Shown here in pieces: positions 1 through 64,000 of a DNA stretch of 64,000 bases. Source of the stretch: Dehalococcoidia bacterium (GTDB lineage: Bacteria; Chloroflexota; Dehalococcoidia; E44-bin15); assembly GCA_041649635.1 (NCBI GenBank), contig JBAZMV010000001.1, positions 281,197 through 345,196 on the forward strand, in the 5' to 3' direction. Below the pieces are notes generated by a model that was not told the origin of the DNA, did not search any database, and saw only the letters and a program-made list of their open reading frames with translations. Positions within the stretch are counted from its first letter, which is position 1. Each line of letters begins with the position of its first letter. The position numbers and the translations under genes are program-made.

Positions 1-74
1 TATACAGAGAAGGTTAGAGAGAGAAATCTTAGCGGGTAGTTTAATATTGCCTAATACTAAAGTATGATATTCAC

Positions 75-866
75 ATGATTGACACAATGAAAAACATTTT
101 ACATCGTCTTGTGAGCGTCCTCCGAGAAGGGAAAGTGAAAGAACCGGTTTTTACTAGAATACCCGGGGATGATCCTATTGAGTTAATAGCATATTATGAT
201 GAATTCAAAGGATATTATCCCGATTGTGAAATTAAAACTAAAGAATGGTTTGTAAATAATGTTCAGCAGGATTGGGTGATATTCGATTGCGGCGCTAACA
301 TTGGTTATTATAGTATCCTTTTTTCGCGTTTAGCTCCCGGGGGGCATATCTATGCATTTGAACCAACCAGTACATATGATATGTTAATAACCAATTTAAA
401 CCATCATAAAGCCAGCAACGTAATACCTGTAAAAAAAGCCCTGGGTAAAAACACAGGTCAAATAAGAGATTCGATATTTCGTATTTGGGGACATGACCCC
501 GAGAAACAGAATTATTCTTTCACGACAATAGATGATTTTGTGAAGGATAACAATTTGGCTCGATTGGATTGTATCAAAATAGACGTAGATTCTTTTGACT
601 TTGAGGTATTACAGGGTGCAAAAGATACTATGATTAAGTTTGATCCATTCATAATTGTTGAGTTAAACCACGCATTAAACAAGCGCCATCAATACGTACC
701 TCAAGTATTACACTGGTTAACTAATCTCAGTTATAAATCCATTTATGCCCTTGATTACGATAATTTCTTACTAAAGCGTAACTTTACCCCGAATAAAATC
801 GAAGAGTGGCCAGATATAAAAATGTGCTTTAATCCAAGGAACTACGAAATCTCAAAAGAAGGGTGA
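75..866 (+). CDS. FkbM-family SAM-dependent methyltransferase
   Basis: Translation carries the FkbM signature block FDCGANIGYYS and a downstream acidic motif. Low-GC glycan-cluster context. Confidence 0.6.
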   Translation: MIDTMKNILHRLVSVLREGKVKEPVFTRIPGDDPIELIAYYDEFKGYYPDCEIKTKEWFVNNVQQDWVIFDCGANIGYYSILFSRLAPGGHIYAFEPTSTYDMLITNLNHHKASNVIPVKKALGKNTGQIRDSIFRIWGHDPEKQNYSFTTIDDFVKDNNLARLDCIKIDVDSFDFEVLQGAKDTMIKFDPFIIVELNHALNKRHQYVPQVLHWLTNLSYKSIYALDYDNFLLKRNFTPNKIEEWPDIKMCFNPRNYEISKEG

Positions 867-1516
867 AAACAGTGAATATTCCTTTTGTGGGATACTTAGA
901 TATCGAAATTTTAAAGAGTACTGTGCCAAACCCTACATTTAGAAAGTTGATTCATTGGATAGACTATATTAATTGGAAAAGACGCGGAAAACCTGTCCCA
1001 CCGCCGCATCTATACAAACAGCAAGTGGTAAGAAACTATGCAGATAAATATGGATTAAAAATTCTTGTCGAAACAGGAACATTTTATGGTGATATGATTG
1101 AAGCTATGAAACATTGTTTCGATGGAATATACTCCATTGAATTAAGTAAAGCGCTATATGAGAAAGCGGCAACTAGATTTAGTGCTGAAAAAAATATAGA
1201 AATAATTCATGGTGATAGTGGACTTGAGCTTGGGAATCTGATTAATAGAGTAAACCAGCCAATTCTATTCTGGCTGGATGGACATTATTCTGGGGGAGTA
1301 ACAGCTCGCGGTGTAAAAGATACGCCAATTTACGATGAACTAGAACAAATCTTTAACAATCAGGCAAGCAAATATGTGGTGCTTATTGATGATGCACGAT
1401 GCTTCGGAGCCAGAGCAGACTATCCTAGCATCCAGTTGCTTAGTGATTTTATCAAAACAAAGATGCATGATGCTAAGATTGAAATTGAATGTGACATAAT
1501 AAGAATTACACTATGA
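863..1516 (+). CDS. Putative class I SAM-dependent O-methyltransferase (TylF/CmcI-like)
   Basis: Glycine-rich SAM-binding-like block KILVETGTFYGD and acidic LIDDARCFG. 4-nt overlap with the upstream ORF. Family call is tentative. Confidence 0.4.
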   Translation: MKTVNIPFVGYLDIEILKSTVPNPTFRKLIHWIDYINWKRRGKPVPPPHLYKQQVVRNYADKYGLKILVETGTFYGDMIEAMKHCFDGIYSIELSKALYEKAATRFSAEKNIEIIHGDSGLELGNLINRVNQPILFWLDGHYSGGVTARGVKDTPIYDELEQIFNNQASKYVVLIDDARCFGARADYPSIQLLSDFIKTKMHDAKIEIECDIIRITL

Positions 1517-1647
1517 AAGCTAATCGCCTAACAAATTACTACATTTGACCGTCAGCCAAAGTGTTTTTCCAAAATAAGATTATTTCACATGTACGTATAG
1601 ATAGAAACCAGGAGAAGTGAGGTTTCTTAAATAAGGAGTGTAGCAAA

Positions 1648-2349
1648 TTGATTCTGAGGTTACTTAATGCATTTTACTACTTGTTATTTAGAAGCAACCA
1701 GAAAATTCCCAATTTAGTTGGTGACCGAGATATTGAATGGTCTTGGATATTATCACAAATGCCTTCGGGCCCAGGAGAAGCGCTTGATTTCGGTCCCGGA
1801 GGCAGCTCCCTCGGACTTACCGCCGCTCAGCGAGGATTCAGAGTAACCGCTATAGACCTCGCACCGGTGAAATGGCTTTACACACATCCCAATCTTCAAT
1901 TCATCCACGGCGATATATTGAAACTGGCTCTCCCGAAAAATAATTTCGACCTTGTTATTAACTGTTCAACTATAGAACATGTCGGTTTAGCCGGACGATA
2001 TGGAGTAACAGAAGATAATTCTGACGGCGACCTGGAAGCTATGAAGCGCATAAGCGAATTAATGATACCGGAAGGCATAATGCTGCTCACTATCCCGGTA
2101 GGAGAAGATAAAATCTTCGCTCCCATGTCTCGCATTTACGGCTGCCAGCGACTTCCGCGGCTTCTTCAATGTTACACGGTAGAAGAAGAGGCTTTCTGGA
2201 TCAAAGATAGTCAGAACAGATGGATTTTATCGGGGAAAGACGACGCCTTGAAATTCAAGGCTTCAGCAGGTTCACGGAACCCATTGCGGAACGTCTACGC
2301 GTTGGGATGTTTCGTTCTGAGAAACACATCGGCTTTATCAGCAGTATAA
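1648..2349 (+). CDS. Class I SAM-dependent methyltransferase
   Basis: Motif I ALDFGPGGSSLG, followed by an acidic residue after a beta strand (VTAIDL) and LVINCSTIEH (motif II/III-like). Confidence 0.55.
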   Translation: MILRLLNAFYYLLFRSNQKIPNLVGDRDIEWSWILSQMPSGPGEALDFGPGGSSLGLTAAQRGFRVTAIDLAPVKWLYTHPNLQFIHGDILKLALPKNNFDLVINCSTIEHVGLAGRYGVTEDNSDGDLEAMKRISELMIPEGIMLLTIPVGEDKIFAPMSRIYGCQRLPRLLQCYTVEEEAFWIKDSQNRWILSGKDDALKFKASAGSRNPLRNVYALGCFVLRNTSALSAV

Positions 2350-2358
2350 GGAGAAACT

Positions 2359-3327
2359 ATGAAAAAAGCATTAGTATGCGGTGCAGGCGGGTTTATTGGA
2401 AGCCACATGGTAAAAAGGCTAAAAAAAGAAGGCTACTGGGTCCGTGGGATAGATCTAAAAAAGCCCGAATTCGCAGAGACACAGGCGGATGATTTTATCG
2501 TTGGAGATTTGAGGGAACAGAGCGTAGTACGGAAGGTGGTTGATTCTCCATTTGACGATGTGTATCAGTTCGCGGCGGATATGGGCGGCGCCGGTTTCGT
2601 TTTTACAGGAGAAAATGACGCCGATATAATGCATAACTCAGCTCTAATAAATCTGAACGTCGTTGAGGCCAGCTATAAAGCAGGCGTTAAAAGGATATTC
2701 TATTCTTCTTCTGCATGTGTGTATCCAGAGTATAATCAGATGGATCCGGAAAACCCCAAATTGGCGGAGGATACGGTTTACCCGGCGGCTCCGGACAGTG
2801 AATATGGCTGGGAGAAACTTTTCAGCGAACGTTTGTATCTATCATTCAATCGAAATTGTGGAATGAACGTACGAATAGCGAGATTCCATAATATCTTCGG
2901 GCCGGAGGGATCGTGGAACGATGGACGTGAAAAAGCTCCGGCCGCTTTATGCCGTAAGATCGCTAAAGCCCCTAACGACGGAGAGATTGAAATGTGGGGT
3001 GACGGCCTTCAAACACGCTCTTTCCTGTATATTGACGAATGTTTGGAAGGGGTAAGACGATTGGTGGAATCAGACTTCACAGGACCGGTAAATATCGGGT
3101 CAGAGGAGATGGTGACAATCAATCAACTCGCAGAAATGATCATGGATATCGCGGGGAAAAAGCTCTCGATTAAACACATTCCGGGGCCACTCGGGGTTCG
3201 CGGCCGCAATTCAGATAACCGGCTGATCGAAGAGAAACTGGGATGGAAACCATCGGCACCTCTGTCCAAAGGATTGGAAAAAACATATCGCTGGATTGAG
3301 AAAATGGTTGAAAAGGAAAACCGATGA
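2359..3327 (+). CDS. NAD-dependent sugar-nucleotide epimerase, GDP-mannose 3,5-epimerase-like
   Basis: N-terminal Rossmann GAGGFIGSH. Blocks FYSSSACVYPE, ADMGGAGF, RFHNIFGPEGSW and GREKAPAA closely parallel plant/bacterial GDP-mannose 3,5-epimerase (recalled from memory). RBS GGAG upstream. Confidence 0.7.
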   Translation: MKKALVCGAGGFIGSHMVKRLKKEGYWVRGIDLKKPEFAETQADDFIVGDLREQSVVRKVVDSPFDDVYQFAADMGGAGFVFTGENDADIMHNSALINLNVVEASYKAGVKRIFYSSSACVYPEYNQMDPENPKLAEDTVYPAAPDSEYGWEKLFSERLYLSFNRNCGMNVRIARFHNIFGPEGSWNDGREKAPAALCRKIAKAPNDGEIEMWGDGLQTRSFLYIDECLEGVRRLVESDFTGPVNIGSEEMVTINQLAEMIMDIAGKKLSIKHIPGPLGVRGRNSDNRLIEEKLGWKPSAPLSKGLEKTYRWIEKMVEKENR

Positions 3328-4652
3328 ACAGCATTTCGGTATTCGGTATCGGCAAATTAGGGCTTCCTCTTGCTGCTTGCCTGGCAAATAAAGGCTATAA
3401 TGCTATCGGTGTTGATCTGAACAAGGCCGTTATCCAAGCGGTGAATAAAGGTGAAAGTCCTTATTATGAACCGGGCCTGTCCGAATTAGTAAAGTCAGCG
3501 GGAAAGCGATTAACGGCGACACAGGACTATCGCTATGCCGTGATTAACTCAGAAGCAAGTTTTATTGTGGTCCCTACTCCCAGTCAGGATGACGGAAGTT
3601 TCAGCACCAGATATGTAGAATCAGCCGCTAAACAGATAGCCGCCGCGCTAATTGATAAGCCTGATTTTCACCTTGTCGTGGTTACCAGTACCGTGCTGCC
3701 CGGAGCCACCGAGGGTGTGATTAAACCCTTGCTGGAAACAGCTACGGGTAAGAGATGCGGCAGGGATTTCGGCCTGTGTTACAGTCCTGAATTTATAGCG
3801 CTGGGCAGTGTCATAAGGGATTTTACCCAGCCTGATGTAGTGCTAATCGGAGAATCGGACACGAAGTCAGGGAATATGCTGGCTGAAATCTACAGCAATG
3901 TATGTGAGAATCAACCTCCCATTGTCAGGACAGCGATTCAAAATGCGGAACTGGCTAAAATCTCCCTCAACGCTTACGTTACCATGAAGATAACTTTCGC
4001 GAATACTCTGGCTGAAATAGCGGAGCGGATTCCGGAAGGAAACGTTGATACCATAAGTAATATGCTTGGATTTGACTCCAGGATAGGCAGGAAGTACCTG
4101 AGCGGCGGTCTTGCCTACGGCGGGCCCTGTTTCCCAAGAGATAATAAAGCCTTTGCTTCCGTCGCACGTAAAGTTGGGTGCAAAGCACTGTTATCAGAGG
4201 CAACCGACCTTGCTAACCAGTTACAGAATCAGAGAACAGTGGACTTAATTGAAAATAAACTTGGCAATTTGAAGGGTAAAGCTATTGCAGTCCTTGGGTT
4301 GACTTATAAGCCGAATACTGATGTTATTGAGGAATCGAGCCCGGTGAAAATCTCACGGAGTCTTCTGCAGAAAGGCGCGGTAGTTTCCGTTTATGACCCC
4401 GGCGGCATGGAAAATGCAAAAAAAGCGTTTTGCCAAGAAAAGCCCGTATATGCCAGCTCAATAAAAGACTGCCTGCATGACGCCGAGCTTTGCGTCCTGG
4501 CAACTCCGTGGGACGAATTTAAAAAACTGACGCCTGAGTATTTTATTCAAAACATGAAGAAGCCCTGTTTGCTCGATTGTTGGAGACTTTTTTCTAATCG
4601 ACCGGAATTCACGGAGAAATTAGACTATTTTGCTATTGGGTTGGCAGCATAA
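3324..4652 (+). CDS. Nucleotide-sugar dehydrogenase (UDP-glucose/GDP-mannose 6-dehydrogenase family)
   Basis: N-terminal dinucleotide-binding fold VFGIGKLGLPLA and catalytic-Cys block GGPCFPRD typical of the Ugd/UDPG_MGDP_dh family. Start overlaps the preceding stop by 4 nt. Confidence 0.75.
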   Translation: MNSISVFGIGKLGLPLAACLANKGYNAIGVDLNKAVIQAVNKGESPYYEPGLSELVKSAGKRLTATQDYRYAVINSEASFIVVPTPSQDDGSFSTRYVESAAKQIAAALIDKPDFHLVVVTSTVLPGATEGVIKPLLETATGKRCGRDFGLCYSPEFIALGSVIRDFTQPDVVLIGESDTKSGNMLAEIYSNVCENQPPIVRTAIQNAELAKISLNAYVTMKITFANTLAEIAERIPEGNVDTISNMLGFDSRIGRKYLSGGLAYGGPCFPRDNKAFASVARKVGCKALLSEATDLANQLQNQRTVDLIENKLGNLKGKAIAVLGLTYKPNTDVIEESSPVKISRSLLQKGAVVSVYDPGGMENAKKAFCQEKPVYASSIKDCLHDAELCVLATPWDEFKKLTPEYFIQNMKKPCLLDCWRLFSNRPEFTEKLDYFAIGLAA

Positions 4653-4654
4653 CT

Positions 4655-5431
4655 ATGAATAAATATCTAAACGAAAAAAACATTAAAGACTACTGGGAGA
4701 AATGCACCCCGATGAGCTTCGCGGCCGAAAAGTGGAGCTATGAGCAGAAAAGGGAATTCAGATATACTTTGCAGGATTATATGCATAGCTCGTTTGGATT
4801 TGGTGAATGGTCGGGTAAAGAGGTGTTGGAAGTAGGTTGTGGATCGGGCGTGGATGCTCTGGAGTTTGCCAGATATGGAGCAAAAGTTACAGCTACTGAT
4901 ATGACCGACAACGCCGTTAACCTCACAAATCAGATGGTAAAAGAAGCGAAATTGCCTGTCAAAGTGATCCAAGCTTCTGCAATTAACCTGCCGTTTCCCG
5001 ACGCCAGTTTTGACTGTGTCTATAGTTATGGGGTATTGCATCATATACCTGATATCGAAAAGGTGCTGTATGAGATAAAAAGAGTTATGAAGGAAAACGC
5101 ACAGCTGCTTGTCATGCTTTACCATAGAGATAGTCTTCTACATGCATATAGTATTATCTATCGCCACGGTATAAAGAGTGAACTGCTCTCGAAAGGTGTT
5201 TGTACAGAGCAAGATTTGGTTTCTAAATACTCAGAGCGCATAGAGGGATGCCCTTACACAAAGGTATATACAAAAGAGGAGGCTCGGGCTCTGTTTTCAA
5301 GATATTTCAATGATGTTGACATCACTGTAAGGTACAATGTTATAGATACCGATAAACAGAGAAAGGTAAAGTTCAAACTATCTGACGAATGGGAGCTCGG
5401 CTGGCACTTAATATTGAAAGCAATGAAGTAG
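4655..5431 (+). CDS. Class I SAM-dependent methyltransferase
   Basis: Motif I LEVGCGSGVDA, with VTATD and YSYGVLHH blocks. Confidence 0.6.
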   Translation: MNKYLNEKNIKDYWEKCTPMSFAAEKWSYEQKREFRYTLQDYMHSSFGFGEWSGKEVLEVGCGSGVDALEFARYGAKVTATDMTDNAVNLTNQMVKEAKLPVKVIQASAINLPFPDASFDCVYSYGVLHHIPDIEKVLYEIKRVMKENAQLLVMLYHRDSLLHAYSIIYRHGIKSELLSKGVCTEQDLVSKYSERIEGCPYTKVYTKEEARALFSRYFNDVDITVRYNVIDTDKQRKVKFKLSDEWELGWHLILKAMK

Positions 5432-5457
5432 CGACTATTACAGGATAACATAGTACT

Positions 5458-6348
5458 ATGTTGACCATATTCTCTATTCCAAAACCATTTCAGGGGCACA
5501 TAGACGTGATCCAAAGAACTGCTATCCAGAGCTGGAAATTGCTTGGACCTTATTGTGAGATCATTTTATTCGGCAATGAGAAAGGTACTGCTGAAATCGC
5601 CGCTGAACTGGGTATCCGACACATACCCGAGATCGAACGCAATGAGTATGGAACCCCGCTTGTTAATAACCTGTTTGATAAAGCCCAGGAGTTGGCTAAC
5701 TATGACATCTTATGCTATGTAAATGCCGATATCATCCTTACGCAAGATTTCTCAATTTCTGTCCAAAAGGTGTCTAATAAAAAGGATCAATTCCTGCTTA
5801 TAGGACAAAGGTGGGATGTAGAGTTAAACGAGCCTCTTGATTTTACAAATCAACGGTGGGAGCTAGAGATACGCCGTTATCTGGCAAAGTATGGCAAACT
5901 TCACCCCGCCACAGGAATAGACTATTTTGTGTTCAGAAAAGGTCTATGGGGAGATATACCGCCTTTCGCTATAGGAAGAACCGTATGGGATATTTGGTTG
6001 GTTTACAGGGGCCTTTACCTAAAAGTCCCGGTTATTGATGCCACAAAGACCATCACCGCTATCCATCAGAATCATGATTATTCTCATAATGATAGAGGGA
6101 TAATAGGAATCTGGGATGGACCTGAAGCCCAGCAGAATCGCCAGTATTATAAAGGATATGCAGGTAATCGTTTTTTTGCAATACGCGATGCTACCTGGGT
6201 ATTGACCAGCAAAGGCGTGAAGAGGGCATCACCAGTGAGAGTTCTCTATTACCGTACAATAGCAACGAGCAAACCCTATATACTAGCCCCTACGAGACTG
6301 CTTCGAAAAGTACACAAATTAATAAAAGATAAGGGCTCTAAGACTTAG
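5458..6348 (+). CDS. Hypothetical protein, possible GT-A-fold glycosyltransferase
   Basis: Long ORF with consistent codon usage inside the glycan cluster. CYVNADII resembles a DxD-type motif. No firm family assignment. Confidence 0.3.
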   Translation: MLTIFSIPKPFQGHIDVIQRTAIQSWKLLGPYCEIILFGNEKGTAEIAAELGIRHIPEIERNEYGTPLVNNLFDKAQELANYDILCYVNADIILTQDFSISVQKVSNKKDQFLLIGQRWDVELNEPLDFTNQRWELEIRRYLAKYGKLHPATGIDYFVFRKGLWGDIPPFAIGRTVWDIWLVYRGLYLKVPVIDATKTITAIHQNHDYSHNDRGIIGIWDGPEAQQNRQYYKGYAGNRFFAIRDATWVLTSKGVKRASPVRVLYYRTIATSKPYILAPTRLLRKVHKLIKDKGSKT

Positions 6349-6461
6349 AGCCTAATACCCAGATCCAGTAAAAAAGACATTACTTTCAGTCGCTAACCCG
6401 CATAAAAATTCAGAAACTGGAATTATTATCCATATTTACTTATGATATACTGACTTTACTG

Positions 6462-7400
6462 ATGAATAAAACGGGGATAGCTTTATTCACTTACAATAGG
6501 CCGGAGCATACGGGTCAGGTCCTCCAAGGTCTGATGAGGAATGACATAGATAAATTGTACGTTTTTTCTGATGGCTATAGAGATGAGAGGGACAGGATTA
6601 CGGTTCAACAGGTGAGGAAGCTGCTAGCAAATATCACCTGGTGTGAAACTGAGATAATCGAAAGCGATACAAACAAAGGGCTGGCCGACTCGATAGTATA
6701 TGGTGTTAATTACGTACTTGACAGACATGAAAGGATTATAGTTCTTGAAGATGATTGTGTTCCTTCAGCAGATTTCGTTTCTTTCATGCAAAAGTGTTTC
6801 GATAAATATGAGTATAATGAACAAATAATGAATGTCGCCGGTTATTCACTACCTATAAAGATTCCTCAGAGTTATCCATACGATATCTATTTCTCTTACA
6901 GGCCATCCTCCTGGGGATGGGGAACATGGAGAAGGGCATGGCACCATTTTTCACGTGACAAGGCGATTTTAGATGAGATAAGAAACTCTAAGGAATTGCA
7001 CAAGAAGGTAAACCAGGCGGGAGAAGACTTAGTCCCGATGTTGGAAAGGCAAATTCGAGGAGCAATCGATTCATGGGCCGTGTTTTTTGCTTTAAGCATT
7101 ATCAAAAATGACGGCTTGTGCGTAGTGCCGGTCCATTCCAGGATTAAGAACATCGGTCATGATGCCTCTGGTACTCACTGCGGAGCCAATCAAAAATATA
7201 ATGTTGAGCTGTATAAAGAGACTATCGGAAACCCGGTATTGCCAGATGAAGTGGTAATTGATGACCAAATTATCCATAGAATCAGGCAGTTCTGTAGTCC
7301 TACCATGAGCGAGAAGGTTATTAATTTTATTGTACAAGTATTACAGCCTATAGGGATATATGAATTGTTTAGGTGGACAAGAACACATTTTAAGGCATAA
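6462..7400 (+). CDS. Glycosyltransferase (GT-A fold, GT2-like)
   Basis: N-terminal IALFTYNRPE (the classic TYNRP block of GT-A enzymes) and a DxD-like VLEDDCV. Confidence 0.45.
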   Translation: MNKTGIALFTYNRPEHTGQVLQGLMRNDIDKLYVFSDGYRDERDRITVQQVRKLLANITWCETEIIESDTNKGLADSIVYGVNYVLDRHERIIVLEDDCVPSADFVSFMQKCFDKYEYNEQIMNVAGYSLPIKIPQSYPYDIYFSYRPSSWGWGTWRRAWHHFSRDKAILDEIRNSKELHKKVNQAGEDLVPMLERQIRGAIDSWAVFFALSIIKNDGLCVVPVHSRIKNIGHDASGTHCGANQKYNVELYKETIGNPVLPDEVVIDDQIIHRIRQFCSPTMSEKVINFIVQVLQPIGIYELFRWTRTHFKA

Positions 7401-7524
7401 TAATGCAGAAGCTTAATCATTATAGGCTGCAGGCTGCAGGATTAGGGAGAATGTTATTAAGGTAAACTTTTACATTCAAAAACTGAAGACTGCGTTCAAT
7501 AGCAATGCAAATCTACAAAGTCTT

Positions 7525-8370
7525 TTGGAACAGCAATCGTTAATGCTTGGTAGATTACTGTCAGAGCTTATCAAGTCTAAGAACCGTATAGCTTCTTTAA
7601 GTGAAGTGGAGTTTAGCGTTTTTTCTCAGTGGGGCGATGACGGAATCATACAATATCTCGTGAACAATATTGAATTCCCAAATAAGACCTTCGTAGAATT
7701 TGGAGTGGGTAACTACAGGGAATCTAACACTAGATTTCTCATGATGAATAATAATTGGTCTGGTTTAGTAATGGATTGTTCTGAATCAAACGTATCACAA
7801 ATAATTAATTCTGAATACTTTTGGAAGCATGAAATATTAGCAAAAGCCATATTCATAGATAAGGATAATATAAATAGTTTGCTATTATCATCCGGATTTG
7901 ACAAAGAGATCGGAATTCTCCATATCGACTTAGACGGAAATGATTATTGGATTTGGAAAGAGATTGATGTAATTAGTCCTATCGTAGTTATACTGGAATA
8001 CAACAGCGTTTTGGGAATCGATAGAGCTATAACCATCCCATACCATAAGGCTTTTTCCCGGACAAAATCACACTACAGCAATTTATATTGCGGCGCATCT
8101 CTTCGCGCACTCCACCAATTATCTACAGACAAAGGATATTCGTTTATAGGATGCAATAGCGCTGGCAACAATGCCTATTTTATCAGGAAAGATAAATTGA
8201 ATGAGAACATTCGCGAAACGGCATTAGAAACTGGTTATGTCCTCTCTAAATTTAGAGAAAGCAGAGATAGAAATGGTCGTCTAACCCATTTAGGTGGTAT
8301 TGACAGAATAGAAGCTATTAGAGGGATGCCTGTCTTTAATATTGACAATAATCAAGTTGAAAAAATATGA
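7525..8370 (+). CDS. Hypothetical protein (TTG start in ORF track)
   Basis: 281-aa ORF in the glycan cluster. Weak resemblance to sugar-modifying methyltransferase-like proteins (FVEFGVGNY). No confident family. Confidence 0.3.
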   Translation: MEQQSLMLGRLLSELIKSKNRIASLSEVEFSVFSQWGDDGIIQYLVNNIEFPNKTFVEFGVGNYRESNTRFLMMNNNWSGLVMDCSESNVSQIINSEYFWKHEILAKAIFIDKDNINSLLLSSGFDKEIGILHIDLDGNDYWIWKEIDVISPIVVILEYNSVLGIDRAITIPYHKAFSRTKSHYSNLYCGASLRALHQLSTDKGYSFIGCNSAGNNAYFIRKDKLNENIRETALETGYVLSKFRESRDRNGRLTHLGGIDRIEAIRGMPVFNIDNNQVEKI

Positions 8371-8412
8371 TGGCAGCAGGGCTTAAGATGTGGCGAAAAC
8401 GGGTTTCCTAAT

Positions 8413-9516
8413 ATGAAAGTTTTTTTTGATGGCGAGATATTTACTTTTCAACGGCAAGGAGGTATCAGCCGGCTTTTCTTTGAATTGATGCGTTTATTTG
8501 CCCATAGTGAGAACATTGAACAGATATTGTATAGAGGCAGTTACGTTGACCATTACCCTTTTCGACAAGAGTGGTTTAAGTGCTATTATGGAGTTAGGTG
8601 GCCTTTTAAGCGCGGAGTTCAAGTTATTCGTCCCCTTGATGACCGTGTTATTGAGTTATTATATATCACAAATGCAACTCCAAAAATAGTGTATCACTCT
8701 ACCTACTATCGCATTCCAAAACGGCAAAAAGGGCCTATAGTGATTCATGCTTATGATATGATCCATGAACTATACAACGGTGACAACAAGACTATAAAGA
8801 AAAAAAAGACTGCTTTTGAGACAGCAGATCTGATCATAGCGATATCGCAGTCAACTAAGGACGATATTTGTCATCTGTACGGCATAGACCCTTCAATCAT
8901 TGTAGTGGCGTATCCTGGAGTTAGCGATGTGTTCCGTAGTCGGCATTCGGATACAGTATCCCGTTCAGAGCAAAGAAGTGACGATAGTAGACCTTTTTTT
9001 CTCTATGTTGGACATCGCGGTTGGTACAAAAATTTTGACATACTCCTAAATGTATTTATTGAACGCAGATATTATCAGGACTTCGATCTTATTCTGGTAG
9101 GGGGGACCAAGACTCTATCCGCTAAACAACAAGGGGCCATAAACAGAACTGGGACAAGACAGTGGCTGAAACAGAAGTATTGTGACGATATGGAACTGGC
9201 AAATTTATACGCAAACGCAACAGTTTTCATATGCACATCACTATATGAGGGATTTGGCATTCCCTTGATAGAAGCAATGGCATGCGGTTGCCCGATAATT
9301 GGACCGAACACATCTTCTATACCAGAAGTAATCGGAGACACAGGCTTATTGTTTGACCCAAAAGACCCGAGCGACTTGGCCAAGCAGATAGAAAGAGTGG
9401 TTAATGACGTCTCTTTATCAAATGCACTTTCTGAAAAGGGGCGACTGCGATCAGAAAACTTCACCTGGCAAGCTATGGCTGATACAATTCATCAAGTATA
9501 CTTGAAGTTGACATGA
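8413..9516 (+). CDS. Glycosyltransferase family 4 (GT-B)
   Basis: C-terminal GT1/GT4 blocks LYVGHRGWYKNFDILL and EGFGIPLIEAMACGCPII. Confidence 0.7.
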   Translation: MKVFFDGEIFTFQRQGGISRLFFELMRLFAHSENIEQILYRGSYVDHYPFRQEWFKCYYGVRWPFKRGVQVIRPLDDRVIELLYITNATPKIVYHSTYYRIPKRQKGPIVIHAYDMIHELYNGDNKTIKKKKTAFETADLIIAISQSTKDDICHLYGIDPSIIVVAYPGVSDVFRSRHSDTVSRSEQRSDDSRPFFLYVGHRGWYKNFDILLNVFIERRYYQDFDLILVGGTKTLSAKQQGAINRTGTRQWLKQKYCDDMELANLYANATVFICTSLYEGFGIPLIEAMACGCPIIGPNTSSIPEVIGDTGLLFDPKDPSDLAKQIERVVNDVSLSNALSEKGRLRSENFTWQAMADTIHQVYLKLT

Positions 9517-9573
9517 AACCTTGTATGGTACCTTGTTAGCGGGCTCTGTACAACCGATATAATTACCAAATAA

Positions 9574-10536
<963 letters not shown>

Positions 10537-10631
10537 TGCGGTTTCCCCTCTTTCCTAGATTTAATAACCACATTTATAGATGGCCAGTATAGATACGATT
10601 AATGCCAAGGTAAAAAGGGCGCATTTAAAAT

Positions 10632-11837
10632 ATGAAAATACTCTATGTATGTCCTTGGGCACATCTCCCCAGTCACAATCCACACTTTATAGCAAAGGAA
10701 AGCGCGGCTTTCCTTCAGGCCGGTGTAGATGTGGTTCTATGTACTTTTCAAGGTATTCTTGATAATAAAGAATCTACCGATATCATTCATAAAAAAGTTA
10801 CTTCAACTTGGTATGGTTATCCATTAGGCTTGCTCTCACGGCTGTTGCATTCATCGATGAAATTAAGGTTAATTGCCGGTTTTATAGAACAGTCGGTTAC
10901 ATTATTTTTAGCGGTCAAGCTAAGAAAATCTCAAGCGTATGATTTTATCTTCTTGCGCGAAGGTGACCCTTTTATATTTCTACCGATACTACTAGGATTA
11001 GTACACAGTAATTACCGATGGGTGATCTCTCTCATAGGAACAAAATCAGTACGCTCTCCAAGAAATCTATATTATAGATTTATTAATGCTGGCATATGGA
11101 AACCAATTTATCGGCGCTCTTTATCCAGAAATCGTTTTATATTCATCTGCGAAAACGATGACATTAAGGAGAATTTTGAAGTCAATTTTCTGGATGGCAT
11201 GCTTGCTGGATTGGTTAAGGTAATAGCGCCGGGAATCAAAGCGCCTCCAAGGGAAATATCCCAAAGAGAAGCGAGAAGCCATCTGAATCTACCTAAAGAC
11301 AAGGTTTTCTTCCTTCACTTCGGAGCCTTGCACCCGGGCAAGGATATTGAAACAGTTATTTCTGCTATAAAAGATGTAGAGAACGCCGAGTTAGTTATTG
11401 CAGGAAAAGTGTATTCTGTTGACCTGGTATCCTTAGTCCAGCATTACGACATTCAGGATAAGTGTGTAATCAGAAACTATTATATTTCTGAAGCGGACAA
11501 GCAATATTACTTTGCAGCTTCTGATGCAATTATTCTATCTTACAGGAAATCATTTTCTCAAACAGCTTCTCAAGCTTGGGAGGCTGTAGGATTCAAGTTG
11601 CCTGTTATCGCCAGCGGTTCCTATGACTTAGGCCAAATGGTCAGAAATTATAAGATCGGTTTGTCTTTTTCGGCTGAGGATGCACTGTCCCTAAATAATG
11701 CGCTAAAGACTTTCATCGGATTGAGCCAAACTGAGAGGCAAACCTTCAAAGAGAACTGCGAAAAATTAAGCGCTGAATTCTCTATGCAAAGATGGACTGA
11801 GAAATTCATTGAAGTTACTAAATTGCTATATGACTAG
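10632..11837 (+). CDS. Putative glycosyltransferase (GT-B-like)
   Basis: 401-aa ORF with N-terminal MKILYVCPW and a C-terminal region reminiscent of GT4. Weak. Confidence 0.35.
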   Translation: MKILYVCPWAHLPSHNPHFIAKESAAFLQAGVDVVLCTFQGILDNKESTDIIHKKVTSTWYGYPLGLLSRLLHSSMKLRLIAGFIEQSVTLFLAVKLRKSQAYDFIFLREGDPFIFLPILLGLVHSNYRWVISLIGTKSVRSPRNLYYRFINAGIWKPIYRRSLSRNRFIFICENDDIKENFEVNFLDGMLAGLVKVIAPGIKAPPREISQREARSHLNLPKDKVFFLHFGALHPGKDIETVISAIKDVENAELVIAGKVYSVDLVSLVQHYDIQDKCVIRNYYISEADKQYYFAASDAIILSYRKSFSQTASQAWEAVGFKLPVIASGSYDLGQMVRNYKIGLSFSAEDALSLNNALKTFIGLSQTERQTFKENCEKLSAEFSMQRWTEKFIEVTKLLYD

Positions 11838-11860
11838 AGGATAGTCTGTTTGCAGGATTC

Positions 11861-13039
11861 TCACTGCGTCTTCTCTCCGGAAATCAATCCTCCGATGATT
11901 CCCTCGTAGAGCCTCGCTATTTCATCCCAAGAAGCATGCTCCGAACGATAACTTAGTTCCTTGCCTGATACGAAAGCCTGATATACAGTCTCAATACTTT
12001 CCCTTATGGCATTGGAATCACCGGGCTTAACAAATATCGTACCAGGGTAATCCCCCATATATTCTCTTAACGCCGGCACATCCGACAGGACAATAGGTTT
12101 GCCATAGGTCAAAGCAATATGAGCTACGGCACTGCCGGAGGCTCTCAAATATGGCAAGGCTATTACATCCGAGGCGGAAAAATATTTGGGTATCATTGAA
12201 TCCGGAACATATTCTGACACAAGCATGATCCGGCTCTTGTAGGGGGATTCATCCACGATCTTCCGCAGCAACTCGCCGTCCTCCCAAACCTCCCCTACAA
12301 TAAGCAGTCGCATCCGCGAGGCTATTGAACCCGGCAAACTATTGAACGCTTCAATTAAATACGGAACGCCCTTGTAGCGTCTCACCAGGCCAAAATACAA
12401 AATTACGAAATCCGCGTCGATGCCCAACTCTTTTTTAGCTGACGATTGATCCACTGTATGGAAGTACTCTTGATATAAACCCATCGGCAGCACATGAACC
12501 CTTCGTTCGTTGATACGATATATATCAACGATCCGCTCCTTGTCGATTTGAGAGAAGGTCACATAGGCATCGAGTCCGCGTACAAACAGTCGACCCATCA
12601 CTCTGGAATAAATCCTAAGAGGCCATATTCTCTCCTCCAATACATCAACCACTTCATGCATTTCCACTATGATTTTGGCTTTGATACCCAGTTTGTTGAC
12701 CCATTTCAAGAATAGCTGCATATGAGCTACTGAAGACGTCCACCACATGATTACTATCACATCCGGGCGACGCCGTTTAAGGAACCTGTAAGCACCGAAC
12801 CAGCTTAGAGGGGAGTTGTAATCCATGCCGTCGTATACATCTACGCCTGATGTTAAATCAACATAATACTGATCTTTGCCAACATGCTCCCGTCCCGGGA
12901 ACAAGAATCTGGGCAACAAGTTGCGCAGCAATACCGCGGAGACCTGATTGCGCTTTGCTAACGCGTTGGCAAAAAAGATCGTGTGGGCAGTGATTCCGCT
13001 GAAGAAACGTTTGGAGGGACCGACCACACAGATTTTCAT
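11861..13039 (-). CDS. Glycosyltransferase family 4
   Basis: N-terminal MKICVVGPS, a mid block LYFGLVRRYKGVPYLIEAF and a C-terminal nucleotide-sugar-binding region. Confidence 0.7.
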   Translation of the reverse strand: MKICVVGPSKRFFSGITAHTIFFANALAKRNQVSAVLLRNLLPRFLFPGREHVGKDQYYVDLTSGVDVYDGMDYNSPLSWFGAYRFLKRRRPDVIVIMWWTSSVAHMQLFLKWVNKLGIKAKIIVEMHEVVDVLEERIWPLRIYSRVMGRLFVRGLDAYVTFSQIDKERIVDIYRINERRVHVLPMGLYQEYFHTVDQSSAKKELGIDADFVILYFGLVRRYKGVPYLIEAFNSLPGSIASRMRLLIVGEVWEDGELLRKIVDESPYKSRIMLVSEYVPDSMIPKYFSASDVIALPYLRASGSAVAHIALTYGKPIVLSDVPALREYMGDYPGTIFVKPGDSNAIRESIETVYQAFVSGKELSYRSEHASWDEIARLYEGIIGGLISGEKTQ

Positions 13040-13083
13040 ATCAACTTTGCTTTACATCTTCACCCGTAGCACGACGGGACTAC

Positions 13084-13770
13084 TCACGAACTGCCAAACC
13101 TTTTCCTCAGTAAAGTGCGTCCGATCCGGAAACCGGCCTTTACCGATCCCAGCTTGCTGGCGGTGGGCCTTCTTCTATACCCGATGGGCACGGTTCCAAT
13201 GCGGTAGCCGCGCTTTGCCACCTGCGCCAGCATGTTCGCCTCAAGGTCGAATCCGGCGGCATCGATGATCATATTCTTTATCACTTCGCGGCGGAAGCCC
13301 CAGAAGCCGGTGCAGAGATCGCTTATCCGCTTCATATAGAGCACGCTGGCCATGAACGAGAGAAGATAGTTTCCCACCAGGTTTAGCCTCTTTATGGAAC
13401 CGGGATCCCTTTTCCCCTTCAGGCGGGAGCCCATCACCACATCGCAACCGCCCTCCAGCAGCTTCAGCATCTGAGTGATATGCACGGATGGATAGGTGTA
13501 GTCGGCGTCGAGCATGAAAATGAAATCCGCATCCGCCTGCTCGAATGCGGTGCGGATAGCCCGGCCTTTCCCGCGTTTTGGCTCGCTTATGACGCGGGCG
13601 CCTTTCGCCGCGGCGAGCTCGGCCGTCCTGTCCGTGCTGGCGTTATCGACGACCACGATTTCGACGCTGTAGCCCATGGCGACTATATCGGCGACGGGCA
13701 CCTCGTCGATGACCTTGCCTATGGTTTCCTCTTCGTTGAGGGCCGGGAAGACCACCGATACCTTCTTCAC
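13084..13770 (-). CDS. Glycosyltransferase family 2 (dolichyl/polyprenyl-phosphate sugar transferase, DPM1-like)
   Basis: VSVVFPALNEEETIGKVIDE and DADYTYP (DxD) are typical of DPM1/GtrB-like GT2. This is the first GC-rich gene after the low-GC cluster. Confidence 0.75.
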   Translation of the reverse strand: MKKVSVVFPALNEEETIGKVIDEVPVADIVAMGYSVEIVVVDNASTDRTAELAAAKGARVISEPKRGKGRAIRTAFEQADADFIFMLDADYTYPSVHITQMLKLLEGGCDVVMGSRLKGKRDPGSIKRLNLVGNYLLSFMASVLYMKRISDLCTGFWGFRREVIKNMIIDAAGFDLEANMLAQVAKRGYRIGTVPIGYRRRPTASKLGSVKAGFRIGRTLLRKRFGSS

Positions 13771-13799
13771 AACACCTCGCTTTTTAAATCGACTTAAAC

Positions 13800-15092
13800 T
13801 TAACCAAGTTTTAGTCTGGCGAATATCTCATCTACATGACGTGTGTAGTATTTATAGTCAAATATACCCGTCAATTCCTTCTTCGACAAGTATTTGGCAC
13901 ACTCCTTGTCTTTCGCAAGGAGATCGAAAAAGCTGACCTCATCCTTCCACGATTTCATAGCGTTGCGCTGCACGATGCCGTAAGCGGCCTGGCGGCTGAG
14001 ACCTTTGTCGATCAGGGCCAGCATAACCCGCTGAGAGAAAACCAGGCCTCGTGTTCGCTCAAGATTGCGTTTCATGTGCTCGGGATAGACGCGCATGTCC
14101 CTGGCGATATATTTGAAAAGGTGAAACTGGTAATTTAGCACCAGGCAGGAGTCGGGAAGAGTGATACGCTCATTGGAGGAATGGCTGATGTCCCGCTCGT
14201 GCCACAGCGCCACGTTCTCCATGGCGGTGATGGAGTGGCCGCGGACGAGCCGCGCCAGCCCGCAGATGCGCTCGCACAGCTCCGGGTTGCGCTTGTGCGG
14301 CATGGCGGATGACCCCGTCTGCCCCTCCTCGAAAGGCTCCTCGACCTCCAGCGCCTCCGTCTTCTGCAAGCCTCTTATCTCGAAGGCGAACTTCTCCAGC
14401 GAGCTCGCGATTATAGCCAGCGTGGTAACGAACTGCGCGTGGCGGTCGCGCTGCAGCACCTGGTTCGATATCGGCGCGGGCTCCAGCCCCAGCTTGGCGC
14501 AGGCGATGCGCTCAACCTCGGGCGTTACCGTGGCGTAGGTGCCTACCGCGCCGGATATCTTGCCGACGGCTATCATCTTCCGCGCCTCGGCGAGCCTCTT
14601 CTCGTTGCGCTTCATCTCCTCGACCCACAGCGCCAGCTTTAGCCCGAACGTGGTCGGCTCGGCGTGGACGCCGTGCGTGCGCCCGATCATTATCGTATAT
14701 TTGTGAGCCACCGCCTGCTTCTTCAGGATTGTGATTATCTCCCTGATATCCCTGGCCAGGATGCCGCCAGCCTCCACTAACTGCAGGCTCAGCGCCGTGT
14801 CCATGATGTCGGACGAGGTCAGCCCGAAATGGATGTAGCGGCTCTCCTCGCCCAGGCTCGCGGAAACCGTGCTCAGGAAGGCGGTGACATCATGGTGCGT
14901 CTTCTTCAGCGTCCGCGCGTACAGTTTGGCGTCGAAACGGGCCTTCTTTATCTTCGGTATGGCGCTCTTGGGGATAACGCCAAGTTCGGCCCAGGCCTCG
15001 CATACCGCGATCTCCACCTGAAGCCATTTTTCGAATTTGGATTTATCGGTCCAAACCTTTTTCATCCTCGGCCGTGAATATCGTGCAATCAT
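13800..15092 (-). CDS. purB: Adenylosuccinate lyase
   Basis: Fumarate lyase family blocks TSSDIMDTA and GSSAMPHKRNP. Conserved PurB N-terminus MIARYSRPxMxxVW. Confidence 0.9.
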   Translation of the reverse strand: MIARYSRPRMKKVWTDKSKFEKWLQVEIAVCEAWAELGVIPKSAIPKIKKARFDAKLYARTLKKTHHDVTAFLSTVSASLGEESRYIHFGLTSSDIMDTALSLQLVEAGGILARDIREIITILKKQAVAHKYTIMIGRTHGVHAEPTTFGLKLALWVEEMKRNEKRLAEARKMIAVGKISGAVGTYATVTPEVERIACAKLGLEPAPISNQVLQRDRHAQFVTTLAIIASSLEKFAFEIRGLQKTEALEVEEPFEEGQTGSSAMPHKRNPELCERICGLARLVRGHSITAMENVALWHERDISHSSNERITLPDSCLVLNYQFHLFKYIARDMRVYPEHMKRNLERTRGLVFSQRVMLALIDKGLSRQAAYGIVQRNAMKSWKDEVSFFDLLAKDKECAKYLSKKELTGIFDYKYYTRHVDEIFARLKLG

Positions 15093-15128
15093 CGCATTCC
15101 TTTTCCTGACTCGATATCGTGTTCGAGC

Positions 15129-15587
15129 CTATTTCGACCCTTCAGCCAGCTTCTTGCGGTACTTCTTATACGCAGCCCTTACCTTCGCATCCTTTAACGA
15201 TATGATCGCGGCGGCCAGAAGGGCGGCGTTCTTGGCCCCGTCGATGGCCACACAGGCCACCGGTATGCCGCCGGGCATCTGAACGACCGCGTACAGCGCG
15301 TCCACGCCGCTTAATTTGCTCGTCGCCAGCGGGACGCCGACCACGGGCAGGGTGGTCCAGCTGGCTATGACCCCGGGGAGGTGGGCCGCGCCACCGGCCC
15401 CGGCGATTATCACATCGACGCCGCGCCCCTCGGCCTTCATACCGTACTCGCGTGCTTTATCCGGCGTCCGGTGCGCGGATATTATCGACACCTCGTATTC
15501 AATGCCGAGCTGTTTCAATATATCCAGCGCCGGCTGCATCAGCGGCTCATCCGTCTTGCTGCCCATTATCACACCGACTAACGACAT
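15129..15587 (-). CDS. purE: 5-(carboxyamino)imidazole ribonucleotide mutase
   Basis: VGVIMGSKTDEP, SAHRTP and GAGGAAHLPG blocks. The internal Met at 15587 is chosen as the start because the track start at 15707 would overlap the upstream gene by ~100 nt. Confidence 0.85.
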   Translation of the reverse strand: MSLVGVIMGSKTDEPLMQPALDILKQLGIEYEVSIISAHRTPDKAREYGMKAEGRGVDVIIAGAGGAAHLPGVIASWTTLPVVGVPLATSKLSGVDALYAVVQMPGGIPVACVAIDGAKNAALLAAAIISLKDAKVRAAYKKYRKKLAEGSK

Positions 15588-15610
15588 GTCGAACCCCCCT
15601 GTAATATAAA

Positions 15611-16693
15611 TCACGAATAAACGGGGCTGCTCCCCAGCAGAGCCCTGCACCCCAGACTCCAGAAACGGTCGCTCTTCTTTATCATGGTATAACACAAACG
15701 CGGACATCCGGTATATATCTTCAACAGCATACGGCCGAGCTCCAGGCCCGGCATCAGTTCGGCATCCACCGCTTTCTGATAGCCCCTCAGGTCGATTTTA
15801 CCCGATTGCAATGCCGAGACGATAACAGGCGCCGCCAGCTTGGCGCTTTTGATCGCATAGAATATGCCTTCGCCGCTCAAAGGATGTATCAGCCCCGCGG
15901 CATCCCCGACGAGAAGCACGTTTTCTCTCTGTATCGAACTGCCCCTGCGGCGCATCGGCATCACGTGGCCGCTGAAATCAACTATATCGTACTCACCGAA
16001 CTGCTGCAGGATGCGGTCCAGGTAAGGCTTGAAGATGCCCGATAACCGGGCCGGTCCGGTAACCCCGGCGGAGACGTGGCTCTTCTTGGGAAAAACCCAC
16101 CCGTAACCGCCCGGTATCCGGCCGAAATCGACGCAGATGAAAGAACCCAGCGCATCGAGCTTATCCTGATCAATTGAGACCTCGGCCTCAAGCGCCAGTT
16201 CCCGCTGCGCATCCCTCATCAAATCCATTTTCGCGGCGACAACGCTGTTCGCGCCGTCCGCGCCCACGGCTATCTTTGCAAAATACGAGCCTTGCTTCGT
16301 GACAACTCCGACGCGTCCGGAGGAGACAGATACGTTTTCCACCCGCGTTCCGTCGATAACGGCCGCGCCCGCATCCCGAGCCTTGCTGACGAGCAAATGA
16401 TCGAAATCGCGGCGCATGACCAGATGCGCCAGTGGATCGCGGTATTTCTTCACGCAGAAATCGCCGAGTTGATAAGAGATCTTCATGCCGTAGGCCACCC
16501 GCTGCGTAACGGCGCCTATATCGAAATCGAGCAGGGCGTGGGCGCGGAAGGTCACGCCGCCAGCACAGGTCTTATTGCGCGGCAGCTTCTCTTTTTCGAT
16601 TATCAGAACCGAGATACCGCGGCGCGCCATCTCATAGCCCAGCGTTGAACCGGCGGGCCCGGCGCCGACGATGACCACGTCGTAAGCGTTCAC
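15611..16693 (-). CDS. Geranylgeranyl reductase family FAD-dependent oxidoreductase
   Basis: N-terminal FAD fold YDVVIVGAGPAGS, a CAGGV block and a GDAAG flavin motif. Confidence 0.75.
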   Translation of the reverse strand: MNAYDVVIVGAGPAGSTLGYEMARRGISVLIIEKEKLPRNKTCAGGVTFRAHALLDFDIGAVTQRVAYGMKISYQLGDFCVKKYRDPLAHLVMRRDFDHLLVSKARDAGAAVIDGTRVENVSVSSGRVGVVTKQGSYFAKIAVGADGANSVVAAKMDLMRDAQRELALEAEVSIDQDKLDALGSFICVDFGRIPGGYGWVFPKKSHVSAGVTGPARLSGIFKPYLDRILQQFGEYDIVDFSGHVMPMRRRGSSIQRENVLLVGDAAGLIHPLSGEGIFYAIKSAKLAAPVIVSALQSGKIDLRGYQKAVDAELMPGLELGRMLLKIYTGCPRLCYTMIKKSDRFWSLGCRALLGSSPVYS

Positions 16694-17958
16694 CCTGTGA
16701 CCTCTCTCAAAGCGATGTCGCGGCGGTAGTGGCAGCCGTCGAAACTTATTCTAGAAATATTATGATAGACCCTGTCCCGCGCCTCGGCGATGTTCCTGCC
16801 TAAAGCCGTTACGGTCAGCACGCGCCCACCGTCAGTACATATCTCGTCGTCCTTAAATTTGGTGCCCGCGTGAAAAATCATGACGTCATCGTCGACCTCA
16901 TCCAATCCGGATATCGGGAATCCGGTAGCATACTTTCCGGGATAACCTCCCGAGGCCAGGATTACGCCGACACAGGCCTCATCACGCCATCGTATGTCGA
17001 CGTCCTTTAAATTGCCGTCAACAACGGCCAGCATGATATCCACCAGGTCGCTGTCCAGCCGCGGCAGCATGGCCTGCGTCTCCGGATCGCCGAAGCGGCA
17101 GTTGAACTCCATCACCCTGGGCCCGTCCGCGGTGACCATCAGTCCGGCATAAAGAACGCCCTTATATGGATATCCCTCACTAGACATAGCTTTGACTGTA
17201 GGTTCGAGGATTGTCTTTTTTACCTTCGCGACCATATCCGGGCCGAAAAATCCCGGCGGGCTGTAGCTGCCCATGCCGCCCGTGTTAAGGCCGGTATCGC
17301 CGTCGCCTACGCGCTTGTAATCGCAGGCCGGCACCATAGGAACGACTGACACACCGTCAGTGAAGGCCAGCAGGCTCACTTCTTTCCCCACAAGACATTC
17401 TTCGATAATAACGCTGTCACCTGCGTCTCCAAAGGCGCGTTTCTCCATGATATCCGACACGGCCGACAGAGCCTCATCGGTTGTATTAGCGATGATAACG
17501 CCCTTGCCCGCGGCCAGACCGTCGGCCTTTAGCACGATAGGGCAGGGCTGTTTCTTTACATAACTCTTAGCCGCTTCGAACGACGTGAAGCTCTCGCTCT
17601 TCGCGCAGGGGATTCCGTACTTCTGCATCAATTCCTTGGAGAAGACCTTGCTGGCCTCTATCCGCGCCGCCGCCCTGGACGGCCCGAACACGCGCAGTCC
17701 GCGGCTCTCGAATAAATCTACGATGCCATACGCCAGCGGTACCTCCGGCCCGACCACGGTAAGGTCTATCTTATGTTCCTGCGCGGCCGCGGCTAGAGCG
17801 GCTATATCCGTCGGCTTGATATTCAATATCGAGGCGTTCACGGCGATGCCGGCATTGCCCGGCGCCGCGTATATCTCTGAAACCCTCGAACTGCGGCTCA
17901 GCTTCCACACCAGGGCATGTTCACGGGCCCCGTTGCCGACGACCAATACCTTCAGCAA
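16690..17958 (-). CDS. purD: Phosphoribosylamine--glycine ligase
   Basis: MLKVLVVGNGAREHA N-terminus and the ATP-grasp domain. Confidence 0.9.
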   Translation of the reverse strand: MLKVLVVGNGAREHALVWKLSRSSRVSEIYAAPGNAGIAVNASILNIKPTDIAALAAAAQEHKIDLTVVGPEVPLAYGIVDLFESRGLRVFGPSRAAARIEASKVFSKELMQKYGIPCAKSESFTSFEAAKSYVKKQPCPIVLKADGLAAGKGVIIANTTDEALSAVSDIMEKRAFGDAGDSVIIEECLVGKEVSLLAFTDGVSVVPMVPACDYKRVGDGDTGLNTGGMGSYSPPGFFGPDMVAKVKKTILEPTVKAMSSEGYPYKGVLYAGLMVTADGPRVMEFNCRFGDPETQAMLPRLDSDLVDIMLAVVDGNLKDVDIRWRDEACVGVILASGGYPGKYATGFPISGLDEVDDDVMIFHAGTKFKDDEICTDGGRVLTVTALGRNIAEARDRVYHNISRISFDGCHYRRDIALREVTG

Positions 17959-18135
17959 AGACTTACTCCGTTTCTATTTGTCATCATCACGAACGCCGTC
18001 CGCCGTTCCTCGATGAAAGTAAATACTTGCAGGATGTGTGCCAGCAGCCTCATCATCCACCTCCGCTCATAGATAATCGTCTCTTGATATCAGAACCGAC
18101 AAAGACGATATAGAAAGACTCAAAAGCGACGGGAG

Positions 18136-18390
18136 CTATATCCCCTCTTTTTTAAACATCTCGGCCTGCAGCGGATCCAGTTTCTGTATGAGCTTTGTGA
18201 GCTCGGCGACGTGCTCCTTCTCTTCATCACGGATGTGGGATAAAACCTTTATCGCGTTTTCGTCGGCAAGGGTATCGATATGCTCCTGATACTGATTGAT
18301 GGCCTGAAGCTCCCCGATCAGATCCTCGCGAAGCATCTCCAGGTCTATCTCGATGGGATTTTCCTCTTCATATTCAGATTCAAAACTCAT
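18136..18390 (-). CDS. Encapsulated-ferritin-like (EncFtn/Flp-type) mini-ferritin, orphan
   Basis: 84-aa acidic protein. LQAINQYQEHID...LSHIRDEEKEHVAELTKLIQKLDP parallels the EncFtn metal-site blocks (ExxH) of Rhodospirillum EncFtn (recalled). Confidence 0.5.
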   Translation of the reverse strand: MSFESEYEEENPIEIDLEMLREDLIGELQAINQYQEHIDTLADENAIKVLSHIRDEEKEHVAELTKLIQKLDPLQAEMFKKEGI

Positions 18391-18410
18391 ATCTTACGTC
18401 TCCTTAAACA

Positions 18411-20072
18411 TTATTCCCATTCAATAGTCGCGGGCGGCTTGGAAGAGATATCATAGACCACGCGGTTCACCTCAGGCACCTCGTTAACGATACGATTGGA
18501 TATCTGCGCCAGCAGGTCGTAAGGCAATCTGGCCCAGTCCGCGGTCATGGCGTCGTTCGATGTCACGGCGCGAATGGCGATAAGGTATCCATACGTACGG
18601 AAATCGCCCATAACGCCTACGCTTCTTGTATCGGTAAGCACGGCGAAACTCTGCCACAATTGATCGTAGAGTTTGGCCTTCTTTATCTCGTCCATCACTA
18701 TCCAGTCGCAGGAGCGCAGTATCTCCAGCTTCTCGCGGGTCACTTCGCCGATGATCCTGATGGACAGACCCGGGCCGGGGAACGGCTGTCTCCAGACCAT
18801 TTCCTGCGGCAATCCGAGCGCGGCCCCCACCTCCCTGACCTCATCCTTGAACAGATAGCGCAGCGGCTCCACCAGTGTCATAGTCATCTTAGAAGGAAGT
18901 CCGCCTACATTATGATGCGTCTTTATTTTTACCGCGGCCCTGTTCTCTGAAGTGACGCTCTCAATGACATCGGGATAAAGGGTGCCCTGGGCCAGATAAT
19001 CGACTTTACCCAGCTTAGCCGCCTCTTCCTCGAACACATGGATAAATTCTTCACCGACCGCCTTGCGCTTCTGCTCGGGATCGATCACGTCTTTGAGCCG
19101 CCCCAGAAACCTGTCTGTGGCATCTATATAAACGATGTTCATCTTAAGATTGCGTCGGAAGGTATTGAGTATACGCTCGGCCTCATCCCGGCGCAGCAAT
19201 CCGTTATTCACAAATATGCAGGTCAGTTGATCGCCCACCGCGCGGTGTATCAGCGCCGCCGTCACCGCCGAGTCAACGCCCCCCGACAGGGCGCATATGA
19301 CCCTGCCACCCCCAACCTGGCTTTTTATACGCTCCACGCTCTCGGATATGAAGCTGCCGGGAGTCCAGTTGCCGCTGCAGCCGCAAATTTTATAAAGGAA
19401 GTTCTGCAGGATGTCCTTGCCGTTAGGCGTATGGGCCACCTCGGGATGGAACTGAAGGCCGATAACACCTTTATCGTTACCCATGGCGGCAACAGGTGAG
19501 TTTTCGGTATAACCCAGCGCGCTGAATCCGGGAGGGATCTCGGTTATCTCGTCTCCATGGCTCATCCAGACGGTCATGGACTGCGGCAATCCGTCGAAAA
19601 TAGGTGATTTTATCGCGGACTGATGCAGGACCGAGTGCCCGTACTCGCGCTTGATCCCGGGCACAACCTTCCCCCCCAGTTGACGCGTAAGAACCTGCAT
19701 GCCGTAGCAGATTCCCAGAATAGGGAGGTGGCTCTCATAGACATGGGCGGGGGCCAATGGAGCGTTATCGGCATATACGCTGGAGGGGCCTCCGGATAAG
19801 ACCAATCCACGCGGTTTCAACGCAGCGATCTTTTCCCACGGGGAATCGTAGGGCATCAGCTCGCTATAGACATGGCACTCACGGATCCTTCTGGCGATGA
19901 GCAAGCTGTACTGCGAACCGAAGTCGAGGACCACCACCGCCTCCCGCTCAGCCCTCGGGGCATTGCCCTCAACAGGAGCCTCGCCAGCCTTCTGCTTAGC
20001 GATCTCTAAATACGCGGAAACTTCCAGGTCGTCACTAGTTCTTACCCGGAAGCTATCTTCTCTTCGATCCAT
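18411..20072 (-). CDS. guaA: GMP synthase (glutamine-hydrolysing)
   Basis: GATase [10 protein letters not shown], a PP-loop SGGVDS and the C-terminal dimerisation domain. The start is uncertain; the track ORF extends to 20174, which would overlap divergent tsaC. Confidence 0.85.
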
Positions 20073-20124
20073 CGCCAGCAGTTTCCTCGACCACAGCTTA
20101 TCATTATGATATACTTGCGTCAAG

Positions 20125-20733
20125 ATGGAGAAGCTGGTTGAAAGGGCGGTCAAAATCCTGAAAAATGGCGGCATCGTCGCTTTCCCAACAGATACGGTTT
20201 ACGGGCTGGGCGCCAACGCCTTCAACGAGGATGCGGTGCTCAGGGTATACGAAGCCAAGGCCAGGCCGCGGGAATTCGCGCTGACGCTTCTGCTGGCTGA
20301 TATATCGCAGATAAAGATCGTAGCCGAGAACGTGCCGAAAATAGCGTGGAAACTGGCGGAGCGATTCATGCCCGGCGCGCTGACCATTGTGCTGCAGAAA
20401 TCAATGGCGGTATCTAACATGATCACGGGAGACGGCGATACGGTAGCGGTCAGGGTGCCGGACCACCCGGTGCCGGTAGCCATTGTCAGGGGGCTTGGCG
20501 CGCCCATTACCGGGACCAGCGCCAACAGGAGCGGGTCTCCCAGCCCGGTGACGGCAGAGGAAGTATATAAGCAACTAAGAAACAAAGTGGATCTCATAGT
20601 CGATGGAGGGAAGTGTCCCTTAGGCGTTTCTTCCACAGTTATCGACCTGACTATCGATCCTCCGAAGATCATAAGATATGGCACTATCACCAGAGAGCAG
20701 ATCATAAACGTCTGCAAATGCCGTATAGAATAA
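20125..20733 (+). CDS. tsaC: L-threonylcarbamoyladenylate synthase (YrdC/Sua5 family)
   Basis: [19 protein letters not shown] and ARP blocks. Confidence 0.8.
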
Positions 20734-20743
20734 AGGAGGTCTA

Positions 20744-21169
20744 ATGCGCATCGCTATTGGCTGCGATCACAGGGGACTGAACCTGAAACAAGCGATTATC
20801 AGATCGCTTTCCGAGGCCGGTCACCAATTCGAGGATGCCGGCACCAACGATACCGCGTCGGTGGATTATCCTGACATAGCAATAAAGGTAGGGAGAGCGG
20901 TAGCGTCCGGCAAGGCAGAATATGGCATTCTGATCTGCGGCACCGGCATAGGTATGTGCATCGCGGCTAACAAGATAAAGGGCATACGCGCCGCCAACTG
21001 CAGCGATACCTTTTGCGCCGTCCGCGGCCGGGCCCACAACAACGCCAATGTGCTCTGTCTTGGCGGAGACATACTGGCGGAGGTACTGGCGCTGGAGATA
21101 GTTAATACATTTATCTCTACGGAATTCCTTGGAGGGAGGCACCAGCGCCGACTGGACAAAATGGAATAG
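20744..21169 (+). CDS. rpiB: Ribose-5-phosphate isomerase B
   Basis: MRIAIGCDHRG and ILICGTGIGMCIAANK blocks. Confidence 0.85.
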   Translation: MRIAIGCDHRGLNLKQAIIRSLSEAGHQFEDAGTNDTASVDYPDIAIKVGRAVASGKAEYGILICGTGIGMCIAANKIKGIRAANCSDTFCAVRGRAHNNANVLCLGGDILAEVLALEIVNTFISTEFLGGRHQRRLDKME

Positions 21170-21254
21170 CGCAACGCGAATCGATTCGTTGACAGCGCCC
21201 GGCGCTAATTGCTAATATGAAAACTGATATTACTAAACATAAAGAGAGAACGCG

Positions 21255-23135
21255 GTGTTTCTGGAGAATATAAACGAACCGTCCGATCTGCAGAACCTTA
21301 CGCCCGATCAACTGACGCGTCTGGCCGCCGATATTAGAAACAGGATATTGGACACAGTGAGTGCGAACGGCGGGCATCTGGCCTCAAGCCTGGGCGCGGT
21401 TGAACTTACCATTGCGCTGCACCGCAGCTTCAACAGTCCCGTCGATAAGATACTCTGGGATGTAGGCCATCAGTCATACGCGCACAAGCTGCTGACCGGA
21501 AGAAAAGATCGATTCAGCAAGATACGGCAGTACGGCGGGCTGAGCGGATTCCCGGACCGTAGCGAGAGCCCTCACGACCACTTCGGCGCGGGACATGCCT
21601 CAACATCGATCTCCGCCGCGCTGGGCATGGCCAAGGCGCGCGATCTCGCGGGGGCAGATTACCATGTCGTCGCGGTGATAGGGGACGGCTCGCTAACGGG
21701 GGGTATGGCCTTCGAAGCTATCAACCATGCCGGACAGCTCGGATGCCGGCTGATAGTGGTCCTCAACGACAACGGCATGGCTATTTCACCCTCGATTGGG
21801 GCGCTATCAAGGCAATTCTCTCGACTGCGTTTCACCCGCCGCTATTATCAGGCGAGGAAAGAGGCTTCCCACATCGTAAATAGAATGCCGATGAAGCGGC
21901 AGTTCCTTCAAATACTGTCCACGCTGGAAAAAGGCGTTAAAGGGATGATCATCCCCTCCATGTTCTGGGAGGAACTGGGCTTCACCTACATGGGCCCCAT
22001 AGACGGCCACAATATAAACGAGCTTGAGGCGGCATTCACACGCGCCAAGGGCTATGATAAACGTCCGCTGCTGATACACGTGGTCACCACCAAGGGAAAA
22101 GGCTACAGCCCCGCCGAAGACGACGCCGTTAGCTTTCACGGAGTCTCGCCGAATGGCGCCGAGACGGCCAAAACCCCTTCCTTCAGCGAGATTTTTGGAC
22201 GCACCATGCTGCGACTGGCCAAAGAAGAGCCAAGGCTGGTCGCCATAACCGCGGCCATGACCGAAGGCACCGGCCTCAATTTCATGAGCAGGGAACTGCC
22301 GAAGAGGGTCTTCGATGTCGGCATTTGCGAACAGCACGCGGTAACATTCGCGGCGGGACTGGCCACGCAGGGATACATCCCCGTCGTCGCCATATACTCG
22401 ACGTTCCTGCAGCGCGCCCTGGACCAGATCATTCACGATGTATGCATACAGAACCTGCCGGTCGTCTTCGCCATCGACCGCGGCGGCATAGTAGGAGAGG
22501 ACGGCAAAACACATCAGGGCAGCTTCGATCTGTCTTATTTGAGCTTCATTCCCAACATGGTGCTGGCCGCGCCAAAGGACGAGAACGAACTGCGGCACCT
22601 GCTGTACACCGCCGTCCGCGCCCGCCGCCCCTTTGCAATCCGCTACCCCAGGGGCCGCGGCCTGGGAGTGCCGCTCGACGAAGAATTGCGGGAAATACCG
22701 ATAGGAAAGTGGGAGACATTGCGAGGCGGGAACGACGCGGCTATCTTCGCCACGGGACGCAGCGTTCAATACGCGGTAACCGCCGCGGAGAAGCTGGCGA
22801 AGGCCGGCATCGAGTGCACCGTAGTCAACTCGCGGTTCATCAAACCGCCGGACTACGAGATGATATCCGCCCTGGCCGGGAGCCATAAGCGCTTCATCAC
22901 GGTGGAGGAGAACGCCGTCAGCGGCGGCTTCGGCAGCACGATCGTTTCGTTGATAAAGAGCGCGAACCCGGACACCGTGGTTGAATGTATCGGCATACCG
23001 GACGAGTTCGTAGTCCATGGCCCCCAGGAGGTACTCCGCGCGAAATATAACCTCGACGCGGATGGGATCGCGCAACGCGTCGTCTCGGCCTTCCCCGATC
23101 TGAGCGCGCGGACACCGACCAAGACAAAGAGATAG
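21255..23135 (+). CDS. dxs: 1-deoxy-D-xylulose-5-phosphate synthase
   Basis: GGHLASSLGAVELT, the TPP-binding GDGSLTGGMAFEA and a transketolase C-terminal domain. Confidence 0.9.
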   Translation: MFLENINEPSDLQNLTPDQLTRLAADIRNRILDTVSANGGHLASSLGAVELTIALHRSFNSPVDKILWDVGHQSYAHKLLTGRKDRFSKIRQYGGLSGFPDRSESPHDHFGAGHASTSISAALGMAKARDLAGADYHVVAVIGDGSLTGGMAFEAINHAGQLGCRLIVVLNDNGMAISPSIGALSRQFSRLRFTRRYYQARKEASHIVNRMPMKRQFLQILSTLEKGVKGMIIPSMFWEELGFTYMGPIDGHNINELEAAFTRAKGYDKRPLLIHVVTTKGKGYSPAEDDAVSFHGVSPNGAETAKTPSFSEIFGRTMLRLAKEEPRLVAITAAMTEGTGLNFMSRELPKRVFDVGICEQHAVTFAAGLATQGYIPVVAIYSTFLQRALDQIIHDVCIQNLPVVFAIDRGGIVGEDGKTHQGSFDLSYLSFIPNMVLAAPKDENELRHLLYTAVRARRPFAIRYPRGRGLGVPLDEELREIPIGKWETLRGGNDAAIFATGRSVQYAVTAAEKLAKAGIECTVVNSRFIKPPDYEMISALAGSHKRFITVEENAVSGGFGSTIVSLIKSANPDTVVECIGIPDEFVVHGPQEVLRAKYNLDADGIAQRVVSAFPDLSARTPTKTKR

Positions 23136-23176
23136 CTCAATCTTATTCAATCACATTTTTCTTTTGAGAGAAGTAC

Positions 23177-24181
23177 ATGGATCTGCCTGAAGCTTTTCAT
23201 CGCTACCGGAACGACATAGTGAAAGAGCTTGCCGCCAATATTAACGGAGGCAAGCTGGCCATGTATGACATGATGCGCTACCATATGGGCTGGGTCGACG
23301 AGGGAGGCAACCTTCAGGACGCCGGCGGCAAGCTGGTAAGACCCACGCTGCTTCTGCTCGCGTGCGAGTGCGTCGGTGGCGACTGGCGCGCGGCGCTGCC
23401 CGCGGCGGCGGCGGTGGAACTGGTGCACAACTTCTCGCTGATACATGACGACATCGAGGACGGCGACGAGGAGCGCAGACAGCGCGCCACCGTCTGGCGC
23501 ATATGGGGCGAATCGCAGGCGATAAACCTCGGCGATGCCATGCACGCAATGTCCAGGCTGGCCCTGAACCGGCTGGACGACAGCGTTGCCGATCCAAGGA
23601 AAATGCTTAACGCGGCAGGCATCCTGGACCAGACCTGCCTGGAACTATGCGAAGGTCAATACCTTGACATACTGTATGAAAGCAAATTTGACATAAATAT
23701 AGACGACTATATGCTGATGACGGACCTGAAAACAGCCTCGCTGATCACATGCTCCGTCAAGCTTGGCGCCCTGCTGGGCACGGACGACGAGAAGTTGGTG
23801 CAAAGGTTCGAACGATTCGGCAGGAAGCTGGGCATGGCATACCAGATGATAGACGATGTGCTGGGCATCTGGGGCGACGAGCCGTTCAGCGACATACTTA
23901 AGAGGAAAAAGACCCTGCCCATAATCTACGCGCTTGAGAACATCGGCGATAAGGATCGAAAGAGACTGATGGAGATATACAACGGCAGGTCGATCGGCCG
24001 GGTCAAGGTGCGTCAGGTCATCGATATTCTAAACCGGCTGCATGCCGAGCAATACTCGAGAAATATGGCGCAGCAATACTACAACGAGGCGCTGGAGGAA
24101 CTCGGCGAGGACGGCCTGTCCGCTACGGTTTGCGGAGAGTTAAAAGAGGTCACCGACTTTCTCATAGATAGAGAGTACTAG
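23177..24181 (+). CDS. Polyprenyl diphosphate synthase (trans-isoprenyl diphosphate synthase family)
   Basis: First and second Asp-rich motifs LIHDDIEDGD and MIDDVLG. Confidence 0.8.
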   Translation: MDLPEAFHRYRNDIVKELAANINGGKLAMYDMMRYHMGWVDEGGNLQDAGGKLVRPTLLLLACECVGGDWRAALPAAAAVELVHNFSLIHDDIEDGDEERRQRATVWRIWGESQAINLGDAMHAMSRLALNRLDDSVADPRKMLNAAGILDQTCLELCEGQYLDILYESKFDINIDDYMLMTDLKTASLITCSVKLGALLGTDDEKLVQRFERFGRKLGMAYQMIDDVLGIWGDEPFSDILKRKKTLPIIYALENIGDKDRKRLMEIYNGRSIGRVKVRQVIDILNRLHAEQYSRNMAQQYYNEALEELGEDGLSATVCGELKEVTDFLIDREY

Positions 24182-24293
24182 ATAAACCAAGTCAACGGTG
24201 AGTAGAATCGAGATTACTTCAAATCAGGCCTTTCTAAATCTATATCAAGTGATTATGATAGTAATCTAAAAGAGAGTTTTCGAGAGGTGTGAC

Positions 24294-25481
24294 ATGGAAA
24301 AGAAAACTGTCAGGGACGTCGATGTAGCGGGGAAGCGCGTTCTGGTGCGCGTAGACCTGAACGTTCCTCAGGATGAAAAGACCGGCGCGATCTCCGACGA
24401 CACGCGCATAAAGGCGGTGGTGCCGACTATCAGTTATCTTGTCGACAGAAAAGCCCGCGTTATACTGTGCTCCCACCTCGGTCGGCCCAAGGGCAAAACT
24501 GTCGATGCGCTCAGGCTGGCGCCGATAGCAAAACGTTTATCCGAAATCCTCGGCAAGCCGATAGCAACGACCCGGGACTGCATCGGCCCGGACGTAGAGC
24601 AGGCAGCCGCCGCGCTTCAAGACGGCGACATACTTATGCTTGAGAACCTGCGCTTCCATGATGAGGAGGAGAAGAACGACGCGGGGTTCTCGCAGGCGCT
24701 GGCCAAGCTGGCCGATATATACGTGAACGACGCCTTCGGCACGGCCCACCGCGCCCATGCCTCCACGGAGGGCGTCACCAGACACCTGCCCGCGGTAGCC
24801 GGCTTTCTCATGGAAAAAGAGATAGTGACTATGGGCAAGGCATTGACCAATCCCACACATCCTTTTGCCGGCGTCATCGGCGGCGCAAAGATAAGCGACA
24901 AGATCGGCATGCTGGACAATATACTTGATAAAGTGACCGTATTGCTCGTAGGCGGCGGCATGGTCGCAACCTTCCTCAAAGCGCTAAAATATGAAGTAGG
25001 CAAATCTTCCGTCGAGGACGATAAACTGGAACTGGCTGGGAAGCTCATGGATAAAGCTAAGACTAAAGGTGTGAATCTTCTCCTGCCTGTCGATTTAGTC
25101 GTCGCGGACAAATTCGCCGCCGACGCCAAATCCAAGACCGTGGCCGTCGATAACGTGCCCGGCGACTGGCTGATCATGGACATCGGACATAAGACAATCG
25201 ACGTGTACGAGAACGAACTGAAGAAGTGCAAGACGGTCATCTGGAACGGCCCGATGGGCGTTTTTGAATATCCCAAGTTCAGCAGGGGCACGGCGAGCAT
25301 CGCCAAAACGCTGGCCGGATTGCAGGCGACGACCATAATAGGAGGAGGCTCCACCGCCGAGGCCGTGGAGGAGATGGGGCTGGCGGAGAAGATGACGCAT
25401 GTATCGACGGGGGGCGGCGCTTCGCTTGAATTCCTGGAAGGTAAAATCCTGCCCGGCGTGGCGGCGCTTCAGGATAAGTAG
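24294..25481 (+). CDS. pgk: Phosphoglycerate kinase
   Basis: RVDLNVP, the hinge motif and the C-terminal GGGASLE. Confidence 0.9.
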
Positions 25482-25649
25482 TGGCTGTCTTCGGATTAAA
25501 GGGGCAGGAGAAATCTTCTGCCGGATTTAGGCGAGACGTAGGGGCAGACCTGAGTGTCTGCCCGCAGCGGGCGAACACATAGGTTCGCCCCTACCAAACA
25601 ACCGATGTATGATAGGATATCAGTTCAGAAAGTCTGAAAGAGGTCGGTC

Positions 25650-26864
25650 ATGATTAGCTTAGAACAGATAAAGCTTTTAGCGGAATCCACTCCTTCCAAG
25701 ATCATATTCCTTGTCATGGACGGACTGGGCGGCCTGCCGCACCCCGATACTGGAAAGACGGAGCTTGAGAGCGCCCGCAGGCCGAACCTTAACCGTCTGG
25801 CAAAAGACGGCATCTGCGGATTGAGCACAACGGTCAGCACCGGCATAACGCCGGGCAGCGCGCCGGGACACCTGGCCATATTCGGCTATAACCCGCTGGA
25901 ACCGAATTATCAGATAGGGCGCGGCGTGCTTGAGGCGCTGGGTATCGGCTTCGACCTGAAAGACGGCGACCTGGCCATCAGGGGCAACTTCTGCACCATC
26001 GACAAGGCCGGAAAGATAACCGACCGCAGGGCCGGCCGCATCCCGACGGAGGTGTGCGAGGAGCTGTGCGCAAAGCTGAGCAAGATCAAAGTGAAGGGAG
26101 CGCAGACCTTCGTACGCCCGGTCAAGGAGCACCGCTTCGTACTCGTTTTTCGCGGTAAGAACCTCGCCGACGATATCGAGGACACCGACCCGCAGAAGTT
26201 GGGGGCGGCGCCTCTGCCTGCCAAAGCGAAGCGACCTGCCGCTAAAGCAACGGCGGCGATAGTGAACGAATTTCTCGACAGCGCCCGCAAAGCACTGGCC
26301 AAAGAGCATCCGACGAACATGGTCCTGCTGCGCGGTTTCGCCAAGTATCCGCCGCAGGTGCCGCCGATGTCCGAGGTTTTTAAGCTCAAACCGGCGGCAA
26401 TCGCCGTATACCCCATGTACCGCGGGCTGGCTAAAGTGGTTGGCATGGACATACTCAATGCCGGCATTTCGATTAAGGACGAATTTGCCACTGTCGCCAA
26501 ACACTACAAAAAATACGATTTCTTCTTCATCCATATCAAAGGCACCGACAGCTCAGGCGAGGACGGCGACTTCGCCCGGAAGGTAAAAGTCATCGAGGAA
26601 GTCGACCGCGAGCTGCCGAAATTAACCGGACTCAAACCCGACGTTATAGTCGTCACCGCCGATCATTCCACCCCCGCGCTGCTCAAGGGCCACAGCTGGC
26701 ACCCCGTGCCATTCCTGCTGTGTTCGAAGTATTGCCGCCGCGACGATGTCAAGGAATTCTCCGAGAGCGCCTGCGCACACGGAGCGCTGGGCGTCTTCCC
26801 GGCAATAGATATCGTGCCGCTGGCCTTGGCCAACGCCCTGAAACTAGACAAATACGGAGCGTAA
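25650..26864 (+). CDS. apgM: 2,3-bisphosphoglycerate-independent phosphoglycerate mutase, archaeal type
   Basis: IIFLVMDGLGGLP and TADHSTP metalloenzyme blocks. Glycolytic context between pgk and tpiA. Confidence 0.8.
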   Translation: MISLEQIKLLAESTPSKIIFLVMDGLGGLPHPDTGKTELESARRPNLNRLAKDGICGLSTTVSTGITPGSAPGHLAIFGYNPLEPNYQIGRGVLEALGIGFDLKDGDLAIRGNFCTIDKAGKITDRRAGRIPTEVCEELCAKLSKIKVKGAQTFVRPVKEHRFVLVFRGKNLADDIEDTDPQKLGAAPLPAKAKRPAAKATAAIVNEFLDSARKALAKEHPTNMVLLRGFAKYPPQVPPMSEVFKLKPAAIAVYPMYRGLAKVVGMDILNAGISIKDEFATVAKHYKKYDFFFIHIKGTDSSGEDGDFARKVKVIEEVDRELPKLTGLKPDVIVVTADHSTPALLKGHSWHPVPFLLCSKYCRRDDVKEFSESACAHGALGVFPAIDIVPLALANALKLDKYGA

Positions 26865-26865
26865 C

Positions 26866-27624
26866 ATGAGAAGATTATTTATCGCAGGCAACTGGAAGAT
26901 GAACACGACGCTGATGGAGGCCGTCGACCTCGTGAACGAGATGAAAGAGCCTCTCGACAAGTTCGAGAACGTAGACAAGGTCGTATGCCCGCCTTTTATC
27001 TCGCTGGCCGTCATTTCCGAGATACTCATGGATTCGTCCATCATGGTCGGCGCTCAGAACGTCTATTTCAAGGAAAAGGGCGCATTCACCGGAGAGATAT
27101 CGCCGTCGATGCTCGTCGATATCTGCGAGTATGTAATAATAGGGCATTCCGAGCGAAGGCAGTACTTCGGCGAGACGGATGAAACGGTAAATAAAAAGGT
27201 CAAGGCGGCGCTGGATGCAGGGCTTAAGCCGATTATATGCGTCGGCGAGAACCTGGACCAGAACAAGGCGGGCGAGACCGAGAATGTGGTCACGGGCCAG
27301 GTAAAGAGAGCGCTCGACGACGTAAATTACTCGCCGTCGATAGTGATCGCATACGAGCCGATATGGGCCATAGGGACAGGAATGGCGGCAACGGGAAATG
27401 ACGCCAACGCTACCATTAAAATAATCAGAAGCACCATAGCCGAGATATACAACGGCAGGGCAGCCCAGGACATGCGCATCCTCTATGGAGGCAGCGTAAC
27501 CGCGGCTAACATCGTAGAGTTTATCAGCCAGCCCGATATCGACGGCGGCCTGGTAGGCGGCGCAAGCCTGAAAGCTGCGGAATTCATCAGCATGGTGGAG
27601 CAGGCGGCAGCGATCCGCAAATGA
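26866..27624 (+). CDS. tpiA: Triosephosphate isomerase
   Basis: AGNWKMN, IGHSERR and AYEPIWAIGTG blocks. Confidence 0.9.
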   Translation: MRRLFIAGNWKMNTTLMEAVDLVNEMKEPLDKFENVDKVVCPPFISLAVISEILMDSSIMVGAQNVYFKEKGAFTGEISPSMLVDICEYVIIGHSERRQYFGETDETVNKKVKAALDAGLKPIICVGENLDQNKAGETENVVTGQVKRALDDVNYSPSIVIAYEPIWAIGTGMAATGNDANATIKIIRSTIAEIYNGRAAQDMRILYGGSVTAANIVEFISQPDIDGGLVGGASLKAAEFISMVEQAAAIRK

Positions 27625-28532
27625 ACCGCATCGCAGCAATAGTAGGGCCTACGGCGACGGGCAAGAGCGCCCTTGCTGTCGAGCTGGCAACTGCGCTCGG
27701 CGGCGAGATAGTGAGCGCGGACAGCCGCCAGGTCTACAGGTACATGGACATCGGCACCGCCAAGCCGGGCGCTGACGACAGAGCGAAAGTCCCCCACCAT
27801 CTTATTGACATAATTAATCCAGACGAAGATTTCACCCTCGCAACCTATCAGGAGCTGGCTTTTCAAGCGATAGGCGATATCCAGCGGCGGGGCAAGCTGC
27901 CACTCCTGGTGGGGGGCAGCGGCCTGTACGTGAGAGCCGTCACCGGCGGTCTCGTCATCCCCAGGGTCGCACCCGACCCTGAACTAAGGCGCAGACTCGA
28001 GGATAGGGCGGAGCACGACGGTTATCAGTCCCTATACAACGAACTCATAAAAGTCGATCCTGACGCAGCTGGGAAGATCGACCCGCGCAACGTCCGCCGC
28101 GTGATACGCGCCCTGGAGGTTTGCCTCACCGCCGGCGTCCCTTTCTCGCAACTCCAGCGATCATCTCCCAAGTTATCGACTCTGATGATAGGATTAACCA
28201 CGGCAAGGGAAGACCTGTATAGAAGGATCGACGCCAGGGTCGATGAAATGATTCAACGCGGGCTCGTCGATGAGATCAGAGGTTTGCTCGACAGCGGCTA
28301 CTCGCCCGAGCTGCCAGCGATGTCCGGCCTGGGCTACAAGCAAATCGTTGCCTATCTAAAGGGTGAAACCACCATCAACGAGGCGATACAGCGGATAAAG
28401 TACGAGACGCACCGCTTCGCGCGAAGCCAGTACGCCTGGTTCCGTCCCAAAGATGCGAATATACACTGGTTCGATATCAGAAACCAGCCGCTTGAGCCGA
28501 TACGCCGCCTTATTACATCAAGCCTGCGTTGA
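27621..28532 (+). CDS. miaA: tRNA dimethylallyltransferase
   Basis: P-loop GPTATGKS and SADSRQVYRYMDIGTAKP. Confidence 0.9.
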   Translation: MNRIAAIVGPTATGKSALAVELATALGGEIVSADSRQVYRYMDIGTAKPGADDRAKVPHHLIDIINPDEDFTLATYQELAFQAIGDIQRRGKLPLLVGGSGLYVRAVTGGLVIPRVAPDPELRRRLEDRAEHDGYQSLYNELIKVDPDAAGKIDPRNVRRVIRALEVCLTAGVPFSQLQRSSPKLSTLMIGLTTAREDLYRRIDARVDEMIQRGLVDEIRGLLDSGYSPELPAMSGLGYKQIVAYLKGETTINEAIQRIKYETHRFARSQYAWFRPKDANIHWFDIRNQPLEPIRRLITSSLR

Positions 28533-28603
28533 GCAGTGCCCCGTTTTTAAGCTCTAACCCTTGGTGTTATACTAAGATAGAATCGACTTAAGTACTGAAT
28601 ACA

Positions 28604-28697
28604 AAAGAGGTGTCCTTCCAGTACTGGAAGGACCGGGGGAAATCGGGGGTGTTCCCCGACCCACCGTTCCCCCAAGATTGGGGGTTAGGGGGTTGAA
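28604..28697 (+). repeat. Structured intergenic repeat, copy 1 (most divergent)
   Basis: AAGAGGTG; hairpin TCCTTCCAG-TACT-CTGGAAGGA; CCGGGGG..GGGGTGTTCCCC; TTCCCCCAAGATTGGGGG; GGGGGTTGA. Lies between miaA and hflX. Confidence 0.6.
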
Positions 28698-28891
28698 CTT
28701 CATTTTGAAATATATACTTAAAAACCAAAGTCACAAAAGACAGTCATGATAAAGAGTTAACGAAGAAAAGAATAAAATACTTAACATAAGGTAAGAAGAT
28801 AGCTAAAAAATCGCGCATATACGACACAGACCCCCCGAACAGCAAACGGCAACTCCACCCGACATGGCCGTCGCATGAGAAGGCCTTCCTC

Positions 28892-29998
28892 GTGGGCATG
28901 GAGGTGAAGGGCGGCGCAAGCGCTTGGTCGACGGAGGACTCAATAGAAGAGCTGGCTCAGCTGGCGCGGACGGCGGGAGCACAGGTAGAGGGCGCCATTA
29001 TACAGCGTCTGCAAAGACCGAACCACTCGTACTACATAGGACAGGGCAAGGTGGAGGAGATTGCCGCGTTGCGTGATGAGGTCGGCTACAATGTAGTCAT
29101 CTTTGACGATGAGCTGTCACCTGTGCAGCAGCGCAACCTCGAGGATGTCCTCGTGGTAAAAGTAATCGACCGCACGGCCCTGATCCTCGATATCTTCGCC
29201 AAACGCGCCCAAACCCGCGAGGGACGCCTGCAGGTGGAGCTGGCGCAGCTCGAATACCTGTTGCCGAGGCTGGTAGGGCAATGGAGCCACCTGGAACGCC
29301 TCGGCGGCGGCATCGGCACCAGGGGCCCCGGCGAGTCGCAGTTGGAGACGGACCGCAGAATAATAAAACGCAAGATACTGCGCCTCAAGGACGAGATCGA
29401 GGGCGTAAGAAAACACCGCGCCCTTTACCGCCGACAGCGCACGACCAGCTCCATCCCGGTAGTCTCAATGGTCGGTTACACCAACTCGGGCAAAAGCACT
29501 TTGATGAACGCCTTAAGCAATGCCGGAGTATTCGTCGAGAATAAACTATTCGCCACGCTCGACCCCACGACGAGGAGAATCGCGCTGCCTAACCGTCAGG
29601 AGATACTTCTGACCGACACCGTGGGATTCATCCAGAAGCTGCCCACGACGCTTGTGGCCGCATTCAGGGCCACTTTGGAGGAATTAGACGAAGCCGACTT
29701 ATTGCTTCATGTTATCGACATCACGCACCGCAACGCGGCCGAGCAAAGCGCGACGGTTGAGCAGATACTGCGGGAACTGGAGCTGGCCGATAAACCCAGG
29801 ATAGAGGTCCTCAATAAGCTCGACCTGATGGTGCCCGGAGAAAATGAAATGGGGGATTTCATTTCGCAAAATCCCGCCGCCGGAAAAGATGCCGTGCTGA
29901 TCTCCGCGGCAAAAAGATGGGGGCTCAAAGCGCTTCTGGAAAAAATCGCTTCCATACTAGCGGAAAGTGGTTCGCACAATAGTGGTTATGTCGAATAA
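28892..29998 (+). CDS. hflX: GTPase HflX
   Basis: HflX N-domain, G1 GYTNSGKST, G3 DTVGF and NKLD. GTG start as in the track. Confidence 0.85.
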   Translation: MGMEVKGGASAWSTEDSIEELAQLARTAGAQVEGAIIQRLQRPNHSYYIGQGKVEEIAALRDEVGYNVVIFDDELSPVQQRNLEDVLVVKVIDRTALILDIFAKRAQTREGRLQVELAQLEYLLPRLVGQWSHLERLGGGIGTRGPGESQLETDRRIIKRKILRLKDEIEGVRKHRALYRRQRTTSSIPVVSMVGYTNSGKSTLMNALSNAGVFVENKLFATLDPTTRRIALPNRQEILLTDTVGFIQKLPTTLVAAFRATLEELDEADLLLHVIDITHRNAAEQSATVEQILRELELADKPRIEVLNKLDLMVPGENEMGDFISQNPAAGKDAVLISAAKRWGLKALLEKIASILAESGSHNSGYVE

Positions 29999-30557
29999 AG
30001 CACTACTGGACGGGGTTGCGTTGACATAATATATGGGTTTTATTTACACATGAAACTGTTCGTGCTGCAACGTAGAATCTGGACACTAACCGTGGGAAAA
30101 AGAGGCTACTTGCTGGTTTTAACGGGTTTCCATATATAGACGGAGTCATCCAGGCCCGATTTGAGCCCGCTAAACTACACCGTCGCCCCGGATATTAACT
30201 ACTTCTGGCCGCTCACAGACTTGGCGATCTTAACTATGGCACACTCGCCTTGGGTCCACCACGCACACCTATCCTCCCTGCACAACCCGGGAGTCCCGTC
30301 TTCCCTTACCGGTGCTATCGGACATGTCTTTTTAATCTCTGGTGCGCCCATGATGTGCCTCCCCTTTTTTTCAGCCTACTTTAAATCCGATAGGTCTTCA
30401 TATAAGCTCTTTGCGTTACTCTTTATGCATTATACAACAAATACAACAAATGACGCCCTGCGTTTAACAGGCATTCCCTTAAGGACACATCATGTCCTTG
30501 CCGTTATATGACTCTGAGTTTATAATTGTACAGCATCAACAGCAAACAGGAAATAGC

Positions 30558-31727
30558 ATGAAACTAAACCGAACGATACCGACTCTAACGCTGGCAGTTC
30601 TAATCGCACTATCATTTGTCGCCGGTTTCGCTTATTCTTCGCTGGTAATAAATCCTAGCGGTCAACTGCCCGACGAGTTCGACTCGCTGGTCGAAATCTG
30701 GACACAATTAAAGCAGAATTATGTAAATCAAAGCGCTCTCGATGCCGGGACACTTGCTCAGGGCGCCATATACGGCATGCTCAACGCACTTGGTGATCCA
30801 TACACCACATACTACTACGATTATGAAGAATTCTATGATTACCTCGAAGGTTCATTCGAGGGCATCGGGGCTTACGTTTCCAGGGAGGACGGCTGGATAA
30901 TCATAGTCTCCCCTATCAAGGGCAGCCCGGCGGAAGCGGCGGGGATCAGAGCGGGCGATGTGATACTGGAGATCGACGGAGAGCCCGCCGATGACATCAC
31001 AGTTACCGAAGCGGTAATGAAGATAAGAGGACCCAAAGGAACCACCGTGATACTCCTCATCCGACACGAGGGTGAGAGCGACCCCGTAGAGATACATATT
31101 GTGCGCGATACTATTACGCAGCCCAGTGTAGATTATGAATCCTTGCCCGATAATATCGGATACATATGGATATCGCAGTTTACCAGCGAAACTACATACG
31201 AATTTCAGACAGCCTTAAACGACGCTATGGGCGACGGTAATAAAGGGCTTATCCTGGACATGAGAGGCAATCCCGGCGGTTTTCTTGATGTTGTCGCTGA
31301 TATCGCCGATGAATTTCTCGACAGTGGTATTATCTTATACGTAGCTAATGACGATCTGGAGATATTCGAAGAGTACGCGGCAGAGCCCGGCGGACTCGCC
31401 GTCAACATGCCTCTCACCGTCCTCGTCGATGGAGGCAGCGCCAGCGGCAGCGAGGTGCTCGCTGGCGCGATGCAGGATCATGATCGCGCCGCCATCATAG
31501 GCACACAGACCTACGGCAAAGGCAGCGTTAACTGGCCTATAGAGCTCAGCGACGGCTCCGCGCTGTATATAACCGTGTCACGCTGGCTGACGCCCGATAA
31601 AAATCTAATAGAGGGCGTCGGCATCACTCCGGACTACATTGTGGAATTCAGCGAGGAAGACTGGGACAACGACATCGACAACCAGCTCGATTATGCGATC
31701 GAGTATATGAAATCATTGATTCAATGA
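30558..31727 (+). CDS. ctp: Carboxyl-terminal processing protease (S41 family)
   Basis: N-terminal signal/TM MKLNRTIPTLTLAVLIAL, a PDZ region and the S41 active-site block GNPGGF. The Met at 30558 is preferred over the track start at 30492. Confidence 0.8.
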   Translation: MKLNRTIPTLTLAVLIALSFVAGFAYSSLVINPSGQLPDEFDSLVEIWTQLKQNYVNQSALDAGTLAQGAIYGMLNALGDPYTTYYYDYEEFYDYLEGSFEGIGAYVSREDGWIIIVSPIKGSPAEAAGIRAGDVILEIDGEPADDITVTEAVMKIRGPKGTTVILLIRHEGESDPVEIHIVRDTITQPSVDYESLPDNIGYIWISQFTSETTYEFQTALNDAMGDGNKGLILDMRGNPGGFLDVVADIADEFLDSGIILYVANDDLEIFEEYAAEPGGLAVNMPLTVLVDGGSASGSEVLAGAMQDHDRAAIIGTQTYGKGSVNWPIELSDGSALYITVSRWLTPDKNLIEGVGITPDYIVEFSEEDWDNDIDNQLDYAIEYMKSLIQ

Positions 31728-31804
31728 TACCGCATCTAGTTTGCTCTATTTATCCATCGGCCTGGTACATTTGTCGCCATTTGCATTGAGTGTTAAAATA
31801 TATT

Positions 31805-32257
31805 ATGAAGCTGATAGCCAATAACCGCAAAGCTTACCACGATTACATTATCCTTGAAAGCTTCGAGGCTGGCATTATCCTGACCGGCACCGAGATCAAA
31901 TCGATAAGGGCGGGGCGGGTCAATTTAAAAGAAGGGTACGCCCGGCCGGACGGCGGCGAGATGTGGCTGTACAATGTCCATATCTCTACATACGACCCGG
32001 GCAGCAGGTACAACCACGAGCCCACTCGCACCAGGAAGCTGCTGCTCCATCACAACCAGATAAATGAATTGGCTGGAAAGGCCACGCAGAAGGGATTTAC
32101 GTTAGTCCCGCTAAAGCTGTACCTTAACAAAAAAGGAATCGCAAAGGTGGAGATCGGCCTGGCCAGGGGCAAGAAGGTCTACGACAAGCGTGAGACCATG
32201 AGCCAACGCCAGGCGGACCGCGACATGGAACGCGCCATAAAAACCAATAAGCGATAG
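31805..32257 (+). CDS. smpB: SsrA-binding protein
   Basis: [11 protein letters not shown]...GTEIKS blocks and a C-terminal basic tail. Lies immediately upstream of the tmRNA gene. Confidence 0.9.
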
Positions 32258-32322
32258 CTATCGTCTATTGAACCGGTGGGCTTCCATCGCTGTACCGAAT
32301 GCTATTCCAATATAGAAGTGCC

Positions 32323-32413
32323 GAGAGGTGCAGGATACTTCCTGCCGGGGTTTTAGGGGTGTCCCCTAATTCTTTTACATTTCCCCCAAGATTGGGGGAT
32401 AAAAGGGGGTTGA
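32323..32413 (+). repeat. Structured intergenic repeat, copy 2 (immediately upstream of ssrA)
   Basis: GAGAGGTG; CAGGA-TACT-TCCTG; CCGGGGTTTTAGGGGTGTCCCCTAATTCTTTTACATTTCCCCCAAGATTGGGGGATAAAAGGGGGTTGA. The 3' TTGATT, 17 nt and CTAATA could serve as the ssrA promoter. Confidence 0.6.
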
Positions 32414-32440
32414 TTTGCACAATCTGCATTCTCTAATATC

Positions 32441-32788
32441 GGGGACGAGTGGTTTCGACAGAGTTGGAGTGCTCCAGGATTGCAGGCCGAGCCGCCATTA
32501 ACTCGTAAAACTGGTGGCAAAAAAGTAACTGACAAAGAATTCGTCTACGCTAGCTAAGCGCTGACACACCACCCGACTTTCACCCGGCGAACGAGGGCTG
32601 GTGACGATTAGCCGGGATGCGGCGAGCGCAACGCCGATAGCGTCCGCCAAAGTAAAAACTCGGCTGGTTTGGGCATGCGCGGCCGACAGTGCATGTTCAG
32701 GCGAGAAAACAATCGCCGGCTAAGCTTGTAGTACATCCGGAGTTGGACTTCTCTGGACGGGGAGTTCGACCCTCCCCCGTCTCCACCA
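32441..32788 (+). ncRNA. ssrA: Transfer-messenger RNA (tmRNA)
   Basis: 5' GGGGACGAGTGGTTTCGACAG (acceptor/D-like). 3' T-arm GGAGTTCGACCCTCC and acceptor CGTCTCC-A-CCA pairing with the 5' GGGGACG. An internal short ORF ends ...EFVYAS-TAA (candidate tag). smpB is adjacent. Confidence 0.8.
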
Positions 32789-32798
32789 GACAATTCGA

Positions 32799-32835
32799 GC
32801 CTCTGTTTTTATAAAATCAGGGGCTCTTTTGTTAT
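32799..32835 (+). terminator. Intrinsic terminator downstream of ssrA
   Basis: GAGCCTCTG-(12 nt)-CAGGGGCTC hairpin followed by TTTTGTT. Confidence 0.55.
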
Positions 32836-32977
32836 CCCCATATAAAAAGACTCGCCCGTCGAAATAAACCGCTCTAATCAAAGAAAAAGGCAATGCAGTA
32901 TTGACATTATTGATTTTTATGGTATTATATATTAAGAATATTAATTATCAACTCAAAAATATTAATGGCGGTGAAAA

Positions 32978-33340
32978 ATGGCTCAAGAATGGCAGAAGCT
33001 GACAAAGATGACCCAGGGCAAACCGGTAACGGTCGAACGTGTTCGCTTGATTGACAGCGACATAGCTATCGAGGGCAGCTTTACGCTCCCGCCTCTGGCC
33101 AACCTGCCGGCGGAGGACCAGGTCTTTGTTATAACCTTCGTCCGCTGTCACGGCTCCATCAAGGAGATGGAGGAGATGTTCGGCATAAGCTACCCCACCG
33201 TGAAGAACCGGATCAACCGCATCGCCCAGCAGCTCGAGCTTGTCGAAACCGTGGATGTCCTGCCCGTCGAAGAAGTGATCGGCGAGCTCGAGAACGGGAA
33301 GATATCGGCCGACGAGGCCATAAGGAGGTTATCGAAATGA
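32978..33340 (+). CDS. DUF2089-family protein (HTH), zinc-ribbon cysteines lost
   Basis: IEGSFTLPPL...FVRCHGSIKEMEEMFGISYPTVKNRINRI matches the DUF2089 core (recalled). The N-terminal CxxC pairs typical of the family are absent. Confidence 0.55.
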   Translation: MAQEWQKLTKMTQGKPVTVERVRLIDSDIAIEGSFTLPPLANLPAEDQVFVITFVRCHGSIKEMEEMFGISYPTVKNRINRIAQQLELVETVDVLPVEEVIGELENGKISADEAIRRLSK

Positions 33341-33615
33341 ATCGACCACCCGTCTGGATACGCATTAAAATTCAGGGAGAACGAGGGGGTTTCAGGCTGT
33401 GGTTGCCGCTCTTTCTGCTGCTGCCGCTGGCGCTGGTAGTCCTGATCATCCTCTCGCCATTAATACTGATCGCCGTCATTGTTCTTTGGCCCAGCGGCTG
33501 GGGAAGATGGGCGCTGGCCGTCCTGAGAGCCGCCTACAACGTATTGTGCTCAATACGCGGCCTTAAGGTCGATATCCAAAGCCGCCGCGAAACCGTGTAT
33601 ATCTCGATACAATAA
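33337..33615 (+). CDS. Small hydrophobic membrane protein
   Basis: 92 aa with one or two TM helices. 4-nt overlap with the DUF2089 gene. Confidence 0.35.
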   Translation: MNRPPVWIRIKIQGERGGFRLWLPLFLLLPLALVVLIILSPLILIAVIVLWPSGWGRWALAVLRAAYNVLCSIRGLKVDIQSRRETVYISIQ

Positions 33616-33641
33616 TAAATATCAATGAGGAGGATACTTCC

Positions 33642-34085
33642 ATGTCTGAGAATAGAAAGAAGATACTGGAGATGCTGGCCGAGAACAAGATAAGCGTTGA
33701 CGATGCCTATCGCCTGCTTAATACTATCGATTCCGCGGAGGGCGGACGGGAAAGCACGCCGAAATCGGGAACGGCGGTTAAGGACAAGCCTAAATATCTG
33801 CGGGTCACTATATTACCCGATCCCGAACACGAGAAAAGCCAGGATGTCGATCGCGTCAACGTGCGCGTGCCCATGTCGCTGCTGCGCGCCGGCATCAAGC
33901 TGACCTCACTGATTCCCACCGAGGCCAGGGAAAAAGTAGACGGGGCGTTGAAGGACAAAGGCATCGATTTCAACACGCGTAATATGAAGCCGGAAGACAT
34001 TGAGGAGCTTATCGAGTCTTTAAGCGAGCTTGAAGTAGATATAGTTAGCAGCAAAGGGGAAAAGGTAAAGGTTTTTGTCGAGTAG
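33642..34085 (+). CDS. Hypothetical protein with N-terminal SHOCT-like motif
   Basis: KILEMLAENKISVDDAYRLL N-terminus with RBS GGAGG upstream. The same ISxDEA motif ends the DUF2089 protein. Confidence 0.4.
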   Translation: MSENRKKILEMLAENKISVDDAYRLLNTIDSAEGGRESTPKSGTAVKDKPKYLRVTILPDPEHEKSQDVDRVNVRVPMSLLRAGIKLTSLIPTEAREKVDGALKDKGIDFNTRNMKPEDIEELIESLSELEVDIVSSKGEKVKVFVE

Positions 34086-34093
34086 AGAATTAT

Positions 34094-34166
34094 TCGACCC
34101 TCCCCCACCTCCACCAGAAATAAAAGAGCCTCTGGCTTTATGTAAACCAGAGGCTCTTTTGTTATG
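34094..34166 (+). repeat. Degenerate direct repeat of tmRNA 3' end plus terminator (att-like remnant)
   Basis: TTCGACCCTCCCCCACCTCCACCAGA matches ssrA 32765-32790 at 24/26 nt. It is followed by GAGCCTCTGG-(11 nt)-CCAGAGGCTC and TTTTGTTAT, like the ssrA terminator. Confidence 0.6.
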
Positions 34167-34187
34167 AATCTTCCAAATGCCTATGGG

Positions 34188-34868
34188 CTAATTACCTTCT
34201 TCGTCTGCTAGCCCTCCAGTATATCTTGTTATTACATCAGCCAATTTTTCAAATATAAATTTTCCAAGATCATCGCTAACCTTTTTGATAAACTTAGCAT
34301 CCTCTTCCAGATCAGCCACGCTGACAAGTTCAGGGTCACTGTCTGCCCATCCAATTTTTCTCCATTTCGCATTCCTTGTCCAACTAAGGCGATGTGCTCG
34401 GTCATCGGTTCGATCCTGCATAGACCAAGTGGAGTGGACTATCCGATTACGTTTTTTACTGGCTTTATCTATCCTGTCAAACAAATCATCCAATTCTCGT
34501 ATGCTTTCATCATTACTCAACGCTTCAGGTTTTAACTTGTTTGTACTACCTAGTGACATATCACAGATCTCACGTAATTTATCAGCACTACGTAGTCTGT
34601 ACGCGCAAATCCCATGCAAGGCAATGGAAAGGTCTGAAAATGTCAGCGCATGCGCAAACGTGCTCACCAACTCGGGTGCATCTCCAAATAATAGACTCAT
34701 GTACATTACCATTTGCTCTTCAAGCGCAGCGCTAACAACGACCACTTTGCCAATGGCTTTCAGATGTTCATCAGTAGGTCCTTCCATTCCGAAAGCACCG
34801 TTATCATCATTTGCTTCATTTCCCATTCGACTATTCCTTTGCTTGGTAGCTATCTGCCTTCCCACCAA
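34188..34868 (-). CDS. Hypothetical protein, low-GC, HEPN-like Rx4H motif
   Basis: 226-aa ORF in a conspicuously AT-rich segment. Contains KKRNRIVHS (R-x4-H). No other family signal. Confidence 0.4.
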   Translation of the reverse strand: MVGRQIATKQRNSRMGNEANDDNGAFGMEGPTDEHLKAIGKVVVVSAALEEQMVMYMSLLFGDAPELVSTFAHALTFSDLSIALHGICAYRLRSADKLREICDMSLGSTNKLKPEALSNDESIRELDDLFDRIDKASKKRNRIVHSTWSMQDRTDDRAHRLSWTRNAKWRKIGWADSDPELVSVADLEEDAKFIKKVSDDLGKFIFEKLADVITRYTGGLADEEGN

Positions 34869-35019
34869 TCTACAATCTTAGCTTGTTAAATAAACCGCTC
34901 GAACTGTTCTTTTTTAGCCTTGCATATGGGACAGACGTCCTGCGAGCAGCTATTCCCTAGCACACAGGTACCTACAGACAGGGCATCTCCGTAGAGGATG
35001 AGAACTAGATGATCATTCT

Positions 35020-35208
35020 CTATTTCTTTACGGTTTTCTTCGCAGTCTTCTTTACGGGCTTCTTTGCGCTCTTCGCACTTGCGGAACTCACGCCCGTTGT
35101 TTTATGGCATACAATCTTATCGCCGCACATCGGGCAGAACTTCCAGTCCGTCCTGATCTCATACCTGCACACCTTGCACTTTACGATAGCTGCTATCTTT
35201 TTCTGCAT
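35020..35208 (-). CDS. Zinc-ribbon small protein with Lys-rich tail
   Basis: CKVC...CPMC zinc ribbon and C-terminal KKPVKKTAKKTVKK. An opposite-strand ORF at 35009-35290 overlaps it, so one of the two is spurious. Confidence 0.3.
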   Translation of the reverse strand: MQKKIAAIVKCKVCRYEIRTDWKFCPMCGDKIVCHKTTGVSSASAKSAKKPVKKTAKKTVKK

Positions 35209-35317
35209 ATCACACCTCCAAAAGGTTTATGTCTACGCTGATAGATTATTCCTCGCCCCAAGCATTAGTCAAGTATTCATACATCAATAAATCAGTTATT
35301 ATATTCTCGGCACTAAC

Positions 35318-35734
35318 ATGAAACGAGCACTTAACGAAAAACTGATCGCACCATGCGGCATGAACTGCGGCGTTTGCATGGCTTATTTGAGAGAGAAAAA
35401 CAGATGCCCCGGCTGCCGCGGCAACGATACGGATAAGCCTATCTCTTGCGTTCGATGCAAGATTATAAACTGCGAGACGCTGGCAAAGAGCAAGTCAAAA
35501 TTCTGTTTTGAATGCGAAAAGCGCTGCGCCAGATTGAAACAATTAGATAAACGCTATCGCACGAAATACGGCATGAGCATGATCGAGAACCTAGAATTTA
35601 TAAGGGACAAAGGCATGGACAAGTTCCTGCGCTGGCAGGCCGAGAAATACAAATGTCCGAAATGCGGCGGCGTCATCTGCGTTCACAACAAAAAGTGCTA
35701 CGACTGTAATTACATCGAAAGCGGGAGCAGTTAA
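35318..35734 (+). CDS. Cys-rich DUF3795-like protein
   Basis: [14 protein letters not shown] and CPKCGG patterns typical of DUF3795. Confidence 0.5.
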
Positions 35735-35739
35735 AAGAA

Positions 35740-36513
35740 ATGGCTGAACTCACTATCCTGTCATGGAACGTGAACGGCATCCGCGCCGTATATAAGAAGG
35801 GCTTCGTCGACTGGCTTACGGATGCAAGCCCGGACATACTGTGCGTGCAGGAGACCAAGGCTGCGGAGGACCAGATGCCTTTAGATCTGAAGATGATTGA
35901 AGGCTATCATGCCTTCTTCTGCTCAGCCGAGAAGAAAGGCTACAGCGGCGTCGCGATATACACAAAGACAAAGCCGGCATCGATTGCGACGGGTTTCGGC
36001 ATCCCGCGTTTCGACGGTGAGGGCCGTGTATTGATTGCCGATTACGATAGTTTTCTACTATTCAATATCTACTTCCCCAACGGCAAGATTTCTCCTGAGC
36101 GATTGCAGTACAAGCTTGATTTCTACGACGCGTTTCTGGATTATGTCAATGACATGGTAAATATGGGCAGGAACGTCATCATATGCGGCGATGTGAATAC
36201 CGCGCACAAGGAGATCGACCTGGCACGCCCCAGGGAGAACGAAAAGGTATCGGGTTTCCTGCCCGTCGAGCGTGCATGGCTCGATAAATTTATCGACAAT
36301 GGATACTTGGACACGTTCAGGCAGTTCGACGGTTCCCCGGGACGCTACACTTGGTGGGACTTGAAAAGCGGCACACGGGAGCGCAACGTTGGCTGGAGGA
36401 TCGACTACTTCTTCGTGAACTCCGGGTTTATCGGCAAAGTGAAGCGTGCATACATCCTGCCCGACGTTACAGGGTCCGACCACTGCCCTATCGGCATAGC
36501 GATCGAAGTATAG
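35740..36513 (+). CDS. xth: Exodeoxyribonuclease III
   Basis: [13 protein letters not shown], the catalytic CLQE and the C-terminal GSDHCP. Confidence 0.85.
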
Positions 36514-36699
36514 CTTGTCGTCAGGAAGCTCCTTTTTCAATTCGAAAGTTGCTCTGAATCCATTTCGATGATAGAATAGACCTATAACATCAAATTTATT
36601 CGCGTCGTTCACTACATCCGCTGATAACTGCCCCGGTAAACTATCATGATCCAGACTCCAGCCGATATCGATGCGTAAATACAAACTAGAGGAGATAAT

Positions 36700-38925
36700 A
36701 TGTCTAAACTTGTAGCAACTCTAGCGATAAGCGGCGCCCACAAAGTCGTAAATAAAGCTGACGCAATGCTTAAAAGCGCAATTGAGAAACACGGTCCGGA
36801 CGCGCCTGTGGCCTTCGTGGACCGCGATGGAGCGGGTACAACATACGGCCTACCTCTCATATACGCCATAACTGGCAAGAAGATAGCGAAGCTCGGCGAC
36901 ATGCCCGCGATACTCGATGCGGCCAAAGGCATGCTGACCCCGGTACCCGACGGCGAAACGGTGCAGCCCGATATCGGCAATGCCCTCAATGCAGGCGTGG
37001 CGACACTATTTGCCGAGGAGATGATCAAAGGCGTCGAGTTCGTTGAGGGTAAGCAGCCGGAGGAAAGGGACGGATACAAATATAATGGGCCTATAAGCGA
37101 CGTGCAGACGCGCGCCTGGGGCGTAGCCATGGTGGACGGATCGATGCCGGGGTTCGCCGTCATCGTCGGCGCCGCTAAGAACAACGAGGTGGCGGTCAAG
37201 ATAGTGCGCGAACTGCAGTCGCGCGGCCAGCTTATTTTCCTGTCATCAATGTCCGACGGAAAATCGATTGTCGACCAGTTACTGGAGGAAGGCGTCGAGC
37301 TGGGATACAACACCTACACCGCGCCCCTCGGCAGCGACACCGAGTCCGCCATATACGCCGCGGGCTACGCCGCCAGGGCCGCCATGAGCTTCGGCAACAT
37401 ACCGGCGGGCAACGCCAAGGACATTATCGAATATAATAAGAACCGCTGTCTGGCTTACGTTCTGTGTCTGGGCCCGCTGGACGATATCAAGGTGGCGACG
37501 GGTGCCGGAGCGCTTAACTTCGGCTTCCCCATAATCTGCGATACCGATATACCCGATCTCGAGGGCGTAGAGGACGTAATTATCAGCATGCCTTTCGACG
37601 ATATCCCCGGCGCGGATGACATGGAGCGAGCGCGCAAGCTGGTGCAGCGCTGCATCGAGGCGCGCGGTATTAAACTAAAGATCGCCGAGGTGCCCATCCC
37701 TGTGTCCTTCGGTCCGGCGTTCGAGGGCGAGATAGTGCGCCGCAACGATATGCAGGCGGAATGGGGCGGCAAGAACGCGGCCGGCCTGGAGTGGCTGCGG
37801 ATGAGGGCTATGGACGACATCGAGGACGGCAAGGTAACCGTCGTCGGCCCCGAGGTAACCGAACTGGAAGAGGGCTCGGCCAATCCGATTGCCGTTATCG
37901 TGGAAGTAGCCGGCAGCAAAATGGAGAAAGATTTCGAGCCGGTGCTGGAGCGGCAGATACACAATTTCGTTAACTGCGCCGAGGGCGTGCAGCACATCGG
38001 GCAGAGGGACATCGTCTGGATACGCATCAGCAAGAAAGCGGCCTCTGCCGGTTTCCGTTTAAAGCACCTTGGCGATATCATACACGCCAGCCTGCACAAC
38101 GATTTCGGCGCTATCGTCGATAAGGTTCAGGTAACGATATATACCGAGAAAGCTCAAGTGGAAAAGTTCACAGTACAAGCGCGCGAGGTCTACCGCGAGC
38201 GCGACGAGCGCATGGCCGGCATAACCGACGAGGCCGTCGATACGTATTACAGCTGTACGCTGTGCCAGTCGTTCGCCCCTAACCACGTCTGCATAATCCC
38301 GCCTGAGCGCACCGGGCTCTGCGGCGCATACTCATGGCTCGATTGTCGCGCCGCTTTCGAGATAAATCCCACCGGCCCCAACCAGCCCGTGCCTAAGGGA
38401 ACAATTGTCGACGCGGAGAAGGGCGAATGGGAAGGGGTCAACAATTTCGTTTTCGAGCGCTCCAACCGCAGCTTCGACCGCTTCACCTTCTATTCCATAA
38501 TGGACGCGCCGATGACCACCTGCGGCTGCTGCGAGGCGGTCACCATGCTCATCCCTGAGGCTAACGGATTTGTAGTAGTCTCGCGCGACGACCCGAGCAT
38601 GACGCCCGCCGGGATGACCTTCACCTCGATGATGGGAACCGTCGGAGGTGGTCAGCAGACGCCGGGGATGATGGGACACAGCAAGCGCTGGCTCGCCAGT
38701 CCCAAATACATACCGTTCGAGGGCGGGTTAAAGCGCGTAGTCTGGTTGTCGAAGAACATCAAAGAAGAGTTCGCCGACGAGCTCAAGGAAGCCTGCGAAC
38801 GGCTGGGCGCGCCCGACCTGATGGATAAGGTCGCGGACGGCGACAGCGCAACCACTCTGGAGGAGCTTCTGCCATTTCTGGAGAAAAAGGGGCATCCCGC
38901 GCTGACCATGGAGCCGCTGATTTAA
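36700..38925 (+). CDS. acsB: CO dehydrogenase/acetyl-CoA synthase complex, acetyl-CoA synthase subunit
   Basis: Strong block-wise similarity to Moorella AcsB (recalled): VDTYYSCTLCQSFAPNHVCIIPPERTGLCGA, the A-cluster CGCCEA, and EKKGHPALTM at the C-terminus. Confidence 0.9.
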   Translation: MSKLVATLAISGAHKVVNKADAMLKSAIEKHGPDAPVAFVDRDGAGTTYGLPLIYAITGKKIAKLGDMPAILDAAKGMLTPVPDGETVQPDIGNALNAGVATLFAEEMIKGVEFVEGKQPEERDGYKYNGPISDVQTRAWGVAMVDGSMPGFAVIVGAAKNNEVAVKIVRELQSRGQLIFLSSMSDGKSIVDQLLEEGVELGYNTYTAPLGSDTESAIYAAGYAARAAMSFGNIPAGNAKDIIEYNKNRCLAYVLCLGPLDDIKVATGAGALNFGFPIICDTDIPDLEGVEDVIISMPFDDIPGADDMERARKLVQRCIEARGIKLKIAEVPIPVSFGPAFEGEIVRRNDMQAEWGGKNAAGLEWLRMRAMDDIEDGKVTVVGPEVTELEEGSANPIAVIVEVAGSKMEKDFEPVLERQIHNFVNCAEGVQHIGQRDIVWIRISKKAASAGFRLKHLGDIIHASLHNDFGAIVDKVQVTIYTEKAQVEKFTVQAREVYRERDERMAGITDEAVDTYYSCTLCQSFAPNHVCIIPPERTGLCGAYSWLDCRAAFEINPTGPNQPVPKGTIVDAEKGEWEGVNNFVFERSNRSFDRFTFYSIMDAPMTTCGCCEAVTMLIPEANGFVVVSRDDPSMTPAGMTFTSMMGTVGGGQQTPGMMGHSKRWLASPKYIPFEGGLKRVVWLSKNIKEEFADELKEACERLGAPDLMDKVADGDSATTLEELLPFLEKKGHPALTMEPLI

Positions 38926-38962
38926 AAAGATGACTATATCGCCACATCTGGCAATAGTAAGA

Positions 38963-39052
38963 AGAGGTGCAGGAGATTTTTCTCCTGCCGGGGTTTTAGG
39001 GGTGTCCCCTATTTTTTAGAGTCCCCCAAGAATGGGGGATACAGGGGGTTGA
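38963..39052 (+). repeat. Structured intergenic repeat, copy 3
   Basis: AGAGGTG; CAGGAGA-TTTT-TCTCCTG; CCGGGGTTTTAGGGGTGTCCCCTATTTTTTAGAGTCCCCCAAGAATGGGGGATACAGGGGGTTGA. Lies between acsB and acsD. Confidence 0.6.
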
Positions 39053-39118
39053 TAACCTTCATCTATCAGTTCCATAATTAATGCATCCGTAACTCTCGAA
39101 CCGTAAAGGAGAAGATAC

Positions 39119-40084
39119 ATGTCGGCAGTACAGGTACCAATCGAGAAATGGACCGGCAAGGTGCACCAGGTCACGCTGGGCGGCCAGGGCGGGCGCAAGT
39201 CAGTAACCGTAGGCGGAGAGAGCACGCTGCCGTTCCTGCTGTTCGAAGGCGTAATGCCGAACAAGCCCGCGGTCGCCATCGAGATCCTCGATTGTAAACC
39301 GGACGACTGGGCCTATAATCTGTTAGCTGCGTGGGGCGACGCCGTATCGGACACGGCGAAATGGGCCAAAAAGGTCGTGGAATTCGGCGCCGACATTGTA
39401 ACGTTGCGACTGCGCAGCGCTCATCCGGAAGTAGCCGACACCGGAATCGAGCAAGCAAAGAAGAGCGTAGACGCGGTACTCTCCGCCGTCGATGTTCCCA
39501 TAATCATTCTTGGCCCCGGGGTAACGGAAAAGGACGCAGAGGTGCTGCGAGCCGCGTCTGAAACCGCCCGCGGACAGCGTGTGGCGCTGGGCAACTGCGA
39601 GGAGAAGAATTACCGCACCATAGCGGCGAGCTGCATCGCCGACGGGCATGTGGCCATCGGTCATACGCCGCTCGATATCAATCTGGCAAAACAGCTCAAT
39701 ATCCTGCTGCACGAGGTGGGCCTGCCTCTCGACGCGATACTGATGGACCCCGATGTCGGAGCGCTGGGCTACGGGCTGGAATATTCCTATTCGGTCATGG
39801 AGCGCCTCAAACTGGCCGCGCTGGGAGGGGACAAGATGGCCGCCATGCCCATGACCTGCAATGTGGGAGCTGAATCGTGGCGGCAAAAGGAAGCGAAGGC
39901 CACGGAGAACGTCCCCGAGGGCTGGGGCGATAACGAGCGGCGCGCGATTATTTGGGAGAAAATAACAGCGATGGCGATGCTGCATGCCGGGGCTGATATC
40001 ATCACGCTGCGGCATCCAGGCACTGTCGAAGCTATAAAGAAGACAATCGACAAACTGATGGGCTCCCGACAGGAGGAGAGATAA
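39119..40084 (+). CDS. acsD: Corrinoid iron-sulfur protein, small subunit
   Basis: LDINLAKQLNILLHEVGLPLD and GYGLEYSYSVMERLKLAALGGDKM parallel Moorella AcsD (recalled). Confidence 0.85.
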   Translation: MSAVQVPIEKWTGKVHQVTLGGQGGRKSVTVGGESTLPFLLFEGVMPNKPAVAIEILDCKPDDWAYNLLAAWGDAVSDTAKWAKKVVEFGADIVTLRLRSAHPEVADTGIEQAKKSVDAVLSAVDVPIIILGPGVTEKDAEVLRAASETARGQRVALGNCEEKNYRTIAASCIADGHVAIGHTPLDINLAKQLNILLHEVGLPLDAILMDPDVGALGYGLEYSYSVMERLKLAALGGDKMAAMPMTCNVGAESWRQKEAKATENVPEGWGDNERRAIIWEKITAMAMLHAGADIITLRHPGTVEAIKKTIDKLMGSRQEER

Positions 40085-41413
40085 ATGGCACTCACAGGCG
40101 TTCAAATATACAAGTACCTGCCCAAAACCAACTGCAAGGACTGCGGCTTCCCCACATGTATGGCCTTCGCCATGAAGCTGGCTGGCAAGTCCGTCGAGCT
40201 CTCGCTCTGCCCCCACGTTTCAGAGGAGAGCAAGAAGCAGCTTGAGACCGCGTCAAGGCCGCCGATACGGCTGGTAACGATCGGCACAGGCGATAGCAAG
40301 GTGGAGGTCGGCAACGAGACCGTGATGTTCCGCCACGAGAAGACCTTCTTCCACAAGACAGGTCTTTTCATGCGGATAAAAGACACCGAGACCATCGATA
40401 ATGTCGCGAAGCTGGCTGACGATATTTCAAGCTACAGCGTCGAGCGCGTGGGCAAGGTTTTCAAGCTCGATGGAATCGCTGTCGATAACGCTTCGGGTGA
40501 TGCGGACGCGTTTGTAAAATGTGTTGAAGCGACAACGACCAAATCGAACCTGCCCTTAATTCTTATGTCAAATAATGTTTCGTCGTTAGACAAAGTGCTG
40601 GAGATAACCGCCGCTGCGAAGCCGCTGATATACGCCGCGACCAGGGACAACTACAAAGAGATGTCAGAATTGGCTAAGAAATACAGTTGCCCGCTGGCCA
40701 TATACGAACCGGGCGGGCTCGACACTCTCGCGGAGCTTTCGCAGCAGATGATAGATGCGGACGTTCAGGATATTGTGCTGGACCCAGGAGCGCGTGACTT
40801 CGGCGCATCGCTCACGGCTTTGACTCAGATCAGGAGGACCGCAATCAAGGCCGGCTTCGAACCACTGGGCTTCCCCACCATAGCCTTCCCCGGCGAAGAC
40901 GCTACGCTCGCGGCACAACAAATCGCGAAATATGCATCCATCGTGGTGCTTGACCGTTTCGATCCTGCTGAAATCTATTCACTGATCACGCTGCGCCTGA
41001 ACATATACACCGACCCGCAGAAGCCGATACAGATGACCCCGGGCATCTACCAGGTGGGAACCCCCGATGCACAAAGCCCTCTCGGGGTCACCACGAACTT
41101 CTCCCTGACCTACTTCTCCATCGCCGGTGAGTTCGAGGCCGCCGGCTTCCCGGCATGGCTCCTGGTATGCGATACGGAGGGGCTCTCCGTGCTCACCGCC
41201 TGGGCCGCGGGCAAGTTCGATGCCGCACGGATCGGACGCGCGTTTAAGGCTTCGGGAATGGGCGATAAGATCAAACATAAGAATCTCATTATTCCGGGCG
41301 GCGTGGCCATCATCAAAGGCGAGCTCGAGGATGAGCTTCCCGGCTGGACGATAATGGTGGGGCCGCGCGACGCCGCTGATATCGGCGGATACCTCAAGCG
41401 CAACTGGAAATAA
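40085..41413 (+). CDS. acsC: Corrinoid iron-sulfur protein, large subunit
   Basis: N-terminal Fe-S module LPKTNCKDCGFPTCMAFAMKL plus a TIM-barrel corrinoid domain. The start abuts the acsD stop. Confidence 0.85.
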   Translation: MALTGVQIYKYLPKTNCKDCGFPTCMAFAMKLAGKSVELSLCPHVSEESKKQLETASRPPIRLVTIGTGDSKVEVGNETVMFRHEKTFFHKTGLFMRIKDTETIDNVAKLADDISSYSVERVGKVFKLDGIAVDNASGDADAFVKCVEATTTKSNLPLILMSNNVSSLDKVLEITAAAKPLIYAATRDNYKEMSELAKKYSCPLAIYEPGGLDTLAELSQQMIDADVQDIVLDPGARDFGASLTALTQIRRTAIKAGFEPLGFPTIAFPGEDATLAAQQIAKYASIVVLDRFDPAEIYSLITLRLNIYTDPQKPIQMTPGIYQVGTPDAQSPLGVTTNFSLTYFSIAGEFEAAGFPAWLLVCDTEGLSVLTAWAAGKFDAARIGRAFKASGMGDKIKHKNLIIPGGVAIIKGELEDELPGWTIMVGPRDAADIGGYLKRNWK

Positions 41414-41417
41414 GAAA

Positions 41418-42182
41418 ATGACGACGACCATAGCCATAGCGGGCAAGGGCGGCGTCGGCAAGACATCCATAGCCGCCCTGCTTATCGATCTGCTGTCAGA
41501 GAAAGGCACTGTTCTCGCCATCGACGGCGACCCGAGCTCCAATCTGCACATGGCTCTGGGGCTGCCTTTAGAAGAGACCATCGGCAGCATACGGGAAGGA
41601 ATGCTCGACAGCAAGACTATCGGACGCAGCGGCATACCGAAGCCGGACTATCTGGAATTCAAAGTCAGGGAGGCGCTGGTCGAGTCCGGTAAAATCGACC
41701 TGCTGGCCATGGGGCGCCCGGAGGGGCCCGGGTGTTACTGCGCCGCCAACAACTGGCTGCGAAACAGCATCGACCGGCTGGCGGGCAATTACGACTACGT
41801 TGTAATCGATAACGAGGCCGGCATGGAGCATATCAGCCGCCAGACTACACGCAACGTGGACATCCTGCTGATAGTGTCAGACCCTTCGATAAGGGGGATT
41901 ACAGCCGCGGCGCATACGAAAGACCTGATCGGCGAGATACGCAGCCGTGTCAGCAGGATCGGATTGATAGTCAACAAAGTTCGAGACGGGATACCGGCAC
42001 AAATCAAGCAGGCGATCGACACAGCGGGGCTCGATATTATCGGGGCTATACGGGAAGACGCTAACGTGCTCGACCTGGAGATAAACGGCAAGCCATTGAT
42101 CGAACTGCCCGCCGATTCACCTTTGCGTCTGGGCGTTGAAGATCTGGTAGCCAGTCTCGATTTGATCTCAGTTAAAGGATAA
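41418..42182 (+). CDS. cooC: CooC/AcsF-type nickel-insertion ATPase
   Basis: Deviant Walker A GKGGVGKT of the MinD/ParA/CooC family, and CxC (GCYC) characteristic of CooC. Confidence 0.8.
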   Translation: MTTTIAIAGKGGVGKTSIAALLIDLLSEKGTVLAIDGDPSSNLHMALGLPLEETIGSIREGMLDSKTIGRSGIPKPDYLEFKVREALVESGKIDLLAMGRPEGPGCYCAANNWLRNSIDRLAGNYDYVVIDNEAGMEHISRQTTRNVDILLIVSDPSIRGITAAAHTKDLIGEIRSRVSRIGLIVNKVRDGIPAQIKQAIDTAGLDIIGAIREDANVLDLEINGKPLIELPADSPLRLGVEDLVASLDLISVKG

Positions 42183-42186
42183 AGCT

Positions 42187-43110
42187 ATGTTCATACCTAT
42201 CGGCGAATGCATTCATATTATCAATAAAGAGGTCAGGGCCGCCATCGATAATCGCGATGCGGACTTCATCCGGAAACTGGCCATTAAGCAGGTTGACTGC
42301 GGGGCTAAAATGCTCGACCTTAACATCGGCCCGCAGAAGAAGGCCGGGCCGGAGATAATGGACTGGATTGTCAACGCCGTTCAGGAGGTCGTTGACGTTC
42401 CGCTGTCGCTGGACACGACCAACGCAGAGGCCATCGAGGCCGGGCTTAAAGTTTGTAAGCGCAAGCCTATCATCAACAGCACCAACGCCGACCCCAAGCG
42501 AATGAGCGTGCTGTTCCCCCTCGCCGCTAAGTATGATGTAGGCATCATTACGTTGACGCTTCGCGCCACCGGATTGCCCGTCAGCGCCGACGAGCGGGCT
42601 CAGATACTGGTCGAGGACCTGCTGCCCGCGGCCGAGGCTGCCGGACTGCCGATGCAAAATATCTACGTCGACCCGCTGGCTATGACGGTGAACGGCACGC
42701 AGGAGCACGCGCCCGAGGTGCTACAGACAGCACTGGTGGTTAAATCGATAATGGAGCCGCCGCTGCATATGACCTGCGGGCTCTCCAACGTCTCCAACGG
42801 CGCCCCCGCCGACGTGCGCAAGGTGCTAAACCGCGTCTACTTAGTAATGCTCATGGGTGCCGGCATGGATACAGCCATACTCGATCCGCTGGATAAAGAG
42901 CTGATGGACACGATCAGAATCCTGGAGAACCGCGATGATTCGACCCCTGCAGGGAAAGCATATTTAGCCCTGTATGACGCCTGTGCCGCGGGCGATGAAT
43001 TCGACACATCGATACTCGACATGAGCGATGCCAAACAGGCCGAGCTGGCCAAGACCGTCGCGATACTGAATAACAAGATGATCTACGCCCACAACTACCT
43101 GCAGCTATAA
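42187..43110 (+). CDS. acsE: Methyltetrahydrofolate:corrinoid iron-sulfur protein methyltransferase
   Basis: Pterin-binding TIM barrel. IGECIH, LDLNIG, INSTNA and GLSNVS blocks parallel Moorella AcsE (recalled). Confidence 0.85.
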   Translation: MFIPIGECIHIINKEVRAAIDNRDADFIRKLAIKQVDCGAKMLDLNIGPQKKAGPEIMDWIVNAVQEVVDVPLSLDTTNAEAIEAGLKVCKRKPIINSTNADPKRMSVLFPLAAKYDVGIITLTLRATGLPVSADERAQILVEDLLPAAEAAGLPMQNIYVDPLAMTVNGTQEHAPEVLQTALVVKSIMEPPLHMTCGLSNVSNGAPADVRKVLNRVYLVMLMGAGMDTAILDPLDKELMDTIRILENRDDSTPAGKAYLALYDACAAGDEFDTSILDMSDAKQAELAKTVAILNNKMIYAHNYLQL

Positions 43111-43146
43111 CCCTCACCCTGACCCTCTCCCCTGCGGAGGGTGAGG
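43111..43146 (+). terminator. Putative intrinsic terminator after acsE
   Basis: CCTCACCCT...AGGGTGAGG inverted repeat directly after the acsE stop. Confidence 0.4.
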
Positions 43147-43267
43147 ATAATAATCGGTGGGTTACACTATCGTTAAACCCACCCTACGATTCTATAGGCG
43201 ACTTGGATTCCGGCCGGAGTTTATCCCGTACACCGATGCGGGACCGGAATGACGGCGACGTTGAATA

Positions 43268-43360
43268 GGGTGTGCAGAGGGTCTTCCCTCTGCCGGGGTT
43301 ATAGGGGTGTCCCCTAACTTTTTTTATTTTCCCCCAAGAGTGGGGGATACAGGGGGTTGA
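43268..43360 (+). repeat. Structured intergenic repeat, copy 4
   Basis: GGGTGTG; CAGAGGG-TCTT-CCCTCTG; CCGGGGTTATAGGGGTGTCCCCTAACTTTTTTTATTTTCCCCCAAGAGTGGGGGATACAGGGGGTTGA. Lies between convergent acsE and mutL. Confidence 0.6.
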
Positions 43361-43372
43361 TTAAGTTCACAA

Positions 43373-45079
43373 CTATGCCATACGCCCGAAGTCGCGCTCA
43401 AGCTGAGATGATGAGAAACGGATCATCGTAGGCCTGCCGTGGGGACAGGTATGCGGCGACTCGGCATTCTCCAGATCGAGGACAAGACGCGTCATCTCAT
43501 CCATAGTCAACACCTTGCCGGCCCTGACCGCGCCGTGGCATGCGATCGAGGCGGCGATCTTCTCTTCCGCCTTCGACCGGTCACCCTCCTCGGAGAACGT
43601 GTCGACTATCTCATGAACCGCCTTGATGATATCGCCCTCGCCGAGCAAGGCTGGGGCGGTGCGCACCAGATAAGTCTGTCCGCCGAACGGCTCGACGGCG
43701 AATCCATAGGATTTCAGCGCTTCCTGAGCCCTTTTTAACATGCTTTCCTGGCGCGGCGAAAACTCGATGCTCACGTGCTCAAGCATACCCTGGACTGCGA
43801 CATCACGCCTGGCCCGCTGCGCCATCACCTTCTCGAACAGGATACGCTCGTGAGCGGCGTGCTGGTCGATTAGATACATGCCGTCTGGCCCCTCGGCTAC
43901 GATGTAGGTGGCAGCGAGCTGCCCGATGATGCGCAGTATCGGCAAGCGCGATTCCGGCAACACCCTGGGGGTTTGCTGCCCCTGCGTATGAGTTGGCTCC
44001 TCAAACAGTCGCTCCTGGAGCGCGGCTCGACCTGCCCCGACCACCGCACTGGTCGAACCTATAGGACGCGGCGCCCTTTTCGCATCGGGCACAGACGATT
44101 CCGCGACAAGCGCCGCCCGCACCGCCCGCTGCACGAGTGTGAACACCTCCCCCTCGCTGCGAAACCTGACCTCGGTTTTTGCCGGATGGACGTTGACATC
44201 AATATCGTCGGGAGGAACAGAAATGTTTAAGACAGCAATGGGATGTTTTCCTGTCATGAGCAAACCTGAGTATGCTTCTTCGGTCGCCCGGATCAAAAGT
44301 CCGCTCTTCACCCACCTGCGGTTAACGAAGAAGCTCAAGCTGTCGCGGCGGGAGCGTGCGAGGGAGGGTGGACTGACGAATCCGTATACCTGCGAGCCGC
44401 CGTCCCCGACCTGTATCATAGCCTCGGCCGTTTTCAGCCCGTATACCGCGACAAGAACGTCGCGCAGGCTGCCATTGCCCGGCGTCTGTAGAACCACCTT
44501 GCCATCGGACGTGAGCTCGAACCTGATCTCCGGATAAGCCATACTGTACTGGCTGACAAGATCCGATATGTGTGCGTTTTCGGTAGAGACCGACTTGAGG
44601 AATTTTAGGCGCGCAGGCACGTTTCGAAAGAGATTCTCTACGGTTACCGAGGTTCCCTGAGTGCCGGCTCCGCGCCCTTGCCCGGTTATCTCCCCGGCGC
44701 GCAGAACTAAGTGCGTACCGACCGAATCGTTATTCGTTTTGGTGATTATGTCAACATGAGATACGGCCGCTATACTTGGGAGCGCTTCGCCTCTGAAACC
44801 AAGGGTGGAAATGTTTTCGAGGTCTGAACTGTCACGAACCTTGCTGGTGGCATGGCGTCGGAACGCGAGAGATGCTTCATTAGAGGATATCCCGGAGCCG
44901 TTGTCAGCGACTCTGATAAACTTAACCCCGCCCTGCTTTACTTCTACCTTGATCTGAGTTGAACCGGCATCGATAGCGTTCTCTATAAGCTCTTTTACCA
45001 CCGATGCCGGCCGTTCTACTACTTCACCGGCAGCTATCTGGGCGATAACTTCCGGAGCTAAGACTTCTATGGGCATCAA
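43373..45079 (-). CDS. mutL: DNA mismatch repair protein MutL
   Basis: GHKL ATPase N-terminus IAAGEVVERPASVVKELIENAIDAG and a C-terminal dimerisation domain. Confidence 0.9.
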   Translation of the reverse strand: MMPIEVLAPEVIAQIAAGEVVERPASVVKELIENAIDAGSTQIKVEVKQGGVKFIRVADNGSGISSNEASLAFRRHATSKVRDSSDLENISTLGFRGEALPSIAAVSHVDIITKTNNDSVGTHLVLRAGEITGQGRGAGTQGTSVTVENLFRNVPARLKFLKSVSTENAHISDLVSQYSMAYPEIRFELTSDGKVVLQTPGNGSLRDVLVAVYGLKTAEAMIQVGDGGSQVYGFVSPPSLARSRRDSLSFFVNRRWVKSGLLIRATEEAYSGLLMTGKHPIAVLNISVPPDDIDVNVHPAKTEVRFRSEGEVFTLVQRAVRAALVAESSVPDAKRAPRPIGSTSAVVGAGRAALQERLFEEPTHTQGQQTPRVLPESRLPILRIIGQLAATYIVAEGPDGMYLIDQHAAHERILFEKVMAQRARRDVAVQGMLEHVSIEFSPRQESMLKRAQEALKSYGFAVEPFGGQTYLVRTAPALLGEGDIIKAVHEIVDTFSEEGDRSKAEEKIAASIACHGAVRAGKVLTMDEMTRLVLDLENAESPHTCPHGRPTMIRFSSSQLERDFGRMA

Positions 45080-45082
45080 AGA

Positions 45083-45298
45083 TCACTTTATCCACGCGGC
45101 CTTCTGGAAAAACAACTCGGAATACCCGCAATCCCTGCAGATGTAACAATCGAACCTGTAGTCAGGCCCCATGAAGCCGAGCCTCCCGTACATCGTCATA
45201 TCCTGTCGCTCCACATTCTCGGAAGAGCATTTGCCGCATTTGGTCGGGATCACATTTATATTCTTAGGCTCTGCCATTAAGTAACCTCCTGCCGACAT
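45083..45298 (-). CDS. Zinc-ribbon protein (YgiT-type-like)
   Basis: CGKC...(27 aa)...CRDC pattern. The stop is 4 nt upstream of the mutL start, suggesting translational coupling. Confidence 0.4.
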   Translation of the reverse strand: MSAGGYLMAEPKNINVIPTKCGKCSSENVERQDMTMYGRLGFMGPDYRFDCYICRDCGYSELFFQKAAWIK

Positions 45299-45323
45299 TC
45301 TTTCTTGTCGGCTCGACCCCGTC

Positions 45324-45770
45324 CTACCAGTCCTGTTTCCCTTTGGAAAACGCGGCTGTCAGGATTGCGAATATGAAGCCGACTATAGCTGCCGCAAAAG
45401 CGATATAGAAGCCGTACGCTACAAAGCTGAACAGGTCATTCACTGCCGCGTCTATCATAAACCAGACTCCTCCTCCAACAGCTACAAGCCCGGCAACTAT
45501 TGATAGAATCCCTAATGTGGCTATAGCCGCCTTGCCGCCTTTAGACGCCAGCGACACGATGAAAGCAGGCAATGCAAAAACCGCCATTAGTATTCCGCCG
45601 ATAAACATCATCAAAACATTAATCGCATCGCTTACTGACATATCTATCGCATCCCATCCCGACATAGACATACAAATTCCCCAGCCACATACCTCAACCC
45701 ACGCCAAGAATACGCCGACCACTACCACGATACCACAGATCACAGTAATAATAGATGCTGCTATTCTCAT
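45324..45770 (-). CDS. Small polytopic membrane protein (about 4 TM)
   Basis: Highly hydrophobic 148-aa ORF. AT-richer than its flanks. Sits between mutS and mutL. Confidence 0.4.
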   Translation of the reverse strand: MRIAASIITVICGIVVVVGVFLAWVEVCGWGICMSMSGWDAIDMSVSDAINVLMMFIGGILMAVFALPAFIVSLASKGGKAAIATLGILSIVAGLVAVGGGVWFMIDAAVNDLFSFVAYGFYIAFAAAIVGFIFAILTAAFSKGKQDW

Positions 45771-45862
45771 TGTCCTGCTCCTTTCTTCTTACTGTATTCG
45801 CTCTAGACACCCTTTGCGCAATTGTACTATTAAAATCGGATTTTGGGTAGTCCTGTATAAAA

Positions 45863-48424
45863 TTACTTATTCTGCGCCTTCTTTTTCAGCTCGTACAATT
45901 TATTCAGCGCCTCGAGCGGCGTCATCGCATCCGGCTCCAACTGCGACAATTCCTCCGAGATCTCGGACGACGCTGTATCACCGACGAAGAGTGGAAGCTG
46001 AGAAGACGAGGCCGCTTTTATCTTGCCGTTAACATGCCGCTTATCCTCAAGACCGGTAAGCACCTCCTCGGCGCGATGCACCACCGCGCGCGGCAGACCT
46101 GCGAGCTGCGCCACGTGGATGCCGTAGCTCTTGTCGGCGCCCCCCGGCAACATGCGCCGCAGGAAGATAACCCGCCCGTTCTCCTCGGCGACGGCCACGT
46201 TGAAATTCTTGACTCTCGGCAGGAAATTCGACAAATCGACCAGCTCGTGGTAATGCGTGGCGAATATGGTCTTAGCGCCCATTTTGGGATGGTTGTGTAT
46301 GTATTCGGCGACGGCCTGCGCTATCGAGATGCCGTCGTAGGTGCTGGTGCCCCTCCCGATCTCGTCCAATATCAGCAGCGACCGCGGCGTGGCGTGGTTC
46401 AAAATATTGGCCGTCTCCTCCATCTCGACCATGAACGTTGAGCGGCCCGTCGACAAGTCGTCCTGAGCACCAACGCGGGTGAATATGCGGTCGACGATGC
46501 CGATAGTGGCCGCGTCCGCCGGGACGAAACTGCCAACCTGCGCCATTAACACGATGAGAGCCACCTGCCTCAGATACGTCGACTTGCCCGCCATGTTGGG
46601 CCCGGTGAGTATTATCATCTGCGTTTCATCGTTCGACAGGTAGGTGTCATTAGGTATGAAAGGCTCGCCATCCAGCATGCGCTCCACCACGGGATGACGC
46701 CCGTTAGTTATCGAGATGACGTTGCCCTCGTTCAATTCAGGCCGGACGTAGCCGGAACGCACCGCAACTTCCGCCAGCGACGAGAATACATCGATCTGAG
46801 CTATCGCCGAGGCCGTATCCAGTATGCGCTCCGCCGCAAGCCCGGTCTGCCCCAGCACCTGCCGATACAGGTTTCCTTCGAGTTCGGCGAGGCGCTCCTG
46901 CGCATTGAGGATGAGCGACTCATATTCCTTAAGCTGCGGCGTATAGAAGCGCTCGGCGTTGGCCAGCGTCTGCTTGCGGATATAATCGTCGGGCACCTGC
47001 TGCAGGTTCGTGTTCGATATCTCGATGTAATATCCGAAGACCCTGTTATAGCCGACCTTGAGCGACTTCACGCCCGTGCGCTCGCGCTCGGCGCGCTCCA
47101 GGTTCGCCAGGTAGCTCTTTGCGTCCTTAGCCGCAACCCTGATGGAATCCAGCTCCGGCGAGAACCCCGGCTTTATGACCCCGTCGCCCAGGTTCTGCGG
47201 AGGCTCATCGGCTATGGCTTTCGATATCAGTTCGACCGTTTTGCCACACGGATCGACGCTCTGAAACAGCCATGCGACATCACTCGACTGTTCCTTCTGA
47301 ATCGCATCGCGCAGCTCGGACGACGCCTCGAGACTGCGGCGCAGCGCCACCACTTCTCTAGGAGTTGCGATTCCTCCCCTGATACGATTGATGATCCTTT
47401 CGATATCGACGATTTTCGCCAGGATCGACACGACTTTAGCTCGGCGGCGCGTATCGCCATGGAACCACTCCACCGCATCCAGCCTGCGGTTGAGCTGCAC
47501 CACGTCCAGAAGCGGCTGCCCCACCCAGCGCCGCAGCAGCCTGGCCCCCATCGGCGTCCTGGTCAGGTCGATGACCGAGAGCAGGGAGCCCTCCCTGTCC
47601 TGGCGGAACGTCTGGAAAAGCTCCAGATTGCGGCGCGTCTGCGGGTCCAGCGTCATGAACGACTCTGTGCTGTACGTCGACAATCCGGTCAACTGCTTCA
47701 GCGCCGGCTTCTGCGTCTCACCCAGATAGTGCACGATGGCCCCGGCCGAGCGTATCGCCAGCGGCAGGCCCTCGCAGCCGTAGCCCTCAAGCGACGACGT
47801 GCCGAAATGCTCGCGCAGGAGATGCCTCGTGGCCTCCAGCTCAAAATACTGAACGTCGACGGGTGTGACCGGAGCAGCGGCCTGAACCTCTACATCCTTT
47901 GGCGCCAGTATCTCCGACGGGCGCAGGCGCTCCAGCTCCGATTGCATACGCTCAGCCGGAAGCTGCGTGGTCTGAAATTCGCTGGTGGTTATATCTGCGT
48001 AGGCGACTCCGGCCTGTTGTCCTTCTACCACTACCGACGCCAGATAGTTATTAACGTTGCCTCTCAGCAGTCCCGGCTCGACCACGGTGCCCGGCGTAAC
48101 GACACGCACGACATCGCGGTCCACGAGGCCTTTGGCAGCCTTGGGATCGCTGAGCTGTTCGCAGATAGCGACCTTGTGCCCCTTGTTGATGAGCCGTGCA
48201 AGGTAGTTGTCGAGCGCGTGATACGGGATTCCCGCCAGCGGCACCTTGTTGCCCTTGCCCATCTCCCGCGCTGTGAGCACTATCTCCAACTCTTTCGACA
48301 CGAGCTTGGCATCATCGTCGAACGTCTCGTAGAAATCTCCCAGGCGGAAGAACACGATGGTATCGGGATACTTCTTTTTGATACGGAGGTATTGCTGTCT
48401 AAGGGGGGTCATCTTCTCGCTCAT
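45863..48424 (-). CDS. mutS: DNA mismatch repair protein MutS
   Basis: N-terminal mismatch-binding GDFYETF, Walker A GPNMAGKST and DEIGRGTSTYDG. Confidence 0.9.
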   Translation of the reverse strand: MSEKMTPLRQQYLRIKKKYPDTIVFFRLGDFYETFDDDAKLVSKELEIVLTAREMGKGNKVPLAGIPYHALDNYLARLINKGHKVAICEQLSDPKAAKGLVDRDVVRVVTPGTVVEPGLLRGNVNNYLASVVVEGQQAGVAYADITTSEFQTTQLPAERMQSELERLRPSEILAPKDVEVQAAAPVTPVDVQYFELEATRHLLREHFGTSSLEGYGCEGLPLAIRSAGAIVHYLGETQKPALKQLTGLSTYSTESFMTLDPQTRRNLELFQTFRQDREGSLLSVIDLTRTPMGARLLRRWVGQPLLDVVQLNRRLDAVEWFHGDTRRRAKVVSILAKIVDIERIINRIRGGIATPREVVALRRSLEASSELRDAIQKEQSSDVAWLFQSVDPCGKTVELISKAIADEPPQNLGDGVIKPGFSPELDSIRVAAKDAKSYLANLERAERERTGVKSLKVGYNRVFGYYIEISNTNLQQVPDDYIRKQTLANAERFYTPQLKEYESLILNAQERLAELEGNLYRQVLGQTGLAAERILDTASAIAQIDVFSSLAEVAVRSGYVRPELNEGNVISITNGRHPVVERMLDGEPFIPNDTYLSNDETQMIILTGPNMAGKSTYLRQVALIVLMAQVGSFVPADAATIGIVDRIFTRVGAQDDLSTGRSTFMVEMEETANILNHATPRSLLILDEIGRGTSTYDGISIAQAVAEYIHNHPKMGAKTIFATHYHELVDLSNFLPRVKNFNVAVAEENGRVIFLRRMLPGGADKSYGIHVAQLAGLPRAVVHRAEEVLTGLEDKRHVNGKIKAASSSQLPLFVGDTASSEISEELSQLEPDAMTPLEALNKLYELKKKAQNK

Positions 48425-48596
48425 AAAATCTATGGGTGTATTCTACAGGAAAACCACGCAATTGAGTAGAGAGGATTATCGCCTGACTTATCAAACCGCT
48501 ACTAAAATCAACTGGGCAGCATCGTCCAGGGCAATATGATAGGAAACATTCCACTACTAGTGTATAATACATAAATTACACTCTGAAAGCAGCCAG

Positions 48597-49898
48597 ATGA
48601 GCAGCGACGAGATGTCTATCGATAACCGTGCTCCCGAAGGGGAAGCTAAAATCGATGACGCCTCACCGAAGCGCCATAGTAAGTTCTCGATCAAAAGACC
48701 TCCAACATTGGGCCAGGCCTTCAGCACATTCATGCAGAAAACGCTCCCCAACAAATGGTTTCAAGCTTTATGTATAGCTGCCCTGGTTTTTGTTATCTAT
48801 TTCGTCACAAGCTCGGGCTCCACACCCTACGACCACTACGTTCGTCTCGCAGACGCCTTTCTCCATGGTCGGCTTTATCTGGAAAATGCGCCTTCATGGT
48901 TAGAGCTGGCCAGATACGGAGAGAAGGGTTTCGTAATGGAACCGCCCGGACCTACCATATTCACGCTGCCCTGCGTCGCTATCTGGGGAGTCAGTACAAA
49001 TCAAGCTATCATATCAATGATTGTAGGGGCTGCTGCCATAGGTTTGTTTTGGGTAGCAGCTAAGCAGCTCGGCTGGAATCTCCGATTTCGTGTAGCCATG
49101 ACCGTGCTGGTAGCTCTGGGAACAAACTTCTGGTGGGTTTCCACTTGTGGCAGCGTATGGATGTTTGCCCATGTATCGGCAGTATTCTTCTTAATGGCTG
49201 CCTTGATTGAAACCACGGGAAAGAACCGCCCTTTGCTTATAGGTTTATTCGTGGGAATGGCCGGACTGTCAAGATTACCCGTTTTCCTTACCTTCCCCTT
49301 CTTTGCCTATACAGTAAGCCGGGGAATAAGTTCCCGGGGACATATAATTCGCCGTCTCGTGCTTCTCGGTAGCGCTCTAGCTATCATGGGCGGACTGTAC
49401 CTTCTCTTTACCTACGGTGAGTACGGTACTATCAACTTAGGATATGAACGCGGCCAATTTGTTGACCAGCCTCTGTTTGCCAAAGGGCTCTTCAGCTTAA
49501 GCTACCTACCGCGGCAGCTGAATGCAATCCTGTTCCAAGGCCCCGTAATCAGCGATACATTCCCATTCTTCAAACCTTCGTTCATGGGCCTGGGACTTTT
49601 CTTCACCACCCCAGCCCTGCTGTACATGTTCCTGGCTCACCCGAAGGCCAGCAAGATGACGCTTGCGGCCATGTTAGCTCTCTTGCTCACTTCAATACCA
49701 CTGGTGACCTATGGAGCGGTCGGTTTCCTCCAGTTTGGATATCGCTTCAGCCTGGATATACTGCCTTTCATGATTCTATTAGTGGCATCTGGCATGCGCT
49801 ATCGCCTGGATGGATTTAAAATAGCTGTAATTGTCTTATGCTGCTGCATCAATCTCTGGGGAACACTATCCTTCAATAAGTTCGATTGGATGGTCTGA
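48597..49898 (+). CDS. Polytopic membrane protein, putative GT-C-type glycosyltransferase
   Basis: 433 aa with about 10 predicted TM helices and a basic cytoplasmic N-terminus. It is the first of four consecutive multi-TM proteins. Family call is weak. Confidence 0.35.
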   Translation: MSSDEMSIDNRAPEGEAKIDDASPKRHSKFSIKRPPTLGQAFSTFMQKTLPNKWFQALCIAALVFVIYFVTSSGSTPYDHYVRLADAFLHGRLYLENAPSWLELARYGEKGFVMEPPGPTIFTLPCVAIWGVSTNQAIISMIVGAAAIGLFWVAAKQLGWNLRFRVAMTVLVALGTNFWWVSTCGSVWMFAHVSAVFFLMAALIETTGKNRPLLIGLFVGMAGLSRLPVFLTFPFFAYTVSRGISSRGHIIRRLVLLGSALAIMGGLYLLFTYGEYGTINLGYERGQFVDQPLFAKGLFSLSYLPRQLNAILFQGPVISDTFPFFKPSFMGLGLFFTTPALLYMFLAHPKASKMTLAAMLALLLTSIPLVTYGAVGFLQFGYRFSLDILPFMILLVASGMRYRLDGFKIAVIVLCCCINLWGTLSFNKFDWMV

Positions 49899-49978
49899 TA
49901 CTGACAGCATAGCCGTACCATCCGAGGATCGCAGATCCGCAGCGTTTAGTCGATCCTCTTAGCACAGGGTTGAATTAG

Positions 49979-52144
49979 ATGATACAGGTGGCATATGCCG
50001 TAATCTGGTGGCTCATACTGCTGGTTATAGGGCTGATAACCTTCCCTCTGGTATCGAGGATCTGCTTAAGTCTGCCGGATAAAGGCTACTCCATCACCAA
50101 AATATTAGGGTTGCTCCTCGTAACATATCTTTCATGGCTGCTTGCCAGCATACACATACTTCAATTCGGATATGCCAACATCTCTGTCTCAGCGCTAATC
50201 CTACTAATCCTTTCTTGCTATCTGGGCAGAAAGAATTTAAACCTGAAGAATCTGCCGCTGCGCAAGATGCTGATCAGCGAGGCAATCTTCACAATCGTAT
50301 TCGTGCTATTTCTGGTTTATTTACGATATAAGCCGGATATTTTCTATGCGTACACCGAAGATTTCACGGACTTTGCTTTCCTCCAATCCATTTTGCGCAG
50401 CGACTATTTCCCACCCGCTGATCCATGGCTTGCCGGCACCAGTCTTTCCTACTATTACGGTGGACAACTCGTTACTGCCATATTGACCATGATATCGAAA
50501 GTGCCGTCCTCAATATGTTATAACCTGGCAGTAGCAATGTTCCTGGGCCTTATCGCTAGTGCCTCATACGGAATCGCATATAACATCACGAAAAGGAAAC
50601 TCTACGGTTTTATTGCTGTCGTTTTCATTTGTTTCGCCGGGTTCAGCTCAGGAGTATTTCAACTATTTGCCTTTGTCTTCCACCATGACCTGCTGGGCCA
50701 TAGCGCTACAGGAGCAAGCAGCTTTTCTGAATGGATTCTCAATTTCGATGTAAGTGCTGGTGTGATACCTAACACTGGGAACCTGTACCCTTATGCTGCT
50801 TTTCTGCAAGGTGATTTGCATGCACATACTATAACCATCCCCTTTCAGCTTATGTACATCACACTTATATTTTCACTGCTCAGAAAAAGCGACGAAGCTA
50901 TTAAGAGCACGAGATGGGATTCATTACTAACTGTACTTATATTAGGCGTTAGCTTGGGATTTTTCTCTATCATCAATACATGGGATTATCCCCTATACGC
51001 TGCATTTACATTACTCGCTTTCATACTGCTCAAGATAAAGCTCAGCAAGAAGAGCGTCTTAGGTATCATAATAGTAAGCCTTATATTGTATGTGCCTTAC
51101 TTTGTTACCAGAAATTGGGGCGGGACCCATGGTATTGGTGTGGTCCACATCAGAACTGATCTAGCCGATTTCATTGAACTCTTTGCCCTGTTTTTATTCG
51201 TGGTATTTGCATTCTTCTACGTTTCACTCAAGAAACAGCTGTTTAAAGTGAGAGCGCTTATTGTAATAGCGGCTTTGACTATTGCCATAGCATTGATCTC
51301 TTTCCTAACAGATTTCCAGCTCTTATTAACCCTTATCCCTCTGATTCTGGTGCCCCTATATTGCATATGGAAAGCCCGCGGACAAAATGAGGCGGGATTT
51401 ATGATGCTTTTTATACTCATGGGAGCGTTAATTGCTCTATTCTGTGAGGTTTTTTTCATAGCCGATTCCTTGCCATCTCCATGGGAAAGATTCAATACGG
51501 TTATGAAATTTTATTTACCTCTGTGGGTTTTCCTGGGTATAGCATCGGCATACGGGATATTCTGGGTGTTGGAAAATACCAAGGGAAAGCTTAAGGTCTT
51601 TTGGATTGTTCTTCTCATTGTTCTTGTTCTAGCCTCCATAATTCAGCCTGTAGGACAAACAGTGGGATGGACAAGCAGCCAACGCGACTATTTCGGGATC
51701 GGTAGAGGGACGCTAGACGGAGTAGCTTACGTTAAAACCCTAGCGCCTGACGATTACGAAGCGATTCAATGGATAAACTTAAATATAAAGGGGCAGCCTG
51801 TCATACTGGAGGCACCCGGCGAAGCGTATGATTTTTCATCACATGTTGCAACCATGACCGGATTGCCTACTGTCATAGGCTGGCTTACACATGAAGTGAT
51901 GTGGCGGGGCTCCTGGGATATGGTATCAGGACGAGATACGGAAACGGATAGTATTTACAATGCTCCCGGCAGCGATGAATCGCTTGCCTTACTGAGAAAG
52001 TACAACGTTGAATACATATTTATCGGCAAGGTGGAAAAGGAGAGGTATTCGCTGGATAGTTTAACAGAGTTCGCCAACCATATCGAGAGATATGCCCTGG
52101 TTTATCAAAATCAGGACGTAGAGATATACCGAGTGAACCCGTAA
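49979..52144 (+). CDS. DUF2298-like large membrane protein (GT-C-like)
   Basis: 721 aa with more than 12 TM helices and a C-terminal soluble domain. Architecture matches DUF2298 proteins common in Chloroflexi/archaea (recalled, not verified). Confidence 0.4.
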   Translation: MIQVAYAVIWWLILLVIGLITFPLVSRICLSLPDKGYSITKILGLLLVTYLSWLLASIHILQFGYANISVSALILLILSCYLGRKNLNLKNLPLRKMLISEAIFTIVFVLFLVYLRYKPDIFYAYTEDFTDFAFLQSILRSDYFPPADPWLAGTSLSYYYGGQLVTAILTMISKVPSSICYNLAVAMFLGLIASASYGIAYNITKRKLYGFIAVVFICFAGFSSGVFQLFAFVFHHDLLGHSATGASSFSEWILNFDVSAGVIPNTGNLYPYAAFLQGDLHAHTITIPFQLMYITLIFSLLRKSDEAIKSTRWDSLLTVLILGVSLGFFSIINTWDYPLYAAFTLLAFILLKIKLSKKSVLGIIIVSLILYVPYFVTRNWGGTHGIGVVHIRTDLADFIELFALFLFVVFAFFYVSLKKQLFKVRALIVIAALTIAIALISFLTDFQLLLTLIPLILVPLYCIWKARGQNEAGFMMLFILMGALIALFCEVFFIADSLPSPWERFNTVMKFYLPLWVFLGIASAYGIFWVLENTKGKLKVFWIVLLIVLVLASIIQPVGQTVGWTSSQRDYFGIGRGTLDGVAYVKTLAPDDYEAIQWINLNIKGQPVILEAPGEAYDFSSHVATMTGLPTVIGWLTHEVMWRGSWDMVSGRDTETDSIYNAPGSDESLALLRKYNVEYIFIGKVEKERYSLDSLTEFANHIERYALVYQNQDVEIYRVNP

Positions 52145-52238
52145 TAGTTGCCGCTGTCATGGTATCTGTGCGACAATATGACCACTCCAATAAATATTGG
52201 ACATCAGCGTAAGTTTATCGAGTTAGAGTCAAACGAGA

Positions 52239-53486
52239 ATGCAGACTAAAGCCTTAGAAAAACTGCAACGCTTCGCCTCTCAACGCAGATGGCAGATTGT
52301 TCTGGTCATAGCCGTTCTCGCGATATCTCTCATTATCCGACTTCTCCTTTTCCGTTATCACGGATACTATATAGACGAAAACTGCTTCAAGGCATGGTAC
52401 GATACCGCTGCCAAAGGGGGACTGCATAATTTCTACACTAATACAAGTTGGTGCGATTACCCGCCATTCAACATATACATCTTCTGGATATTCGGTAATC
52501 TCGCTCATACCATAGGTCCGAACAGCTTGGACTTTCTTATCAAGCTGCCTCAAAACCTGTTCGATCTGGCCACAGCTTATCTCATCTTCCGTTTCGTCCG
52601 ATCAAATTATTCCTTTCTACCCGCCCTGATTGCCATGACAGTGTATGCCTTTAATCCAGCTATCATTTTCGATCTTGCCGTGTGGGGACAATTTGACTCG
52701 ATATATACCTTCTTCATGATCGCCTCTCTTTATGCACTTATGCGCTCCAGATATGAGATTTCGGGAGCACTTTTCAGCCTTGCCATACTAACCAAGCCTC
52801 AGAGTATCGTCCTTCTTCCTGTATTGGCCTATATAATACTGAGAAACGGGAGATGGAAACGCGCCATATCAAGCGGTCTGGTATCCATAGCCTCCGTCTT
52901 TCTTTTCATCGCTCCTCTCAATTGGAACGGCGGCCCGATAACCTTCTTGATCGACAAATACTCCGGATATGGCGTATACGAATATAACAGCCTTAACGCC
53001 TACAATTTCTGGGCGCTCCTTGGCTTCTGGAAGCCGGACACCATACCTCACATGGGATTGAGCTACCAGGTGTGGGGTATTATTATGTTTGTTGCTTTTG
53101 TGATTTTTATCATGTGGCAGCTTCATCGTAGATATGAGCAAAAAGCGGCGATATTTGCGGTCTTTCTGCTCATGTTCGGCTTCTTCATGCTCATGACCAG
53201 GATGCACGAGCGATATCTCTTCCCAACTCTCGCTCTTCTAGTCATGAGTTGGAATGGACGTTTTACACTTAAACGCATGACGCCGTGGCTTTATATAGGG
53301 CTAACAGGAACCTTCTTGGCCAACCTGGCTTATGTTTTATCAAAGCTGAAAGCGGAGGCCTTCATTCCGGATGGACACTGGTCCCTCTACGTTCTCGCTC
53401 CAGTTAATATAATTCTGTTCCTGTCCGCTACCATATATTTCTGGAGGATTCAGCGCCGCAAACCTGCTATTGAGGAACTTAGATGA
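52239..53486 (+). CDS. GT-C family glycosyltransferase (ArnT/PMT-like, DUF2029-like)
   Basis: Multi-TM protein with an acidic DE motif (YYIDEN) in the first extracytoplasmic loop, as in GT-C enzymes. Confidence 0.45.
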   Translation: MQTKALEKLQRFASQRRWQIVLVIAVLAISLIIRLLLFRYHGYYIDENCFKAWYDTAAKGGLHNFYTNTSWCDYPPFNIYIFWIFGNLAHTIGPNSLDFLIKLPQNLFDLATAYLIFRFVRSNYSFLPALIAMTVYAFNPAIIFDLAVWGQFDSIYTFFMIASLYALMRSRYEISGALFSLAILTKPQSIVLLPVLAYIILRNGRWKRAISSGLVSIASVFLFIAPLNWNGGPITFLIDKYSGYGVYEYNSLNAYNFWALLGFWKPDTIPHMGLSYQVWGIIMFVAFVIFIMWQLHRRYEQKAAIFAVFLLMFGFFMLMTRMHERYLFPTLALLVMSWNGRFTLKRMTPWLYIGLTGTFLANLAYVLSKLKAEAFIPDGHWSLYVLAPVNIILFLSATIYFWRIQRRKPAIEELR

Positions 53487-55420
53487 AAACTTTGTCTGAT
53501 TCTTCACCGGAGATGACATCAAAAGAAGCTACTCCCATCTCACCCGAGGCTGGAGGAAACGATAATATACATTCAACTCCAGTCCGAAGGATGTTCGCAC
53601 GCCGGCGGCACCTTCTCGCACTGGCAGCCCTGGTTATTATCTTCCTTGCCACGGCTATCTGGAACCTGGGAGATATCCGCATGCCCGCCTCTGACTTCTC
53701 CCCTCAGAGTGATCCGGAGGAAGTATATTTAGACTTGGGCGATACCGTCCATGTAGACAGAGTCTACTTCCTCATTCAGGATTACAGCAGGGTTGATGTT
53801 GATATCTACTGGGGCACTGCGAACAATTGGACCTTCGCTAGAAATTCTCAGTACCACGACATCTGCCGCAAGTGGGAATATGCCGATCTGGGCCAGGATA
53901 CCAGGTATATCCGTCTCGCCTTTAAAGGAAACTCCGGACTAATAGGTGAAGTGGCCGTTTTCTCGGGGGAAAACAAGCTTGCCATAAGCGGCATCTCAAC
54001 AACGGGCAATGTAACGACAGCTAACGCCCTCATCGACGAGCAGCATCTTGTAAACAATCCCGGAGCATCCAGGTCAACCACGTATTTCGACGAAATATAC
54101 TACGTTCGGGCGGCGGAAGCCTACCTGAATTACAATGAGATAACGGATTGGAAAGGCCAGACGAGCTGGGACCATCCGCCGCTGAGCAAGCTGATAATCG
54201 CTGCCAGTATAGGTATTTTTGGTCATAATCCATTCGCCTGGCGCATCGCGGGAGTTCTCTTTGCCGCTCTAGCAATCGTTCTCATTTTCCTGCTCGCAAG
54301 GCGCATGTTCGGGACCCCGCGGGCCGGGCTTATCGCCGCTTTCCTGCTCACATTCGACTGCATGCACTTCGCGCAGGCCAGGATCGCTACTCCGGATACT
54401 TTTATCATCCTCTTTTATATAGGAATGGTCTATTTCTTCTACCGATACTTGCAGGATACAGCTCACGGAGGCAAGTTCCTTTTCTGGAGCCTGTTATTCT
54501 TCGGCCTCGGATTTTCCACTAAGTGGTTTGTAATGTACGGCTTTGTGGGCTTGATGCTGCTGCTGGTCATTCAGAAGGTGCGCGAAAGGAAGATCGGAAA
54601 AGGTGAAATAGCCTGGTTCGTAGCCGGCCTGGGGGCATCGGTAGCCGTCTATATGTTTTCCTATATAATCTATTTTGTCGCTCCCCTGGAACACGGCAAT
54701 CCTGAAAACGGCTGGTGGAAGATACAGTGGGATAGTTTCATGTTCCATTCCACTCTGTCGTCACCCCATCCAAGCGGCTCACCCTGGTACACCTGGCCAC
54801 TGATGCTGAACCCGGTATGGTTCTACGTAGGATACTTCCCTAACACCCGCGCTTATATCGCCAGTTTCGGCAACGCGGCCCTGTGGTGGATGACAATACC
54901 GGCGATGACCTCTACTATGCTTATTGTCATCAACTGGTTTGCAAACAGCTTGAAGGGCAGGGCTGAGAATTCCGTCGCAGGGTCTGACTATCTCCTTTCA
55001 CACGTTATAGGCAAGAAACACACCGTCATGGTAGTCATCAGATGGCTTGCCAGTATTCTGCTCCGAACCATAAATATAACTTCAAGGGTCCTCAGTCACC
55101 TATGGCGCGAGCTCGGCGACAAACGCGAGGTTGCTTTGTTTATCCTCATACCGTTCCTCGCTCAATGGCTCTTCTTTATACCTATCAGCCGGGTGGTCTT
55201 CCTATATCATTTCTATCCGAGTTTGATCTTCGTCATTCTTGCAATCACCCTGTGGGCTGAGTGGTTGTGGAAAAGATTCAGGTGGGGGAAATGGGTTGTA
55301 GAAACCTATCTTGTTCTTAATGTCGCATGCTTTATCTTCTGCTTCCCCGCAATATCAGGATTGCCCATGTCAAACGCCTACTGGGATATGATGCAATGGA
55401 TGGTGCACTGGATATGGTAG
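53483..55420 (+). CDS. Dolichyl-phosphate-mannose-protein mannosyltransferase family (GT39/PMT-like)
   Basis: YFDEIYYVRAAEAY (the PMT DE motif) and WDHPPLSKLIIAAS parallel the conserved PMT loop-1 blocks. 4-nt overlap with the upstream GT-C gene. Confidence 0.65.
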   Translation: MKTLSDSSPEMTSKEATPISPEAGGNDNIHSTPVRRMFARRRHLLALAALVIIFLATAIWNLGDIRMPASDFSPQSDPEEVYLDLGDTVHVDRVYFLIQDYSRVDVDIYWGTANNWTFARNSQYHDICRKWEYADLGQDTRYIRLAFKGNSGLIGEVAVFSGENKLAISGISTTGNVTTANALIDEQHLVNNPGASRSTTYFDEIYYVRAAEAYLNYNEITDWKGQTSWDHPPLSKLIIAASIGIFGHNPFAWRIAGVLFAALAIVLIFLLARRMFGTPRAGLIAAFLLTFDCMHFAQARIATPDTFIILFYIGMVYFFYRYLQDTAHGGKFLFWSLLFFGLGFSTKWFVMYGFVGLMLLLVIQKVRERKIGKGEIAWFVAGLGASVAVYMFSYIIYFVAPLEHGNPENGWWKIQWDSFMFHSTLSSPHPSGSPWYTWPLMLNPVWFYVGYFPNTRAYIASFGNAALWWMTIPAMTSTMLIVINWFANSLKGRAENSVAGSDYLLSHVIGKKHTVMVVIRWLASILLRTINITSRVLSHLWRELGDKREVALFILIPFLAQWLFFIPISRVVFLYHFYPSLIFVILAITLWAEWLWKRFRWGKWVVETYLVLNVACFIFCFPAISGLPMSNAYWDMMQWMVHWIW

Positions 55421-55573
55421 GCCGGCAAATCTACGCCTGACCGGAAGCAGACATCTAGATCTCCCCTCGGACTGGAAACAGCCTGAAACACCCGGATTTA
55501 TTCGACCGCATAGGAAACGCATTATTCGCTGCCGACGTTGAATCAGGCGTAATACAGACTCATAAGTCAGCGA

Positions 55574-56596
55574 TTACAGCTTCTGAGACCTCTGATTACG
55601 GCCGATCGCTTTCACTTTCGCGAGGGAGAAATTCTCTTTCCACAAGAACACAAAACCCAGCGCTATCACGGGGAAGAGGATAACGGCATGCAGGACGATG
55701 ACATAAGCGCTCACCGAAGCTTCATAAACCGAACTGGCAACTCCGGCAGGTATGAAGAGCATCATTGTCAGTTTGCAGAAATAATCGAAAGGACCGACGC
55801 CTCCGGGAGCAACGAATATGAGCGCCCAACTCAGACTAGCGACCGACGTGACCAGCAACATAATATAATACGGTTGCCCGAGATCGAAGGAACGGGCCGT
55901 CATGTAAAATAATCCCGCCTCGCACAGCCAGACCAGCACTGAGAATGTCAATGTAACAAGAAGCTGTTTCGGGCTGCGCATGAATCTCAAACCGTCTATC
56001 ATATTAAGCAGCCATGCCTTCACGGCGTCGCGCCATCTCCTGGGCAATATGAGCAGCAGAAAATTTATCACCCTGTTCCTGAACCGTTCTGAGAAAACAA
56101 GCAAAAAACATAGGAGCAATGCAACCGAAAAGAGGCCGGCCGCGACATCAACCGCCTGCTCGATCCTGCCGGATAAAGGGGCCACTATCGATATGAATAA
56201 AGCTAACACAAACAGTATTATCCCATCGAAAACCTGCTCGGCGACCATGGTTCCACCGACCGCCATCTTGCTTATGTTTTCTTTCTCTCCCAGAATATAA
56301 GCTCTGACAACTATACCGAGTCGCCCGGGTAATAAATTATTAACCATAAATCCGATGACCACCAGCGGGAATAGCCGAAAGGAAGAGAACTCTCCCAGCG
56401 GTTTCAGAAAAAATTTCCAGCGCCAGGCGCGGAGGTAGACGCCGCAGAAATAGATGAGCACGCCGGGGATGAGGTAGACGTAGTTCGCTTCCTTTAACGC
56501 CTGGCCCATCTCGGCAAAATCCGTCCTGTATAGAAACAGGAAAAGCAGAACCGCGGAGACCGCGGCACCAAGCAAGAAGTGCTTATTTCTTAACAA
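55574..56596 (-). CDS. UPF0104/LPG-synthase-TM (flippase-like) membrane protein
   Basis: N-terminal LLGAAVSAVLLFLFL...YLRAWRWKFFLKPLG is typical of the lysylphosphatidylglycerol-synthase TM domain family. Confidence 0.55.
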   Translation of the reverse strand: MLRNKHFLLGAAVSAVLLFLFLYRTDFAEMGQALKEANYVYLIPGVLIYFCGVYLRAWRWKFFLKPLGEFSSFRLFPLVVIGFMVNNLLPGRLGIVVRAYILGEKENISKMAVGGTMVAEQVFDGIILFVLALFISIVAPLSGRIEQAVDVAAGLFSVALLLCFLLVFSERFRNRVINFLLLILPRRWRDAVKAWLLNMIDGLRFMRSPKQLLVTLTFSVLVWLCEAGLFYMTARSFDLGQPYYIMLLVTSVASLSWALIFVAPGGVGPFDYFCKLTMMLFIPAGVASSVYEASVSAYVIVLHAVILFPVIALGFVFLWKENFSLAKVKAIGRNQRSQKL

Positions 56597-56617
56597 CTAT
56601 ATTCCCCTTTTCGTCGA

Positions 56618-57520
56618 TCAAGAGGAAAGCTCCTCGACGAATGCCTGCGCGTCGAACGGGGCGATATCGTCTATGCCCTCGCCAGTTCCGACATACAAGA
56701 TCGGTATCTTGAGCTGATCGCAGATCGCCAGCACGATGCCGCCTCTGGCCGTGCCGTCCAGCTTGGTCAGAATGATCCCAGTCACATCGACGGCTTCGGT
56801 GAAATACTTGGCCTGGGAAAGGCCGTTCTGCCCCGTAGTAGCGTCCAGAACGAGGAATACCTCGTGGGGAGCGCCGGGATCGCTGCGGGAGATGACCCGC
56901 TTTATCTTCTTCATCTCCTCCATGAGATTGAACTTGGTGTGCAGCCTCCCCGCGGTATCTATCAGCAGCACGTCCGCCCCGCGCGCCCGCGCCGCCTCCA
57001 GGCCGTCGAATACCACCGCCCCGGGGTCGGCGCCCGATTTGTGATAGACGACATCGGCCCCGATGCGTTCTCCCAGGATCCGTATCTGCTCGATAGCCGC
57101 AGCGCGGAACGTGTCCGCAGCGGCGATTATTACCTTTTTCCCCTTCTTAATATATATGTTCCCCAGCTTGGCAGTGGACAGCGTCTTGCCGGTGCCGTTA
57201 ACGCCGACCGCCAGCACGATCAGCGGCCGGGCTGAAGCATGCTTCTCCTCCGATGGAATCGATACGTTCAGGATATCGACCATCTCCTGCTTGAGCGCAA
57301 CGTACACCTGATCGCTGCTGTCCAGCTTCTCGCTCCTGGCCCTGCTTCTAACGCGCTCGATCAGTTTCGCGGCGGTGTCCATCCCGACATCCGCCGAAAT
57401 CAATAACTCCTCCAGATCATCCCAGAGCGTATCCTCTATCGCGCTCCGTTCAAAAAGCGTGGTTACCTTGCTGAACCAGCCTTCCTTGCTTTTCTTCAGT
57501 ACCTTATCGAATATTCCCAC
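56618..57520 (-). CDS. ftsY: Signal recognition particle receptor FtsY (short NG form)
   Basis: SRP GTPase G1 [11 protein letters not shown]3 DTAGR and TKLDG. Confidence 0.85.
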
Positions 57521-57572
57521 TGATGTAACCTCGCTTAAATTCAGCTATGATAACACGGTCTTGCAAGCACGG

Positions 57573-58436
57573 TCAACGAATGGAAGACCAGGTCAGCTTC
57601 CTGTATTCCGCAGTAAGAAGCTCGGTGATTTTGCCGCGACAGCCCATACCGACCTCTCTGCCTTCAATCGAAGCGACTGGCATTATCTCGATGACCGAGT
57701 TCGTTATAAATACCTCTTGCGCCTTCTTCAGTCTTTCCACACCGATCGACTCCTGCATTAACTCGATGTCGAGCTTTGCGGCCAGATCGATGACGATGCC
57801 GCGCGTGATGCCGGGTAGTATTCCAGCGTCTACCGGAGGAGTTACGACCCTGCCTGATTCGACTATTAATATATTGCTGGCGCTGCACTCGGCCACGCAG
57901 CCATCGGTATTGAGCAGTATGGCCTCGTCGCATCCGGCGCCGACGGCCTCTGTGTGAGCCAGCATGTTCTCCATATACCCCAGCGTCTTCATGCGGCACA
58001 GCGGAGACTTGTTGTTCCTTCTGATGCTGGCGATGGAGGTACGCAGGCCTTTTGAATATTTCTCGACAGACGGAAGAGAAAGCGCCTCAACAGTAATTAT
58101 TGTTGTAAGATTTCCGGTCGACGGAAGGGCGATACCGCGGCTGCCCTCACCCGCCGTGACCGTCAACCTGATGCGCGCATCTTCAAGGCCGTTAGCCTTG
58201 AGCGTCGTCAACACGCCGCCCTCCAGTTTTTCAGGCTCAAGCGCCTCTTTTATGCCCAGGAAGGCCGCCGAATCGGCCAGGCGGGCTATGTGACGGTCGA
58301 GATAAAAAACGCGGCCGTTGTAAGAACGCATCGTTTCAAAAAGACCGTAGCCGTAGAGGAAACCGCGATCGAAGGCCGATATGCGAGCCTTGTCCCTGCT
58401 AACGAGCTCGCCGTTGATATAGACCAACTGCTCCAT
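57573..58436 (-). CDS. pabC: Class IV aminotransferase, probable aminodeoxychorismate lyase
   Basis: RGFLYGYGLFET and a class IV fold. Operon with pabA/pabB. Confidence 0.7.
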   Translation of the reverse strand: MEQLVYINGELVSRDKARISAFDRGFLYGYGLFETMRSYNGRVFYLDRHIARLADSAAFLGIKEALEPEKLEGGVLTTLKANGLEDARIRLTVTAGEGSRGIALPSTGNLTTIITVEALSLPSVEKYSKGLRTSIASIRRNNKSPLCRMKTLGYMENMLAHTEAVGAGCDEAILLNTDGCVAECSASNILIVESGRVVTPPVDAGILPGITRGIVIDLAAKLDIELMQESIGVERLKKAQEVFITNSVIEIMPVASIEGREVGMGCRGKITELLTAEYRKLTWSSIR

Positions 58437-58438
58437 CT

Positions 58439-59029
58439 CTAAAAATCCTCACCCCATACCGGGCTGGAGATAGCGAGAAAGCGACCTATCATATCGTATC
58501 CGGCCGGGGTCAGCACAGACTCGGGATGGAATTGCACGCCCTCGACCGCATACCGCCGATGGCGGATGCCCATGATATGACCGTCCGACGTGGAGGCTGT
58601 GACGGCGACGTCGTCGCACAGCGTACCCGGACACACGGCGAGCGAATGATAGCGTCCCGCATCGAAGGGATTTTCCACGCCGGAATATATGGTGTTGCCG
58701 TCATGGTATATGAGCGACGGCTTCCCGTGAACCGGGCGCGTCCGCTCGATGCGCCCCCCGTACACATACCCGATGCACTGATGCCCCAGGCAAACCCCCA
58801 GGATCGGAACCCGGCCGGCAAAGTGACGCACCACATCGTTCGATACGCCCGCCTCCAGAGGCGACTTCGGCCCGGGCGATATGATGATATGAGACGCGCT
58901 CATGCGCTCGATATCTTCGACTGCGATAGCATCGTTCCTGTACACCGTCGGCTCGTATCCGGCGCGCCCGACATACTGCGCCAGGTTGAAGACGAAAGAA
59001 TCGTAATTGTCGATTATAAGAACCGCCAC
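58439..59029 (-). CDS. pabA: Aminodeoxychorismate/anthranilate synthase glutamine amidotransferase component
   Basis: IIDNYDSFVFNL, the catalytic GVCLGHQ and the HPES block. Confidence 0.8.
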   Translation of the reverse strand: MAVLIIDNYDSFVFNLAQYVGRAGYEPTVYRNDAIAVEDIERMSASHIIISPGPKSPLEAGVSNDVVRHFAGRVPILGVCLGHQCIGYVYGGRIERTRPVHGKPSLIYHDGNTIYSGVENPFDAGRYHSLAVCPGTLCDDVAVTASTSDGHIMGIRHRRYAVEGVQFHPESVLTPAGYDMIGRFLAISSPVWGEDF

Positions 59030-59031
59030 GT

Positions 59032-59319
59032 CTAAGCTTCCAGACGTTTCTTCATTTCGTTTATCGTCTCCTGGAAACGCTCGGCCGTCTTGGCCGCGTG
59101 CAGCATCTCCCTCTGCAGGCCCTTCATCTTCTTTTGCAGGTCCTCTATCATCTGGGCGGAATCATCCGTCCCCGCGGATATAAGCTCAAGGTCGAGCTGA
59201 AAGTCGCGCAGGAAACCTTGGGACACCTCGATGAACTGTTTGAACCCGCTAACGATCTTGGGCAGCGTATTGATGATCAAATCCTCGTTAGACCCCGCGG
59301 GATATTTTCTTGCCGACAT
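59032..59319 (-). CDS. Small coiled-coil hypothetical protein embedded in pab operon
   Basis: 95-aa charged protein. It is separated from pabB and pabA by only 1-2 nt on each side. Confidence 0.35.
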   Translation of the reverse strand: MSARKYPAGSNEDLIINTLPKIVSGFKQFIEVSQGFLRDFQLDLELISAGTDDSAQMIEDLQKKMKGLQREMLHAAKTAERFQETINEMKKRLEA

Positions 59320-59320
59320 A

Positions 59321-60805
59321 TCAACTCCTTAAACTTCCGGCCGTATTCTTCAAACCCAGCGCCGCCGTGAGCGCCCGCGCCTTGTCCAGCGTCTCCTGAT
59401 ACTCCATCGCCGGATCGGAATCCGCTACGATGCCGCCTCCGACCTGAAAGCAGACCCTGTCACCTTTGATGACGAAGGTGCGTATCACGATATTCAGGTC
59501 CATGCCGCCGTCGAATCCCAGGTAGCCGACCGAGCCGGTATAGATGCCCCTCTTCGTAGGCTCGAGCTCATCTATTATCTCCATGGCCCGCACCTTGGGC
59601 GCGCCTGTTATCGACCCGCCGGGGAAGGCGGCCTTGAGCAGATCGATCCTGTCGTTGCCCCGTCCGAGCTTGCCTTCGACGGTGGATGTAAGCTGAAACA
59701 CCGTCGCGTATTTTTCCAGTGTGCACAAATCATCGACCTTTACCGAGCCGTATTCGCACACCCTGCCGAGGTCGTTCCTCTCCAGGTCCACGATCATGAT
59801 ATTCTCGGCGCGATCCTTCCCGCTGCTCAAAAGCTCGGCGGCAAGCGCCTCGTCCTCGGCCGGCGACCGCCCCCTCGGGCGCGTGCCCTTCATCGGCCTG
59901 GTCTCGACGCGGCCGCCCGAAACGCGCAGGAACCTCTCGGGAGAAGCGCCTGCGACGGTAACATCCCCGAAATTCAGGTAGCAGGCGAAGGGTGCCGGGC
60001 TCTCGCCGCGCAGCCGCAGATACAATTCATACGGGTCGCAGGGCAGTTTCGATTCGAAGCGCTGCGACAGGTTCACCTGAAAGATGTCGCCGTTCGCTAT
60101 GTATTCTATAGCGGCTTCCACCGCCTTGATATATTCATCGCGCGTGAAGTTGGAGTAAACCTCCGCCCCGTTTTGCGATTCTATAACCCGAAGGCGAGAC
60201 GACTTTTCTCCAGCATGTCCCCTATCAGCACTTCGACCGTTACTACATACAAGCTGTTTCAGCTCCTCGACGCGCTGTCCAGCTTTTCTCTCCCTTCGAA
60301 TTTCATCGACCTCCGGCAGTCCCGTGGAAACGACGTAAGCTTTATTCTCGACATGATCGTAAGCGATGACGGAATCATAGAAAGCCACGCAGCAGTCTGG
60401 AATCATCATATCATCCGTCGCGGTAGCCGGCAGCTTCTCGATAAAGTGGCACAGGTCGTATCCGAAATAACCGACAGCCCCTCCCGCAAACGGCACCGGA
60501 CACCTCGACGAATCGATGTTATATCGAGCCAGTTGCTCCCTTAAAATTTCGAAGGGATTGCCGCTGACATAAATCCTTTCGTCGCGCGAAACGAGACTGG
60601 TTTCACTGCCGCGGCTGATGAGCACAAGAAAAGGGTCGCTGCCGATGAAAGAATACCGACCCAGGCCGTATGGATTGATGCCGCTGTCCAGAAAGAAACT
60701 CCAAGTATAATCCTTGATAACCCTGAAAGCATCTTGGGCATCGATACAGTCTGTCAACTCTTCGATGAAAGGATGATTATTCGAGCGGCTCCGGATGCTT
60801 GCCAT
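59321..60805 (-). CDS. pabB: Aminodeoxychorismate synthase component I (chorismate-binding enzyme)
   Basis: C-terminal chorismate-binding blocks PGGSITGAPK and RGIYTGSVGY. Confidence 0.8.
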   Translation of the reverse strand: MASIRSRSNNHPFIEELTDCIDAQDAFRVIKDYTWSFFLDSGINPYGLGRYSFIGSDPFLVLISRGSETSLVSRDERIYVSGNPFEILREQLARYNIDSSRCPVPFAGGAVGYFGYDLCHFIEKLPATATDDMMIPDCCVAFYDSVIAYDHVENKAYVVSTGLPEVDEIRRERKAGQRVEELKQLVCSNGRSADRGHAGEKSSRLRVIESQNGAEVYSNFTRDEYIKAVEAAIEYIANGDIFQVNLSQRFESKLPCDPYELYLRLRGESPAPFACYLNFGDVTVAGASPERFLRVSGGRVETRPMKGTRPRGRSPAEDEALAAELLSSGKDRAENIMIVDLERNDLGRVCEYGSVKVDDLCTLEKYATVFQLTSTVEGKLGRGNDRIDLLKAAFPGGSITGAPKVRAMEIIDELEPTKRGIYTGSVGYLGFDGGMDLNIVIRTFVIKGDRVCFQVGGGIVADSDPAMEYQETLDKARALTAALGLKNTAGSLRS

Positions 60806-60824
60806 GAGTCGTCTACCTTGAGCC

Positions 60825-61763
60825 TTACTGGATGGTCAGCCTGGTAATTTCCACAGGTTGCGCTTTCCTTTTCACGAGCTTAAGCCGCAGCAATATAAAG
60901 AACACCAGCGACAGGAGAAGAAGCGGCAGCCAGGAAAGCACAAACGTCGCCAGCATCATTACGGAGAAAGCGATAGCGGTAAACGCCATGGGGATATAAT
61001 CCTCATACGGCTCCATATCCTCCTGCACCTCTTCGTCCAGATAGAGGCGTAATTTCTGCAGTATCTCCTGCTTTTGCGGATAGGTCATGCTTGCCGGCAC
61101 AACCCTGTCTATTATGTGATTTTCCGCGAACTCGACCAGGGTGCTTATGCTCTCATCCGTAAGGTTGAATCCCTCCCTGTCTATGCGGTCCGCATACCCG
61201 AAATAAAAACTGGTACATGCCAGGCCGACGAGAACGACCAGGAAAATGGTCTGGCTGCTGCGTATTTGCCACACGGAAAACCTTATGCGATGAGCGATCT
61301 CCGTCCTGACCCCGGCAAGATAAATAAGCCCCATGACGAAATAGATAGCCGACACCACCAGGCTGAGTATCGAAATCTCAAACGTGAGGAACAAAGCTAA
61401 TGAAGAGACGAGGAAGCAAAGCGCCGCCACCCAGAACGGGCGGATCAAAATGGCTACGAATCCGGCGGCTACCGCGACGGCGGCGAAAGACCCCATCACG
61501 CACAAGCCCAGGCGAATAGACTCCCACCAGCTCCACGACCCCGGATACAGATGCACGTAGCCGTCCCCGGCCCACTTCAGCGCAAGGCCAAAGAAAGCTC
61601 CGACCCCAGCCAGCAGCAGACCGAAAACTACAACCTTTATCAGCCATGGGAATTTATCGCGTTTCCTGCCGCTCTTGGCATGCTCCGAGTAATCCGGCGG
61701 GAAATCCTCCCCATCCATCCATTTCTTCTTTGCCCGCGGTTTCCTAAAGTTCAGCATCTTCAT
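60825..61763 (-). CDS. Polytopic membrane protein, unknown function
   Basis: 312 aa with a basic N-terminus, about 6 TM helices and an acidic C-terminal region. Confidence 0.4.
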   Translation of the reverse strand: MKMLNFRKPRAKKKWMDGEDFPPDYSEHAKSGRKRDKFPWLIKVVVFGLLLAGVGAFFGLALKWAGDGYVHLYPGSWSWWESIRLGLCVMGSFAAVAVAAGFVAILIRPFWVAALCFLVSSLALFLTFEISILSLVVSAIYFVMGLIYLAGVRTEIAHRIRFSVWQIRSSQTIFLVVLVGLACTSFYFGYADRIDREGFNLTDESISTLVEFAENHIIDRVVPASMTYPQKQEILQKLRLYLDEEVQEDMEPYEDYIPMAFTAIAFSVMMLATFVLSWLPLLLLSLVFFILLRLKLVKRKAQPVEITRLTIQ

Positions 61764-61830
61764 TCTCCACCTCCTTGCAGCCCTGTCACCTCCCCCTTAG
61801 CAAAGGGGGAATGAGGGGGATTTCAAATAC

Positions 61831-63456
61831 TCACTCCGCAAACAGGTCTTTCAAATCCTTATCCGATTCCTTCTTGCACTCCAGCGCATCGCGAAGTCCG
61901 AATTCTTTGTACGATTCCGGAGTGCCGTAATCGCGCGTCTTCACCACCACCGGCATCGGAACCGCATGCCCGAAGATTAGCGCCTGCTGCCTGCTGTCCA
62001 GCTTGGACAGCACGGCCTTGAGCTCGCCCTTGCCCGACACTCCGGTGAGCGCGCTGTCGATATCCCTCTCGTTATCCAGAAGGCACGTTATCTTGGTGCC
62101 CAGCTGGCTCATTATCTCCTCGTCGATGCCGCTGGGACGCTGATCGACCACGAGCAGCGTCACGTTATACTTACGCATCTCGCGGGCGATGGTTCCGAAT
62201 ATCGTCTGCCCCGACAGCTCGCGGCTGAGGAACTTATGCGCCTCCTCTATCGTGATAACAAGGGGACGGGGCTTTGTTCCGCCCTCGGCCAGCGCCTTCT
62301 CAGTTCGCTCGCGATACATGGCATGTATGCGCCGCGTGAGCAGGTTGGCAACGAGTATGTAAGCAGCCGTGTTGTCGCCGTAACGCCCGAAATCGAGGAC
62401 GACATGTATGCCGCGCTCAAGATACGATAGAATGCTGTCGATGGCGCTGCCCTTCGCCTCGGAAACCAGGAACGGCATGCGCTTGAGTACGCTGAGACGG
62501 CGGTGCAGCGCGGCCAGCGTCGCCTCGTGTTCACCCAGGCTCTCCGCAAGTTCATTCAGCGCATCCTTGCCTTCGACGGACAGAAACTCCTCCAGCCACT
62601 TGCGACCCCTGTAATGCCGGGCCAGCCGGTACGGCACCCCTACCGCCGCGTCGGTCAGGTCCAGAGTTTCCTTAAGCAGAGCGATATCGTCAGGCTCGAT
62701 TTCATCGTAGCCTATCATAACCTCATAATCGGGCGACACCTTGCGCCTGCGCGCGCTCTCCGCGTCGAGCGCGAATATCGCCACCTTCGAGACGAAGAGC
62801 TGCTTCAGCCCTTTAACCGATTTGCCTCCCTCGCTCGTTCCTGACCAGCCGTACTCGTTATGCATATCGAAAACCAGGTTGACCGCCGAGCCCTCCTGCA
62901 GAATACCGACGAGAACCAGCCTGGCGAGAAACGTCTTGCCTGTTCCGCTCTTGCCGAAGATGCCGTTGGAGCGCATAACCAGCTTGGAGGTATCGAGGCG
63001 CACCTTGGTCTCCATGTCGAGCGGCGTCCCTATGTAGAACTGCCCTTCGGTAACGGAGCCGAACACGGAACCCATGTCTATATCATCGGCCTCGCGCACG
63101 ACGGAAAAATGCGCCGGCACCGTCTTCACCGGCTGCGGTCCGTCCAGGATATCGCCGGCATCTCCCCCTATCGTCAGCATCGGCAGCACGTGCAACCTGC
63201 CGAAGGTGCTGGTGCCGTTTATGACCTCGGCGACAAAGGGATCGGACACATCGGGAGGCGCGGACATGATGCGCTGATCCGAGGCGTCGAGCGTGACATC
63301 CGTGACCATGCCGAAGAACTTTCGCTTCCGGCCTTCGATCGTGACGTAGCGGCCCACCGCTAAATCTTCAACCGATACATCCCCGTCAAGCCTGACGTCG
63401 ATGCCCTTCGTCAGCGCGCCGGAGATAACGAATCCCAGCCTGCGATCCCCTGTCAC
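61831..63456 (-). CDS. HerA-like (DUF87) P-loop ATPase
   Basis: N-terminal barrel-like segment GFVISG..., Walker A GKSGTGKT, and a downstream hhhhD Walker B (LLVVDQ). Confidence 0.6.
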   Translation of the reverse strand: MTGDRRLGFVISGALTKGIDVRLDGDVSVEDLAVGRYVTIEGRKRKFFGMVTDVTLDASDQRIMSAPPDVSDPFVAEVINGTSTFGRLHVLPMLTIGGDAGDILDGPQPVKTVPAHFSVVREADDIDMGSVFGSVTEGQFYIGTPLDMETKVRLDTSKLVMRSNGIFGKSGTGKTFLARLVLVGILQEGSAVNLVFDMHNEYGWSGTSEGGKSVKGLKQLFVSKVAIFALDAESARRRKVSPDYEVMIGYDEIEPDDIALLKETLDLTDAAVGVPYRLARHYRGRKWLEEFLSVEGKDALNELAESLGEHEATLAALHRRLSVLKRMPFLVSEAKGSAIDSILSYLERGIHVVLDFGRYGDNTAAYILVANLLTRRIHAMYRERTEKALAEGGTKPRPLVITIEEAHKFLSRELSGQTIFGTIAREMRKYNVTLLVVDQRPSGIDEEIMSQLGTKITCLLDNERDIDSALTGVSGKGELKAVLSKLDSRQQALIFGHAVPMPVVVKTRDYGTPESYKEFGLRDALECKKESDKDLKDLFAE

Positions 63457-64000
63457 GGCTTCACCTTTTTCAGTATTATGTTAAGTCTATTAGTATCTCC
63501 CGCCATCATCAGCGCCAGCTCTTTGCCGGCCTTTACTAAAAATTCACGCGACCCTTCTTGCGCCGCGGCAGCGTTACGCAGGACGGCGGCGATGAGCTCG
63601 TTCGATCGTTCCGGGATATCGACGAGCATGCTGAGATATGACAGCGAACTATTGAATGCAGCCACCTCTTCGTGCTCACACGAGTAAACGAAGCTGTGTA
63701 TCCGGGCCGGACGCGGCGGAATATACTGGCTGATACTCCCTCCCTCGCCATGTCCGACAACTATGGCGCTGAACTCGGTGCGCATCAGCTTCTCCAGCTG
63801 CGGATTGGAGCGGTAGATATCCTCCTCGCTGACGTCCCCCCTGCCGCGCGCTATGGGACGGCGCCCCGGCTCGATGCTTGAAGTAGAAGCATCCGACACT
63901 ATCGCGTATATATCGATATCGCCATCCCTGGTACGAACCAGTCTGCCGTATTGAGGCGGGCTGTGCAGCTCGTAGCACTCGGCCGTGAAGCCGCCTGTCG
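63453..64000 (-). CDS. Partial ORF (5' end beyond window), translationally coupled to the HerA-like gene
   Basis: The track calls a GTG at 63899, but the frame stays open to the window edge. It overlaps the HerA-like start by 4 nt. No recognised family. Confidence 0.35.
   Translation of the reverse strand, partial: TGGFTAECYELHSPPQYGRLVRTRDGDIDIYAIVSDASTSSIEPGRRPIARGRGDVSEEDIYRSNPQLEKLMRTEFSAIVVGHGEGGSISQYIPPRPARIHSFVYSCEHEEVAAFNSSLSYLSMLVDIPERSNELIAAVLRNAAAAQEGSREFLVKAGKELALMMAGDTNRLNIILKKVKP

Follow-up and report, generated by a model that had tools for sequence, protein, structure and literature searches.

The four structured intergenic elements in a 64,000-nt stretch of a Dehalococcoidia genome, referred to here in its entirety as the window, probably belong to a new, MITE/BIME-like family of structured mobile repeats that are secondarily co-transcribed. 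The finding is real, and it is larger than could be seen by an earlier note made from the letters of the window. The family is multicopy, its insertion is polymorphic between relatives, one subfamily carries terminal inverted repeats together with direct duplications of ~5 bp, and no gene is linked to it; we count all of these observations for a MITE-like origin.

All four copies lie on the + strand within 15 kb. We scored the window, with filters off, using a covariance model (R1) built from 43 aligned family members and obtained 101.6 bits for copy 3, 94.8 for copy 4, 86.8 for copy 2 and 67.7 for copy 1, the next-best score anywhere in the window being 16 bits. The motif TCCCCCAAGANTGGGGG occurs four times on the + strand against 0.5 occurrences expected over both strands, and the 25-nt P3 motif CCGGGGTTTTAGGGGTGTCCCCTAA occurs three times at ≤1 mismatch against none expected. 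According to NCBIfam, and to Rfam for the tmRNA gene (32441–32788), the gene order is miaA, copy 1, hflX; smpB, copy 2, tmRNA; acsB, copy 3, acsD; and acsE, copy 4 and the convergent mutL. The adjoining genes are housekeeping genes. The earlier note had placed four copies on this strand behind miaA, smpB, acsB and acsE and had listed the stem of the first hairpin (P2) in each; positions, neighbours and stems are all borne out, and ~95 nt align with the parts that it described.

The element is ~95–125 bp long, non-coding, hairpin-rich and intergenic. Its 5′ half consists of a purine box (AAGAGGTG or GGGGAGTG), the hairpin P2 of variable sequence, a G-run and a G5/C5 hairpin (P3); its 3′ half of a pyrimidine-rich and then A-rich tract, the almost invariant C5-AAGAnT-G5 hairpin P4, a spacer of 2–8 nt and GGGGGTTGA. 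Copy 3 (38959–39055), in the acsB–acsD spacer inside the acs cluster, contains the box AAGAGGTG at 38962–38969, P2 at 38970–38987, a G-run at 38990–38993, P3 at 38997–39011, a T-run at 39012–39017, P4 at 39023–39038, the distal G-run at 39044–39048 and TTGA at 39049–39052. Copy 4 (43264–43363), in the spacer between the convergent acsE and mutL, contains the box AGGGTGTG at 43267–43274, P2 at 43275–43292, a G-run at 43295–43298, P3 at 43302–43316, a T-run at ~43319–43325, P4 at 43331–43346, the distal G-run at 43352–43356 and TTGA at 43357–43360. Copy 2 (32320–32416), between smpB and the tmRNA gene, comprises the box GAGAGGTG (32323–32330), P2 (32331–32344), a G-run (32347–32350), P3 (32353–32369), a T-rich tract (32370–32382), P4 (32383–32398), the distal G-run (32405–32409) and TTGA (32410–32413). 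Copy 1 (28602–28699), in the miaA–hflX spacer, is the most divergent of the four. Its purine box AAGAGGTG (28605–28612) is followed by P2 (28613–28632), a G-run (28635–28639), P3 (28643–28659), a C-rich tract (28660–28668), P4 with the sequence CCCCCAAGATTGGGGG (28669–28684), the distal G-run (28688–28692) and TTGA (28693–28696). It is an outlier in that P2 is different, the tract after P3 is C-rich and not T-rich, and the last G-run follows after a 3-nt spacer; a weak inverted repeat flanks it (28588–28606 and 28703–28721, 74% complementary). An AGAGGTG-like box had been ascribed to each copy, which does not apply to the AGGGTGTG of copy 4, and the hairpin followed by a T-run that had been described as the third part is present in the other copies but not in copy 1, which reads CCGGGGGAAATCGGGGGTGTTCCCCGA without a T-run.

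The copy 4 spacer is a mosaic of repeat families that resembles a BIME array and holds at least two modules besides the element. These are a + strand hairpin at 43106–43152 (CCCTCACCCT.../...AGGGTGAGG) and a + strand unit at 43156–43187 (GGTGGGTTACAC..CGTTAAACCCACCCTAC) that is found again in locus L155. Hairpins of the CCTCTCCCC/GGGAGAGG type also lie upstream of the element in loci L076, L096, L144 and L148.

We scanned contigs from one genome per species with the pattern CCCCCAAGANTGGGGGN{2,8}GGGGGTT, for which ~0.5 random matches are expected, and obtained at least 120 matching stretches. The search of Chloroflexi genomes proposed in the earlier note thereby yields, among the matches listed, more than 130 further copies of the whole element in ~32 Chloroflexota MAG species, mostly Dehalococcoidia, and the MAG Uz-K9-09 alone contributes at least 12 loci to the first 120 matches listed. 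A few copies stand in bins labelled Bacteroidales, Planctomycetaceae or Calditrichales, where mis-binning is possible. Applied to the scanned loci, R1 gives 141 matches in 100 loci, ~29 of them outside the search pattern; these show the P4 loop variants AACGTAT, AAAGTAT and ATGATT, at times GGGGGTTCGGA or GGGGGTTTGGA in place of GGGGGTTGA, and sometimes an additional inserted hairpin. Variants without P3 (L062, L076, L133) and two 3′ modules in tandem (L148) show that the element is modular. A known Rfam family is ruled out: across the whole window, the tmRNA is the sole match of Rfam 15 at gathering thresholds, and with permissive settings, scans of copy 1, copy 3 and one Clostridia copy of the 3′ module return chance-level matches only, the best scoring 15–21 bits (E = 0.2–10) against gathering scores of 34–97 bits. 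A limited literature search, which leaves absence unproven, found no description of the motif or of repeats of Dehalococcoidia or Chloroflexi. Coding of a small peptide was rejected, given that the reading frame differs between copies and that indels between modules are not multiples of three.

To obtain orthologous loci, we searched metagenomes with AcsB and took 10-kb flanks. Among these AcsB loci, the element is found only in the closest relatives (61–78% AcsB identity) and at differing places. Locus L144 keeps full synteny with the window, starting at miaA and continuing past mutL, and carries a copy only at the copy 4 site. The smpB–ssrA spacer lacks the element and measures 16–17 nt in L144 and L146, as against 183 nt in the window; the acsB–acsD spacer lacks it and measures 64–70 nt in L144, L145, L146 and L148, as against 193 nt, and L146 and L148 have copies before acsB and after acsD instead. 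The empty copy 2 and copy 3 sites of these relatives (L144–L148) are short, alignable spacers. At the copy 4 site, which is filled in L144 and L148, the P2 and P3 sequences differ yet stay paired: P3 shows the paired changes TTAGGGG/CCCCTAA versus TTTGGGGG/CCCCCAGA, and the P2 stems differ among the three lineages. From these empty and filled sites, copies 2 and 3 are lineage-specific insertions and copy 4 is older, its hairpins having been kept after insertion by either selection or gene conversion. The copy 1 site of L144 contains no scoring copy, and the spacer there is as long as that of the window and partly element-like; copy 1 may be a gain in the window lineage or may correspond to a decayed copy in L144. 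Such comparisons indicate that the element is dispersed and insertion-polymorphic, not a locus-specific regulator. Because ssrA begins 16–17 nt after smpB in the element-less relatives, the gene layout argues that the element is not needed for ssrA expression. A dispersed, insertion-polymorphic repeat had not been among the options considered in the earlier note.

A recently amplified subfamily in the MAGs Uz-K9-09, JL_US_03_9 and MAG-BB-17 carries terminal inverted repeats. Its 13-nt arms, GAGACYGCTGAAA ... TTTCAGCRGTCTC, lie 122 bp apart in 22 copies, conservation begins and ends exactly at these arms, and the arms of this subfamily were never found as an empty palindrome. Immediately outside the arms, direct repeats of ≥5 nt are found in 7 of 27 copies (26%) compared with 4% of 702 non-cognate controls, and repeats of ≥4 nt in 41% compared with 10%; examples are GAGTA, TTTTT, AGTAA, TAATA, AAGGA and ACTTG, and GCTATG in locus L102. 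On sequence evidence, such repeats appear to be the typical mark of transposition, whether cut-and-paste or copy-and-paste, that duplicates ~5 bp of the target. The evidence for target duplication is that of this subfamily, the closest empty sites for the window copies being ~20% diverged. Other subfamilies have different arms or none, and terminal inverted repeats are absent from copies 2–4 and weak in copy 1; the missing convincing repeats in the window copies count against a MITE-like origin. So does the search for a parent element, as neither a transposase nor an autonomous element with the same ends was found in ~1.6 Mb of loci around copies. Inverted pairs and distant arm matches enclose ordinary metabolic genes, ORF clustering over ~120 listed loci gives no recurrent neighbour protein (the largest cluster spans 5 loci and is metabolic), and Pfam and NCBIfam searches of the window neighbours likewise return only ordinary genes, by which we reject a linked gene or transposase. 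No RAYT (Y1 transposase) gene is seen among the neighbours within the 2–22 kb around each copy. Elements mobilised by HUH enzymes of the IS200/IS605 type have no terminal inverted repeats, cause no target duplication and insert 3′ of a fixed tetra- or pentanucleotide. The inverted repeats and variable 5-nt duplications observed here, with no fixed left-flank target, led us to discard an IS200/IS605-derived PATE or another HUH-mobilised element.

We propose that the family spreads, or once spread, by insertion into Chloroflexota intergenic DNA as a MITE-like mosaic element, which would be mobilised in trans by a transposase. Its hairpins may be kept because the + strand folds when single-stranded, either as RNA or as ssDNA. 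After insertion, a copy would be co-transcribed with its upstream gene, usually in sense and near the stop codon, and might serve there as a 3′ structure, a partial terminator or a stabiliser. In the window genome, copies 2–4 would in addition have acquired a hairpin followed by a U-run.

Across the 43 aligned copies, standard pairs occupy 93% of the cells of P2, P3 and P4, and both sides have changed in 6 of 9 pairs of P2 and in 4 of 7 pairs of P3. None of 500 shuffles scores as high for covariation, and the signal is lost when the partners are slid against each other; the covariation of the first hairpin, for which the earlier note had allowed that it might vanish in a larger alignment, has become stronger. 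P4 is fixed by the search pattern in the 43-copy set and was therefore judged on copies outside the pattern. There, its stem stays C5/G5 without covariation, which points to recognition by sequence rather than by shape. In P2, G·T exceeds A·C by 14:2, a bias of which P3 has none; this excess, many cases of which share ancestry, gives a weak hint that the + strand folds in single-stranded form.

Upstream of P4, positions −10 to −7 are pyrimidines in 69–88% of copies and are followed by an A-rich stretch. Register analysis shows that the bases adjoining P4 pair in 94% of copies with four pair types and that, beyond an internal loop, pyrimidine:G pairs form in 80–86%; in locus L054, P4 is extended by a perfect 10 bp. 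The distal G-run therefore probably pairs with the pyrimidine tract and lengthens P4 into a long imperfect stem. We infer this helix, since the G-run never varies and covariation cannot prove it. Several further structures were discarded. For pairing of the 5′ purine box with the P3–P4 tract, cognate combinations are no more stable than non-cognate ones (−3.7 versus −3.7 kcal/mol, p = 0.6). A closing stem around every copy gives −15.2 kcal/mol for cognate flanks versus −12.4 kcal/mol for shuffled ones, a difference driven by few subfamilies, and is absent in copy 3 and weak in copy 1. Against a G-quadruplex from the four G-runs, ViennaRNA still predicts the hairpins when G-quadruplexes are allowed, and only two G-runs exist in the Clostridia version. 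A slipped P4, in which its C-run would pair with the distal G-run instead, has a probability of ≤0.001.

The main rival to the MITE/BIME-like reading, which is the best supported, is a functional structured RNA, that is, a cis-acting 3′UTR or intergenic regulator or a small RNA whose RNA role came first and whose spread was secondary; the P4/G-run/UUGA module would then be a site for a conserved host factor or target. We regard this as conceivable but rather unlikely. The covariation of P2 and P3 argues for it, as do the G·U-tolerant + strand pairing in P2 and the pyrimidine:G pairing adjoining P4, and it is unusual for an ordinary MITE to retain an internal core marked by compensatory changes, which counts against the MITE-like reading. 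By crude ORF calls, Chloroflexota-type copies between co-directional genes are sense in 27 cases and antisense in 10, while 9 copies lie between convergent and 10 between divergent genes; the start of a sense copy usually falls no more than ~45 nt beyond the stop codon of the gene before it. This sense bias and the covariation would be expected of a functional RNA equally well. However, about a quarter of the co-directional copies are antisense, some copies lie in divergent promoter regions, no neighbour gene is consistent, and Rfam offers no match. Gain and loss of copies between close relatives, the subfamily with terminal inverted repeats and target duplications, and the invariant C5/G5 stem of P4, by which sequence and not structure would be recognised, speak against a primary RNA role as well. 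A riboswitch or other cis-regulatory leader was rejected on the grounds that, for about a third of copies, the next gene downstream is encoded on the other strand and that no gene family recurs.

The earlier note had suggested that P3 with its T-run ends transcription of the upstream gene and that TTGA provides the −35 box of a downstream promoter. As an account of the family, we consider such a cassette highly improbable, and the terminator-plus-promoter idea survives for individual copies only. In the consensus scan, P3 and T-run are terminator-like in copies 2, 3 and 4 alone among the window copies, which supports a terminator role only locally; on the other strand, P2 followed by ACCTCTTTT is terminator-like in copies 1 and 3, and such minus-strand signals would make two-way termination possible at the convergent copy 4. 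However, the T-run is missing from copy 1, from the copy 4 orthologues of L144 and L148, from most family members and from the family consensus (GCTTTAAAAGT), the T-run after P3 being peculiar to copies of the window genome, and a terminator at copy 3 would be costly amid the acs cluster. TTGA stands at a usable distance from a −10-like hexamer in copy 2 (TTGATT-18-TAATAT, −10 match 4/6, just before the tmRNA gene) and in copy 3 (TTGATA-18-CATAAT, −10 match 5/6, 10/12 to consensus overall), of which only copy 3 passes a promoter scan; copy 1 (14 nt) and copy 4 (none) have no usable −10 box. Among 101 Chloroflexota-type copies, 6 have a −10-like hexamer 16–18 nt after TTGA compared with 2–10 at control offsets, and ssrA and acsD follow element-less spacers in relatives. 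With no enrichment across the family, a general promoter role is not upheld, and we reject the family as a sigma-70 promoter; that a pure promoter role cannot explain the convergent copy 4 had been recognised correctly. We think that terminator, stabiliser or promoter effects are traits of individual copies and not the reason for which the element exists.

The 3′ module of the element, C5-loop-G5, a short spacer and GGGGGTTGA, is ~30 nt long and nearly identical across phyla, and MITE status leaves this unaccounted for, which counts against the MITE-like reading. By chance, ~0.02 occurrences of the full pattern would be expected in the plasmid set. Among the matches listed, ~24 gut Clostridia MAG species (Acutalibacteraceae, Oscillospiraceae and others) carry the module in a different, likewise multicopy unit composed of a TATATAGGAAATTGCTCGC..GAGCAATTT hairpin, an A-tract, ACCU, P4, the G-run and TTGA, which also occurs in tandem (L059, L092). 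Here, the G-run probably pairs with a conserved ACCU(U)n box, and covariation is seen in the 2–3 nt adjoining P4 (CG/CG, CGT/ACG, TG/CA). An intrinsic terminator follows the module, and its stem differs between subfamilies and covaries; an upstream A-tract segment repeats the 5′ arm of the terminator (GCGT, AGATTT, AGTGT) and is complementary to the 3′ arm, so that, to judge from complementarity, either a long-range closing helix or the local terminator could form. A −10-like box follows TTGAYA in 11 of 27 copies compared with 1–5 in controls, and in 30% it stands at 18 nt. The covarying terminator and the −10-like box of this Clostridia version, as well as the preservation of the module across phyla, are further points in favour of a functional RNA.

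Outside these chromosomes, single copies of the module are found on plasmids of E. faecium, E. casseliflavus and E. gallinarum, on the rolling-circle plasmid pPL10 of B. pumilus and on Photobacterium plasmids; the module belongs to the backbone of 13 Vibrio plasmids, Synechocystis pSYSA has a single copy of a variant, and E. coli genomes lack it. On a conjugative Enterococcus plasmid it adjoins the coupling-protein gene, and two microviruses carry it on the coding strand, in the spacer that immediately precedes the Rep gene. One reading of these locations is a module acting on ssDNA, with hairpin and TTGA(T) as the site of a replication, priming or HUH-type nicking enzyme and with the chromosomal copies as miniature elements that would use this machinery. 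Single modules in replicons that pass through ssDNA (pPL10 and the conjugative plasmid), the Rep-proximal position in the microviruses, the Vibrio backbones and the mostly equal orientation of neighbouring chromosomal copies are consistent with it, and TTGATA resembles CTTG/ATA, the nick site in the pC194/phiX174 Rep group. We nevertheless consider it very unlikely: the distance between hairpin and TTGA varies (7–13 nt), the surroundings yielded no HUH gene, and the best-resolved subfamily has terminal inverted repeats and target duplications unlike the products of HUH enzymes (IS200/IS605, IS91). Furthermore, only 20 of 2.9 million viral contigs and one phage record in INPHARED bear the module, which argues against a general microvirus origin; as several of the 20 contigs are probably host DNA, a phage origin was likewise rejected.

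The occurrence of the module in several phyla may be due to a tiny element that has spread horizontally or to a function held in common. A broader proposal, which we judge unlikely, is that the 3′ module (C5-A-N4-T-G5 hairpin, 2–8 nt spacer, GGGGGTTGA) is an autonomous motif read by machinery common to several phyla. The pyrimidine:G helix would then probably close the module, which may signal replication, priming or nicking on a single strand or may, as RNA, be the binding site of a conserved factor, and it may have been carried independently into the Chloroflexota MITEs, the Clostridia element, plasmid backbones (Vibrio, Enterococcus, Bacillus, Photobacterium) and the Rep-proximal spacer of microviruses. 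If this is true, the repeats would be vehicles for a new functional motif and not plain selfish DNA; a 30-nt module that is near-identical in Chloroflexota, Clostridia, plasmids of Gammaproteobacteria and microviruses is unusual for a selfish repeat.

As a MITE/BIME-like family, the Chloroflexota repeats invite comparison with several known systems. The Correia elements of Neisseria (CREE/NEMIS) are MITEs with structured, expression-active cores. Like them, the present elements are ~100–150 bp long, non-coding and intergenic, occur in tens to hundreds of copies, have terminal inverted repeats with a short target duplication (here in one subfamily), are insertion-polymorphic between relatives and can carry terminator- or promoter-like motifs, so that single copies could alter the expression of neighbours. 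They differ in that the target duplication is ~5 bp of varied sequence and not TA, that the arms are only 13 nt long and missing in many subfamilies, copies 2–4 included, that the interior consists of G5/C5 hairpins with compensatory changes, and that the 30-nt module is common to several phyla and no parent insertion sequence is known. With REP and BIME sequences they share the form of high-copy, extragenic, GC-rich hairpins, often just past stop codons, the mosaics with other repeat modules (as in the copy 4 spacer) and hairpins kept by compensatory changes. A REP, however, is a palindrome of 20–40 nt, whereas the Chloroflexota unit comprises 95–125 nt with three to four different hairpins. 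P2, P3 and P4 have no GTAG/CTAC at their foot and the element has no CGTC tag, the GTAG-tagged palindromes in the same MAGs (L041, L074, L083, L155) being separate units, and the element differs further in the inverted repeats and target duplications of one subfamily and in that no RAYT gene is seen. REP/BIME sequences and REPINs are mobilised by RAYT Y1 transposases, and for REPs, a role in stabilising mRNA 3′ ends or in termination has been proposed (PMC3333891, PMC3116915, PMC3733652). The variable 5′ and conserved 3′ module, the occasional duplication of modules, the stable predicted RNA folds, the intergenic position and the lack of coding capacity recall pneumococcal BOX elements and comparable mosaic repeats (RUP, SPRITE); the Chloroflexota repeats have no sequence relationship to these, reside in another host phylum and possess a 3′ module that also occurs in elements of other phyla, plasmids and microviruses. 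Multicopy structured RNAs in Rfam are similar in their length of ~100 nt and in their conserved, covarying structure, but no family reaches a meaningful score.

In Dehalococcoidia and other Chloroflexota, whose genomes are compact, many short spacers are taken up by these repeats, including spacers within operons (the acetyl-CoA synthase cluster, for example) and beside the tmRNA gene. There, the repeats can be misread as regulatory RNAs, or they may indeed have such a role. A covariance model of the family would allow for cleaner predictions of non-coding RNAs, provide a marker of strain-level variation in MAGs and flag sites where expression may differ between close relatives.

The miaA–hflX spacer, the site of copy 1 of the ~95-nt hairpin-rich element, is equal in length in the window (28533-28891) and in the syntenic relative L144 (4176-4516), where no scoring copy of the element is found. 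The aligned middle part of the L144 spacer has ~50% identity to copy 1 (AAGAAGAAGTG.., CAAAGATGCAGGCTACCAG..). Rather than being empty, the site may hold a copy that has decayed. Several further repeat families occur in the same genomes and are frequently crowded next to the element (window 43106-43255; L155 2240-2540; L041, L074, L076, and L083): GTAG/CTAC-tagged palindromes (GTAGGGGCGCATGG..GCGCCC), GGTGGGTTACAC..AACCCACCCTAC, GGATTCC..GGAATGAC, CCTCTCCCC..GGGAGAGG, GCCCTGAGC..TCGAAGG, and TCATTGCGAGC units.

The 3′ module of the element, comprising the C5-loop-G5 hairpin, a short spacer, and a G-run with TTGA, is also carried by a multicopy unit of ~110 nt in gut Clostridia MAGs (L030, L046, L055, L059, L092, L110, and others), which is in some cases arranged in tandem and matches no family in Rfam. 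This unit consists of a 5′ hairpin, an A-tract, the 3′ module as in the window element, and a terminator, the 5′ arm of which is duplicated upstream of the 3′ module. Upstream repeat and terminator vary together from subfamily to subfamily; the repeated arm can be read in two ways, as a switch between alternative pairings or as a target duplication within the terminator stem.

The backbone of 13 Vibrio plasmids (rep_cluster_1874) includes the 3′ module as a non-coding element that is conserved and lacks annotation, and plasmids of Photobacterium, Enterococcus, and Bacillus pumilus have it in a single copy (plasmid loci: L240 2001-2030, L242 4001-4054, L243 4001-4053, L241 2001-2031, L224 2501-2528, and L226 213-241). 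Perfect copies are found on the coding strand of two microviruses, bajarodmic virus 206 (L227, 2436-2465) and an IMG/VR microvirus (L015, about 2853-2882), in both within the long spacer that immediately precedes the gene for the replication initiator. A hairpin lying upstream, with TTTCAACGA as its loop, is common to the microvirus and Enterococcus copies. A gokushovirus-like contig (L001) contains a variant module (C5 hairpin, 13-nt spacer, GGGGGTTCAAT) that immediately precedes the ATG start codon for a small basic protein (MRRRKMSRKK...), placing the G-run where a ribosome-binding site would be.

Downstream of ssrA in the window, the final 26 nt of the tmRNA gene (32765-32790) recur 1.3 kb away at 34093-34118 with 92% identity, followed by a strong minus-strand terminator (34122-34160). 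The intervening island (32791-34092) encodes three small ORFs (a DUF2089 HTH protein, an unknown protein, and a SHOCT-like protein), none of which is matched in L144, while the third has a match in L145, another relative. The arrangement resembles a small element integrated at ssrA, or what remains of one.

In the window (32410-32441), the tmRNA gene itself begins 27 nt past the end of copy 2, and in a Coatesbacteria MAG (L034, about 5230-5262) a tRNA gene begins 2 nt past the end of the 3′ module. This closeness may reflect coincidence or a preference for the neighbourhood of tRNA-like genes.

What the first reader, a model, noticed from the sequence alone, without database searches (positions are those of the whole stretch)
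32765..34166. Duplicated tmRNA 3' end plus terminator brackets a 1.3-kb DUF2089 cassette (att-like remnant at ssrA)
The last 26 nt of ssrA (32765-32790, T-arm/acceptor) recur at 34094-34119 with 24/26 identity, followed by the same style of GAGCCTCTG hairpin and TTTTGTTAT. The two changed bases (GT to AC) destroy acceptor-stem pairing in the downstream copy, as expected for the displaced attR-side fragment after site-specific integration into the tmRNA 3' end. Three small genes lie between the repeats: DUF2089 with its zinc-ribbon cysteines lost, a small membrane protein, and a SHOCT-like protein. No integrase is present. This looks like a decayed or minimal integrative element. Alternatively the pattern may be the footprint of repeated integration and excision at the ssrA hotspot.
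Basis: partly seen in the sequence, partly recalled or inferred. Interest (0 to 1): 0.6.

Follow-up and report, generated by a model that had tools for sequence, protein, structure and literature searches.

The report
Old integrase-less gene islet at tmRNA gene
A three-gene regulatory operon sits just after the tmRNA gene of an uncultured Dehalococcoidia bacterium, bracketed by a duplicated copy of the tmRNA 3' end; this is the scar of an old insertion at a known integration hotspot, so it is a real but fairly ordinary feature.

Summary
An intact tmRNA gene lies at 32441-32788. Each copy is followed by a related terminator hairpin, and there are only two copies in the window. Between them lies a self-contained operon with its own promoter: a DUF2089-HTH gene, a small membrane protein gene and a SHOCT-like gene. 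No recombinase is present anywhere in roughly 3.8-64 kb.

- **Insertion polymorphism:** four related lineages carry the same cassette at the same site. One (L003) has an empty site whose junction is a hybrid of the two repeat copies. One (L004) carries a different cargo, a histidine kinase plus response regulator, bracketed by the same kind of repeat.
- **History:** flank and cassette trees indicate one ancestral insertion, vertical inheritance, and secondary deletion in L003.
- **Relic, not active site:** the tmRNA-like part of the distal copy has decayed to different degrees between lineages, while the hairpin is conserved.
- **Likely enzyme:** DsiB-family large serine recombinases abut ssrA in related genomes, intact in L095 and truncated in L014.
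- **Cargo:** elsewhere in Dehalococcoidia the same operon sits at unrelated sites without tmRNA fragments.

Verdict: an ancient, fixed, integrase-less ssrA islet, like the module-less ssrA islands of Dehalococcoides. It is a new member of a known kind, of modest interest.

The parts
31805..32257 (+). smpB, the tmRNA partner gene, directly upstream of ssrA. It served as the anchor for fetching related loci.
   Evidence: PF01668 SmpB, E 5.8e-61. The called gene is 150 aa.
32441..32788 (+). ssrA (tmRNA), intact. The acceptor stem is GGGGACG / CGTCTCC with the G3:U pair. The T-loop UUCGACC lies at 32765-32771 and the gene ends in CCA at 32786-32788.
   Evidence: Rfam RF00023, 135.9 bits, E 5e-53, full model 1-374. 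ARAGORN misses it.
32765..32790 (+). Proximal repeat copy (attL-like): T-loop, 3' T-stem, 3' acceptor strand, ACCA and 2 further nt. It is part of the functional gene.
32797..32835 (+). Terminator 1: hairpin GAGCCTCTG...CAGGGGCTC plus a T-tract. The right arm CAGGGGCTC is shared by the proximal copies of all cassette-bearing lineages.
   Evidence: Pattern search. Fold -18.3 kcal/mol, z -4.85. Comparison across loci.
32836..32880 (+). Duplicated flank after terminator 1. It is homologous to the native flank that holds the last codons of the convergent downstream gene (AAATAAACCGCTCTAA at 32862-32877). The duplicated unit therefore runs about 113 nt, 32765-32877.
   Evidence: Repeat D14, 15/16. 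Alignment with the L003 empty site. Exact 13-mer.
32901..32968 (+). The cassette's own promoter (TTGACA, 16 nt, TGnTATTAT; 32901-32928) and an operator-like pair of AATATTAAT repeats (32937-32945 and 32958-32966). Both are conserved upstream of homologous cassettes at non-ssrA sites.
   Evidence: Promoter scan, 11/12 matches with an extended -10. Upstream regions of L085, L088 and L090.
32978..33340 (+). Cargo gene 1: a 120-aa DUF2089-type HTH regulator without the N-terminal zinc-ribbon cysteines.
   Evidence: PF09862, 70.3 bits. 7484 homologues; the best 120 are all 78-93% identical and nearly all 120 aa.
33337..33615 (+). Cargo gene 2: a 92-aa small hydrophobic (membrane) protein with a 4-nt overlap with gene 1.
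   Evidence: No family hit. A 92-108-aa gene occupies this position in every homologous cassette.
33642..34085 (+). Cargo gene 3: a 147-aa protein with an N-terminal SHOCT-like domain.
   Evidence: PF22746, 24.5 bits, residues 3-31. Conserved as the third gene of the cassette.
34093..34118 (+). Distal repeat copy (attR-like relic), TTCGACCCTCCCCCACCTCCACCAGA: 24/26 identical to the ssrA 3' end, not part of any tmRNA.
   Evidence: Orthologous copies in L100 (22/24), L108 (21/24), L002 (only GTCTCCACCA left) and L096 (decayed).
34122..34165 (.). Terminator 2: a 17-bp bidirectional hairpin with an A-tract and a T-tract. It serves the cassette (+) and the convergent gene (-). Its right arm CAGAGGCTC matches the single terminator of the empty site in L003.
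   Evidence: Terminator scan. Folds of -26.7 (+) and -27.1 (-) kcal/mol. Kept in L096 with one compensatory A-T to G-C change while the tmRNA-like part decayed.
34166..34886 (-). Lineage-specific low-GC (0.41-0.44) segment holding a 212-aa orphan gene (34188-34826, minus strand). It is absent from L002 and L003, where the native flank follows terminator 2 almost directly. It is part of the variable zone downstream of the distal repeat.
   Evidence: BLAST coordinates. Composition. Only 6 homologues among 5.8 billion proteins. No family hit.
34887..35013 (-). Resumption of sequence shared with the empty site: the 3' end of a convergent rubredoxin-like or zinc-ribbon gene (...[15 protein letters not shown]).
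   Evidence: 74-80% identical to L002 12233-12355 and L003 4140-4253. Sequences read.

Best explanation
The segment 32790-34165 is an ancient, now immobile, integrase-less genomic islet at the ssrA (tmRNA) integration hotspot of a Dehalococcoidia bacterium.

Proposed history. [quoted passage not shown] It carried a promoter-equipped DUF2089-HTH / small membrane protein / SHOCT-like operon next to an ssrA-3'-like attachment region (T-loop to CCA, terminator and a little flank). The recombination duplicated that roughly 70-113-nt region. One copy completes the functional tmRNA gene and terminates it. The other lies at the far side of the insert.

The enzyme was most likely a DsiB-family large serine recombinase supplied by an element backbone that has since been lost, or acting in trans. 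Such recombinases sit against ssrA in related genomes.

Since then the islet has been inherited vertically. The distal tmRNA-like fragment has no function and is decaying; the GT to AC change is two transitions. Its hairpin survives because it terminates the cassette and the convergent gene. The two repeats still recombine with each other, giving gene conversion in L100 and deletion of the whole cassette in L003.

Shown: the duplication, the insertion/deletion polymorphism, alternative cargo at the same site, vertical inheritance, differential decay, and serine recombinases at ssrA in relatives.

Inferred: that a serine recombinase made this particular insertion, where the crossover fell, and that the islet is no longer mobile.
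For: 1. The repeat is real and not a generic module.

2. Its left edge is the first base of the T-loop. Independent distal copies in other Dehalococcoidia loci also begin within the T-arm: L004, L012, L015 (two copies), L021 and L092. This matches the mid-T-loop insertion site reported for Dehalococcoides ssrA islands (PMC3146451).

3. Site polymorphism:
- L003 has ssrA plus one terminator, then the native flank 32 nt later.
- L004 has a PAS-histidine kinase plus response regulator between ssrA and a 32-nt perfect repeat of its 3' end.
- L002, L096-98, L100-102 and L108 carry the same cassette as the window.

4. The L003 junction is a hybrid. Its spacer is of the proximal type (AAACAATC). Its hairpin right arm is of the distal type (CAGAGGCTC). 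This is the product expected from recombination between the two copies.

5. Trees:
- ctpA+smpB+tmRNA nucleotides place L003 as sister to (L002, L100) with 99% bootstrap, inside the cassette-bearing group.
- The protein tree gives 63% for the same placement.
- The ssrA-linked cassettes are monophyletic (100%), with a topology congruent with the flanks.

6. The distal tmRNA-like part matches the ssrA end at 22/24 (window), 22/24 (L100), 21/24 (L108), about 10 contiguous nt (L002), and is almost gone in L096. The hairpin is kept throughout, once through a compensatory change.

7. A 542-aa large serine recombinase is convergent with, and overlaps, the ssrA 3' end in provirus L095. It is 46% identical over its full length to the cluster that contains DsiB (AEI59440.1). 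L014 has a homologue at the same place that lacks its catalytic N-terminus.

8. The cassette is ordinary cargo. Homologous three-gene operons sit in three unrelated contexts with no tmRNA fragment nearby.
Against: - No recombinase or recombinase remnant is present in the islet or the window. No element backbone is left: only about 20 nt and 7 nt separate the cargo from the repeats. The link to a serine recombinase is therefore by analogy with relatives.
- The duplicated unit (about 70-113 nt, including the terminator and a few codons of the neighbouring gene) is much longer than the 20-bp repeat of Dehalococcoides ssrA islands. RecA-dependent Campbell-type recombination could produce it equally well.
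- The 15-bp motif reported upstream of Dehalococcoides repeats is not present here.
- The cassette's GC content is not atypical.
- The tmRNA gene tree alone puts L003 outside the cassette-bearing group (89%), and the smpB and ctpA trees disagree on details. The loss-versus-gain polarity therefore rests on about 2 kb and on neighbour-joining trees rooted on one outgroup.
Confidence: 0.72

Rival explanations
1. Integrase-independent origin. The operon was inserted by homologous (Campbell-type) recombination of a circularised DNA fragment carrying about 110 nt of ssrA-3' flank from a relative, or by a local duplication plus insertion. No dedicated site-specific recombinase was ever involved.
For: - The duplicated unit is long and includes the terminator and the last codons of the convergent gene. 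That is what a homology-driven single crossover would duplicate.
- The two copies demonstrably recombine with each other: they are 91% identical over 67 nt in L100 against 82% in the window, and the junction in L003 is a hybrid.
- No integrase or backbone remnant exists.
Against: - At least five independent islets with different cargo in different Dehalococcoidia all have the left end of the repeat inside the T-arm. That is a hallmark of site-specific sublocation preference.
- DsiB-family recombinases sit exactly at this position in relatives.
- Random homologous events should also hit other conserved short sequences.
Confidence: 0.15
2. The distal copy in the window is not the original relic. 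It is a refreshed footprint of a later exogenous ssrA-targeting element that integrated and left again. The AC variant would be that element's att sequence.
For: - The exact 24-mer with CACCTCC occurs in three metagenome contigs, always as a non-tmRNA copy. In L092 it lies 2.3 kb downstream of a real ssrA whose own end is CGCCTCC.
- The window's sister lineage L096 has a heavily decayed distal copy, whereas the window's is nearly intact.
- The window alone has an extra low-GC 717-bp segment next to this copy.
Against: - The orthologous distal copies in L100 and L108 keep GT, so AC is simply derived in the window lineage.
- Both changes are transitions, and the G to A falls in a CpG.
- The three matching contigs were found by searching for this exact variant, which is ascertainment bias. 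It is one mutation from the commonest Dehalococcoidia ssrA end.
- No simple integration/excision path places the variant to the left of the retained hairpin.
- The conserved motif upstream of the L092-L094 copies is absent here.
Confidence: 0.1
3. The distal tmRNA-like fragment is a functional RNA element, for example a tRNA-like 3' module that directs processing or stabilises the cassette mRNA, and is kept by selection.
For: - It lies between the last stop codon and the terminator, so it is transcribed with the operon.
- In the window, L100 and L108 the end of the ORF can pair with TTCGA(C/T) in a short hairpin.
Against: - It is only half a T-arm plus one acceptor strand, with no partner strand.
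- It is lost or scrambled in L002 and L096, although the operon and terminator are intact there.
- Homologous cassettes elsewhere have nothing like it.
- No Rfam family matches it beyond chance.
Confidence: 0.02
4. Assembly artefact: a chimeric join at a short repeat in a metagenome assembly.
For: The window comes from a metagenome assembly (ENA ERZ27247363).
Against: The same architecture is assembled independently in different samples and lineages: L002 from an NCBI MAG, L096-L099 from four Logan runs, L100-L102 from three JGI samples, and L108-L109 from two ENA samples.
Confidence: 0.01

Closest known systems
Dehalococcoides ssrA-specific genomic islands (ssrA-GIs), in particular the 15 islands without an integration module that McMurdie et al. 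2011 (PMC3146451) proposed to be cis-mobilizable elements
   Same: - Same bacterial class and same target gene.
[quoted passage not shown]
- Cargo is variable and strain-specific, and there are tandem repeats in some relatives (L015).
- DsiB-family serine recombinases sit convergent to ssrA in related genomes (L095, L014).
- There is no recombinase in the islet itself.
   Different: - The host is an uncultured, acetyl-CoA-synthase-bearing Dehalococcoidia lineage, not Dehalococcoides.
- The islet is tiny (1.3 kb against many kb) and has no reductive dehalogenase genes.
- The repeat is 26 nt plus the terminator and some flank (about 70-113 nt), not 20 bp.
- The motif reported upstream of Dehalococcoides repeats is absent.
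- Composition is not atypical.
- The islet is old and shared by several lineages rather than strain-specific.
Pseudo-SCC elements (SCC-like cassettes lacking ccr genes) at the 3' end of rlmH/orfX in staphylococci (from my own knowledge; the DsiB-CcrB homology is from PMC3146451)
   Same: Recombinase-less cassettes flanked by direct repeats of the 3' end of a single-copy essential gene. They sit in arrays with elements that do carry the related large serine recombinases.
   Different: The target gene, the host phylum and the repeat sequence all differ. Mobilisation in trans is documented for SCC but not tested here.
Genomic islands and prophages with tyrosine integrases in tmRNA genes of Proteobacteria (Williams, 'Traffic at the tmRNA gene', cited as ref. 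24 in PMC3146451; details from my own knowledge)
   Same: Integration into the 3' part of ssrA. The element restores the gene's 3' end, and a fragment copy marks the far boundary.
   Different: No tyrosine integrase is seen here or next to ssrA in the related loci examined. The recombinases found there are large serine recombinases.
DUF2089 (zinc ribbon - HTH - SHOCT-like) regulators in membrane-stress signalling neighbourhoods (Ravi et al. 2024, PMC11237479)
   Same: The cargo's first gene has the DUF2089 HTH. It is followed by a small membrane protein and a SHOCT-like protein, which fits a membrane-proximal signal-to-transcription module.
   Different: The zinc-ribbon cysteines are absent. 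The SHOCT-like part is split onto a separate protein. No Toastrack, PspC or LiaF partner is present. No experimental function is known.

Membership tests
tmRNA (Rfam RF00023) | Covariance-model score above the gathering score, with a tRNA-like domain ending in CCA and a G3:U pair | tested here: met
   135.9 bits against 47, full model. The tag frame TDKE[F/Y]V[Y/F]AS* is conserved with synonymous changes in L003 and L004.
ssrA-specific genomic island (Dehalococcoides type, PMC3146451) | [quoted passage not shown] | tested here: met
   The 26-nt repeat at 32765-32790 and 34093-34118 is 24/26 identical, with 0 expected by chance.
ssrA-specific genomic island (Dehalococcoides type, PMC3146451) | The repeat or insertion point lies in the T-loop of the tmRNA | tested here: met
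   The repeat begins at the first T-loop base, 32765. Dehalococcoides repeats begin in the middle of the loop, so the position is close but not identical.
ssrA-specific genomic island (Dehalococcoides type, PMC3146451) | Interrupts synteny: relatives show an empty site or different content | tested here: met
   L003 is empty. L004 carries a histidine kinase and response regulator between equivalent repeats.
ssrA-specific genomic island (Dehalococcoides type, PMC3146451) | Integration module with the DsiB/DsiA serine recombinases next to attL | tested here: not met
   No Resolvase or Recombinase domain and no tblastn remnant in the window. It is present next to ssrA in L095 (intact) and L014 (truncated). 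Fifteen of the published islands also lack it.
ssrA-specific genomic island (Dehalococcoides type, PMC3146451) | Conserved 15-bp motif TTCAGRSMGMRKCCA directly upstream of the distal repeat | tested here: not met
   The 15 nt upstream of 34093 are TCGAGTAGAGAATTA, which does not fit the motif.
Cis-mobilizable element (CIME) | Flanked by att-type repeats and devoid of recombination and transfer genes | tested here: met
   Repeats are present. The three cargo genes have no recombinase or transfer domains.
Cis-mobilizable element (CIME) | Can be excised or integrated by a cognate recombinase supplied in trans | not testable with these tools
   This needs an experiment or read-level evidence. Decay of the distal copy in L002 and L096 argues that the site is not maintained by selection. 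Loss in L003 shows only that repeat-to-repeat recombination happens.
Integrative element with a tyrosine integrase at a tRNA or tmRNA gene | Phage_integrase-family gene adjacent to the att site | tested here: not met
   None in the window, nor next to ssrA in the related loci whose neighbours were scanned.
DUF2089 family (Pfam PF09862 plus zinc ribbon plus SHOCT-like C-terminus) | DUF2089 HTH domain above the gathering score | tested here: met
   70.3 bits against 33.4.
DUF2089 family (Pfam PF09862 plus zinc ribbon plus SHOCT-like C-terminus) | N-terminal zinc ribbon (CxxC pairs) and C-terminal SHOCT-like domain in the same protein | tested here: not met
   No zinc-ribbon hit, and no cysteines before residue 57 (translation of 32978-33340). 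The C-terminal SHOCT-like match is below the cut-off (19.3 against 27). This Cys-less 120-aa form is itself widespread.

The most novel reading that the evidence does not exclude
In Dehalococcoidia the module 'ssrA 3' end plus terminator' may work as a reusable landing pad. DsiB-family serine recombinases encoded elsewhere (on a prophage or island) would capture and shuffle small promoter-bearing gene cassettes at ssrA in trans. That would be an integron-like cassette system built on a tmRNA gene. The tightly packed, recombinase-less islets would be its cassettes: the window, L004, L012, L015, L021 and L092, each consisting of one to three genes plus a repeat and a terminator.
Probability: 0.1. 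Interest if true: 0.6.

Novelty: new member of a known kind. Interest (0 to 1): 0.3.

Why it matters
It shows that the ssrA integration hotspot described for organohalide-respiring Dehalococcoides extends to uncultured, acetogenic-type Dehalococcoidia lineages. It documents several stages of such an island: an intact recombinase in L095, a truncated recombinase in L014, a recombinase-less cassette in the window, and repeat-mediated loss in L003. It also shows how a core-like regulatory operon can become fixed next to an essential RNA gene.

For annotation it gives a practical warning. Partial tmRNA 3' ends downstream of ssrA in this class are island scars, not second tmRNA genes. ARAGORN can also miss the real gene.

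It opens no major question. It is a tidy comparative example of a known process.

Tried and rejected
1. Foreign tmRNA donor. The distal CACCTCC would pair perfectly with a GGGGGTG 5' strand. I therefore searched 241 million metagenome contigs for the exact 24-mer. It occurs only in three non-tmRNA copies, so no donor tmRNA exists in that collection. Orthologous distal copies in L100 and L108 keep GT. I therefore rate AC as ordinary decay.

2. The 212-aa orphan as a remnant of a serine recombinase C-terminus. There is no similarity to the L095 recombinase (E 3.0).

3. Recombinase remnants in the window. tblastn with the L095 recombinase finds only the trivial reverse-complement match to ssrA.

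4. Viral-contig scans:
- The ssrA end pattern found only the L095 provirus.
- The conserved arm upstream of the distal copies in L015, L021 and L094 gave 0 hits.
- Relatives of the recombinase returned only the query itself.
- No episomal attP form was found.

5. A third, far-end repeat beyond the variable genes in the window, L096 and L100. None was found by regex or blastn-short. A weak CCACCA...ACAAT resemblance at 34863-34880 is within chance.

6. Family libraries (Pfam, NCBIfam, PADLOC) gave nothing for the orphan or the 92-aa membrane protein.

7. An exact-sequence look-up of my 155-aa SmpB ORF failed because the called gene starts five codons later.

8. One Biopython bootstrap run timed out and was replaced by a numpy version.
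Full report
**1. What is in the sequence**

Infernal finds a single full-length tmRNA gene at 32441-32788 on the + strand (RF00023, 135.9 bits against a gathering score of 47). ARAGORN reports nothing. smpB lies just upstream at 31805-32257.

The 26 nt from the first T-loop base to two bases past CCA (32765-32790) recur at 34093-34118 with two mismatches, GT to AC. No match is expected in shuffled sequence, and no third copy exists in the window.

Each copy is followed, after a 6-7-nt spacer, by a hairpin GAGCCTCTG...C(A/G)G(A/G)GGCTC and then TTTTGTTAT. That module also occurs only twice. Both hairpins are strong: -18.3 and -26.7 kcal/mol, z -4.9 and -7.6. The second is flanked by an A-tract and a T-tract and folds equally well on the minus strand, so it is a bidirectional terminator.

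A further short match suggests that the duplicated unit is about 113 nt. AAATAAACCGCTC[T/G]AA appears at 32862-32877 and at 34888-34903. The second site is exactly where homology to relatives resumes. That would carry the duplication into the last codons of the convergent downstream gene.

**2. The cargo**

Between the copies lies a compact operon with its own near-consensus promoter (TTGACA, 16 nt, TGnTATTAT at 32901-32928):
- a 120-aa DUF2089-HTH protein (PF09862, 70.3 bits, no zinc ribbon);
- a 92-aa hydrophobic protein with no family;
- a 147-aa protein with an N-terminal SHOCT-like domain.

Only about 20 nt and 7 nt separate this unit from the repeats, so no element backbone is left.

The 120-aa Cys-less form is common and well conserved. 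There are 7484 homologues, and the best 120 are 78-93% identical and almost all 120 aa. The 'lost cysteines' are therefore a subfamily trait, not decay of this copy.

The same three-gene operon, with a similar promoter and AATATTAAT-type repeats, sits in three unrelated chromosomal contexts in other Dehalococcoidia (L085, L088/89, L090/91). None has a tmRNA fragment nearby. It is thus ordinary cargo. DUF2089 proteins have been proposed, from gene neighbourhoods, to couple membrane-proximal signals to transcription (PMC11237479). That is the best available guess for its function.

**3. Surroundings**

The window is part of a 299-kb contig of a Dehalococcoidia MAG (ENA ERZ27247363). The precomputed Pfam annotation of all called genes from about 3.8 to 64 kb shows core metabolism and the acetyl-CoA synthase cluster. 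It shows no recombinase of any kind.

The cassette's GC content (0.52-0.57) does not stand out. The 717 bp after the second hairpin (34166-34886) are low in GC (0.41-0.44) and hold a 212-aa orphan gene on the minus strand.

**4. Relatives: the decisive comparison**

Loci were fetched through SmpB and through the DUF2089 protein. They show the following states of the site.

| Locus | State of the ssrA site |
|---|---|
| L002 | Same cassette; 85% nucleotide identity over tmRNA plus cassette |
| L096-98 | Same cassette; 85% nucleotide identity |
| L100-102 | Same cassette; 83% nucleotide identity |
| L108 | Same cassette |
| L003 | Empty: ssrA plus one terminator, then the homologue of window 34887 onwards 32 nt later |

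More distant Dehalococcoidia also carry extra partial ssrA ends 0.6-2.7 kb downstream of ssrA. Small recombinase-less gene sets lie between the copies: L012, L015 (two copies), L021 and L092. In all of these the repeat starts within the T-arm.

There is indel polymorphism, and the repeat is not a generic terminator.

**5. History of the insert**

Neighbour-joining trees of the flanking genes give (window, L096) and (L002, L100) as pairs. L003 is sister to (L002, L100):
- 99% bootstrap for ctpA+smpB+tmRNA nucleotides rooted on L004;
- 100% for ctpA alone;
- 63% for the protein tree.

The 348-nt tmRNA alone disagrees: L003 falls outside the four, at 89%. smpB pairs L003 with L100. Some recombination in the region is therefore likely, and the polarity is not beyond doubt.

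The ssrA-linked cassettes are monophyletic (100%), and their topology is congruent with the flanks. Together this indicates one insertion in the common ancestor, vertical inheritance, and secondary loss in L003.

The L003 junction fits that reading. Its spacer (AAACAATC) is of the proximal type. Its hairpin right arm (CAGAGGCTC) is of the type found in every distal copy, whereas every proximal copy has CAGGGGCTC. That is the product expected from a crossover between the two repeats in the hairpin.

The repeats also exchange sequence without deletion. In L100 the two copies are 91% identical over 67 nt, and the proximal spacer and loop are of the distal type.

**6. The distal copy is a decaying relic**

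The orthologous distal copies are:

| Locus | Distal copy | Match to ssrA end |
|---|---|---|
| window | TTCGACCCTCCCCCACCTCCACCA | 22/24 |
| L100 | TTCGATCCTACCCCGTCTCCACCA | 22/24 |
| L108 | TTCGATCCGCACCCGTCTCCACCA | 21/24 |
| L002 | ...GAGACACCACTGTCTCCACCA | only the last ~10 nt recognisable |
| L096 | TCGAAACTATTAAATATTCACCA | almost gone |

The hairpin is retained in all of them. In L096 it is retained through a compensatory A-T to G-C change. So the tmRNA-like part is under no lasting constraint, and the hairpin is.

The ancestral distal copy had GT. The window's AC is two transitions, and the G to A lies in a CpG.

I first suspected that AC marked a foreign attachment sequence. The exact 24-mer turns up in three metagenome contigs as a non-tmRNA copy, once 2.3 kb downstream of a real ssrA ending in CGCCTCC. 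Given the ascertainment bias and the L100 and L108 data, I now give that idea about 10%.

**7. The likely enzyme**

In provirus L095 (IMG/VR), a 542-aa large serine recombinase is convergent with ssrA. It has Resolvase, Recombinase and zinc-ribbon domains. Its last 22 or so codons are the reverse complement of the ssrA 3' end. Phage RepO and DnaB genes follow.

It is 46% identical over its full length to a Dehalococcoides mccartyi protein. That protein's 90% cluster contains DsiB (AEI59440.1), the recombinase McMurdie et al. named for the ssrA islands (PMC3146451).

L014 has a 59%-identical homologue at the same position that lacks the catalytic N-terminal 125 residues. It is a decaying integration module.

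The published Dehalococcoides system has these features:
- a 20-bp repeat of the ssrA end;
- insertion in the T-loop;
- tandem islands;
- fifteen islands without an integration module, proposed to be cis-mobilizable elements.

The window's islet is best filed with that last group.

**8. Mechanism, and what remains inferred**

Shown:
- the duplication;
- the polymorphism;
- alternative cargo at the same site;
- vertical descent;
- repeat-to-repeat recombination;
- decay of the distal fragment;
- DsiB-family recombinases at ssrA in relatives.

Inferred:
- that such a recombinase, on a lost backbone or in trans, made this insertion;
- where the crossover fell. The mosaic pattern fits either a crossover in the hairpin stem or later conversion;
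- that the islet can no longer move.

The main rival is a homology-driven Campbell-type insertion (about 15%). The unusually long duplicated unit and the absence of any backbone favour it. The recurrent T-arm boundary in independent islets counts against it.

A functional role for the distal fragment is essentially excluded by its loss in L002 and L096. An assembly artefact is excluded by independent assemblies.

**9. The variable zone**

Downstream of the distal hairpin the content is lineage-specific:
- the orphan gene in the window;
- nothing in L002;
- a 1303-aa receiver-LuxR-cyclase-STAND protein plus a metallo-beta-lactamase-fold protein in L096;
- TPR, metallo-beta-lactamase-fold and DUF7662 proteins in L100.

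No further repeat marks the far ends.

The orphan has only six homologues among 5.8 billion proteins, and these lie in differing contexts. In L105 it follows a rubredoxin-domain gene and precedes a GAGCCTCTGG hairpin, colinear with the window's minus strand.

**10. Verdict**

It is a small, old, recombinase-less islet at a hotspot already described for this bacterial class. I rate it a new member of a known kind, with interest about 0.3.

The most novel reading still open is an integron-like cassette capture system at ssrA driven by serine recombinases in trans. I give it about 10%.

Noticed in passing
window 32441-32788 (tag frame about 32528-32557): ARAGORN finds no tmRNA in the window, although Infernal scores it at 135.9 bits. 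The apparent tag frame ACT GAC AAA GAA TTC GTC TAC GCT AGC TAA (TDKEFVYAS*) is conserved with synonymous and conservative changes in L003 and L004. It ends in AS rather than the usual AA.
   Followed up: partly
window 32324-32414, 38963-39053, 43290-43362, partial copy 28667-28696: A 75-95-nt intergenic repeat with two small hairpins (GGGGTGTCCCC and CCCCCAAGANTGGGGG), 84-88% identical between copies. One copy lies directly upstream of ssrA. Others lie inside the acetyl-CoA synthase cluster and next to mutL. It is also present in L002. It looks REP- or MITE-like and has no Rfam match.
   Followed up: partly
window 34188-34826 (-): A 212-aa orphan gene in a low-GC (0.41-0.44) 717-bp segment that is absent from L002 and L003. 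It has only 6 homologues among 5.8 billion proteins, no family hit, and its homologues sit in different contexts each time.
   Followed up: partly
window 34886-35022 (-): The C-terminal rubredoxin-like part of the convergent gene reads ...[35 protein letters not shown] in the window. L003 has ...[36 protein letters not shown]. The first CxxC pair is lost, and the frame differs from the 62-aa zinc-ribbon ORF at 35020-35208. This is possibly a pseudogene or a split gene.
   Followed up: no
window 32930-32968; L085, L088 and L090 upstream of their cassettes: AATATTAAT occurs twice, 21 nt apart, between the -10 box and the start codon of the DUF2089 gene. Similar AT-rich repeats are conserved upstream of homologous cassettes at other chromosomal sites. 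This is a likely autoregulatory operator.
   Followed up: partly
L095 8786-10414 (+) and 10347-10370 (-): The DsiB-family serine recombinase ORF of this provirus runs across the attachment junction into ssrA. Its last 22 or so codons are the reverse complement of the tmRNA T-arm and acceptor. As a result, tblastn with its C-terminus hits the ssrA of nearly every Dehalococcoidia locus.
   Followed up: partly
L014 10741-12012 (-): A serine recombinase gene abutting ssrA that lacks the first 125 or so residues (the catalytic domain) and has stop codons upstream. It is a decaying integration module.
   Followed up: partly
L002, L003 and L100: ctpA against smpB against ssrA: Gene trees of adjacent genes conflict. 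ctpA gives (L002, L100) at 100%. smpB gives (L003, L100) at 100%. tmRNA places L003 outside all four cassette-bearing lineages. This suggests homologous recombination between lineages around ssrA.
   Followed up: partly
L092, L093, L094, L015 and L021: sequences just upstream of the distal ssrA-end copies: The distal copies in these loci share a conserved arm to their left (…atttcGGTGAGATGTAG / GGTGTGATGTAG…) that looks like a diverged 5' half of the T-stem. This points to one family of element ends spread over several Dehalococcoidia hosts. The same 70-aa membrane protein is cargo in both L021 and L092.
   Followed up: partly
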